Shown: positions 1-64,000 of the stretch, piece after piece
How positions within the stretch are numbered: position 1 is the first letter of the stretch
Layout: each line of letters starts with the position of its first letter
Assembly (NCBI GenBank): GCA_964016885.1
Contig: OZ024741.1
Coordinates: 133,300,001-133,364,000, forward strand
Reading direction: 5' to 3'
DNA: 64,000 nucleotides
Origin: Eledone cirrhosa
Lineage: Eukaryota
Program-made: the position numbers and the translations under genes
The notes under the pieces: generated by a model
Databases searched by the model: none
The model's input: only the letters and a program-made list of their open reading frames with translations
Told to the model about the DNA's origin: nothing

Positions 1-57
1 GCAAAGAATGGCTGCTTTCACCCTTAACAGGATCTTTTGAAACTTTATTATTATTAC

Positions 58-2255
<2,198 letters not shown>

Positions 2256-2409
2256 ATCTCGACAATCGGTATTTTATACAGTACAAATTGTAATAATGTT
2301 ACTTGTGGCTAGTAGGCGACTTGAACTCTTTTAAAGATTGTTTGTTTTTAATGTTGGTTAAATAAAAGTAAAAATAATGCTTTTTGTTATAGTTAGATAA
2401 TTATAATCT

Positions 2410-2810
2410 AATTTATTTCATAAATATATCCTTCATAGTTGCACAAACAACATTACAAATCGTTTGCAATTCCTTCAGAATGAAAATATAAACAGAGCAT
2501 ATAAATAAATTTACAGTAGAATAACATAACAAATATGTTTTAAATATATACATAAATAATATTACAAATGCCTCGGTAACACTACAAAGGATGATACAAT
2601 GAAAGATATATTCCTTCAATGCTACAATATTAAAGAAAATGTAAAGGAAGGGGTGAACAACGGAGCCAACACCAGAGCAAAAGACAGCAATGTCGCGAGT
2701 ACTGGGCAACCTCTCTAATGATTTTTGAGGCAAGCCAGCACACTCGCAGCGTTGCCTCGGGTGATGGCGAGGCTGATGCGCTGAAACAGCCAAGCACCCT
2801 CGCGAGATTC
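2410..2810 (-). mobile_element. CRE-clade non-LTR element, C-terminus and 3' region
   Basis: 2715-2810 (-) translates ESREGAWLFQRISLAITRGNAASVLACLKNH*, the QRISxAxxRGNA end typical of CRE-like ORFs. The left boundary is approximate. Confidence 0.7.
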
Positions 2811-3201
2811 TTATTCTATGCATTTAGAATTAAAAACATTAATGAACTTTGGGGCATGTTTATATATAAATATATATAAATAACGCATCGAAATCGTAGT
2901 GATCGCTAACGGGTAATTTATATATCTAAAACAGAGAATGTCTGTCTGACTCCCTAAAACTCGAGAACCACCCAACCGATTTTTTTCAAACTTTACACAT
3001 GTATGGTCGTGTGAGTGTTTTGAGCAAAAAATATTTCAAAATTTCAATGCCCTAGGGACCGCATTAGGCGCCGTTTAGCGATCTCTCTATAATTTCGTAG
3101 TCTGTCTTTTTAGATAGATGCATAGCTACGACGTCGCGCCCTTATAATATCTGTCTGTATGTCTGTCTGCATTACGACATTGACTTCGCTGTCTGTGTGT
3201 G

Positions 3202-3261
<60 letters not shown>

Positions 3262-3263
<2 letters not shown>

Positions 3264-4550
3264 GGAGGTGAGTTTTTATTGTGGTACAATAAAGCAATGT
3301 ACAAAAAGAACCAACACGGCTCTCTCAGAACTCATATGGTCCTTGAAAGACAAAAATATTAAATATAGCATCTTTTGGAAGAAGGTTTCTTCTGCGTCTT
3401 CAAATTTGAACAGTTCTCTATCCAAAATTTGCAATCTCTGTCTAAATGAAAAATTTACCATTATATCTAATTTAGATTCTATAATAAATAGACGCACTGA
3501 CTTGTTTTCTATCTGCTTGCATAAATTCCATAAAACATTTCACAAAGTATACAGCTAATATTCAATTCTTTATCAATTTAGAATCTTTTTCTCAAAGGCA
3601 CACACATATATATATATATACACTTCTTTTAAAAATATACCCATCTTTCTACCTTATTTCAAAGGTTATTATACATTCTATAATACTTGTTACTCATTCT
3701 ACATCGCTCCTATTTATCACTTCCCTTTCTTCTCTTCTTCTTTTAATGTCTAACCCCTAATCTGTACCTTTTCTCACTCTTGCCTAACATAGAATCAATT
3801 ATTACATAATACAATACATTCTTACTCTATATCACCTTGTAAAAATCCTTCGTAAACATATACATTTTTTTGACGTTAGATTATTCATCCTCAATTCATT
3901 ATTCTTTTCTCCCTTTCATCTAACTCATTCATGCTCATCTCACAATATTTCCTTACTTAAATAACCTATTGTTCCTTTTAATAATACATATCAACATTTT
4001 CTTAACATCGCACATATTATTAAACCCTTAAATATTATTCTCAATACATATTAACATTTTCTTTTTCATCGCACATATTATCAAACCCCTCAATATACAA
4101 ACCTTAACTTTACATTATTTTTCTCTTCGTTAATTTTCAAATTCTTTTAATTTATACATTATCTTCCAACGGTTTTCAACCTCTCTATGTAAAACAATAT
4201 ATCTTTCTCAGTTATAAAAGCTATCTCTCTCTCTCTATCACCCATCTCTCCTCCTATCTCATCCTTCCTCATTATACTCCTCCCTCTCCACTTTTTACTC
4301 TCATCTCCTCCTCTTTTTCATCCTTTCCACCCCCCCTCTAAATAAAATATTTTTCCCAATATCACACATCAATCTAAAACTACTTCTCATATGTTGATTT
4401 AAAACTGAACTATCCACAAGTGTTTTTTAACCTTCATATCATGTCTTCCTGTTTTATCTGATGAAAACACAAATATTATTGCATGATGATATTTGTTTTT
4501 GAAATGCGCATAATAAAATACATGGAACTCTTTTAACCATCTTTTGTTCT

Positions 4551-4560
<10 letters not shown>
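3262..4560 (+). mobile_element. Penelope-like element 3' part (GIY-YIG C-terminus, pyrimidine-rich UTR, HHR), family F1
   Basis: TALSELIWSLK...W...CNLCLNEKFTII...INRRTDLFSICLH resembles the PLE endonuclease C-terminus; ends with an HHR and then (TA)n. Second copy at 44347-45520. Confidence 0.8.
4452..4518 (+). ncRNA. type I hammerhead ribozyme motif (F1), canonical core
   Basis: ttttat-CTGATGA-aaacacaaatat...atatttgttttt-GAAA-tgcgca-TA-ataaaa: stem I pairs, stem II is a hairpin, stem III is palindromic. Confidence 0.85.
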
Positions 4561-4590
<30 letters not shown>

Positions 4591-4643
4591 TGTGTAACGT
4601 TTTTCAAAATATTTACTTCTGCGTTCACAGATTGATTTTTTTT

Positions 4644-4694
4644 AGTTTCAGAAGATCCCGTTAAGGGTGAAAGCAGTAATTCTTCGCTTAAACT
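4644..4694 (+). ncRNA. hammerhead-like motif with CAGAAGA core (F2)
   Basis: agttt-CAGAAGA-t-ccc-gttaa-ggg-t-GAAA-gca-gtaattctt-cgc-TT-aaact. Confidence 0.6.
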
Positions 4695-5369
4695 TTAATC
4701 TGTTGTTTTAATATATATATATAATTATATATTCGTGTACAGATATTTGTGCATACACAATAACAAAATATAGACAAACGTATTTATTTCACGAGGCTCG
4801 ACAGCAGCAAAAACAACAACAAAATAGAAAGAGAAGGCAATTACGCTTTTGAAAAATCTTAATGGAAAATTATTTGCCTATTCACCCAAGGCGACTTCAT
4901 TTTTTATTACGACTTCTGCATCAATTGGTGAACATACGACGAAGCTGTTTCAGAAAGGAGGGATAAACAAGCCAATCTATGTTTAGAATCCCGAGCAACG
5001 CCGGGCCATTCTGCTAGTGGACACTAAAAGGATGTTTCAGTTTGACTGTTTTGCTCCGATTTCCATATATAAATATATATATATATATATATTTATTAAA
5101 ATAACAGATTAAAGTTTAAGCAAAGAATCGCTGCTTTCACCCTTAACGGGGATTTTAGTCTTAAAATTTATTATTATTACTATATATATACACACACACA
5201 TATATATATATCCATCAAATATATATACATATATATATATATATATTGGGTGGTTCAGTAGATTCGTGTTTTACTGAGGAAGTTACAAAAATCACCACTT
5301 TATGCTATGACAGAGTGTATATATTAAGCACAAAACGAATTTTCACATTAAGGTTTTTATTGATTATGC

Positions 5370-5440
5370 ACAGTTACAACCGTTTTCACAGATGGGTGGG
5401 TCAGAATCCGACTCCAGCCCAATCTGCTCATCAGACATGT
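5370..5440 (-). ncRNA. hammerhead motif (F3) in a TA-flanked island 5246-5500
   Basis: Reverse complement: acatgt-CTGATGA-gcagat...atctgt-GAAA-acggttg-TA-actgt; stem III imperfect. Confidence 0.65.
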
Positions 5441-5527
5441 TAATTAAGCAAAACCTAAATCTCATTTGATGGCATCCCGTCCTAAACGATGTACACACAG
5501 AGAAAGACATACTCCCAATCACACACT

Positions 5528-5610
<83 letters not shown>

Positions 5611-6125
5611 GTGGGTTTGGAAAATCAGTAATTTTTCTAGGTTGTCTCCGTTGATTTTAAAAAAAAACAGAATTAGTCGGTTAGTTTACATATTGAGACC
5701 ACAATCCATTTTATTTATTTCATAATGTATGGGATTTCTAGTACTGTAATTTTTTTTGACAAGTATAATGTTTGTTTTTTAATGTATAAAGAAAATCATT
5801 TGTCGCAGGGATGCTACTACTTGAAATAAAATTTCGCCGGAGATAGAGTAGCAAAATTAAAAAAGCAAGGAGAGGGGGGTATTAAGAGTGGGGACTTGGA
5901 AAACATCTGAAACATTAATGAGGGGGGGGGGGGTTATTCGAGACCCGAGAGTAACATCTAAGTTATGATGACTTTGGTCTACCTGCCTACCTACAGAGAT
6001 AGTTGAAATACACAGACAGACAGGTAGATTAGATATAACATTATTTTCCTAAACTAATCTAGTAGAAAATGTTTGCCACTTGACACGTGTTTTCTTACAC
6101 ACACACACACCAACATATATATATA

Positions 6126-6675
6126 TGTCACTGACTGAGGCGTCCCAGATGAGACACCTACCGGGGATAAAGGGTAAGGCCGTCTGGTCTCTTCCCATCA
6201 CTTCTGAATAATCCAGTCGTCCCCAGAACTGAGGGGGATATTTACCCGAGCCAGGGTCCGTTTGATGATCAGGTTTAGCTCGATGCGGCGGGCGAAACGA
6301 CCTGCACTCAGACCGCAGGCCAAACCACGTAGGCCTGTGGACTTACCACAGCAACATCTCAGACCCCACAGACATTGGCTCCCACTCCAAGTGCAATAGA
6401 AATGCGGAGCTCGTCCTGACTGAGAAGACCACTAATGTTGGCCATAAGCAGGGTATCAATCCAGTCCACTGAGAACTTTGTGTTTGCAGGAAATAAGCGG
6501 CATCTAGAAAATTGATCGGAATGATTAAAGAGAGAGAGAGTTAAGAGTTTTCCTTTGAACGCAGATTGTCCCATACTCTCTGCTTCCGTCTATCCTCATC
6601 AGTAACAGGAACTGACAAAGCCAGCTCTCTCCTCAGTAGTAAATCTTCATCCACTCCCTGGCGGTCCAAGTTGGT
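6126..6675 (-). mobile_element. CRE-clade non-LTR element fragment (Zn-knuckle and restriction-like endonuclease region), decayed
   Basis: Across frameshifts reads KQRVWD..LRISIALGVGANVC..RCCCG..GLACGLSAGRF..LNLIIKRTL..NIP..SDGKRPDGLTLYP..LIWDASVSD. Confidence 0.8.
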
Positions 6676-6869
6676 GTGTGTATGCATATGTGTGGCATTC
6701 GAATTGAGAGCGAGAGATTGTGATCAGTGTTCTGAATATAAAGATTAAAACGTTGATGAGGGTGAGGAAGAATGAATAATATTACATAGAATTTAGGGTA
6801 TGTAGACATAGAAAAGCAAAAGAGGTGAATAATTAGGAGGGAGCAAGAGGAAAGTGATGGGGGGGGGGG

Positions 6870-7217
6870 CAGCAATGACGGTTGGTATGTGAAATAGACT
6901 GTATCATTAATCTAGTGAAGAAATAAAACGTCTTTTTAATGTTTTTTTTTTAATATAACGAAGAGTGAAAGCTCGAGGAGAGCGTCTCTGTCTCTCTCTA
7001 TACACATATATATTAATAATAAGTCAACGGGACTAGCATGGGTTTCACTGTTAGTTCCGATTGCATCTCAGTGTACTCAATAGGTAATATTAATTAAAGT
7101 CAGCAATGACGGTTGGTATGTGAAATAGACTGTATCATTAATCTAGTGAAGAATAAGACGTCTTTTTAATGTTTTTTTAAAATATAACGGAGAGTGAAAG
7201 CTTGAGGAGAGCGTCTC
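6870..7217. repeat. ~118-bp direct repeat (6870-6988 and 7101-7217)
   Basis: cagcaatgacggttggtatgtgaaatagactg...gaggagagcgtctc occurs twice, separated by a TA-flanked island. Confidence 0.9.
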
Positions 7218-7372
7218 ACAGAGTAGACACATTTGCTTCAATACAACGCACGTAAATGGGTACCTTCAATCATACCCGTACTCGAGTTTCAGCCATACTA
7301 AATACAGCAATAGAGTGCACACCATCTACTATCTGCATTTATTATGCAACAATGCACAATTGGCGCATGTGG

Positions 7373-7461
<89 letters not shown>

Positions 7462-7523
7462 GGGTGGGGATAAAAAGAGATTAACACAGATAAGCGATAC
7501 AGTGGGATTTATTTGTAGCATTT

Positions 7524-7651
7524 ACTTACGTTTCATTGCCTTCTGTGAGTTTTCCTGTCTTGAAAACGCTATTCTCAATTATCAATCGGGAAAAATCGAA
7601 TTCAAATACTGAGGGATATTTGTTACTACGTCCACGGCAAATTTTCAGAGT
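7524..7651 (-). ncRNA. hammerhead-like motif with long stem II, G8A core change (F4)
   Basis: Reverse complement: act-CTGAAAA-tttgcc-(~95 nt)-ggcaat-GAAA-cg-TA-agt. Confidence 0.55.
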
Positions 7652-7853
7652 GGCGATCTCCTTCAATACAGACCTTATAAAATCGAAGGAGGAGAGTATA
7701 GGTTTTAAAAAAAGCATAAGATTATAAATAAACATACAAATTCACAATGATTTTACATATATATATATATGCTGATACAGTCCTCGTTATAGGTTACTCT
7801 AACTCTGAACTAGAGAAACCGAAAACGATATCTCAGCAGAAGCAAGGGGGATA

Positions 7854-7897
7854 ATTGACTATGCATTTCGAACTTAAATGGTACTCATCAGGACAAT
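7854..7897 (-). ncRNA. minimal hammerhead motif (F5), slightly decayed
   Basis: Reverse complement: attgtc-CTGATGA-gtaccatttaagttc-GAAA-tgca-TA-gtcaat. Confidence 0.6.
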
Positions 7898-8015
7898 GCT
7901 TCCCTCTTCCTACTGCTGGACTTTGAGACAGGCAAAAATATATAGGTTTTTTCCGCCTGTGTAAAATGGTGATACGAAATTTACATACATATTTGTATAC
8001 AGCTATGCCGAAGCT

Positions 8016-8079
<64 letters not shown>

Positions 8080-8082
<3 letters not shown>

Positions 8083-8562
8083 AAAAATTGAACAGGGACA
8101 GAACAGAGAGGCAGTACGACAAATGTTTATTAGATTCACGCTCAGGAGAGTGGGGGATAGGTGGAGGACGACGTTTCGGGCATAAGCCCTTCTTCAGGTA
8201 AGAGTTCAAAAGGTGTGTAGGGGAGTGGTGGAGAGACATATAGCGAAAGGAAACGGTGCGAATGAAAAATTAACAAATAAAGACAAAAATATAATAAATA
8301 ATAAATAAAAATAAAGCATGATCAAAATACAAGGAATGAGAACATTTAAAAATAAAGGCATGATCAAAATAAACTGAAATTAAAAGGGGGGTAAACAGGT
8401 GGTGGAAGGGTGTGGGGTGAGTAGAGGTGGAGGCGGGTGGAGTGGGGAGAGGGAGACGGGGTGTCCGAGCGGGGAGGGCTGAAGGTGGTGTGTGTGGTTA
8501 GGTGTGCGCGTGTGTGTGTGTGTGTGTATGTGAAAGTGAGGGTTGGGGGAAGAACGGGGTTG
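8080..8562 (-). mobile_element. PLE family F6 3' end (copy of ~26270-26700) with minimal HHR at 8168-8199
   Basis: Reverse complement aligns with the 3' end of the PLE at 24830-26700; core CTGAAGA-a-gggc-ttat-gccc-GAAA-cg-TC. Confidence 0.85.
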
Positions 8563-8575
8563 CATATATATATAT

Positions 8576-8626
<51 letters not shown>

Positions 8627-8646
8627 ATGAGAGACACGCTCTGTGC

Positions 8647-9955
8647 AGGTGTATTTCTGCATCCAGTAAAACATCCCTTGACAATGCACTGCCCAGGTAA
8701 ACAAAACTGTCAACTACACCCAATGTAGTTCCATGCACCGTTATATTTGGCTCAATATATGGTTCCCCTGGTGATGGGCTGAACATTGTCTTAGTCTTTT
8801 TCAGATTCATTTTCATACCAAAGGCATTGCAAGAAGCTGCAAAGCAATCCATGATATGTTGCATGTCATCTTGAGAGTGAACCATAAAGTCAACATCGTC
8901 TGCATACAGGAGTTCTCTAATTAATATTTAGAATACCTTGGATTTGAAATTGAACTTTCTTAAGTCAAAGATTCTTCCTGTAGTTCTAACTTGCAATAGA
9001 ACACCTTTGCACAGTCCTGGAATGCATGAGTCAGCATCACAGCAAAAAAATATTGAAAACAGTGTGGGAGCCGGGATATCTGCTTGCTTCACGCCATAAT
9101 CAACTGGGATTTTATTGGACAATTCTCCATTCAAGGCAGCCCGAACCTTTATATTTCTATGCAGTTCACCTCTGTTCCCCATATCAAAGGCCTTTGTCAG
9201 ATCAACAAAAACCTGATACAACAGAACCTGCTGCTCAATACATTTCTCCTTCAATTGCCTTACAGAGAAGATCATATTAATCGTCCCTCTGCCTGATCGA
9301 AATCCACTTTGTGATTCAGGGATTACTGTAGGACAAATGTCCTCCTTCAACCTTTTCAACAATAATCTAGCAAGAACATTGCCCTCAGATTCCAACAGAG
9401 TAATGCCACGGTAGTGATCGTAAATTCCTTTATCTCCTTTAAACAAGGTCAACAAAATGCCATCTATCTTGTGGTATAGGAGCACCAGCCCAGCACTCTG
9501 TGATGAGATGGAGTATTGTTTGTGTTATGTTCTTATTACCAACCTTTAACACTTCGGGGGGGGGGGGGGGATCTGATCCAGGTGCCTTACCTGTGTTTAA
9601 ATGGTTGATGGCCATTTTAACATCATTATAATCTGGTAATCGATCCATTTTAAAATGTACAATACATTGGGGGATACCATCTATTACATCATGATAAACT
9701 GATGATGAATTATTAAATAAACCAGTGAAATGTTCTTGCCAATGCTTAAGGATTTTCTCTGATTTCTTGATGATGGCAGTGTCATCTTTTGACTTTATGG
9801 CAAGCTTAGACGAAGTTGTTGCACCATATACTGCACAGAAAAGACTATAAAACAGTTTTGAATCCTTTGCATTATAAGCAATTTGAATATCTTCAGAGAT
9901 CTTCAACCACCATTTATTTTTAAGCCTTCACAGCTCGCGTTGTAAGGTGGCTTTA
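8647..9955 (-). mobile_element. RTE (BovB-like) LINE reverse transcriptase fragment, frameshifted
   Basis: Motifs KAPGSD, YRGITLL, PESQSGFR, FVDLTKAFD, GVKQ..APTLF, ELLYADD and FVYLGS split over several frames. Confidence 0.9.
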
Positions 9956-9964
9956 TATTTGTTG

Positions 9965-10047
<83 letters not shown>

Positions 10048-10087
10048 ATATATGTGTGTGTGTGTGTGTGTGTAAATATATATTTAA

Positions 10088-10302
10088 ATGTAATTGTTTT
10101 CACCGCTCCAAATAATGACGTATTATTTTCGTTTTTTTTTCGTTCTTTCCATGAATCAAGTATCATCTTCCTGTCTTCCTTCGGTTGCAACGTTTTTCGA
10201 AATATTTACTTCTGCATTCACAGATTGATTTTTTTAGTTTCAGAAGATCCCGTTAAGGGTGAAAGCAGCGATTTTGCTTAAATTTTAATCTGTTATTTTA
10301 AT
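10088..10302 (+). mobile_element. F2 island with CAGAAGA hammerhead-like motif (10236-10284)
   Basis: Matches 27730-27960 (-); agttt-CAGAAGA-tccc-gttaa-gggt-GAAA-gca-gcgattt-tgc-TT-aaatt. Confidence 0.75.
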
Positions 10303-10338
10303 ATATATATATATATATATAAACCACCTCTATTCTTT

Positions 10339-10401
<63 letters not shown>

Positions 10402-10419
10402 ACAAGTGTATGCTCTCTA

Positions 10420-12085
10420 GCATTTTTTAGATTTACACCCTACCCCTTGCCCCAGCACTACCACTCTTCTCCGTCTGGCTGAGCTTGTTCTCACCCGTAA
10501 TGGATTTTCTTTTTCGGGTGAATTTTACCAGCAGATCTCTGGGATAGTGATGGGGACCAGAATGGGTCCAAACTATGCCAACTTGTTTGTTGGCTACGTC
10601 GAAGCCCAGATCTTCTCCCAGTACGCTGGACCGACTCCTGAGCTATACAGTCGTTATATCGACGACTGTATCGGCGCCACTTCTCTATCACGAGAACAGC
10701 TCGACTGTTTTCTTTCTTTTGTCCAATCTTTCCATCCTGCTCTCAATTTCACCACCTCTGTCTCCGATTCTTCTGTTGCTTTTCTAGATATCTCTCTATC
10801 TATTAATCACTCTCACCACACCCCCTCTACTTCCATCTACATTAAACCAACAGACTCCCAATCTTATCTCGACTTCACCTCCTCCCATCCAACCCATACC
10901 AAACACTCCATAACTTATTCCCAATTCCTCCGTCTTCGTCGACTCTGTAGCCAGGACGACGATTTCGAAACCCATTCCCTTCGCATGGCTTCCTGCTTCA
11001 TCCAGCGTGGATATCCCTCCACCTTGATCCAAGCTGCTCTCACCCACAGTCCTCTCACCTCACCCCCGCCCTCCCAACATCCATGTTCCTTTCCCTCTGA
11101 CCTACAACCCCATGACGCTACCACTCCGGCGACATATTCTCCGTTCCTTCCGTATCCTCTCTTCTGACCCCGTCACTTCTCCCCCCCCCCATTACTGCTT
11201 TTAAGCGCGCCCGAAACCTCTGCGATCTCCTGGTTCGCAGTTCTTTTTCGTCCTCTCCCACGACTCCACCCGGCTCTCATCCTTGTTCCCGTTCCCGCTG
11301 CAACACTTGTCCCTTTATTTCCACCCTCACCACTCTTACGGGCCCTAACGGGTCTTTCCGTATCCGCCATTCCTTCACCTGCACATCCACCCACGTTGTC
11401 TATGCCCTCCGGTGTTCCCTTTGCGGGTCTTTATACATCGGACAAACGGGACGCCGTATGGTGGACCGTTTTGCCGAACATTTGAGGGACATACGACTCG
11501 GTTTGGATACTCCTGTCGCCCGTCATTTCTGTTCTGGTTATTCTTCCCTACATGTTTCAGTCCTGGGTGTCCTTTTACATCATGGATCACAGGCCTCGCG
11601 CACCAGGACTGAACAAAGTCTGATTCACCGTCTTGGGTCCTATTCCCTTCTTGGACTCAACTCACCTCCCCAATTTCTCTAATAGCCCGTCCATTATCAC
11701 ACCCCTTGATTCCTATCGCTTTCTCTTGATCATTAGCAGCTTCTCTTACTACTAATACATGCCGATACACACTCTTATATTAACATACTTTTACTCATAG
11801 CTTCGTACTTACATGTACACACTCTTTTACTCACATATACACACACATTTCTTCTTAGTTTTGCAAGAGATGTCAACATGAATGGATCTGTTATTTTAAT
11901 CTAAAGACATTTTTTCCAATTCCAACCTGCCCGTCCCCTCAATCTATTTTATTTCTCATTCTCTCTTCTAATGAAGGACTAGCGTCCGAAACGTTAAGAC
12001 CCTCTTCCTGCTATATCAAGCGTTAACCTAATATATACCTTCCATATACTGTACCGATTGTGTTGTTATTTCTGTTTACCTTTTA
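10420..12085 (+). mobile_element. Penelope-like element (RT, GIY-YIG endonuclease, 3' HHR), 5'-truncated and decayed, family F7
   Basis: MGTRMGPNYANLFVGYVE, RYIDD, FLDI, KPTD..YL; CSRSRCNTC; VVYALRCSLCGSLYIGQTGRRMVDRFAEH; LGLN. Mutated HHR at 11964-11999 (CTAATGA-a-ggac-tagc-gtcc-GAAA-cg-TT). Confidence 0.92.
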
Positions 12086-12090
12086 CATAC

Positions 12091-12130
<40 letters not shown>

Positions 12131-12137
12131 GTGTGTG

Positions 12138-12365
12138 TCATCATTATCATCATCATCATCACCGTTTTACGTCCGTTCTTCCACACTAGCATGGGTTAGA
12201 CGGGTTGTCCTGTTGTGGGCAGTGTCTGGTCGGCTGACCATGCCTTGCTCATACAGGAACTGATTTGGCTTGATTTCTACAGCTGGATGCCCTTCCTAAC
12301 ACCAACCTCATTTACAGTGAGTGCTGGGTGCTTTTTCGTGGCGCCTACACGTCCACTTTACAGTG
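12138..12365 (-). mobile_element. RTE family B 3' UTR fragment
   Basis: Near-identical to 16570-16800. Confidence 0.85.
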
Positions 12366-12989
12366 TTGTGTGTGTGTAAATATATATATATGTAAATATA
12401 TTTAAAGGTTAAACAAGGTTCGATGAATAAATCAAAGAATTAGTTTTACAATAGAGTGGAAGCACACAATTGGAATAGTTTTCCTGAGTTATTATATATA
12501 TATATATATATATATGTAGCCGTCGAAATGGCTTGAGCTCTGTCGTCGGGGTCTTGACCATTTTCCTATATATATAAATATATATATATCATCATCATCA
12601 TGTCTCTGCACATAAATATATACATGTATACATGTACGTGTATACACGTATATTCATATATACATATATACACATGTATATACATCTTTACACATTTTTC
12701 GACGGCCATTGACACTCATGAGTTCTTCCATCCTTTGTCAGGTTTCGTTTTTTTGTCCTGCAGGGTTTCCAAAATCACCCTCCTCACCAAGTAAACTTGG
12801 TGGGGTTGCCAGTTTAGTCACCGAAAACCCGAGCATGCGACAGGTTGTACTGAGTTGTACTGAGTTACATGTTACCAGTAGCACTTAAGAATGACCCGAT
12901 ATATATATATATATATGTATATATATACATATATATATACATACATACATATATACAATATATACATACATATATATATGTATATATAT

Positions 12990-13470
12990 ATGGCACCTCT
13001 TACCAAAATACACCCCCGTCCCACTACCCCCTCTTCCACCCCCCCTTTCGATGTAAAGTTATGTTGGTACCACAACATCCAGTCCTAAATAAATTAGGTC
13101 ATGTAGGTGTCACAACAAAAAACACACAGTCCACGCTGTTAATGTGGCCGTGTAGGTAACACGGTAAAAACCTCTCAGTCCACACTGTAAACCTGGTTGG
13201 TGTTAGGAAGGGCATCCAGCTGTAGAAAACCCGCCAGACAGTCCTATACGAGCAAGACAACCAATCTTGCCTCAAGTGGGAAAATTCCCGTCCAAACCCA
13301 TGCTAGCGTGGAAGATGGACGTTAAACGATGATGATGATGATGATGATATATATATATGCATGTATACATACATACATACAGACATCATCATCAGGTTTA
13401 GCGTCCGTGTTCCACGCTTGCATGGGTTTGGACGGGGGTTTTCCCACTTGAGGCAAGAGTTGGTTGTCTT
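12990..13470. mobile_element. RTE family A 3' UTR fragments (12990-13347 +, 13384-13470 -), tail to tail
   Basis: Both match the RTE-A 3' UTR ending in (gat)n. Confidence 0.85.
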
Positions 13471-13735
13471 ACCGAGTGATGTGTTGTTTCCTTGAGCAAG
13501 ACACTTTATTTCACATTGCTCCAGTTTACTCAGCTGTAGAAATGAGATGATAGGGACTGGGGTCCCTATCATTCCACTGCAAAGTGGTCGTGTAGGTGCC
13601 ACGGCAAAAAAGCACCCAGCACTCACTGTAAATGAGGTTGGTGTTAGGAAGAGCATCTAGCCATAGAAATCAAGCCAGAATCAGTTCCCGTCCCACCCTT
13701 GCAAGTAGGGAAAAGCGGATGTAAAATGATGATGA

Positions 13736-13740
<5 letters not shown>
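13471..13740 (+). mobile_element. 5'-truncated CORE-type SINE
   Basis: Matches 33236-33513. Confidence 0.85.
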
Positions 13741-13769
<29 letters not shown>

Positions 13770-13771
<2 letters not shown>

Positions 13772-14034
13772 AGCGAACCTCAACCATTAAGGTTGTCTTT
13801 ATGCGGGTATGTCAATATTTATAAAACAAATTTGTATTTTATCTGATGAAAGCGCACCAAAATTTGCCTTGGTTGCCCTTGAAATATATATAATAAAATA
13901 ATTATGGTTTTATAAATATAGTTTCCATTTATTAATATATTGAATATTTACTCCACTAATCTGTTGAGTGCTTTATATCAGTTATAAAAATTTTTAAGCT
14001 TGTTGAATCCCAACAAATTAAATATAACCTCTGC

Positions 14035-14035
<1 letters not shown>
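13770..14035 (+). mobile_element. PLE-type 3' island, family F8, with canonical HHR at 13835-13900
   Basis: tattttat-CTGATGA-aagcgcaccaa...ttggttgccctt-GAAA-tatata-TA-ataaaata; TA-flanked. Confidence 0.85.
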
Positions 14036-14078
<43 letters not shown>

Positions 14079-14081
14079 ATG

Positions 14082-15485
14082 TGAGGATCGTGGGGGCAGA
14101 GTCCTCAAACACTCCTTCCAGTGGATCCTTTCAGAAGCAGCCCTCTCTAACTCTGATCCGGCTAGCTGGCTGGATCCACAAATGAAACTAGCCAAGCACC
14201 TGCATGTTATCCAACCATCTTTCCCAGGGTCTACCCCTGGGTCTCTTGCCTGTTGGTTTTGCCCGTAAAATCTGTCCGGCGATTCTTTCCTGAGACATTC
14301 TAACCAGACACAAATAGTATCGGAGCTGTGATCTCACAATTCAGAGCAGTAACAGCTCTACTTGGAGTGACTCTCTGATCTCTGAGCTACACACTCTATT
14401 GAGTAACGTTACTCCAAAGATCCTTCGGAGGAACACCATTTCGGCCGCTTGTATTCACGATCGTACTCTTTTGGTCATAACCCAAGATTCATGACCATAG
14501 GTAAGGGTTGGCACAAAAATACCAAATTGAAGACAGCATGTTTGGCTTTTATGCCTACCTCCCTTCTTCTGATTACTGAATGCTGAAGCTGGTGCATTAC
14601 TGCACCAACTCCTGCAATTAATTTAGCCTCCTGGCTTCCATCACACGTGAACACGGACCCAAGATACTTGAACTTCTCTACTTGCTTCAGTGGAACTCCA
14701 TTTAATTGTACAGACACTGTGTAGGATTCCTTGAGAGGACAAGTGTTTCAGTTTTCAGAGCACCGATTTTCATTCCAGCCATGCAGCATTCAGCATCAAA
14801 TTTATCGAGTGCAAGACAGAGCTCACCTTCTGTCAAGTTAAGCAACACCATGCTGTCTGCAAATTGATTTTACACCCGCCTGTCATGATACCACTTCCAG
14901 CCTGGCTGTGAATGTCAATCCTCTTCAAGTAAATAATGAACTGGAAAGGTACACAGTACACAGCCTTGGCAGAATCAGAATCCCACATTGAATGGTTTTC
15001 ATTTAGCGTCATTTATCCGAACACAAATGCTCAGGCATTTGTATAGAGACATCAGGGCAGCAAAGAGCTGACCATCAATCCCATATTCCTGCAGAACCTT
15101 CCACAGCATGTCCCGGGGAACACGGTCATATGCCTTTTTTAGGTCGACGAAACAAGAATATACCTCTTGGCAATATTCCCACGATTTCTCAAAGACCTGC
15201 CACAGTGTGAATATTTGGTTGGCTGTACTGCGTCCGGGGTGAAAACCTCACTGTTTATCAGTTAGCTTGAATTTGACAATCTCTTTTCCAGACATTTAGC
15301 ATAGACTTTACAGGGTAGGCTTAACGAAGAGATCCTTCTGTAATTGGAACAATCTCTCTTGTCCTCCTTTTTGAAAATTGCGATTATCACTCCCGATTGC
15401 CATTACTTAGGCACCTTTCAGAGATCCAGGCCACCCGGCACACATGAGTCATCCAGAGAATGCCTTCTCTATTTAAATCTTCCCT
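14082..15485 (-). mobile_element. RTE-clade LINE (third type), RT and 3' end, decayed
   Basis: Reverse complement gives IFKKEDKRDCSNYR, FVDLKKAYDRVPR, QVEKFKYLGSVF, GRPRGRP. A related 3' fragment lies at 48935-49285. Confidence 0.85.
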
Positions 15486-15555
15486 AGCGTATACACATAC
15501 GCACACATATACGTATGTATGTATCCATACATATATACATATATACATACATACC

Positions 15556-16012
15556 ATTGATATTAAATAAATGGAAACTATATTTATAAAACCATATTTA
15601 TTCTATTATATATATTTCAAGGGTACCAAAAATTTTGGTACGCTATCATCAGATAAAATACAAAATGTTTTATAAATATTTGACATGACCAAGGATGATA
15701 TACATTAACGGTTCAAGTTATCCCTGGAAAGGTTGGTGTTAGGGAGGGCATCCACGGATAACTTGAAGCGTTAAGGTATATCATCCTTGGTCATGTCAAA
15801 TATTTATAAAACATTTTGCATTTTATCTGATGATAGCGTACCAAAATTTTTGGTACCCTTGAAATATATATAATGAAATAAATATGGTTTTATAAATATA
15901 GTTTCCATTTATTTAATATCAATTGAATACTTACTCCAGAAATCTGTCGAGTGCTTTGAATCAGTTGTAAACATCTATATTTGTTGGATTTCCAACAAAT
16001 TAAATATCTCTT
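15556..16012 (+). mobile_element. F8 foldback cassette: 168-bp arms (15556-15723 / 15756-15923) plus ~90-nt tail; HHRs on both strands (15600-15660 -, 15820-15879 +)
   Basis: Arms are near-perfect reverse complements; ttttat-CTGATGA-tagcgtacc-aaaattttt-ggtaccctt-GAAA-tatata-TA-atgaaa. Confidence 0.9.
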
Positions 16013-16072
<60 letters not shown>

Positions 16073-16115
16073 TAAAATAACAGATTAAAGTTTATTTCAC
16101 ATCTATTATTATTAT

Positions 16116-16209
<94 letters not shown>

Positions 16210-16252
16210 TAAAATAACAGATTAAAGTTTATTTCACATCTATTATTATTAT

Positions 16253-16291
<39 letters not shown>

Positions 16292-16294
16292 CAT

Positions 16295-16512
16295 ATTTAA
16301 TCTAAATTTAATTCCAAAGAGAAGAAACCGGAACATTTTTCTATGAAAGTTCCTTATACTCTGAAGAAGAGAATTTTAGGTCTCGATATATTAGGACAAA
16401 AGAAACAACAGCAACAACAAAAAAAAAAGACTACCAGGTAACTTATTTTTTCGTTACCTACATCTTACCATCAATTTTGCACTGTTTACCTTTATATCAC
16501 TTTCCGCATTAT
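16295..16512 (+). mobile_element. TA-flanked island with decayed HHR (F9, 16359-16394)
   Basis: ct-CTGAAGA-a-gaga-attttagg-tctc-GATA-ta-TT-ag; GAAA mutated to GATA. Confidence 0.5.
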
Positions 16513-16569
16513 ATATTATATACATATATATATTCATATATATATGTATATACATATATGTATATATAT

Positions 16570-19364
16570 CATCATCATCATCATCATCATCACTGTTTTA
16601 CGTCCGTTCTTCCACGCTAGCTTGGGTTAGACGGGGGTGTCCTGTTGTGGGCAGTGTCCGGTCGGTTGGCCTTGTCTTGCTCATACGGGAACTGATTCTC
16701 CCTTGATTTCTACAGCTGGATGCCCTTCCTAACACCAACCTCATTTACAGTGAGTGCTGGGTGCTTTTTTTCCGTGGCGCTTACACGTCCACTTTACAGT
16801 GTGGGCTGGGTGCTTTTTAGCCGTGGCACCTCCACGACCACCTTGCAGTGGGAGGGTGTGGGGGCATATTGTCTATATGCTTCAGCCTCGGCTTGTAGCC
16901 ATGGGGGGGTCGGGTCTTCTGTATTACTGTGTGACGCCAGAGGTCACGGTCTTGTATCATCTCCTTTGAGAGGTGTAATTGGGTAAGGTTGGCTTTTATC
17001 ACCTCATCCCAGGTCTTCTTGGGTCTCCCCACTCCGCGGTTTCCATCGACTTCTAGTGCTCTACACCTTTTTATGCAGCTGTCATCCTTCATACGCATTA
17101 CATGTCCATACCAATGCAATTGCCTCTCCTACACACAGCATTTGATTCCTCTTATGCTCAGTCTCTTTCTCAATTCATTTATGCTTTGCCGTTCGCGTAT
17201 ATTACTATTACACATCCATCGGAGCATGCAGGCTTCGTTTTTTTCTAATCTACGCAAGTCTTTCACAGACAGCGCCCAGGTCTCACTACCATGTAACATT
17301 GCTGTTCGTATACACGCATCATACAGTCTGCCTTTCATTATGGGGGAAAAGCCTTTTGCAGCTAACAGTGGCAGTGGCTCCCTTAACTTCTTCCATCCCG
17401 TTCTTACCCTAGTTATTGTACTTTCCGAACACCCACCTCCGCTGCTAATTAGGTCACCTAGGTAGCAGAAGCTGTCTACTGTTTCTACAGAGCCCTCCCA
17501 GAGTTTGGTGGTGCTTGTTTCCTGTGGCTGTTTGCTGCTTGCTGTCCCAACACAGCTGCTACATGTGAAGCCTACATTCTTAGTTAAGCTTCCTGAAATC
17601 CTGCTACATCTCTTGTGTACCCATTGTTTGCATTTGGGGCAGAGAATGGAGTTCCTACCTACAGCTTTCCTACATACTGAGCAAGGCCATTTCCCTGAGG
17701 GCATCTGGGTTCTGTTTTCTCATCTACTTACAAGGACCTTAGTCTTTGTCAGGTTGACTTTGAGACTCTTTCTTTCTAGTCCCTGCTTCCAAGTTTGGAA
17801 TTTCTTCTCTAGTTCTACCATAGATTCAGCTATAAGTGCGAGGTCATCTGTATACAGGAGTTCCCACGGGCATCCGATCTTAAACTTCTCCGTTATTGCC
17901 TGCAGGACTATGATGAACAGGAGAGGGCTAAGAACAGAGCCCTCGTGGACACTGACCTGTACGCTAAATTCTTCGCTAATCCTAACTTTGCTGACTGCTC
18001 CCCTATACATGGCTTGTACAGCTTTCACATCCTTTGGTATGACACCTTCTAGTATTACCTGGTTAACAATACGTGTGGATATGGTGTGACCGACCGACCC
18101 AGATGCCTTCAGCATCTCGGCAGCTATACCTGATGGACCGGTTGCCTTCCCAGTCTTCATATCTTTGATTACCTTACTTACTACGCTGCTGCTGACTTGT
18201 TCTGCTGGCCCCTCTATAGGGTCTACTTGGAGTAGGGTCTCTTCTTCCCATGCATTCTCCTCATTTAGTAATCTATCATAATGGCTCTTCCATGCATCTT
18301 TCTTCTCAGCACTTGTGAGGGCAAGCTCACCTTTATCATTCCGGATACACTTCTCTCCAATGACATCACAATTCTCTCTGACACACTGCCTCGCAATCTT
18401 GAACACCTCCTGTTTCTGGTCCTCACGTTGCAAAACATGCTTGAATTTTCTATCCTCTGCTTCCCTCCTAGCTAAGTATACTTGTCGCCTAGCTTCCTTG
18501 CTGGTCTCTATGTAATGTACCCTGCTACCCCCGTTCTTCCATTCTTTCCATGCCTGTCTCTTGGCCTTAACTGTCTCATCTACCTTATTGTTCCACCACC
18601 AAGTCACTCTCCTCCTGCCTATGGTCTTACTCCAGGCACAGATCTCATCCGTCACCTTTAGTAACTTATATTTTAGGAATTCCCTGTGCTCTTCTACATT
18701 GAATGGCTCTATCTGTTCTTTTTTACTGTCATAGGCGTTGATTAAAATATCTTTAAATCTGTTACTGGCTGAGGAGTCTTTCAGCTTCCAGATTTTTCTT
18801 CTCCAGGTTGGCTTCTGTTTCCTGGTTCGTCTAGTTCTGACCGTGAGGTCGCTGACAACTAAGCTATGTTGGGAGGTACATTCCTCACTAGGGAAGGCTT
18901 TTGTGTTTACGACCGTCCATCTGTCACGTCCTCTGATGAGGATAAAATCTATCTGACTAGAATGCTCCTCTGATCTATAGGTGATCAGGTGGTTGTCGGG
19001 TTTTTTGAAGGTTGTGTTACATATCGACATGTCATTGGCGTCGCAGAATTCTAGAAGCCTGAATCCTTCTTCATTTCTTGTGCCAACCCCATGGCCTCCA
19101 TAGAAGCTGTCACGGTGTTTACCTATGTGTCCGTTAAAATCTCCTGCAACGATTAGGAAGTCATTGTCGTTTGTTAGAGCAGTAGTGTGCATTAGGGACT
19201 TGTAAAACCTTTCCTTAAGTTCGTCTGGCAACCCCCATTGGGGTGCGTAAGCTGATATTATTGTGGTAATTGTTTTATTCAGGACTAGTCTGAGTTTAAT
19301 GATTCTTGCATTCACCCTGTTCACTGAGATTACCTTATCTGCCCACTTGTCAGCTAGTAGCATA
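16570..19364 (-). mobile_element. RTE LINE family B (AP endonuclease, internally deleted RT, PHD-type finger, 3' UTR)
   Basis: SAYAPQ, AGDFNGH, QIDFIL, SQH endonuclease motifs; RT deletion at ~18030 (VIPKD|VKAVQAMY); LLYTDD; frameshift ~17715; tail ends in (gat)n. Confidence 0.93.
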
Positions 19365-21330
19365 CTATTTTGTTAGAGATGCCTACTGACTGTAGTAGGT
19401 TTTACTTTGTATTTAGGTAAGGCGGGTCTTCTCTATTACTGAGTACCGCCAAAGGTCTTGGTCCAGTGACATTGTCTTGGAGAGGTGTAAGTGTGTGAGG
19501 TCGGAATTTATCAGCTCGTCCCAGGTTTTTCTGGGTCTGCCTACTCCGTAGCTACCGCCTATCTTTATTGCCCTGCACTTTGTTATACAGCTGTCATCTC
19601 TCATGCGCATCACGTGACCATACCAACGTAGCCTTCTCTCGAGTAAACAACATCTGATCCCTCTTATTTCTAAGTTTTTCCTTAGTTCGCTTATTCTTTG
19701 CCGTTCACGTATGTTACTATTACACATCCAGCGGAGCATGCAAGCTTCGTTCCTCTCTAGTCTGCATATATCCTCTGCACACAATGCCCAGGTCTCACTG
19801 CCATGCAACATTGCTGTTCGTATGCAGGCATCATACAACCTGCCTTTCATTTTTAGGGAGAACCCTTTAGTGGCTAATAGTGGTATAAGCTCTCTGAACT
19901 TTTTCCATCCAGTTCTGACTCTAGCTACTGTACTTTCAGAGCACCCTCCCCCACTGCTGATTTTGCCACCCAGGTAACGGAAGCTGTCTACTATTTCTAT
20001 AGAACCCTCTGCGCAATTGAAAGAGCTAGTATTTTGTGGGCACTTGCTGCTACTTATTGCACCAGAGCACCGGCCACATATAAAATCTATATTCTTAGTT
20101 AGCTTACCTGTGATCCCACTACATCTTTTATGCACCCATACTTTGCATTTAGGACATAAAATGGAGTTTCTACCTACGCCTTTCCTACACACTGAGCATG
20201 GCCATTTCCCGGAAGGGACCGTCGCCTTATTTTCTTTCCTACAAACTAGAACTTTAGTCTTAGCCAGGTTAATTTTAAGCCCTTTTGATTCTAGGCCATG
20301 CTTCCATGTTTGGAATTTCTTCTCTAGCTCGGCCATTGATTCAGCTATGAGCGTTAGATCATCTGCGTATAGGAGTTCCCATGGGCAGCCGGTCTTGAAC
20401 TCCACTGTTATAGCCTGAAGGGCAATAATAAATAGTAGGGGGCTAAGAACAGAGCCCTGATGTACACCAACTTTTACACTAAACTCTTCACTATATTCGT
20501 TGTTAATTTTAACCTTGCTGACTGTTTCTTTATACATGGCTTGTATAGCTGTCACAAGCCATCCGTCAACACCTAGTTTTCTAAGAGCCCACCAGATAAT
20601 GGAACGGGGGACTCTGTCGAAGGTTTTCTCCAAGTCAACAAAAGCTAAGTATAGGGGTTTACTTTTAGCTAGGTACTTCTCCTGTAGTTGTCGTACAATG
20701 AAAAGAGCGTCTGTAGTACTTTTGCCTGACACAAAACCGAACTGCATTTCATCTAGATCAATTCTCTCTCTGATTAGTTGCGCTATAACTTTTTCCGTGA
20801 CCTTCATGACCTGGTCGATTAATTTAATGCCTCTATAGTTATTCCTATCTAGGGCATCTCCTTTACCCTTGTAACAGTTAATGATGATGCTGCTACGCCA
20901 GTCCTTCAGAACAACCCCATTCTGGATGACTTGGTTTACTATCCGGGTGACCATGGTGTGTCCCACCGTTCCAGAGGCTTTCAGCATCTCAGCAACTATT
21001 TCCGAAGGCCCAGCCGCCTTACCCATCTTCATATCTTTCATTGCCTTACTTATTATACTACCTTCGACTAACACTGCCGGTCCCTCTATTGGGTCGATGT
21101 GGGGGAGACTGTCCTTCTCCCATTTATTCTCCTCATTTAGAAGCCTTTCGTAGTGACACTTCCAAGCTACCTTCTTATCAGCGTCAGTGATGGCAAGTAC
21201 ACCATCATCATTAAGTACACACTTCTCCCCGACAATATCACGGTTTTCCTTGACACATTGCCTAGCAATCCTGAACACCTCACGTTGTAGAACATGCTTG
21301 AACTTTCTTTCCTCTGCTTCTCTTCTTGCG
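19365..21330 (-). mobile_element. RTE LINE family A, 5'-truncated, RT ORF open, 3' UTR cut off
   Basis: Real part of the ORF is 19413-21330 (the YIYI N-terminus is TA array): [35 protein letters not shown]-type finger. Confidence 0.95.
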
Positions 21331-23427
<2,097 letters not shown>

Positions 23428-23549
23428 TTATATATACATATATACATATATACATATGTGCATATTATATATATATATATATGAACAGTTTTGGATAGCG
23501 CTAGTTCGTAATTTAAATTCAAGGATTTTATATTCTTCGAATGAAAAGA

Positions 23550-23633
23550 ACCTTCTGACGAGAATCTTTCTTTGCAACGAAGGCCGTATGGTCTCCGTTT
23601 ATTTTTGAGATTTGAAACCGATTCGGTAAAGGT
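23550..23633 (+). ncRNA. type I hammerhead ribozyme motif (F11), canonical core, GUA site
   Basis: acctt-CTGACGA-gaatct...agattt-GAAA-ccgattcgg-TA-aaggt. Confidence 0.85.
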
Positions 23634-23701
23634 AACTATAGTAGGTAAAGTCAATTTAAAAAAATTTTTTTTGAAACTTTTTCATTATTTGCTAAACCTT
23701 G

Positions 23702-23759
<58 letters not shown>

Positions 23760-23811
23760 CATACGTATATATTATATGTACATATGTATATATATATACT
23801 CTTTTCCTATA

Positions 23812-23857
<46 letters not shown>

Positions 23858-23858
23858 T

Positions 23859-23980
23859 ATAGGAAAAGAGTCAGGACCCTGACGGCTGAGCTCCGGCCGT
23901 TTTGACAGCTAGATCTGAGTTCAGATCTAGCTGTTGGGACTGCCGGACCTCAGCCGTCGGGGTCCTCACTCTTTTCCTAT
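23859..23980. repeat. GC-rich ~120-bp foldback palindrome
   Basis: ataggaaaagagt...cagctagatctga-gt-tcagatctagctg...actcttttcctat. Confidence 0.9.
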
Positions 23981-24196
23981 TGCCCACTCTACTCCTCCAA
24001 ATAATAAGTAGTCTGGTGTGTCATGGTCCACCTGGTGTCTTACCACACCCTTTTTGTTTTACATCTATATATATATACTAAACCCTAAAGTGTTCTTTTC
24101 ATTTGCGAAAAACATAATGTCACTGTCGCCACTATTGGCCCTCTAATTGATGAAAATGGCATGTATATATATGTGTTTGTATATATATATATGTAT

Positions 24197-24352
24197 TTAA
24201 TATAGAAATGGCTCTACAGGACTAGAACTGCTTCATTCATGAAAACAGTTCTAGTCCTGTAGAAACCATTTTTATATTAATTATTTATACTCTGCTGTGT
24301 ATTGAGTACTTTACTTACTGTGGTTACACCCGATTGAACCTGGGATAAACTT
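24197..24352 (+). mobile_element. mini foldback cassette (arms within 24197-24280) plus ~70-nt tail
   Basis: ctacaggactagaactg / cagttctagtcctgtag; same family as 38402-38754. Confidence 0.8.
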
Positions 24353-24370
24353 ATATATATATATATATAT

Positions 24371-24757
24371 ATCAATGATATTAATAAATGGAAACTATAT
24401 TTATAAAACCATATTTATTTTATTATATATATTGCAAGGGTACCAAAATTTTGGTACACTCATATCAGATAAAATGGTGACATACCCAAGAAACCAGAAC
24501 TTATCGGTTCAGTTTGGATAGCCAAACTGAACCTGAACCCATAAGTTCTGGTTTCTTGGGTATGTCACCATTTTATCTGATAAGAGTGTACCAAAATTTT
24601 GGTACCCTTGCAATATATATAATAAAATAAATATGGTTTTATAAATATAGTTTCCATTTATTAATATCATTGATATTATACTCCAGAAAACTTGAGTGCT
24701 TTGAATCTGTTATAAATAAATTTGTTGAATAACCAACGAATTAAATATCTCTTTGCT

Positions 24758-24758
<1 letters not shown>
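24371..24758 (+). mobile_element. F8-related foldback cassette (arms 24371-24517 / 24522-24674) plus ~80-nt tail; HHR cores mutated
   Basis: Near-perfect palindrome; + arm reads CTGATAA...GCAA-tatata-TA (24570-24628), and GCAA is shared by both arms. Confidence 0.88.
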
Positions 24759-24791
<33 letters not shown>

Positions 24792-24829
24792 CACACACAT
24801 ATATATATATACATGTATATATATATATA

Positions 24830-26702
24830 GGGTCCCAACGGCCACTCTCTCTCTGTCCGGCATGCCTTCCGCTGCACCTCCTCCAACCTAGTCTACGGAC
24901 GTCGGTGCACGGAGTGCAGCGCAACTTACGTCGGACAGACTGGACGTCGCCTGGCGGACAGATTTACTGAGCACCTCCGGGATATTCGTCTCGGTGGTAG
25001 TTCCCCCATCGCCCGCCACTTTGGTGCCCCTGGACATTCCGCACACCATCTCACAGTCTGTGGCCTACTCCAGTGCCACGGAACACCCGCCAATCTCCTC
25101 AGAGTCGAACAACGAACCATCTTCATCTTACAGACCCACACTCCCCCCGGCCTGAACTCCCCACCCTTATTCCTTTAGCCTTCGACCTCCCCTCACATAT
25201 ATCCCCCACTAACACCACTAACACACCCCTCCTTTTCACCGCCCACCCCACAACTAACAATACTAACACCTCCACCCCACATCCGACCACCCTTCCCCAA
25301 CTAACATCCCTCCCTTCTTCTCCTTCCCCCCTCCTTATCACACGCACACACCCACCGGTACATATATACACGCGCTCACACTAAACACACACCCTACTAC
25401 CACCACTAACCCTCACCCCCACCACCACCCCACCACCCCGCAACTAACATCACTAACACCCCCTGATCCCAAGCACACGAACACACACACCCACTTACAC
25501 CACCCACCCTACACGCAACTAACATCACTAACACCCCCAACCCTACACACACGTACACACACACCCTCTTACACCACCCACTCTACACACCCTACCACCA
25601 CTGACCCCCACTCACACCCGCATTCAACCCTTTCTCCACCTCCTGTATACTAACACCCACTAACACCGCCTTCACCACACACACACACCAGTACACTACA
25701 CTCCCTCCATCGTCCCCCACACCCTTCTCTCCCCGCTCCACCTACACCCTTTCTCCAACACTCACTCATCCCACTAACACCTCTACTAATACACACACAC
25801 CCCCTCCTCACTCCAACTTTCACACCTACCCATCCTCTCCCCTGTCCACCGCACACACTGATACACCTTGACTTACCATTCTACCCTACTGCTGCTATGC
25901 CCTCTGACCACCTCCCCGCATAACAGACACACAACACTCCTCCTGCCTTGACCCTCTGATCACTTCCTGTTGCGCGCGCACCCCACATCTCCCCTCTTCC
26001 GACCAATCTCTTCACGGATTACACGTATGTGAACCTTAATCCCGAGAATCCACCACATCCCAGGATTTTACTAAGCATTCCACCACATCTTTTTACGGAA
26101 TTACCTTCTGACTCACCCCACACACACCCCCAAATTTTTTTTTTCCCACACGCCACCTACATCCACAACACGCATAAACACCACACACACGTGCGTACCA
26201 CCACATATTTACACATTCAGCCTCCGGAATCCTCTCCCCCCACCCCTCTATCCACACACGCACACACATTCCGACCTACACCCCACCCCACACACACCTC
26301 TTCCTGAACATGCAACCCCGTTCTTCCCCCAACCCTTGCTTTCACATACACACACACACACGTACACCTACACACACACACCACCTTCAGCCCTCCCCGC
26401 TCGGACCCCCCCCCACACGCCCCACCACCTTCCACCACCTGTTTTACCCCATTTTAATTTTATTTTGATGATGCCTTTATTTCTAATTTCATTTGCACCG
26501 TTTCCTCTCACCCCTTTTTGCTATATGTCTCTCCACCACTCCCCTACACACCCTTTGAACTCTCTTCCCACACACTTTTCACCTGAAGAAGGGCTTATGC
26601 CCGAAACGTCGTTCCCCACCACCACCCCACTCTCAAGAGCGTGAAATTAATAAACATTTGTTTGTACTGCCTCTCTGTTTTGTTCCCGTTCAATTTTTCA
26701 TT
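24830..26702 (+). mobile_element. Penelope-like element 3' part (GIY-YIG remnant, ~1.4-kb C/A-rich UTR, HHR 26581-26612), family F6
   Basis: FRCTSSNLVY..ADRFTEHLRDIRLG..PIARHF..EQRTIFILQTHTPPGLNS*; CTGAAGA-a-gggc-ttat-gccc-GAAA-cg-TC. Confidence 0.88.
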
Positions 26703-26726
26703 ATATATATATATATAGGCTTAACA

Positions 26727-27090
26727 TTAAGAAGAAAGCAAGAACGGGTGGGGGTGGGATTTTTCCTCCTCACTTGTCTACTGGGGGTCTTGGATATTTC
26801 AACACTTTAAAGACAATATATCTACCCCAGAGCATTCAAAAGTATGTAAGTTATTTGGAAAATGAAGGAGAGAGGGAAGGAAAATAGAAAGGAAAAGGGA
26901 ACAAAGCGAAGAAAAGAGAAAAACAGCGAAAAAAACAAACCTAGTTATTGAACGCTCTGGGGGTAGATATATTGTCTTTAAAGCGTTGAAATATCTGAGA
27001 CCTCAGTAGACAACTGATGAGGACCTCTGCACCCCCATTCTTGCTTTCTTCTTAACCTACATTAACTAGTAACTACACAGCTTTCCTATT
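26727..27090 (+). repeat. diverged inverted-arm cassette (26727-26839 / 26948-27055) plus short tail
   Basis: ctttaaagacaatatatctacccc / ggggtagatatattgtctttaaag and aagaagaaagcaagaa / ttcttgctttcttctt. Confidence 0.8.
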
Positions 27091-27099
27091 CTCTCTCTC

Positions 27100-27164
<65 letters not shown>

Positions 27165-27512
27165 TTAGGTTTGTTGGTTCACCACTGGGTAGAACTGGTC
27201 ATTCCGTATGGTCAACCTTGATGTAATATTATGGAGATGTAATTTTTTGAAGAAATATTCTTCGCGCTACATTCTAGCACTCCTGACCGGCTTGAATGTA
27301 ACCTGATCTCACCGCTGGGCTCTGTCTATGACAGGGTGGTAGTAGTACACTATAAGCCTACGCCCCTTCACCAGAAGGACATAAGAAGACTTAATAATCA
27401 TCACTTGAGGGTGGCTGACTGAGCTAGAAGCTGCTAAATGTTCGGCCGCCCTCATGTCTTTGCTTTTCAGCCCCATGGATTTTGTCTATTATATTCCTTT
27501 GTTATATTTCGA

Positions 27513-27570
27513 ATACCTGATGATGTCACCGGATTCATACTGAACCCGGTCACTGAAATGATCAGAGTAT
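27513..27570 (+). ncRNA. hammerhead motif (F12), cleavage-site U mutated
   Basis: atac-CTGATGA-tgtcaccgg...ccggtcact-GAAA-tgatca-GA-gtat. Confidence 0.65.
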
Positions 27571-27640
27571 AATAAACCTTTTAAGGAATTACACCAGTCC
27601 AGCCGCCTGTTATTTTATAATATATATATATATATATATA

Positions 27641-28200
27641 GTAATAATAATAAATTTGAAGACTAAAATCCAAAGAGGGCTCGATAAGATAAATATATAT
27701 CAAATATATGAGAACGGTATAGCAAATATTTATTAAAATAACAGATTAAAGTTTAAGCAAAGAATCGCTGCTTTCACCCTTAACGGGATCTTCTGAAACC
27801 TAAAAAGTCAATCTGTGAACGCAGAAGTGAATATTTCAAAAAACGATGCAACCGGAGGAAGACAGTAAAACGATACTTTGGTTCGTGGAAACGTTCCCTG
27901 GCAAAGAACGGGGAAAAAACGAATATAATACGTCATTATTTGGAGCAGTGAAAAACAATTACACGCAAAGACAAAATCACGTTTATGGTATAAAAGAAGT
28001 CGTAGACTAATATTCTATTAGGTGGTTCATAGAGACGTTCTCTGGCAATGAACGGAAAAAACGGAGATAATACGTCATATGTGGAGCGAGGATAACAATT
28101 GCACGCAATGACAAAACCACGTAAAATGTATAACTGAAGTCGTAGACTAAAATTCTAACTAGGAAACCGAATGATTCTCGGCTTCAGAGTTAAGAATAAA
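27641..28200 (-). mobile_element. F2 element, longest copy: ~140-bp tandem unit x2, CAGAAGA hammerhead-like motif (27750-27800), full ~90-nt tail
   Basis: Contains the segments seen in the shorter F2 islands; ends ...caaatttattattattac(TA)n on the minus strand. Confidence 0.8.
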
Positions 28201-28201
28201 G

Positions 28202-28303
<102 letters not shown>

Positions 28304-28371
28304 TAAATACATATATAAATGCATATATATGTCTATGTATATACATTGTATATATATAATACTTATATACA

Positions 28372-29962
<1,591 letters not shown>

Positions 29963-29965
29963 TAT

Positions 29966-31402
29966 ATACTTAGCTTTTGTTGACTTGGAGAAAGCCTTTG
30001 ACAGAGTCCCCCGCTCCATTATCTGGTGGGCTCTCAGAAAACTAGGTGTTGATGAATGGCTTGTGAGAGCTATACAAGCTATGTATAAAGAAACAGTCAG
30101 TAAGGTTAGCATTAACAACGAATATATTGAAGAGTTTAGCGTAAAAGTTGGTGTTCATCAGGGCTCCGTCCTTAGCCCCCTGCTATTTATTATTGCCCTT
30201 CAGGCTATAACAGAGGAGTTCAAGACTGGCTGCCCATGGGAACTCCTATACGCTGATGATCTAACTCTCATAGCTGAATCGGTGGCTGAACTAGAGAAGA
30301 AATTCCAAACATGGAAGCATGGCCTAGAATCAAAAGGCCTTAAAATTAACCTGTCTAAGACTAAAGTTCTAGTATGTAGGAAGGAAAATAGGGCACTGGT
30401 CCCATCTGGGAAATGGCCATGCTCAGTGTGTAGGAAAGGAGTAGGCAGAAACTCCATTTTATGTCCCAAATGCAAAGTATGGGTGCATAAAAGATGTAGT
30501 GGGATCACAGGTAAGCTAACTAAGAATATAGATTTTATGTGGCCGGTGCTCAGGTGTAATAAGTAGCAGCTAGTATTCTGCTCACAGAATACTAGCTCAT
30601 TCTATTGCACAGATGGTTCTATAAAAATAGTGGACAGCTTCCGTTACCTGGGTGACAAAATCAGCAGTGGTGGAGAGTGCTCTGAAAGTACAGTAGCTAG
30701 GATCAGAACGGGATGGAAAAAGTTCAGAGAGCTTATACGACTATTGGCCGCTAAAGGTTTCTCTCTAAAAATGAAAGGCAGGCTGTATGATGCCTGCATA
30801 CGAACAACAATGTTACATGGCAGTGAGACTTAGGCATTGTGTGCAGAGCGATCAAAATAGACAGTAGCCACGGAGTAGGCAGACACAGAAAAACCTGGGA
30901 CGACTTGATAAATTCCGACCTCACACACTTACACCTCTCCAAGACAATGTCAGTGGACCGAGATCTTTGGCGCTATGCAGTAATACAGAAGACCCGCCTT
31001 GCCTAAGTTCAAAGCGAAACCTACAGTCAGTAGGCACCTCTTACCAAAATACATCCCCGTCCCACTACCCCAACTCCCCACCCCACCTCCATCAACACCA
31101 CCCCTTTCTCTGTAAAGTTATGTTGGTACCACAACATCCAGTCCTAAATAAATGAGGTCGTGTAGGTGTCACGACAAAAAAACACAGTCCACAACGTAAT
31201 GTGGCTGTGTAGGTAACACGGTAAAAACCTCCCAGTCCACACTGTAAACGTGGTTGGTGTTAGGAAGGGCATCCAACCGTAGAAAACCCGCCAGACAGTC
31301 CTATACAAGCAAGACAACCAATCTTGCCTCAAGTGGGAAAATTCCTGTCCAAACCCATGCTAGCGTGGAAGATGGACGTTAAACGATGATGATGATGATG
31401 AT
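29966..31402 (+). mobile_element. RTE family A, 5'-truncated, frameshifted, with full 3' UTR
   Basis: [16 protein letters not shown]..finger; frameshift ~30538, deletion ~30848; (gat)n tail. Confidence 0.92.
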
Positions 31403-31507
31403 AATATAGAGAGGAAAAACACAGGAGAGTGTGTTTTCATTTGCACGATTTTAACCACCGGTGTGAAGAGAATATAAGCTACGAGAGGTATAGGAGAAAC
31501 ATTATAT

Positions 31508-31695
31508 CATCATCATTTTCCATCCACTTTTCCCTGATTGCAAGGGTTGGACGGGTCCTATTCAGCACAGCATCTCTCCATTCATCACGGTCCTTCGTTA
31601 TCTCCTCCGTCAGCTTCAGCGATCTGAGATCAGCTTCCCCACTTCCGCCCATGTTTTTCGTGGTGTTCCTCTACTGCGTCTTCCTTTTACTGGGA
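31508..31695 (-). mobile_element. RTE family C 3' terminus
   Basis: Reverse complement reads GRRSRGTPRKTWAEV..DLRSLKLTEEITKDRDEWRDAV, then ccgtccaacccttgcaatcagggaaaagtgga..(gat)n. Confidence 0.75.
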
Positions 31696-31785
31696 TGTAT
31701 ATGTATGTGTATGTATATATATATATATATATATATACGTATATGTATATATATACATATATATATATGTATATACATATATATA

Positions 31786-32082
31786 TTTATTAAAATAACA
31801 GATTAAAGTTTAAGCAAAGAATCGCTGCTTTCACCCTTAATGTGATCTTCTGAAACTAAAAAAATCAATCTGTGAACGCAGAAGTAAATATTTCCCAAAA
31901 CGTTGCAACTGAAGGAAAACAGGAAGATGATACTTTGGTTGTGGAGACGTTCCCTGGCAATGAACAGAAAAAAAGCGAATATAATACGTCATTATTTGGA
32001 GCGGTGACAACAATTACATGCAAAGACAAAACCACGTTTATGGCATAAATGAAGTCGTAGACTTCAAATTTATTATTATTAC
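31786..32082. mobile_element. F2 island: inverted arm (31786-32061, motif 31807-31857 -) joined to 21 nt of tail in the opposite orientation
   Basis: Direct comparison with 27641-28200. Confidence 0.8.
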
Positions 32083-32157
<75 letters not shown>

Positions 32158-32182
32158 GTATATATATATATATGTATATATA

Positions 32183-32640
32183 TGACAAAGAAGCAGTCGA
32201 GTCATTTCCCGACTTTATGAATGAGTTTTTTTTTTGTCCCAACTTGTCCTTGCACCAACAAGGCATCAGAAGAACATTTTGGACCTAGTGTTTAGCAACC
32301 ACACTAACACTACACATAATATTACAGTGGAAAAAACTCTCTCACACCATGACATGGTTCTTTGTAACCTGAGATTCCACCGGCCAAAAGCTAATCCTAG
32401 GGACCTCTTTCGAGCCCACCCATTTGATAACATGGATGTCTATAATGCCAACTGAGATGCAATCATGAACGAGCTATCACATGTTGACTGGTCTTTTACA
32501 CACACTCACATCTCCACCAACATCAAAACATCTTGGCAGATCTTTGTAGACACTGTCACAAATATATGAGCAAAATACACCCCACCAAAACTTGTGAACA
32601 AAACTAAGTGCAGTATCCCCCAAAAGAGAAAAACTATTAT
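32183..32640 (+). mobile_element. CR1/L2-like LINE AP-endonuclease fragment
   Basis: SQLVLAPTRHQKNILDLVFSN..LSHHDMV; paralogous to 35010-35600. Confidence 0.75.
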
Positions 32641-32709
32641 CAGCGTGGAAGATGGACGTTAAACGATGATGATGATGATGATATATATATATATATATAC
32701 ATATATATG

Positions 32710-33135
<426 letters not shown>

Positions 33136-33167
33136 TTATTAGTTCAATTCTCAGATATATATATAGA

Positions 33168-33513
33168 TGGAGGCACATGGCTTAGTGGTTAGAGCACTGG
33201 CTTGCAATCGAAAGGTTGTGAGTTCAATTCTCAGACCGGGTGATGTGTTGTTTCCTTGAGCAAGACACTTTATTTCACATTGCTCCAGTTTACTCAGCTG
33301 TAGAAATGAGATGATAGGGACTGGGTTCCCTATCATTCCACTGCAAAGTGGACGTGTAGGTGCCATGGCAAAAAAGCACCCGCCACTCACTGTAAATGAG
33401 GTTGGTGTTAGGAAGGGCATCCAGCTGTAGAAATCAAGCCAGAATCAGTTCCCGTCCCACCCTTGCAAGCAGGGAAAAGCGGACGTAAAATGAAATGATA
33501 ATGAAAATGATGA
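33168..33513 (+). mobile_element. full-length tRNA-derived CORE-type SINE with RTE-derived tail
   Basis: A box tggcttagtgg (33178), B box gagttcaattc (33220); CORE-like ccttgagcaagacacttt...cagtttactcagctgtagaaatg; tail shared with RTEs. Resemblance to octopus OR2 is from memory. Confidence 0.88.
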
Positions 33514-33532
33514 TATATATAAATGTATGTAT

Positions 33533-33720
33533 GTAAAAGGTAAACAGAAATAACAACACAATCGGTACAGTATATCGAAGGGATATATGAGGTTAACGCT
33601 TGATATAGCAGGAAGAGGGTCTCAAGGTTTTGGACGCTAGTCCTTCATCAGAAGAAAGAATGAGAAATAAGATAGATTGAGGAAAGGAAGAAGATTTTTT
33701 TCAGTAGAAAACGTTGAAAA
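33533..33720 (-). mobile_element. PLE F7 3' end with HHR at 33620-33655 (GAAA mutated)
   Basis: Matches ~11900-12087; CTGATGA-a-ggac-tagc-gtcc-AAAA-cc-TT. Confidence 0.85.
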
Positions 33721-33841
33721 GATTCTTTCAGTGAAATATCAAAACATTAATATATTTACAATACTGGTTTCAGCATTATATGCATTGTCAACTGCAGATA
33801 TGCAGAATATTGTTAAGTTGAAGATTTGTACAAATAGTGAT

Positions 33842-34047
33842 AAAAATAATAATAAAAAGGGGAAGAAAAATTAATTTTCACATGCATGTTCATTCAGAGA
33901 AGGGAGTTCATTTCTCTGTCCATCGTTATATACATATATATATATATATGTATATGTATATAAGGATGGACAGAGAAATGAACTCCCTTCTCTGAATGAA
34001 CATGCATGTGGAAATTAATTTTTCTTCCCCTTTTTATTATTATTTTT
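33842..34047. repeat. 83-bp inverted repeat centred on a short TA tract
   Basis: 33842-33924 versus 33965-34047, nearly identical. Confidence 0.9.
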
Positions 34048-34054
34048 GTGTGTG

Positions 34055-34110
<56 letters not shown>

Positions 34111-34166
34111 TGTGTTTTTAGACTTATATATATATATATATATATATATGTGCATGTGTTTTTAGA

Positions 34167-34201
<35 letters not shown>

Positions 34202-34218
34202 AAGTCTAAAAACACATG

Positions 34219-34261
<43 letters not shown>

Positions 34262-34529
34262 GTATATGTCTAAAAACACATGCATATATATATATATATA
34301 TATATATGTGCATGTGTTTTTACCATATACATATATACACACACACATATATATATACATATACACATATATATAGATATATACACATACATATATTTAC
34401 ATATATATACATATACACATATATATATATATAGACATATACATATATACATATATATACATATCCATATATACATATCCATATATATATACACATATTT
34501 ATATACATATATATATACATATACATATA

Positions 34530-36110
34530 TACAACATTTTTGCTTAATACTCAGGGCATAAGCCCTTCCACCAATACTCAAAAATGGAAGATCAAATTTC
34601 TTGAGGATTGGATTGATGATCATGCTAACCACATCTCTATCTTCGTCCTCACCGAAACCCATCTTAATCCCCTTCACTTGGAAGCCGGGGTGAGAGTAAA
34701 GAATTTCAAAGCTATCCATGCTAATCACACTGACAGAATAAAGGGACTGCCATTTTTGTGCATGATTCTATTTCGACAGAGTCGAAGAACTTATTTTACA
34801 ACTTAATAGTAGTTGGGCTCTATAGGCCACCACAAACGCCTCTACCATGCTTCAAGGAATGCCTCAATAGCATAAAGTGTTTCATCGAACAGTGTCAACT
34901 TAGCAACATCTTAATGATGGGGGACTTCAACCTCCCCAGTGTTGACTGGTCCACAAACAGCTTGATACCAGGTTTTTCTACCTCAACCACTAACAAGGAG
35001 GCAGTAGAATCGCTTCTTGACTTCATGGAGGAGTCTTTTCTGTCCAAACTTTTGCTCAAACCAACAAAGTGCCACAAAAACGTCTTGGACCTAATGTTCA
35101 GTAATCACACTGACACTATACACAATATTGTAGTGGAAAAAACTCTACTCTCAGACCATGACATGGTTCTCTGTGATCTGAGATTCCATTGTCCAAAATG
35201 CAAACCCAATGACATCTCTCCAGTTCATCCATTTGACACCATCGATCATCATAATTGTTTCTACTTTAGGCACAAGGCCAGCAATTATCCCAGTGCGTTA
35301 CTGGTACTTTATTTTATCGACCCCGTAAGGATGAAAGGCAAAGTCAACCTCGGCGGGATTTGAACTCAGATCGTAACTATGCTGGAAAGCATGGCGGCCG
35401 ACCCTCTACTGATACTGCCAATCCACCTGGTTAGCGATCAATCATGATCTTGCAGATATCGTTTGGTCTTTCATGTACACTCACACACCCAAGTCATTTG
35501 TAGACGCTGTAACAAATATATGTGCAAAACATACACCATTTAGATCTGTAAACAAATCTAATTGTAGAATCCCTAGAAATAGAAGAACGCTTATCAGAAA
35601 AATTAAAAGAATTAACAAAAAATCAACAAACTGAAATACTGCCAGCAGCAACACACCCATTTGACTACCTTTACATCACTAGAATCGAAAAAACACAACC
35701 TCCAAAACAGCTTGATGTCCATCATCAACAATCAAAGAGCAGCTGAAGAGGCTTGAGCCATTGAGAAAATCAAACTCAACCCCAAAGTGTTCTTTTCATT
35801 TGTGAAAATACACAAAGTCACTGCACTGGCTCCACTGTTGGCCCTCTAGTTGATGAAAATGGCACTCTCCAAGATAATGCTAAAACCATGGGTGAGATAC
35901 TGCAGAAAAAATACTGCGCTATTTTCAGCAATCCTGATATGGTTAATCTGGGCTTTATCAGTGATGTTAATCCCCAACACACTATATCGGATATATATAG
36001 CGACAATAAAAGAAACTAAACATAATTCGGCAGTAGGCCCCGATAGGTTCCCTGCTTGTGTCCTGAAGGTGTGTCGACACAAACTTGCATCTCCTCTTGC
36101 TAATCTGGAA
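34530..36110 (+). mobile_element. CR1/L2-like LINE fragment (AP endonuclease and linker), decayed, with SINE inserted at ~35252-35427
   Basis: VLTETHL, VGLYRPP, MGDFNLPSVDW, LDLMFSN, SDHD, NPKVFFSF, SAVGPD. A small paralogous piece lies at 24078-24162. Confidence 0.8.
35252..35427 (-). mobile_element. second tRNA-derived SINE family (gcctttcatcct...gtcgataa core)
   Basis: B-box-like gagttcaaatcc on the minus strand. Related copies at 48600-48722, 52930-53150, 57980-58276, 59185-59273, 63445-63577. Confidence 0.8.
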
Positions 36111-36159
36111 GAACTCACTGGATGGTGGATAGATACCAGAAATCTTACTATCCCATTCT

Positions 36160-36990
36160 GTTGTAGCAGTTGACAATGATGCTGCTGCATCAATCCTTTG
36201 GTATGACACCTTCTAGTATTACCTGGTTAACAATACGTGTGGTTATGTTGTGACCTACCGACCCGGATGTCTTCCATATCTCGGCAGCTATACCCAATGG
36301 ACCGGTTGCCTTCCCAGTCTTCATATCTTTGATTGCCTTACTTACTACACTGCTGGCCCCTCTATAGGGTCCACTTGGGGTAGGGTCTCTTTTTCCCATG
36401 CATTCTCCTCATTTAGTAATGTTTCATAATGGCTCTTCCACGCATCTTTCTTCTCAGCACTTGTGAGGGCAAGCTCACCTTTATCATTCCGGATGCACTT
36501 CTCTCCAATGACATCACAATTTTCTCTGACACACTGCCTTGCAATCCTGAACATCTCCTGTTTCTGGTCCTCACCAGTTTGTTAGGGCAGTAGTGTGCAT
36601 TAGGGACTCGTAACACCTATCCTTAAGTTCGACTGGCAAACCTGATTGGGGTGCGTAAGCTGATATTATTGTGGCAACTGTTTTATTCAGGACTAGTCTG
36701 AGTTTAATGATTCTTGCGTTCACCCTGTTTACTGAGATTACCTTATCAACCCATGTGTCAGCTAATAGTATATCTACACCACCCATCCCGTTGTCATTTC
36801 CCACCCAGAAAATTTGTAGCACTGACTTTCGCCTACAAGGACTCTAGCGGGCTCTCCTCTCCATCTAGACTATTGCACACAGCATACATCAATTTCCTTT
36901 CGCTCTAGCATCTCTACGATTTCTCCTGCTCTTCCTTTCATTGTGCTTTTTTGGGCATATGCCATCATTCGTGGGAGAGGGTGAATTTTT
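36160..36990 (-). mobile_element. RTE family B 5'/endonuclease fragment with internal deletion
   Basis: MKGRAGEIVEMLERKEIDVCCVQ..RWRG, GVDILLAD, SAYAPQ; jumps at ~36575 to QKQEMFRIARQ..VIPKD. Confidence 0.88.
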
Positions 36991-37195
36991 GCGGGGGTAT
37001 ACATATATATATACATATATACACACACACACACACACATATATACATATATATATATATAGCTGTCTAACCCATGCTAGCGTGGAAGAATGGACGTAAA
37101 ACGATGATGATGATGATGATGTATATATATATATATGTATATATATGTGTGTGTGTGTGTATATATATATGTAAATATATATATGTGTGTGTGTG

Positions 37196-37228
<33 letters not shown>

Positions 37229-37409
37229 TTATATATATATATATATGTTCTACTTTTCTTCTAGCCCTACCAGTCCCAACAAACCCTGCGATTATTACTA
37301 CTACTGTCCTTCTAGCCCTGAATTCTTTTACCGTTATGTATGGATGTGCTGAGGATAAATGGAGCAACCCCGAATTAATAAATGAATATGAATATATATA
37401 TACGTATAT

Positions 37410-38382
37410 ATAATAATAATACTATTGATAGTTATGTATATAGTATAAACACCTATAAACAGGAAGGTCAGTAAATTCCTACTACCTTATTACCAGTCAG
37501 AGAAATAGTTCAATGTAAGAACATCAGTTGTTTTACAAAGCAGGAAAATAAATAAATAAATTATACAATTATCAAAGTTGTGTTCAAATCATTTAATAGC
37601 TGACAATCGTTTCTTCCAAACTCTCATTTGGGGTTATCGGAGAATTATCAATGTTTGTACATGTAATTAATCTCCTATTCAACTGAACAATAATATAGAT
37701 ACATATATATTGATGTCGTGAGCAACAGTTTCGTATTTACAGGGTGGAATGGATGTGACATATTTTACGATAATTGTACAAAAATTAAAATTAAAAGCAG
37801 TGTGGAATACATGCAACAGATAATACAAGAGAATTGTCCAATAATTAAAGAGGCATTGTGAAAGGAGCTTTGAGTAAGAAAGAGTTCAATAGCAATACAT
37901 ATGCATGTGTGTAGAAAGTGCACATGCGTTAGACATAATATATGAGAAGGAAACAAGCAAAGTTATTATGTATCTATAGATAAATAAATACTGTATTTTA
38001 AGCAAAAATGTAGTGTATTAAAATCTAAGGTGGACGTAGTTTGTTGATAGTGTCTGAATTTGTGTGTGTTGAGGAGAATAAAGTTATTGCAGTCTCTTCC
38101 ATTACATATGTTGAATTATATTTTAGTTAATGTTTGTATTGAATGTTTAAGTTAGTTCAAGCAATGGATTGTAAATTAGTCTTATTGTATTAATATACAT
38201 GGACTACATTAGTTCAACAGGTAGGTTTTCTAACAGTTAGAATATCCGGAAGTGAGTAAGGGGGTTAATTACATGTACAAACATTGATAATGCACCGATG
38301 ACTCCAAATGAGAGTTTGGAAGAAACGATTGTCAGCTATTAAATGATTTGAACACAACTTTGATATTGTATAATTTACTTAT
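37410..38382 (-). mobile_element. F13 inverted-arm cassette (37551-37670 / 38265-38382) with CCGAT(G/A)A hammerhead variants
   Basis: + arm 38291-38340: CCGATGA-c-tccaaa-tgagag-tttgga-a-GAAA-cgattg-TC-agc; - arm 37595-37645 has CCGATAA. Confidence 0.75.
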
Positions 38383-38401
38383 ACGTATATATATATATAT
38401 A

Positions 38402-38750
38402 CGTTATTCCGGGTTGAATCGGAGGTAACCACAGTAAGTAAGGTACTCAATACATAGCAGAGTATAAAAGTTTTAATATAGATGAGATTCTACAGGACTA
38501 GAACTGTTTCATTCATTAGAAATCATCACTGCCTTCCTCAGAACTAACATATTAATCAATAACTGTCAAACTGTTTCTGTGGCAACAGCAGGGATTTGGT
38601 GTAAAACAAAAAAACTGCTACACATGAACTTGAAAATCATTTTTCACTAAAATATCTCACAATATTTCAAACTCTTTAATGAGGATCATTTTAAAATTGA
38701 TTTCTAATGAATGAAACAGTTCTAGTCCTGTAGAATCTCATCTATATTAA

Positions 38751-38754
<4 letters not shown>
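38402..38754 (-). mobile_element. inverted-arm cassette (38469-38525 / 38698-38754) plus ~67-nt tail
   Basis: 57-bp arms; same family as 24197-24352. Confidence 0.85.
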
Positions 38755-38821
<67 letters not shown>

Positions 38822-38850
38822 CATATATATATATATACATATACATATAC

Positions 38851-39007
<157 letters not shown>

Positions 39008-41397
39008 CAAAAGCAGGCTTGGAAAGTATGGCGGGATGGGGGATGTAGAGTAGACTATCAAGTGGCCAGGAGGGAAGCTAGGAGAGAAGTGTACTTAGCA
39101 AGAAGGGAAGCTGAGGAAAGAAAGTTCAAGCATGTTCTACAACGCGATGACCAAAAACGTGAGGTGTTCAGGATTGCTAGGCAATGCGTCAAGGAAAACC
39201 GTGATATTGTCGGGGAGAAGTGTGTACTTAACGATGATGGCATACTTGCCATCACCGACACTGATAAGAAGGTAGCTTGGAAGTGTCACTATGAAAGGCT
39301 ACTAAATGAGGAGAATAAATGGGAGAAAGACAGTCTCCCCCATATCGACCCAATAGAGGGACCAGCAGTGTTAGTCGAGGGGAGTATAATAAGTAAGGCA
39401 ATCAAGGATATGAAGACGGGTAAGGCGGCTGGGCCTTCGGAAATAGTTGCTGAGATGCTGAAGGCATCTGGCACGGTGGGACACACCATGGTCACCCGCA
39501 TAGTTAACCAAGTCGTACAGAATGGGGTTGTTCCGAAGGACTGGCATAGCAGCAGCATCGTTAACTGTTATAAGGGTAAAGGAGACGCCCTAGATAGGAG
39601 TAACTATAGAGGCATTAAATTAATCGACCAGGTCATGAAGGTCACGGAAAAAGTAATAGCGCAACTAATCAGAGAGAGAATTGACCTAGATGAAATGCAG
39701 TTCGGGTTTGTGTCAGGCAAAAGCACCACAGACGCTCTTTTCATAGTACGACAACTACAGGAGAAGTACCTAGCTAAAGGTAAACCCCTCTACTTAGCTT
39801 TTGTCGACCTGGAGAAAGCCTTCGACAGAGTCCCCCGCTCCATTATCTGGTGGGCTCTTAGAAAACTAGGCGTTGACGAATGGCTTGTGAGGGCTATACA
39901 AGCCATGTATAAAGAAACAGTCAGCAAAGTTAGAATTAACAACGAATATAGTGAAGAGTTTAGCGTAAAGGTTGGCGTCCATCAGGGCTCTGTTCTCAGC
40001 CCCCTACTATTTATTATTGCCCTTCAGGCTATAACAGAGGAGTTCAAGACAGGCTGCCCATGGGAACTCCTATACGCAGACGACCTGACACTCATAGCGG
40101 AAACAATGGCCGAGCTAGAGAAGAAATTCCAAACATGGAAGCACGGCCTAGAGTCAAAAGGACTTAAAATTAACCTGGCTAAGACCAAAGTTCTAGTTTG
40201 TAGGAAAGAAAACAAGGCGGCGGTCCCTTCTGGGAAATGGTCGTGCTCGGTGTGTAGGAAAGGCGTATGTAGAAACTCCATTTTATGTCCTAAATGCAAA
40301 GTATGGGTGCATAAAAGATGTAGTGGGATCACAGGTAAGCTAACTAAGAACATAGATTTTACATGTGGCCGGTGTTCTGGTGCAATAAGTAGCAGCAAGT
40401 GCCCACAAAATACTAGCTCTTTCAATTGCGCAGAGGGTTCTATAGAAATAGTGGACAGCTTCCGTTACCTGGGCGATAAAATCAGCAGTGGGGGAGGGTG
40501 CTCTGAAAGTACTGTAGCTAGAGTCAGAACTGGTTGGAAAAAGTTCAGAGAGCTTATACCACTATTAGCTGCTAAAGGGTTCTCCCTAAAAATGAAAGGC
40601 AGGTTGTACGATGCCTGCATACGAACAGCAATGTTGCATGGTAGTGAGACCTGGGCATTGTGTGCAGAGGATATACGCAGACTAGAGAGGAACGAAGCTT
40701 GCATGCTCCGCTGGATGTGTAATAGTAATATACGCGAACGGCAAAGCATAAACGAACTAAGGAAAAAATTAGAAATAAGAGGGATCAGATGTTGTTTACT
40801 CGAGAGAAGGCTGCGTTGGTATGGACACGTGATGCGCATGAAAGTCGATAGCTGTATAACAAAGTGCAGGGCAATAAAGATAGACGGTAGCCACGGAATA
40901 GGCAGACCTAGAAAAACCTGGGATGAGCTGATAAACTCCGACCTCACACACTTACATCTCTCCAAGACAATGTCACTGGACCGAGACCTTTGGCGGTACT
41001 CAGTAACAGAGAAGACCCGCCTTGCCAGTAGGCATCTCTAACAAAATACACCCCGTCCCGCCACCACCCCCACCCCATCCACACCACCCCGTTCTATATA
41101 AAGTTATGTTGGTGCCGCGCCATCCAGGCCGAAACAAATGAGATCGTGTAGGTGTCACGACAAAAAAACACACAGTCCACGCTGTAATGTGGCCGTGTAG
41201 GCAACACGGTAAAAACCTCCCAGACCCACACTGTAAATGTGGTTGGTGTTAGGAAGGGCATCCAACTGTAGAAAACCTGCCAGACAGTCCTATGCGAGCA
41301 AGACAATCACTCTTGCCTCAAGTGGGACTACCCCCGTCCAAACCCATGCAAGCGTGGAACACGGACGTTAAACGTTGATGATGATGATGATGATGAT
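39008..41397 (+). mobile_element. RTE LINE family A, 5'-truncated, uninterrupted RT ORF to 41041, full 3' UTR
   Basis: Frame open from KQAWKVW (~39011); [57 protein letters not shown]; no endonuclease; (gat)n tail. Confidence 0.96.
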
Positions 41398-41489
41398 ACA
41401 TATATATATACATATATATATATACATATACATATATATATATATATACACATATATATACATATATATATATATATACATATATATAC

Positions 41490-41576
<87 letters not shown>

Positions 41577-41665
41577 CATATACATATATACATATACATA
41601 TATATATATACATATATATATATATACATATATATATACATATACATATATATATACATATATAC

Positions 41666-41696
<31 letters not shown>

Positions 41697-41704
41697 CATA
41701 TACA

Positions 41705-41843
41705 TTCTGAAGACGGCGTATATATGTGTTGGTATGTATATTTAATCTTGATAGTTTGTATAATTTTGTATAATTTTGTACATAGATCTGTTGAATATAC
41801 ATGCCAACTCTAACACATATATATCCTAGAAACGATCGTTAAA
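41705..41843 (+). ncRNA. hammerhead motif with ~115-nt stem II (F14)
   Basis: tt-CTGAAGA-cggcg-tatatatgtgtt-ggtatgtatattta...tgaatatacatgcc-aactct-aacacatatata-tccta-GAAA-cgatcg-TT-aa. Confidence 0.65.
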
Positions 41844-41935
41844 TAATGAACTTTTTTTGTTTAATATAAGGAATTGTTTATTCATTATTTGTTTAATATT
41901 TTATATATACATATATATATATATACATATATATA

Positions 41936-42555
41936 TAGTTAAAAGAATAGAGGTGTAACACACAAGTTATTATATATTGGTAAACGGAATAGAAAATGCT
42001 GACAAATTGTTCACAGTTGAAAAATGGTTTAATTAGGAATAAAAGAGTATTAGTAATTGTATGGGTTAGTATTCAGTTGTGGTTTTAAGTTTTTAAGTTT
42101 TTACCGGTTACGCATTTCTAAATGCTTTTCAAAAATAAGTTTGAGATAGAGTGTCCGTGTTGTTTGCTCTGATCTGATTACTTTTGGGAATTCTACCTGT
42201 TTTTATGTTAAAAAAGTGGCTCCAGCGCTACTTTGGTGTTGCAAAAATTCTTGTGGTCAAAACAATTTTGATTGGTCGGTAGAGGTCATGTGAATGTAAA
42301 AAATTGATTTTGCGCCAAGACTGGTTTTATGTTAAAAAAGTGGCTCCAGTGCTACTTGGTGTTTGCAAAAATTCTTGTGGTCAAAACAATTTTGATTGGT
42401 CGGTAGAGGTCATGTGAATAAAAAATTGAATTTGCGCCAAGACTGAGAAATGACTCTTTCACAACAAATATGTGTGTGTGTGTGTGTAGTAGTAGTAAGG
42501 TGTTCGATGTTGTGATAATGGTTAGCAGGGATGTGTGTCAAATGGCTATTAAGAT

Positions 42556-42616
<61 letters not shown>

Positions 42617-42939
42617 GCAGAGTAATTCGTGGTAGCAGGGATGGTCAGTAGAAATGTGTCTTTAAGCAGTGGGGGGTATTTTAGCATGTCAAAAGATATT
42701 TTCAGCTTTTGTCTTATACGGAGAAGTGTGTGTGTGTGTATAAGTCTCTTTGTATGTTAATGTACGCGTGTGTATGTGTGTGTGTGTGTGTATATCTGTG
42801 TGTGTGTGTGTGTGTGGGTGGACCAGTATTTTTCCCCCCCTGGTAAAATGGTGTACATTATTCGATTTTTTCAGTAAAATCGGTTCTCTGAATAGAACAT
42901 CAAAAATCTTAACAATAAAAGGTGTGAAATGATATTCAC

Positions 42940-42979
<40 letters not shown>

Positions 42980-43766
42980 TACACACGCGTACATTAACAT
43001 ACAAAGAGACTTATACACACACACACACTTCTCCGTATAAGACAAAAGCTGAAAAACATCTTTTGACATGCTAAAATACCCCCCCACTGCTTAAAGACAC
43101 ATTTCTACTGACCATCCCTGCTACCACGAATTACTCTGCTATACACACACACACACACACACACACTTATCTTAATAGCCATTTGACACACATCCCTGCT
43201 AACCATTATCACAACATCGAACACCTTATTACTACTACTACTACTACATACACACACACACACACACATACATATTTGTTGTGAAAGAGTCATTTGTCAG
43301 TCTTGGCGCAAAATCAATTTTTTATTCACATGACCTCTACCGACCAATCAAAATTGTTTTGACCACAAGAATTTTTGCAAACACCAAGTAGCGCTGGAGC
43401 CACTTTTTTAACATAAAACCAGTCTTGGCGCAAAATCAATTTTTTACATTCACATGACCTCTACCGACCAATCAAAATTGTTTTGACCACAAGAATTTTT
43501 GCAACACCAAAGTAGCGCTGGAGCCACTTTTTTAACATAAAAACAAGTAGAATTCCCAAAAGTAATCAGATCAGAGCAAACAACACGGGCACTCTATCTC
43601 AAAATTATTTTTGAAAAGCATTTAGAAATGCGCAACCGGTAAAAACTTAAAAACTTAAAACCACAACTGTATACTAACCCATACAATTACTAATACTCTT
43701 TTATTCCTAATTAAACCATTTTTCAACTGTGAACAATTTGTCAGCATTTTCTATTCCGTTTACCAA
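41936..43766. repeat. large foldback element: ~810-bp arms (41977-~42795 / ~42957-43766) plus 41-nt unique tail on the left
   Basis: Arms are reverse complements with scattered substitutions, and each holds a ~122-bp tandem dimer. The tail end recurs at 10325-10345. Confidence 0.93.
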
Positions 43767-43770
43767 CATA

Positions 43771-43822
<52 letters not shown>

Positions 43823-43846
43823 CATATATATATATACATATACATA

Positions 43847-43882
<36 letters not shown>

Positions 43883-43895
43883 CATATATATATAC

Positions 43896-43927
<32 letters not shown>

Positions 43928-43935
43928 ACATATAC

Positions 43936-43988
<53 letters not shown>

Positions 43989-43998
43989 CATATATATA

Positions 43999-44344
43999 TC
44001 ATCATCATCATCATTTCATTTTACGTCCGCTTTTTCCCTGCTTGCAAGGGTGGGACGGGAACTGATGCTGGCTTGATTTCTACAGCTGGATGCCCTTCAT
44101 AACACCAACCTCATTTACAGTGAGTGCTGGGTGCTTTTTTGCCGTGGCACCTCCACGACCACTTTGCAGTGGAATGATATGGACCCCAGTCCCTATCATC
44201 TTATTTCTACAGCTGAGTAAACTGGAGCAATGTGAAATAAAGTGTCTTGCTCAAGGAAACAACACATCACCCGGTCTGAGAATTGAACTCACAATCTTTC
44301 GATTGCAAGGCCAATGCTCTAACCACTAAGCCATGTGCCTCTCC
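43999..44344 (-). mobile_element. full-length CORE-type SINE
   Basis: Reverse complement of 33168-33513. Confidence 0.9.
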
Positions 44345-44346
44345 AA

Positions 44347-45520
44347 GACTTGCAATCTCTGTCTAAATGAAAAATTTACCATTATATCTAATTTAGATTC
44401 TATAATAAATAGACGCACTGACTTGTTTTCTCTCTGCTTGCATAAATTCCACAGAACATTCCATAAAGTATACAGCTAATATCCAATACTTTATCAATTT
44501 AGAATCCTTTTCTCAAAGGCACATATATATATATATACTTCTTTAAAAATATACCCATCTTTCTACCTTATTTCAAAGTTATTTGTTATACATTATATAA
44601 TACTTGTTACTCATTCTATATCACTCCTATTTATCACTTCCCTTTCTTCCTTTTCCTTTTCTTTTCTTTTTCTTTTAATTTCTAACCCCTAATCTGTACC
44701 TTTTCTCACTGTGCCTAACATTGAAACAATTATTACACAATACAATATATTCTTACTTTATATCACCTTGAAAAAATCCTTCGTAAACATAAACATTTTT
44801 TTTTACGTTAGATTATTCATCCTCAATTCATTATTTTTTCTCCCTTTCATCTAACTTACTCATGCTCATCTCACAATATATCCTTACTTACATTACTTGT
44901 GTTTTTTTAATAAACATATCAACATTTTCTTTCCATCTTAAATATTTTTCTTAATACATATTAACATTTTCTTTCCATCGCACATATTATTAAACCCTTA
45001 AATATTATTCTTAATACATATTAACATTTTCTTTTCATCGCACATATTATTAAACCCTTCAATATACAAACCTTAACTTTACATTATTTTTTTCTCTTCG
45101 TTAATTTTCAAATTCTTTTAATTTATACATTATCTTCCAACGGTTTTCAACCTCTCTATGTAAAACAATATATTTTTCTCAGTTATAAAAGCTATCTCTC
45201 TCTCTCTATTAGCCATCTCTCCTCCTATCTCATCCTTCCTCATTATACTCCTCCCCCTCCACTTTTTACTCTCATCTCCTCTTTTTCACCCCCCCCCCCC
45301 TCACATTTTTTTTTTCACAATATCACACATCAATTTAAAACTACTTTTCATATGTTGATTTAAAACTGCACTATTCACAAGTGTTTTTTAACCTTCATAT
45401 CATGTCTTCCTATTTTATCTGATGAAAACACAAATATTATTGCATGATGATATTTGTTTTTGAAATGCGCATAATAAAATACATGGAACTCTTTTAACCA
45501 TCTTTTGATCTTATATATTA
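44347..45520 (+). mobile_element. PLE family F1 second copy with canonical HHR at 45411-45481
   Basis: Colinear with 3430-4560; the HHR core and stems II/III are identical to the copy at 4452. Confidence 0.9.
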
Positions 45521-45641
45521 TATATATATATATATATATACATATATATAAATGAAAGGTATAGAAAGTATTGTAGCAAGAAGCCAACAGTATTCCATAA
45601 TATATATAAGTGACTATAGCGTCAAAATGAGAAAATAGTTA

Positions 45642-45766
45642 TAAAATAACAGATTAAAGTTTAAGCAAAGAATCGCTGCTTTCACTCTTAACGGGATCTT
45701 CTGAAATATATATTTGATTTATATTTATCCTTATCGAGCCCTCTTTGGATTTTAGTCTTCAAATTT

Positions 45767-45780
<14 letters not shown>
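45642..45780. mobile_element. F2 island: inverted arm (motif 45658-45707 -) joined to ~74 nt of tail in the opposite orientation
   Basis: Direct comparison with 27641-27800. Confidence 0.8.
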
Positions 45781-45853
<73 letters not shown>

Positions 45854-46179
45854 ATACTTGGGGGAGGGTCATATTTGTGTAATATTGCCAGAATTAATAA
45901 CAGAACACACTCACTGATTGGTTGGTTTTCGCTTCTGTGTCTTTTATATCGGTAATCTAATTTATTCGGTCCTCAATGTTGCCATTGACTGACCAACGGT
46001 AAAAAATAATACAGATACAATATAGACACAAACACATATATATATATATAGTTTATCCCCAAGTATAACAATATTTGTTTCGACACACGATTTCATATAA
46101 AAAACCTCGCAAAACTAATTCATATATATATATATACATATATATAAATATATATATACGTAAAATGATGATGATGATA

Positions 46180-46987
46180 TATTGCCCAGATGGCTCTATA
46201 GAAATAGTGGACAGCTTCCGTTACCTGGGTGACAAAATCAGCAGTGGTGGAGGGTGCTCAGAAAGTACAGTAGCCAGAGTCAGAACGGGATGGAAAAAGT
46301 TCAGATAGCTTATACCACTATTGGCCACTAAAGGTTTCTCTCTAAAAATGAAAGGCAGACTGTATGATGCCTGCATACGAACAGCCATGTTACATAGCAG
46401 TGAGACATGGGCATTGTGTGCAGAGGATCTGCGCAGACTGGAGAGGAACGAAGCATGCATGCTCCGCTGGATGTGTAATAGTAATATACGTGAACAGCAA
46501 AGTGAACTAAGTGAGAAATTAGGTATAAGAGGGATCAGATGCTGTTTACTCGAGAGAAGACTACGTTGGTATGGTCACGTGATGCGCATGAAAGACGACA
46601 GCTGTATAAAAAAAGTGCAGGGGGATCAAAATTGACGGAAGTTACGGAGTAGGCAGACCCAGAAAAACCTGGGACGATTTGATAAATTCCGACCTTGCAC
46701 CTCTCTAAGACAATGTCTTTGGACCGAGACCTTTGGCGCTATGCAGTAATACAGAAAACCCGCCTTGCCTAAGTACAAAGCGAAACCTACAGTCAGTAGG
46801 CACCTCTTAATCAAATATACACCCCCATCCCACTACCCCAACTCCCCACCCCACCTCCATCAACACCACCCCTTTCTCTGTAAAATTATGTTGGTACCAC
46901 AACATCCAGTCCTAAATATATGAAGTCGTGTAGGTGTCACGACAAAAAAAAAACACACAGTCCACGCTGTAATGTAACCGTGTAGGT
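46180..46987 (+). mobile_element. RTE family A C-terminal fragment with partial 3' UTR
   Basis: [31 protein letters not shown]; contains stops and frameshifts. Confidence 0.9.
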
Positions 46988-47784
46988 TGTGAGCCCCGCG
47001 ATATGGAATGGTTTTTCCAGCGCGTCTCCCTTGCCGGGGAAAAGCCTCTTCTATTCTGTCCACCGGGGCTGTGGGGAGGCCACTAATATGATTGACTGAC
47101 TTGTCATTTTATCAGTCAGATGTTCTTAGACGGCCACAGAAATATATATATATGAGGATTCTTGCACTAAATCTACTGTACTGCACAACCTTCACAATAT
47201 ATTAACTGATCCCTCGGCGTGACACATATATATCAACACACATATATATATATATATACATAATATATTATTCAATTTAAAAAAAAAATTTTCCTCCTTA
47301 GTTCATAGAAATCAACCAGATAAATAATCTGTTAAACGGAGCTAAGTTTAGAATATAGATAAACATTATATATATATAGTAATTAGTAGGTGTATAACGT
47401 TAAGTTAGTGATGGTGCACTAATTTGAGCACTCAATGCTATCATTGGGATCAAGCTACGAATGTAGGTTTCGCCGTTTGTATCGTCACCGTATATTAGTC
47501 GCTGTAATATACAGTGTTAGTAATAAGTAAGCGAGAACGGAGTACAAGAATTTAATCACATCGGAGTTGAAGATGCTAACGGTAAAATCAGTCGAATTAT
47601 TTGAGTTAATCCCTAAATATTCAATGAACTCATTCCTTCATCAGACTGAAGACATTGAGTTATACGAGGGTAACACCAAGTGTAAACAGCCACAGTATAT
47701 AACAACAACGACGAATACCAAAAGGTATTATGGATAGATTCCCAATGGGCATCGAAATGTGACCATAATTTAAAAAGGTATATA

Positions 47785-48077
<293 letters not shown>

Positions 48078-48934
48078 TCATTATTTCGGTCGTATCGTTA
48101 CAAATCAGTCTCTGACCTCATGTAATATTCATGATTTCTGTGTGAGCACCCATTGCACTGCAGCAAAAGAACATGGGGTAATTGGTGAATGGCTTTATTT
48201 AGTTTATACCCCACCCCCTATTCTCCTCGAAGGTTGATGCGTCTAAACAACACTCACTGGTATGTGGAAGTGCATAGCATGATCCGATCTTACACCAGGT
48301 GAGTGAGGGGAGAGACATTTTCAGAGCAATAGATCGATGAATCCCAAATTGATCAGTTTCACTACGATAATAACTTCTTGCATGTGCGTTCTAATATGTC
48401 GAAATCAATTCCTGAACCTTAATGGCCATCTTCGCTGCACTAGGAAGCTATATGATTCCTATTTTTAAAAAAAAGAGAAAAAACTCTCAATTCTTGCAGT
48501 TCAAATGACGCAGTAAACTTGTGATGTACAGCCTTTTTCAGAAGGTGGTTCACAAAATTCATGATAACTTTATGGAACCTCCAAACATGGGAGGAATAAT
48601 GGTTTCTAATTTAGGCTCAAACTTGGCGATTTGGAGGAAGGGGAAAGTCAATTTAAATCAACCCCATTATTTTATCGACCCTAGTCAAAGTTGATCCCGG
48701 CGGGATTTGAACTCGGAACGTAAGAATGTAAGTCGGTGATTGTTGTTTAGCGAAGGTCAGCTCTAATCAAGACCTTCCGGCTATGACCACTAGTAGTAGA
48801 TTATTTAATCTGTCCTTCGTTTCTTGGAAGACAGGCGGATTTGATTTGAGGGAGATTTAGTTGCTAATTTTAACAGATCGAGCGACATCAAAGACAACCT
48901 AGGAGTAAAGATAAATGTCTTCTTTGCCCACGTA

Positions 48935-49285
48935 TTCCTGTGAAGGTCGTGAGGACAGTGTCCTTAAATACTCCTTCCAGCAGCAACCGTCTCCAACTGA
49001 TCCGGCTGGATCCCCAAGCGTGACCAGCCGAGCTCATGGATGTTATCCAACCATCTTTCTCGGGGTCTACCCCTGGGTCTCCTGTCGGCTGATTTTGACC
49101 ATAAAATCTGTCATGGGATTCTTTCTTGAGACATTCTAATCACATACCCATAGTATCGAAGCTGTGATTTCTTAATTTGGAGAAGTAGCGGGAGTGACTC
49201 GCTGATCTCTGAGCTATGCACTCTATCGAGTAACGTAACTCAAGAGACCCCTCGGAAGAATACCATTTCGACCGTTTGTATTCGA
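48935..49285 (-). mobile_element. old RTE 3' fragment (family of 14082-15485)
   Basis: Colinear with 14082-14460. Confidence 0.8.
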
Positions 49286-50311
49286 TAAATGTGAATTGTG
49301 TAAATCTTTTATTCCTTGTTTGCATTATCATCCGATTTTTCAATTCCAAATAAAATACCGATATTTTCATGCATGCAAACTCTCTTTGCTCCGTTCATCA
49401 CCCATTTAAGATTGAACGCTTTGTTTGCGCGTGTTGAAACTTTCTCGAACATAATCAAGATCCAGTGCATTCCATCCGCGACCTTCCCGTCTTTTAATCA
49501 TATATAATTTGTTATCCAGATTCTTCTTTTTTAAAATAGTTTTTATTGTTTCGCTAAAGCTAAATGAGTCTCAAATAGCTCAACCCAGTTAGCTGTAAAT
49601 AGGTAAAATTATGTTATGTCGTTAATCGTTGCACACAGCTGCAGCAAAACTGTCTAATTGACGAGTCTTATTACATTGTGCAGTGTTGAGCTCAACCCCG
49701 TCAGTCGTGATACTCTTTAGTGATGCTCCAATAAAAGATACAGGGTGAATTATAACATGTCATTGTAGATATAGCAACCAAATCCATCTACTCTATCCTG
49801 GGTGTACAATCAGACAAAATTGTCGTGCTTAGAACGCCTTTCTTCGTCGAATTTCCTCTATCAGGGCTTACCTATGTCTAAACAGCCATTTATATTTATT
49901 CGACTAGAGTATTCTTGCTAATCACGCTAGAAAGATGAGATCTGGGGGAAGAATTAAGTATATAGAATATGGGGTGGGGGTTGGGGTGGAAGTACTTAAA
50001 AAAAGCAGTCGAAATGAAGAGATAAGTATAAAAAATATAGATGCAGAAGAAGGTACGTTGTGACGAATTGGTGATGGGGAAAGTATAATTAGATGCTGTT
50101 GAAGTGGTCTGTTAGGATGGGTGGGGTTGATTTCGAAGATTCGTAGACGAATGAAAAGCTATGGGTGAAATATAATATTAGCTGTTTTAAGCAGGATTTG
50201 CCTCCAAATAAATCAGAGGAAATGGGAGTCAGAGAATTTTGAAGAAATACAGAGAAGGGGGAGGTAGTATGTGTGTAAGAGAACAGGTTGGAGGAAGGGG
50301 TGCATCTCCAC

Positions 50312-50345
50312 TATATAACGAAGAGTTTTTCGGCATCAGCAGTTA
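50312..50345 (+). promoter_or_regulatory. alpha-tubulin core promoter: TATA box (TATATAA 50312-50318) and Inr-like CAGTT ~50340-50344
   Basis: TATA-to-Inr spacing is ~28-30 nt, followed by a ~143-nt ATG-free leader to the initiator ATG. Confidence 0.7.
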
Positions 50346-50483
50346 GAAGCAGCCTTCGCCCTCACGAAAGATACCTCATATCTGTGTGAGCGCCGCTTGC
50401 CGTATAATTTCCCACCAAAAACAGCATCTCTTCAAATCCTTCCTTTCACTTTCTTTGTTCAACTGAAAACACATCAGAGCATC

Positions 50484-50486
50484 ATG
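50484..50486 (+). CDS. TUBA: alpha-tubulin coding exon 1 (initiator ATG only)
   Basis: gcatcATG|gtaagt is a perfect donor right after ATG, the conserved metazoan alpha-tubulin intron position. No ATG lies in the upstream pyrimidine-rich leader (50341-50483), a TATA box is present, and exon 2 starts at codon 2 and lacks its own Met. Confidence 0.85.
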
Positions 50487-50784
50487 GTAAGTTTATTATG
50501 TGACAATTAAGTTCTTATTTGTTGTAAGAAGTGATGAGCTTTAAATTTTGTAATTAGTTTCGACACACTACATAAATTTTGAACTTGAATAATTACAAAG
50601 AGGCGGGGGAATGAATTATTCTTTTCATCTCTGCAGGAGTTAGTAAATAATATATTTACCAGAAATAAACTGTAATGATTCACTCGACTCTTCTCTTGTT
50701 TTGTGTATGTTGGCCGTCCGCATTACCAAAATTTCATATTTTGTCAGGGTGGTGTAGTGAAGGAATCGATGTTTAGTTATCTTG

Positions 50785-50822
<38 letters not shown>

Positions 50823-53334
50823 GTCTCTTTTATACCCAAATTTAACCCTGATCGATTTTTGTTTTAACTGCTATGTTAAACTAAATGCCAGACAAATACT
50901 GGAATCTATGTAATCGATTATATCCCTCCCACGCCTACAAAATTTAGACCCTGTCAAACTTTAATTTGTTAACGGTATTTGGTCAATGATTATTCAGAGA
51001 ATACCTGCTAAGTAATACATACCTTTACACTATTGAATTCTGTTCGAACTGTGTCGGAACCTTTACTGGGGTTAACTTAATCGATTACTATACTGCAATA
51101 ATAATGTAGGTTCTCATTATTATCATTATTGTTATACAGTGTCTTATGAAATTCACAACACCATCTCTCTTAAGTGAATATAGTCCTATTCCTATATAGG
51201 AGTTCGTTAATGAATCTGAACTGGTAAAGTATCGATATTACAGCTGTTATTTAAAATCTATGTATATTATTATGAAGTACTCATGTTTAAAGGTTTTGCT
51301 GCTCTTTCTAGAAGAGCGAACAATTGCATAAAGGCTGAAATATTTCATATTGTGGAAGTTATTTTATTTATTTATTTTTGTTAGCCCCACGCCACAAACC
51401 TATGATTTCAATCGTAACTATTGCATCTTTTTTTCAAACTACATTATCCAATGTTTATTTTTTTAATTTTTTATTTTAATTTCATCACTGGAATGTAGAC
51501 ATTATGAACAGGAAGTGTCAACTGTCGCAACCAATTTATTTGTTGTTTAGCCCTAAGCTATCTATTACCGTCCTGTCTTTCTCGACATTCTATTTCTAGG
51601 AATACATTATCTAATGTGTTCTTCAATTAGTAGGTATATTCTACTGCTTTTTAATTTAGTGACCATAGTCTTCCTCATTGGTTCGTATTAGCGATGGTAA
51701 TGGTGGTGATGGTAATGCTGTAAATGAGCTATCGGTAGGGATTCTGGGTACTGGTGAATAATAAGCTTACTAGATGTCATATTCTTCTCCCCTCTTCTGC
51801 CACCGCCTCTTAACTTTGGGTAATTTTTTAGAAAAAGACTTTCAACAAAGCTAAAACTCCAAGATGTGTATTTGAAAAAAATCAAACCAAAAATATAAGC
51901 ACTTATCTTCCCATCAAGAGAGCCGCTAAAGAAATCGCTCGGCCCGCTAGAAACAGCAGCCAAATCCTCCTGTCGCACCAAGACAATTTCATCATGTGGT
52001 ACTGGATTCATTCTCTAAAAGAAAATATAATAGTTATAGCTCGAATGTTTTCGATCATACGCCTGCACGATCGTGGTTGAGTTGGAGTTGGTCCCTTCCA
52101 TGAAATTTTAACAGCTTTTCCTCACATTGCAAAAAATAAAACCCGACATTTTTCGAAGTTCCTCAAAGATGTTAAATGTACTCCTCACCCCTATTAAAAT
52201 ATCCTTATTGTTATTGCTTATATTTTGTACATTTTTTATTTATCGCAAAATAGAACTTCAAAATCTATATTAAAATGCATATTTGCGTTGTTTAGCCCTA
52301 GTTCTGGACTGGATTCAGGAGGCCCAATGATCAATAGTTGTTCTAGCTGTGATCATCTTTTTTTTTTATCTCCAATGTATCCTGTCCATTTAAAGACTGT
52401 AGCATGGTTTAAGGCAGATTTAACTACTATTTCTAGCATGTCAAATGATCACGTAGATGGCACTAACGTTTGCTTGTGCAATAAACGTTAGTCTGGAAAA
52501 CTATTTTTAAAGTAGGATATAGACTAGTTAAAAAAAGGTTAAACAAAACATTTTTGTAATTTTGACTATCAAAATAAATGTTTATAGAAGACTCAAAATA
52601 AAATTTAGTTTAAAAAAATAAAACAATGGTGTTCCTTAATTTGACAATGTTATACACCGACTTGAAATGATGTCATTTAACGAGTTTCGTTGTTTCTGAT
52701 GATTAATTTTGTTTTTGATACTCTGCTTCATTTGCACTTTTTTTAAATACTTTGCCGGAAAACTAAACTTAATATCAAGTGAGTGACGACGAAGGGAAAA
52801 AACTAGAACCAGAGCTTACAAAATGATCAACAACGAAAATAAATAAATCCATTCCAAATGCCCATCCTAGCTTTATCTTAATAGTTAATCACTAGAATAT
52901 CTCACGCATACAAACACACCCTCAGAGTAATAAGTTCTAATTTAGGCACACGACCAGCAATTTTTGTGTTAGGGGTAGACTTAAGTCGATAATACCGACT
53001 TCCAGTAATTAACTGGTACTTAATTTTATCAACCCCGGAAGGATGAATGGCAAAGTTTACAGTGGCGGGATTCGAACTTAGAACACAAGCAACTGGAATA
53101 AATGTTGCAAAGCATTTGTCAGATGCTCTTACGATTCGGCCAATCCAATACGTGCCCACGTTATAATAAATATGCTTTGTGTGCCACTGAGTAACGCGGA
53201 GGGGGTGTGTGAATCATCAGACAAGGGTTTTGTTCAGTGTATGAATGAAAATGTGTTCCATGTATAATTTATTTGATCTGATGTTTTGTTTGCATAATTA
53301 GATGTTATATGCGGGTGTGTATGTTTATAAACTA

Positions 53335-53610
53335 GCACTTCGTCGGTTACGACGACGAGTGTTCCAGTTGATCCGATCAGCCTACTCTTGAAATTAACGT
53401 GCAAATGGCTGGGCATTCCACAGACACGCGTACCCTTAACGTAGTTCCCAGGGAGATTCAGCGTTACACAGAATGTGGCTGGCCCTTCGAATTACAGGTA
53501 AAACGCATTTTTGCCAGCTGAGTGAACTGGAGCAACATGAAATAAAGTGTCTTGCTCAAGGACAATGCGCCGCCGGGAATCGAACTCACAACTTTACGAT
53601 TGTAAGCCTA
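53335..53610 (-). mobile_element. SINE with CORE-like segment and a different body (possibly Nin/Deu domain), in tubulin intron 1
   Basis: B box gagttcgattcc and ccttgagcaagacactttatttca on the minus strand. The body differs from the 33168 SINE, and the domain assignment is from memory. Confidence 0.65.
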
Positions 53611-53629
53611 ACCTTATACACACATATAT

Positions 53630-53663
<34 letters not shown>

Positions 53664-53674
53664 CCCACGCATCA

Positions 53675-54055
53675 TACACTTAATAATCGTTACATTTTAA
53701 ATTCCAATTCCATCAAAATGGCGGTTGGAAATTGTGTTTAAATCAATAAATATAAATCAAGTTACTCAAGCACTAAACGTGATACTGAAAAAAGAACACG
53801 GGTCCACTGGTGAATTTTATAGGTGGAATCGAGAGTAGGATAATGTTTTTCATAACTATATTTGTTAGCACGCACTCGTGTATAATCTATATATGCTGTC
53901 AATTTCTGTTTAAATTCTTAATACTCATGAAGTTCCATCTCCACCTGTAAACTGGTTGTCTGTCACGCCGCACACGCGCACAATTTCCACCCGCCATTGT
54001 GATGGAATTGGATGATTATTAGAATGACTATTTGTAGCGGTTATTAACGTATGGT
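53675..54055. mobile_element. old MITE / inverted repeat in intron 1
   Basis: tccaattccatcaaaatggcggttggaaattgtg (53703) versus cacaatttccacccgccattgtgatggaattgga (53979-54012), with weaker outer arms. Confidence 0.7.
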
Positions 54056-54178
54056 ATAGTTAAACGCAAGAACTGCGTTAGAAAAAAAAATTCTATGAAT
54101 GAAAATATTTAAGTTATATTAGTTCTAATTATAGAAAACAATGTTTCGTTCATGTTTAAATGTATTCAGTATATTTAG

Positions 54179-54671
54179 AGAACACCCCAGTCGATTTCAG
54201 TGGTAACATTTTTTTTTTCTATGTGTTATCAACTAATCTAACCTCCAAGATGCTGGCAATCAATTTGTTTCCCCCTTAGGACGTAGGGCGTGAGTCCCCC
54301 TCTGAGTTATGTCTACAACTTTTTTTTTTCCGTGTCTATTGCGGGAGTCTATTGCAAGCATCTAAGAGGTCCAGAAAAAAATTAAGGAAAGATAATTATT
54401 TCTCACCAAACTCGAAACTCCAATGGTCTTTTCACCTCACCTTTTCTACAAATCTAGTCGTTTCCGGCTGGTTTGGAGGTCCTATTTATTGATCACACAT
54501 ACACACACACATTTAAAAAAATCGAAGGAAAAACTCCGAGGAGGGGGACACGCCTCACTTGTTCTCCGAGTAAAAAGTTGATTGCAAGCATTTTGTAAGT
54601 TAGATTAGTTGATAGCTCGCGAAAAAAAGGGAAATTTTTTTTTTCTCGACTGAAATCGAATGGGGTGTTCT
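54179..54671. mobile_element. MITE with ~23-bp TIRs in intron 1
   Basis: agaacaccccagtcgatttcagt / actgaaatcgaatggggtgttct. Confidence 0.75.
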
Positions 54672-57600
54672 ATAATACCATTTTGTTAAAGAACTTTCGT
54701 AATTACCTTTTCATAATTTTGAATATAGTACATGTCAATAGTGTGTGTGTAAAAAATATTTCTGTGCGTGTTTCCATCCATTCACACCCTTTTTATTAAT
54801 TATATCGTCCCAGACTCAAATGGCTCATACAAAGAATAAATACTATTAGATATTTAACTTTTTGATTTTATTATGAGGTTATTTGAAAGCGGCATATTGG
54901 CAGTTGTTAGAGTTGTAGAATAGAATGCCTTATTCCTTCCGGATCTCTTCTTTCTGAGTTCAAATACTTTTTCATCCTTTCGGAGTCGAGTTGAAAGGTA
55001 TATATGAATTTCACGAACCGGAAATTAAGTTGATCAATCAACTGAATGGTTATCATCCATAATAAGGAATTTAATGTCGAACCTCCTGGAGCATTGAACG
55101 ATGTCAAAATAAGGCCTGAATTTTATAAACTATATATATTATTGTTAGGGATATGGCACAAGCGAATAAAAAACCCAGGTCAGTCCATACAGTGTTTGAA
55201 TTACTGTAGATCTTGCGGTATACTTTCTGCAATTAACTTTTGTAGGGCCTTAATAAAACATAGATACTCTCCTCCTAGCTAACTAATTACACGAGATATT
55301 TAATTAGATTGAAGCTATTTGTCAGTAACGTATTTCACTTACAGGGTTTTGGTCGAACCGATTCTTACATAAAGTGCTGCCCCGTGTGACCCTAGACACC
55401 CGATATTTATCAAATGTCCGTTGTGTATTGCTGGTATTAAAACATTTTGAAAAGTCTCTGTTCATTTAATTCCTAGTCAGACGTATTTAACTTAATTTAC
55501 TAATTAATCCCTTTACGTAAGATTTCAAAACAATGTAACTTAATATTTCCATAATATATACATGCATATGTGTGTATAGCTAAATATATTTTAATATACA
55601 TGAAAAACTAAACAAAACATTGTCACGTTGTTAATGGATCTTTTTGAAATTTTCTCTTTTTAATCATACCTTCCGTATCTCTAAGTCAGTCTGTGCTCTC
55701 AACCTCTTCCATCTCGTTTTTCTATTGAAAATATTCTACTTACTACACACAGCTGCTGCTATTACAGCCGCTTTATCACTACCACCACTCAATATAGCTT
55801 ATGGTAGGTAGAATCGTTACCACTACCGTATACTTGAAGGCGTTATGTGTCACTAATACATCACTTTTATAGATGAGTAACAATTTAAAAAATCCGTAAT
55901 ATTTCATTCCAAAAAGAATGCTTCCCCCTCCAATTTAATTCAGTCACCTCAAACTTGATCACATTTTAAAAATGCTATGTCGATACGAGGGTAATTTTGT
56001 ACTTTGATCATAAACTGCCATACAGCATACAATAATTAAAAACATTAATGACGACTAAACTTATAAATTCTATGATAAACCCCCAAGTATGTGCTCGAGT
56101 TGATTTAACTGACTCTACCTAACTCTCCACTTTACAAATACATGTTCCGCCAATATATATATACGAAATGATCTTCCCACTCTGATGCTGTTGCTAAAAA
56201 AAATAGCAACCAAATCTCCCTCAAATCAGCCTACTATCTTTAAAGAACAGACAAGACACTATATAATGTAGTTCTAGCTACATTAGTCTTCGAAAATAAA
56301 AAACTTCATAGTCATGGATAAAACTTTTTTTTTTTTTTTTTTTTTTAATCATAAGCCAATCAATACATCATAATTTTCCAATAGTAATGGTGGTTTCTTC
56401 TCAAATATATTTCATGTGGGTGTTGGCTGGACCAACAACAGTATGTTGTTTACCATAAATGACGTGTAATAACAGACAGATGATTCACTCCGAGCCAGAG
56501 AGATGACTCACGAGTCAGACTAAGCCAGACTGACAATTTTTATTCGACATGTCAAAATGATTTAAGCCATGACGGACTGAGAAAATTATCTAATACCCTT
56601 ATAATTAAGAACCAAAAATAAACTAAGAGTGAACAAGGACAGCTACGGAGTAGTTACATGTTTGTTGAATCTCTTCGTAGCCTCTGTTTGGAAGAACTGA
56701 ATAGATTAATATATTCCATTGAACAGATATTGTCGGAGAAATGGTAGTGGTAGTTTTGGTTAGACGGAAAACTATGTACAATATTTTTCAAGCTTCCTAC
56801 TATAGTTTCTTCTCCCATGTTTATACGCTCTAGTCACCACAACACATAGTAGTCTTTCTGTATAATCTGTTTTAGGATTGTCGCTAGATTTTATGACGGT
56901 GACTTAAATAAATAAAATAAACTAGCATGTTGGTATACTGTGGAATTGAGTCTTTCGTGACTAACGTTTTGGGCGGGGCTCTTCGTCGTATATTTAATTG
57001 CTAATTGAATAATTAATTTCCAATGAATAAATGATACTGGGAGATTCTTGATTTTAGCACTTTATTTTTACTTTAATACTAACTAGATATTGACACAAGT
57101 GAAAGTGAAGCGTAAAATAAAAAACTGAAGGATTGTTTTCCGTGTGTTCCTCTAATAATCTAGTAAAATTTCTCCCGAAAATTGACCTCTCTCCTTTTTC
57201 TGTCTCCAGAATTTATTCAGCTATTATCTGTAGTTATTCATCATCCTCATCGTTTAACGTCTATCTTCCACGCTAGCCTGGGTTTAGACGGTTATTAAGT
57301 ATTATTATAGTTACCAGCACTGTGACGACTACATTTTCAAATTCCAAAAGTTGAAGTCTAACAAGATGGTGGTGGTGGGCTTACATTTTGTTATGATTAC
57401 TAACGTATTCATTTTTATTCAGTGTTACCCATGTATTAAGTTGATTATAACTTGACTGTCATTCGTTACATTTTAAAACTTGGGTCGTTGCCAGAAATTA
57501 TTTTTCCCACTGCTATTCTGCAGCTATTTATTAGGCGTGTGATACAATTTATGAATCTGTGACCCAGCCAACTGTAGAGTGAATAAACTGGCTGGCTTTT

Positions 57601-57962
57601 TGAGTTTGTTAATCCTGTTTAGAGTCTGGTATAAGAACAGCTTGTTTTCGGTATTGGTACGTCAAAAATAAAAGTGAATTGAGAAATTGATATTAATACT
57701 TAGAAACAAGAAAAATAACATGTCTTGTCTCATCTATTATATTGATTACATATATAAATGTTGAGGCTAAGGTTAAAGTTGAGAAATGTATTTTGTACTT
57801 GGTGGATACAAAACTAAATCAATGTACATATTACTAAAAAAAAAAAAAAGGTTAGTTTCATTAGAACGTAAGCGACGTGTATTACATTCCAATGTTTCCT
57901 TAAACCAAACATAAGACTTGATTACAGTGGCCTATGTCTCTCTTTATAGGAAGATGTATGAT

Positions 57963-58283
57963 ATTCAGTATATATAATTGTTTCTACTTTAGACACAAGG
58001 CCAGCAATTATCCAGTGCATTACTGGTACTTTATTTTATCGACTCCGTAAGGATGAAAGGCAAAGTCAACCTCGGCGGAATTTGAACTCAGATTGTAAAG
58101 AGACGTAACTATGCTGGAAAGCATGGCGTCCGACCCTTTACCGATACTGCCAATCCATCATTCAGTATATATAATTTTCTACTTTAGGCACAAGGCCAGC
58201 AAATACCCAGTACATTACTGGTACTTTATTTTATCGACCCCGTAAGGATGAAAGGCAAAGTTAACCTCGGCGGGATATATAAT
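57963..58283 (-). mobile_element. tandem SINE insertions (second family) with 17-bp TSD attcagtatatataatt
   Basis: TSD at 57963-57979 and 58160-58176; the second, truncated copy ends before atatataat. Confidence 0.85.
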
Positions 58284-59166
58284 GAAAGTCGTTAAGCAGG
58301 AGATATAACAATATCCTTCGTGTTTGAAACACACTAATTTTCATAAAAATTACCGTTTAATAACATTGTCCATGATTATAAGAAGTGGCTTTTGCTCTAC
58401 ATATATTAGGTGTAAGCTATTATAGACGTAGATATATTAGCCAAGTTTGGATACTAACGAAATATTTTTATAGGCATTTTCTGATTATGTAACGTTAATA
58501 TATTATTGTATAAACTATATTCTGCATGTGACAAAGTTGAGCAGATACCATACGTTTCGAATACACTATTTTGTCAATGTAAAAATAATAAAGTTCAGTT
58601 TTACTTCTTATCGCAAGAGACTCAATGTGGTCGCTCATTCTGATCAGCCAAAAATCCCGTAAAACACACCCTGCGTTCTTGAGGTGCACACCTTTCTTTG
58701 GAAGGATAAGAAGGTCCTAGTTCAAATGTTTTTGATTGTAGGTTTTTTTTCAATCGGGCTGACTCAAAACATCTAACAACGATACTGCTAATTCAGAGAA
58801 TCATTAAAGTTCACTAGCAGAAAATCACCCTTCGGGTGGTTTTCTGCTAGTATGTGTAGTGTGTATATTGATATACGCAAGTATATATACATGTAGATAT
58901 GATACATCAAGTAAAATCGTGATTGACAATATACGCAGAAATTGAACGAAGACTGTGTTACTCTCTTATGTAATCAGTAACGTAATACATTAAAAAAAGA
59001 CATTATATATAAACTGCATTAGGAGAAAATTAATGTTTATTTAAGCGATCGCCACCGGAAGTGTTGACATTTGAAAATTTTAAGGAAGTGAATCTTTAAA
59101 TAAATAATAAAATATATTTAATGAACAGCCACGGAATTTAGAAGATAAATTATGTAATATTCATTC

Positions 59167-59291
59167 ATTATTTATTCAAAGTAACTTTGCCTTTCATCCT
59201 TACGAGGTCGATAAAAAGTAAAGTACCAGTAATGCACTGCGTAATTGCTGGCCTTGTGCCAAAAGTAGAAACAATTATTTATTCAAAGTAA
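59167..59291 (+). mobile_element. 5'-truncated SINE (second family) with 18-bp TSD attatttattcaaagtaa
   Basis: Perfect direct repeats at 59167-59184 and 59274-59291. Confidence 0.88.
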
Positions 59292-59535
59292 TCCAACTTA
59301 TTTTACTAATGGGATAAAAAATTATAAACCGTACGCAGTCCCGTGCTTCTCCCTTTATTATAGTTTAGATTCTTTATCCTCCAGATCAGCACTGATCAAT
59401 CAGTCGTATGATCAAATGTATTCAGATTTATTAACATTTATTTTTATTTTTGTAGTCTGTCAACTGTTATTCCTTAAATAGTATTTAGTGAAGTATGTTT
59501 TATTTGCTTGATTTTCATTTATTTCCTTTTTCTAG

Positions 59536-59781
<246 letters not shown>

Positions 59782-59803
59782 TGATTTATTTTGGAAATTC
59801 TAG

Positions 59804-60991
<1,188 letters not shown>

Positions 60992-61014
60992 ATGTCTTGA
61001 ACATGTGTGCAAGA

Positions 61015-61037
61015 AATAAAGTAGCTGAAAAAATAAA
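61015..61037 (+). terminator. candidate polyadenylation signals (AATAAA at 61015 and 61032)
   Basis: Two AATAAA just after the stop codon, followed by a T/GT-rich tract near 61063-61079. Confidence 0.55.
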
Positions 61038-61663
61038 AGCAGCTTTCACTTTAAAATGAAATCTTGTTTGTTTTTGTTTAATATATATGATAGATTATTC
61101 TTTAATCTTTTACTGATTTTCATTATAAAATGATTGGCATTAGGAAGGGATCCCAAAAATGTAACCGATGCCAAAAAGGGTTAAAAGGACCCTGCAGTCA
61201 CAACATGGTAACGGTGCAGGCTATATAATAAATGTACCCACTACATGGTTCGGTGGTTGGTGATAAGTAGGGCATTCAACTGTAGAAACATGCCAAACAA
61301 TGTTATAGACCCTCCAATTGGTGTCAATAAATGCAGCAAGTACACTCTGTAAAGCAGTTAGTGATAGGAAGGGCATCCAACTATAGAAAACATGTTTCTT
61401 CAGTTGTATGAAAGACATGACAACCTCACTAGTGTTGTTGACAGGACAAAATGTACCTGGTAGACTTCATGGAACGTATGTAACCAAGATGCAGGCTCTT
61501 GACCTATTTGAGAATCAGTAGCTCTGATTAAGTACTGACTTGGTTTTGCGATAACCCATCCAACTTCTGCAAGCAGGGAAAACATTAAATGATGATTATG
61601 GCTCTGCTAGAGTATTGACTTTCAAAGATTTTGGTCAGTTATATTGACTTTGGTACCAGTTTC

Positions 61664-61696
<33 letters not shown>

Positions 61697-63284
61697 CCAA
61701 CCAGCACTATACTGCATTATTTTGAAAACAAAAGTCATTACTCTAATACTCAAAATTTTCAAAATGATCTGTACACAAGAAAAGATACTGTATGTAAACA
61801 TCTGAATGAAACTTGTTTTTAGATATTTTCTGCTCAATCATTACAAGATGTTAAGAATTAAGCTCATTAACTCTTCTATTGCCATATTTCTAATGAATGA
61901 CACTATCAAAAGGGTTAATGATGCAAAATGTATGAAAAAAAGCCAAAACAATTGTGAATTGAATTTGGTTCATAATTAGTTGAATTATGGTATTTGCCCA
62001 ATATTATCATTCATGATTTCGTACAACATAACCTTGAGGCAAAGCCAGTGCTTGGATATTTAGCACTCTAGGCTAGCTCTACAATGTGTGTCTTGCAGAT
62101 AAGGAAAATTTCAACTTACAAGGTAAGCTAGCGAATTTAGTTTTTGACACACCTTGCTGACAACACTAAAAAAATTACTAAGCCTGCATTTTCCACTATG
62201 CACTCCACATTCAGCCACATCAAATCATGTGATGGGCTATAACACCATACAATCCCCTCTACCACCTTTGGATATTTGAAATATGTTGCTACATGGCAAT
62301 AGATCACTGCAGGAATTTATTGTTTGAGTTATACAAAATTTGTCTTAAATTGTGATCCTTTAAAATTCAGTAATTCATCTCTCTGGGGTTAGCACTCTAG
62401 GTAGCTGCTTAGGAGGTGACCAAATTCAGCCAACCTAATGTACTCAGGGGGGGAAAAAGGCAGTTGATTAGCAGAATCATGAGAACCACTTTCACCTGCT
62501 GAGGCCCTAAGCTATATGAAATTTGAGGCTCTTTAAAAAAATGTTAAATAATTATACATGATTATAATTTTTTTTTGTATGTTAAAAAATGAATAATATA
62601 TATATATGGACGAAGTGTCAAATTTTCATTACGTTTATTCAGTTGTGATGCATCTTTCACAATTGATCAGCTCAAGGTTCGATCTGTGTTAATCAGGCCC
62701 CGACTCTGGCATTAAAATGGAGACTACGCATTGAGTGCTCACTTTGGTGAACCTACAGTAACGAGATGTTACAGTCCCTAAACTATATATATATGATGAT
62801 GATTTTAGTGTTAAAGAATAAAAATATATTTTTAAAATGAGGCTCCTGAAAGCTTATCAGTCCAGCACTGATAACTTTTTTTTTTTTTTTTTTTTTTTCT
62901 ATTATTATATAACTTATAACTTAACTTTTTCATCCTTCCTGCTGATTTGCAGCTAAACGACATCAAAACACTGATGCTAAAGTTATTGCTTTATAATGCT
63001 AGAAATAGTAGCCAAATACCAACAACAAAACACTGAAGCTAAAGTTGCTGCTTTACATGCTAACAATAGCAACCAAATACCTCTCAAATCATAACCCCCT
63101 CTTCCCTCCAAAAAAAACATACCTTGGATAACAGTCCTAACTACACAATCAATTTCTATGGCTGTAATGGTTTTGATCATAGATGTTGCATGTCCAGAGA
63201 TGAACTGGGGCGAAGCAACCACAAAACACTATTAAGAGCCTTTGGGAGTTAAAAAGATACTATTCTGAACATCAGCATGTAGTT

Positions 63285-63880
63285 GTGGAAGCATGTGGCC
63301 TTGTGGTAAGGGTGTTACTTACCATCATAATGTGGGTTTGATTCCTCTACTGCAGTGGCTCTCAAAGTGAGTTCTGCAAAGGAGTGTCTGGGGTTCCATG
63401 AAAAATGATAATGGAATATATTTATATTACAACCATATAATAATTGTTTCTACTTTTGGCACAAGGCCAGCAATTATCCCAGTGCACTACTGGTGCTTTA
63501 TTTTATCGCCCCCCCCCCCCCCCCCCCTTAAGGATGAAATGCAATGCAAAGTTAAGCTCAGTGGGATTTGAACTCCGACCATATAATAATATTAGACTTT
63601 GGGGTTCCCCCAAAAGTTTCTGAACCAAAAAAGGTTCCCTGTTTGTAAGAGTTTGGATAACCCTGTTCCACTGGTTTGTGTGTTGTGCTCTTCAGCAAAA
63701 CTTATTGCTCCAGTATACTCAGCTGAAAATTAGTACCAGCAATAGCTGGGGATTTAACCCTGCGATGGATTGGTGTCATCTAGGGAGAGGGGGGGCTCAT
63801 GTACTCTCAGTTGCTTCAAGTCACAGAAACTGAGATAAGCACTGGCTTGATGAGCCTCCAGGCTCGAAATATACTTGATT
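63285..63880 (+). mobile_element. nested stack: old CORE-type SINE > hAT-like MITE (63353-63665) > SINE (63445-63577, -)
   Basis: MITE ends cagtggctctcaaa / tttggataaccctg with imperfect 8-bp TSD ctctactg/ttccactg; inner SINE has 13-bp TSD accatataataat. Confidence 0.7.
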
Positions 63881-64000
63881 TTCAGTTGTGATCATGTGTT
63901 CTCAGAAAATGCAGGCAGATGAGGTGTGTACTATCATATATAAGTAGTTTTAGAAGTAGAAACTAACCCTCATTGTTTTTCACTGAATTTGTCACTGGCA

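Follow-up and report, generated by a model that had tools for sequence, protein, structure and literature searches.

A putative type I hammerhead carrying A in place of U at core position 4 in a Hydra-clade Penelope-like element of Eledone cirrhosa

Judged from its sequence, repeat family F2 of Eledone cirrhosa is the pseudo-LTR (pLTR) and 5' leader of a Hydra-clade Penelope-like element (PLE), and its hammerhead is of the Hydra PLE type with a lineage-wide U4A change, that is, built like a type I hammerhead but without the U at core position 4. With modest confidence, we read it as a slowed natural U4A variant whose fold would still be selected and whose RNA is likely copied mostly uncut. Why PLEs carry hammerheads remains a question, and F2 represents a natural experiment, being a highly successful family in which the fold is intact and the core carries a change that should cripple cleavage, while the genome itself supplies natural U4 copies as ready controls.

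We analyzed a window of 64,000 nucleotides (contig OZ024741.1, positions 133,300,001 to 133,364,000), the F2 features of which are collected in Table 1. Positions along F2 are given as offsets, with the first base of stem I at -5 and the predicted cut at 41. We counted the word CAGAAGA 15 times in the window, where 5.3 would be expected, and none of 100 shuffles reached as many. As an earlier note on this DNA had claimed, it is present in all five copies that span the core (4649 and 10241 on the plus strand; 27795, 31852 and 45703 on the minus strand), and the damaged copy at 1-44, which also carries G5A, has A4 as well. The motif string quoted in the same note is the F2 family consensus and not the copy at 27750, which has gguuu instead of aguuu; each window copy departs from the consensus somewhere. 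The pairs of stems I, II and III that were said to form are possible, but the hammerhead is not the minimum-energy fold and the stems are not intact in every copy: stem II is broken in copy 31807 and the last pair of stem III in copy 4644, copy 10236 has a deletion in loop III, and copy 45658 is cut at offset -3, leaving a stem I of 3 bp. Overlooked at that stage were a second helix of 9 bp beyond stem I, which can form only in RNA starting upstream, and a 3.3-kb protein-coding retroelement that ends in F2. The retained part of the intron contains two 135-bp tandem repeats, and in the duplicated F2 ends the similarity breaks off one base upstream of the predicted cut.

Table 1 Features of F2 in the analyzed window, in window positions
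Feature	Position	Strand	Basis or remark
Type I hammerhead fold, A at core position 4	27750..27800	minus	sequence
Stem I	27800-27796/27754-27750	minus	sequence
Core	27795-27789	minus	U10.1-U11.1 mismatch beside stem II
Stem II	27787-27785/27779-27777	minus	sequence
GAAA core segment	27775-27772	minus	sequence
Stem III	27771-27769/27759-27757	minus	sequence
Position 4, A in place of U	27794	minus	copy reads and genome-wide counts
Predicted cleavage site after CUU	27754..27755	minus	from hammerhead numbering; copy ends show no clear pile-up
Inferred capped transcription start of F2 (offset -5, first base of stem I)	27800	minus	copy ends
Distal helix of 9 bp (27816-27808/27749-27741) prolonging stem I past a 7-nt U-rich bulge	27741..27816	minus	
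PLE 'tail' of ~85 nt, optional 3' extension	27642..27725	minus	
Retained 3' part of the 750-nt GT-AG intron of the element's 3' UTR	27898..28211	minus	acceptor ~27898
Entire 5'-truncated F2 insertion between (TA)n tracts	27642..28211	minus	
F2 copy, A4, short 3' end	4593..4718	plus	
F2 copy, A4, short 3' end	10090..10308	plus	
F2 copy, A4, broken stem II	31783..32070	minus	
F2 copy cut at offset -3 (45629-45706), head to head with inverted tail (45707-45778)	45629..45778	minus	
F2 copy, A4 and G5A, 5' end at offset -5	1..44	minus	
Inverted F2 fragment without first half of core	5089..5179		
Two duplicated 30-nt F2 ends (16065-16094, 16202-16231)	16065..16231	minus	

A complete unit of the host element is found at locus L081 and is composed of a tailed pLTR, a 202-nt leader without ATG, an ORF, a 3' UTR, a pLTR and (TA)n; the tail is here part of the 5' leader before the ORF. 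The frame at this locus has 641 aa and ends at a premature stop. The single ORF encodes a reverse transcriptase (RT) together with a GIY-YIG endonuclease at its C terminus, with the motifs YRDD and IY..YTG in this unit and VY..YIG in other copies. The protein has 567 homologues at E≤1e-20, and a Pfam scan of it returned no significant family. According to the clade description in PMC8557442, Hydra PLEs are defined by an RWK motif, DKT replacing DKG, and a CxCx5C linker; the F2 ORF has RWR at 37, DKT at 115 and CNCRNRVDC, the CxCx5C linker, at 564. By eye, CDLC..E..N..CKH, i.e. CxxC and CxH around a conserved E and N with no CCHH, was recognized unedited in L088 and L097. Like Hydra-clade PLEs, F2 copies show pLTRs, inverted 5'-truncated partners, a tail and (TA)n targets. 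They often form head-to-head pairs, adjoin (TA)n and end at one of two points, either short or with the ~85-nt tail, which is present in 38 of 100 copies and is longer than the usual 30-40 bp. Two 3' ends downstream of the hammerhead, with and without tail, and AT-rich targets are also described for the Poseidon PLE of Anolis (PAc), although its core is canonical and overlaps the ORF start, whereas that of F2 has A4 and lies ~200 nt before the ATG (PMC11167929). We rejected F2 as a non-LTR retrozyme: such repeats, as described in PMC7229834, likewise contain an animal type I hammerhead but are short, tandem and non-coding, while F2 copies are dispersed or inverted and form the ends of an autonomous RT/EN element. 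A metagenome scan for F2 relatives found none and thus supplied no relative from outside together with its flanking DNA. Other PLE families in the same genome (L089, L098, L189, L179) have 34-54% amino-acid identity to the F2 ORF.

The hammerheads of Hydra-clade PLEs listed by Craig et al. 2021 (PMC8557442 File S2) share with F2 the type I topology in the pLTR, stems II and III of 3-4 bp, the (TA)n target and the ORF motifs. The earlier note had pointed out the U-U closing pair and the true stem III of F2. Both are ordinary in this group, U10.1-U11.1 closing stem II in 14 of the 25 families listed there, and this leaves A4 alone as unusual. All 26 Hydra rows (25 families) in that list, found with a canonical descriptor, read ctga, whereas the F2 core reads CAGANGA and is otherwise canonical; two F2 core words were not found in the supplement of that paper. 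F2 further differs from the listed families in its 9-nt loop III, distal helix, ~85-nt tail and 750-nt 3' UTR intron. Natural variants with a single departure from the conserved core are known (U3-A8, A6C, U4C and U15.1-A16.1), but we did not see U4A among those taken from PMC3088659, PMC4209133 and PMC7151607, and the viroid U4C variant is, unlike A4 in F2, not fixed in ~20,000 genomic copies (PMC3088659). The literature searched, which lies apart from the work of Lunse et al. on PLE hammerhead variants that could hold U4 variants, yielded no report of a natural U4A core.

Genome-wide, position 4 of F2 is A, not U. Within 3.0 Gb searched for F2 copies, 19,717 exact 30-base matches were obtained, which have A in 19,509 cases (98.9%), U in 91 and C or G in 117. 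Copies chosen by their flanks gave A4 in 30 of 30 young ones, and 27 A, 1 T and 2 gaps among 30 of 44 old ones. Old subfamilies chosen by a different 3' flank showed, by eye, 92 A, 4 U and 4 G in 100 listed of 131. The change therefore was in the master elements, as had been proposed, since it dominates the exact matches and also the older subfamilies, which are 21% different upstream. In seven further repeat families that bear hammerheads, 51 of 51 copies carry U4 (1.05 Mb of loci, position 4 left open).

A looser U4 pattern matched 1,184 times in the genome. A canonical U4 sister subfamily was rejected as a candidate, as 17 of 20 stretches were head-to-head junctions at the core near-palindrome or without the native upstream sequence, and for the same reason most of the loose matches are not hammerheads. 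U4 copies are inversion junctions or nested in the young clade, where nine long ones fall at several places when position 4 is masked. The split between this clade and nine old copies is 100/100; the placement of U4 needs 6 changes, at least two of them forced by starred branches. Three copies at L095 and both arms at L119 suggest that a U4 template was occasionally copied, and to our knowledge A-to-I editing cannot yield U4. Up to ~1,000 insertions (L101-L115, L120; genome-wide) are perfect head-to-head palindromes joined at the core near-palindrome; one strand of each carries U4 and the opposite strand A4. Three old G4 copies with common loop letters were noted by eye (G000:C4:85146478, C4:190937036, C5:24996439), behind which there was possibly a minor G4 master.

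The 3' UTR of the element contains a 750-nt GT-AG intron (L081:5834-6583) that ends ~100 nt before stem I and has a second form of 718 nt. Genomic copies are both retained and precisely spliced, with four loci for one donor and one for the second (L099, L286, L253, L162, L297; L075, L076 and L099 are one locus). A further row, L012, proved not to be a splice, and the joint was also present in one contig of sequencing run X2. The spliced copies show an RNA intermediate, fix the RNA strand and show that transcripts read into the 3' hammerhead.

Divergence within F2 spares the hammerhead apart from its unpaired positions. When 52 old copies are set against 30 young ones by majority letter, the differences number 0 of 54 at paired or core positions, as opposed to 6 of 22 at unpaired positions (Fisher P 3e-4) and 43 of 203 at upstream positions (Fisher P 2e-5); in the tail 13 of 95 differ, some of them artefacts of short ends. 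For 30 of the 52 old copies the core letters had been fixed in the selection, and the flank-only set yields the same majorities. Affected are N7, the bulge and the two loops II and III, loop II in its length too; N7 and both loops vary further among old subfamilies. C3, G5, A6, G8, A9, G12, A13, A14, A15.1-U16.1 and H17 are the majority in 30 young and 30 old copies. The subfamilies do not differ at the remaining 11 core bases (P 0.075 taken alone), as expected if catalysis still matters. A covariation check within F2 found none, with at most one double change per pair, so that the pattern at paired sites is invariance and not proof of pairing.

The hammerhead fold lies 2.5-5 kcal/mol above the best fold in intact A4 and U4 copies alike, so prediction alone decides little. 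Stem I has a predicted probability of 0.01-0.11, folding z-scores range from -1.4 to +0.1, and the programs predicted the hammerhead neither for U4 copies nor for a canonical family. In these models A4 favours a misfold: it completes a 5-bp pairing with U11.1-A15.1 that would hide G12-A15, the probability of this pairing being 0.40-0.59 for three A4 copies that are intact, 0.10 and 0.24 for two that are damaged, and 0.00-0.03 for natural U4 copies. An Rfam search gave no hammerhead match for an A4 copy or a natural U4 copy, and for the whole window only microsatellite-driven matches among the best 150 of 299 listed. That F2 is missed by standard searches, another claim of the earlier note, thus holds for descriptors that demand CUGA, although Rfam misses the natural U4 copy as well.

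The ends of F2 copies point to where the RNA begins. A non-T base directly before stem I (position -6) was found in 2,177 copies, and 28 of 30 of these that we inspected have true 5' ends at offset -5 with unrelated sequence upstream. The base before stem I is G in 54 of 100 listed versus 26% expected (P 4e-9); for ~15 of the 28 true ends, by eye, this G is unexplained by the partner arm. Tallied by coordinates, the first 100 exact matches on C1 include 7 with their end at -5 (8 by eye), compared with 0.25 per neighbouring position (P 1e-8). About 10% of F2 copies stop exactly where stem I begins, in most cases with an additional G. For L1, an untemplated G at a pyrimidine/purine start has been taken as copied cap (PMC9341517), and the pile-up at -5 with an extra G points to a capped transcription start at this base. 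F2 RNA likely starts there, and the extra G would be the copied cap. This would place the hammerhead at +1 of the message, the ORF lying behind a 46-nt capped leader that a cut would take off, and provides a concrete model in which cleavage equals cap loss. A second cluster of 5' ends at offset -8 (4 of 100; L092, L321, L327 and L333, three with an extra G) is possibly a second start. Contig depth in X4 rises ~ten-fold near the inferred start; contigs can show neither start nor level, X4 is not recorded as RNA, and we give this rise no weight. Of the runs examined as contigs (X1, X2, X4, X5 and X6), X5 and X6 yielded 3-10 contigs and were not counted as evidence of other hosts.

Traces of cutting are slight. 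At the predicted cut 174 copies have 5' ends versus 130 at a control position four bases upstream, and after by-eye removal of deletions and substitutions the ends at the cut are ~2.7-fold over this single control (24/30 x 174 vs 6/15 x 130). Of 100 listed inversion junctions, 10-11 join, by eye, at the AAA of the cut and 9 at the AAA of the core; in 30 loci, 5 junctions lie at offset 41 and 6 at offset 48. The excess is attributable to A-run microhomology at inversion junctions, and weak cleavage may be behind some of the ends. Capped-type ends are several-fold commoner than ends at the cut, with the two patterns differing in stringency. Copying might bypass cut RNA altogether, so that the end counts set a bound on which templates were used and not on the chemistry. 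The canonical families have too few copies (17 and 36) for the same footprint comparison.

On the reading as a slowed variant, successive master copies of the F2 element all carried A4, and their capped RNA would begin with the first stem I base. Slow cleavage, or none, is predicted for the U4A ribozyme, and reverse transcription would mostly have used uncut RNA. Because cleavage would strip the capped leader, a slowed core would keep the message translatable. The fold may persist because it serves as a structured signal, or through a low level of cleavage assisted by protein, and would adjoin two RT start sites producing the short and tailed ends. Hammerhead mutants of PAc insert normally in vitro, so cleavage is not required there (PMC11167929), and PLE hammerheads are described as slow in vitro (PMC4209133; PMC6765202). 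In the hammerhead, U4 contacts the A6-N7 phosphate, and U-U at 10.1/11.1 is the best tolerated mismatch (PMC3088659). The earlier note had framed the choice as one between a natural core variant and a catalytically silent fold, which is the right pair, with the evidence leaning to slow or silent over efficient cleavage.

A natural U4A ribozyme with a useful cleavage rate, reached perhaps only in the presence of the PLE protein, is possible though rather unlikely. It would remove the capped leader as a brake on expression, the cut RNAs being degraded without genomic trace. The unchanged stems and remaining core across the diverged subfamilies fit such an enzyme, as do the surplus of ends at the cut, 2-3-fold relative to one control, the cleavage of the PAc hammerhead only with protein (PMC11167929) and a natural viroid U4C whose activity is lowered yet biologically sufficient (PMC3088659). 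It is opposed by a type III mutational scan in which single mutants of the CUGA turn all have low activity (PMC9901934), by the competing pair predicted for A4, by the predominance of capped-type ends, and by U4 copies that re-arose and were copied (L095, L119) without taking over. In that case, a working U4A at +1 of a capped mRNA could be a tuned decapping switch, the lineage having given up the uridine turn for a slower, protein-gated core that was kept through several amplification waves. If F2 does cleave, the known core is widened and CUGA-based searches miss whole families.

We find it improbable that the motif is a dead relic whose 76 bases are conserved as DNA (initiator plus downstream promoter) or as a sequence-specific protein site, and not as a fold. 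It does cover +1 to +51 of the inferred transcript, and the old subfamilies read TCAGTT at the start, which we take to resemble the initiator consensus. The lack of covariation, the conservation of the neighbouring -40..-21 region and the tail between subfamilies, and the G4 copies with their possible master would also agree with a DNA element, and Penelope has an internal Inr/DPE promoter (PMC2377424). However, it is exactly N7, the bulge, loop III and loop II (the latter also in length) that changed, and nothing about a DNA element would make it spare both strands of four helices. Very unlikely is the retention of A4 as a 3' splice site (poly-U then CAG) within the core, by which splicing would switch the ribozyme. 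The sequence resembles an acceptor and the intron of D. virilis Penelope ends at helix I (PMC4209133), but the spliced F2 copies use an acceptor ~100 nt upstream, no joint at -3 or +3 was present among the matches listed, and copies piled at -5 lack a common upstream exon. Chance likeness to a hammerhead, for which the missing Rfam match and the folding z-scores could be cited, is scarcely credible and already largely refuted by an element location and layout identical to those of the published Hydra hammerheads (PMC8557442) and by divergence confined to loops.

Further hammerheads were observed in the window. Family A (24234-24260, 38510-38730; L054, L131, L263), for which an ORF was not found, has a canonical U4 hammerhead in the layout of F2, with U-U, 3-bp stems II and III, and variation in stems I and II. 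Seven of its 12 copies end near the start of stem I, and it perhaps shares the start rule of F2. At least four further repeat families have canonical hammerhead cores (4458, 45419, 13843, 15652, 15827, 8197, 26583, 1550), some of them with splice-donor-like words 40-60 nt upstream. Repeated fragments at 17850, 20365, 30253 and 40077 resemble what we take to be RT motif 5 of an RTE-type LINE, and ~59655-59730 reads like what is presumably an alpha-tubulin exon.
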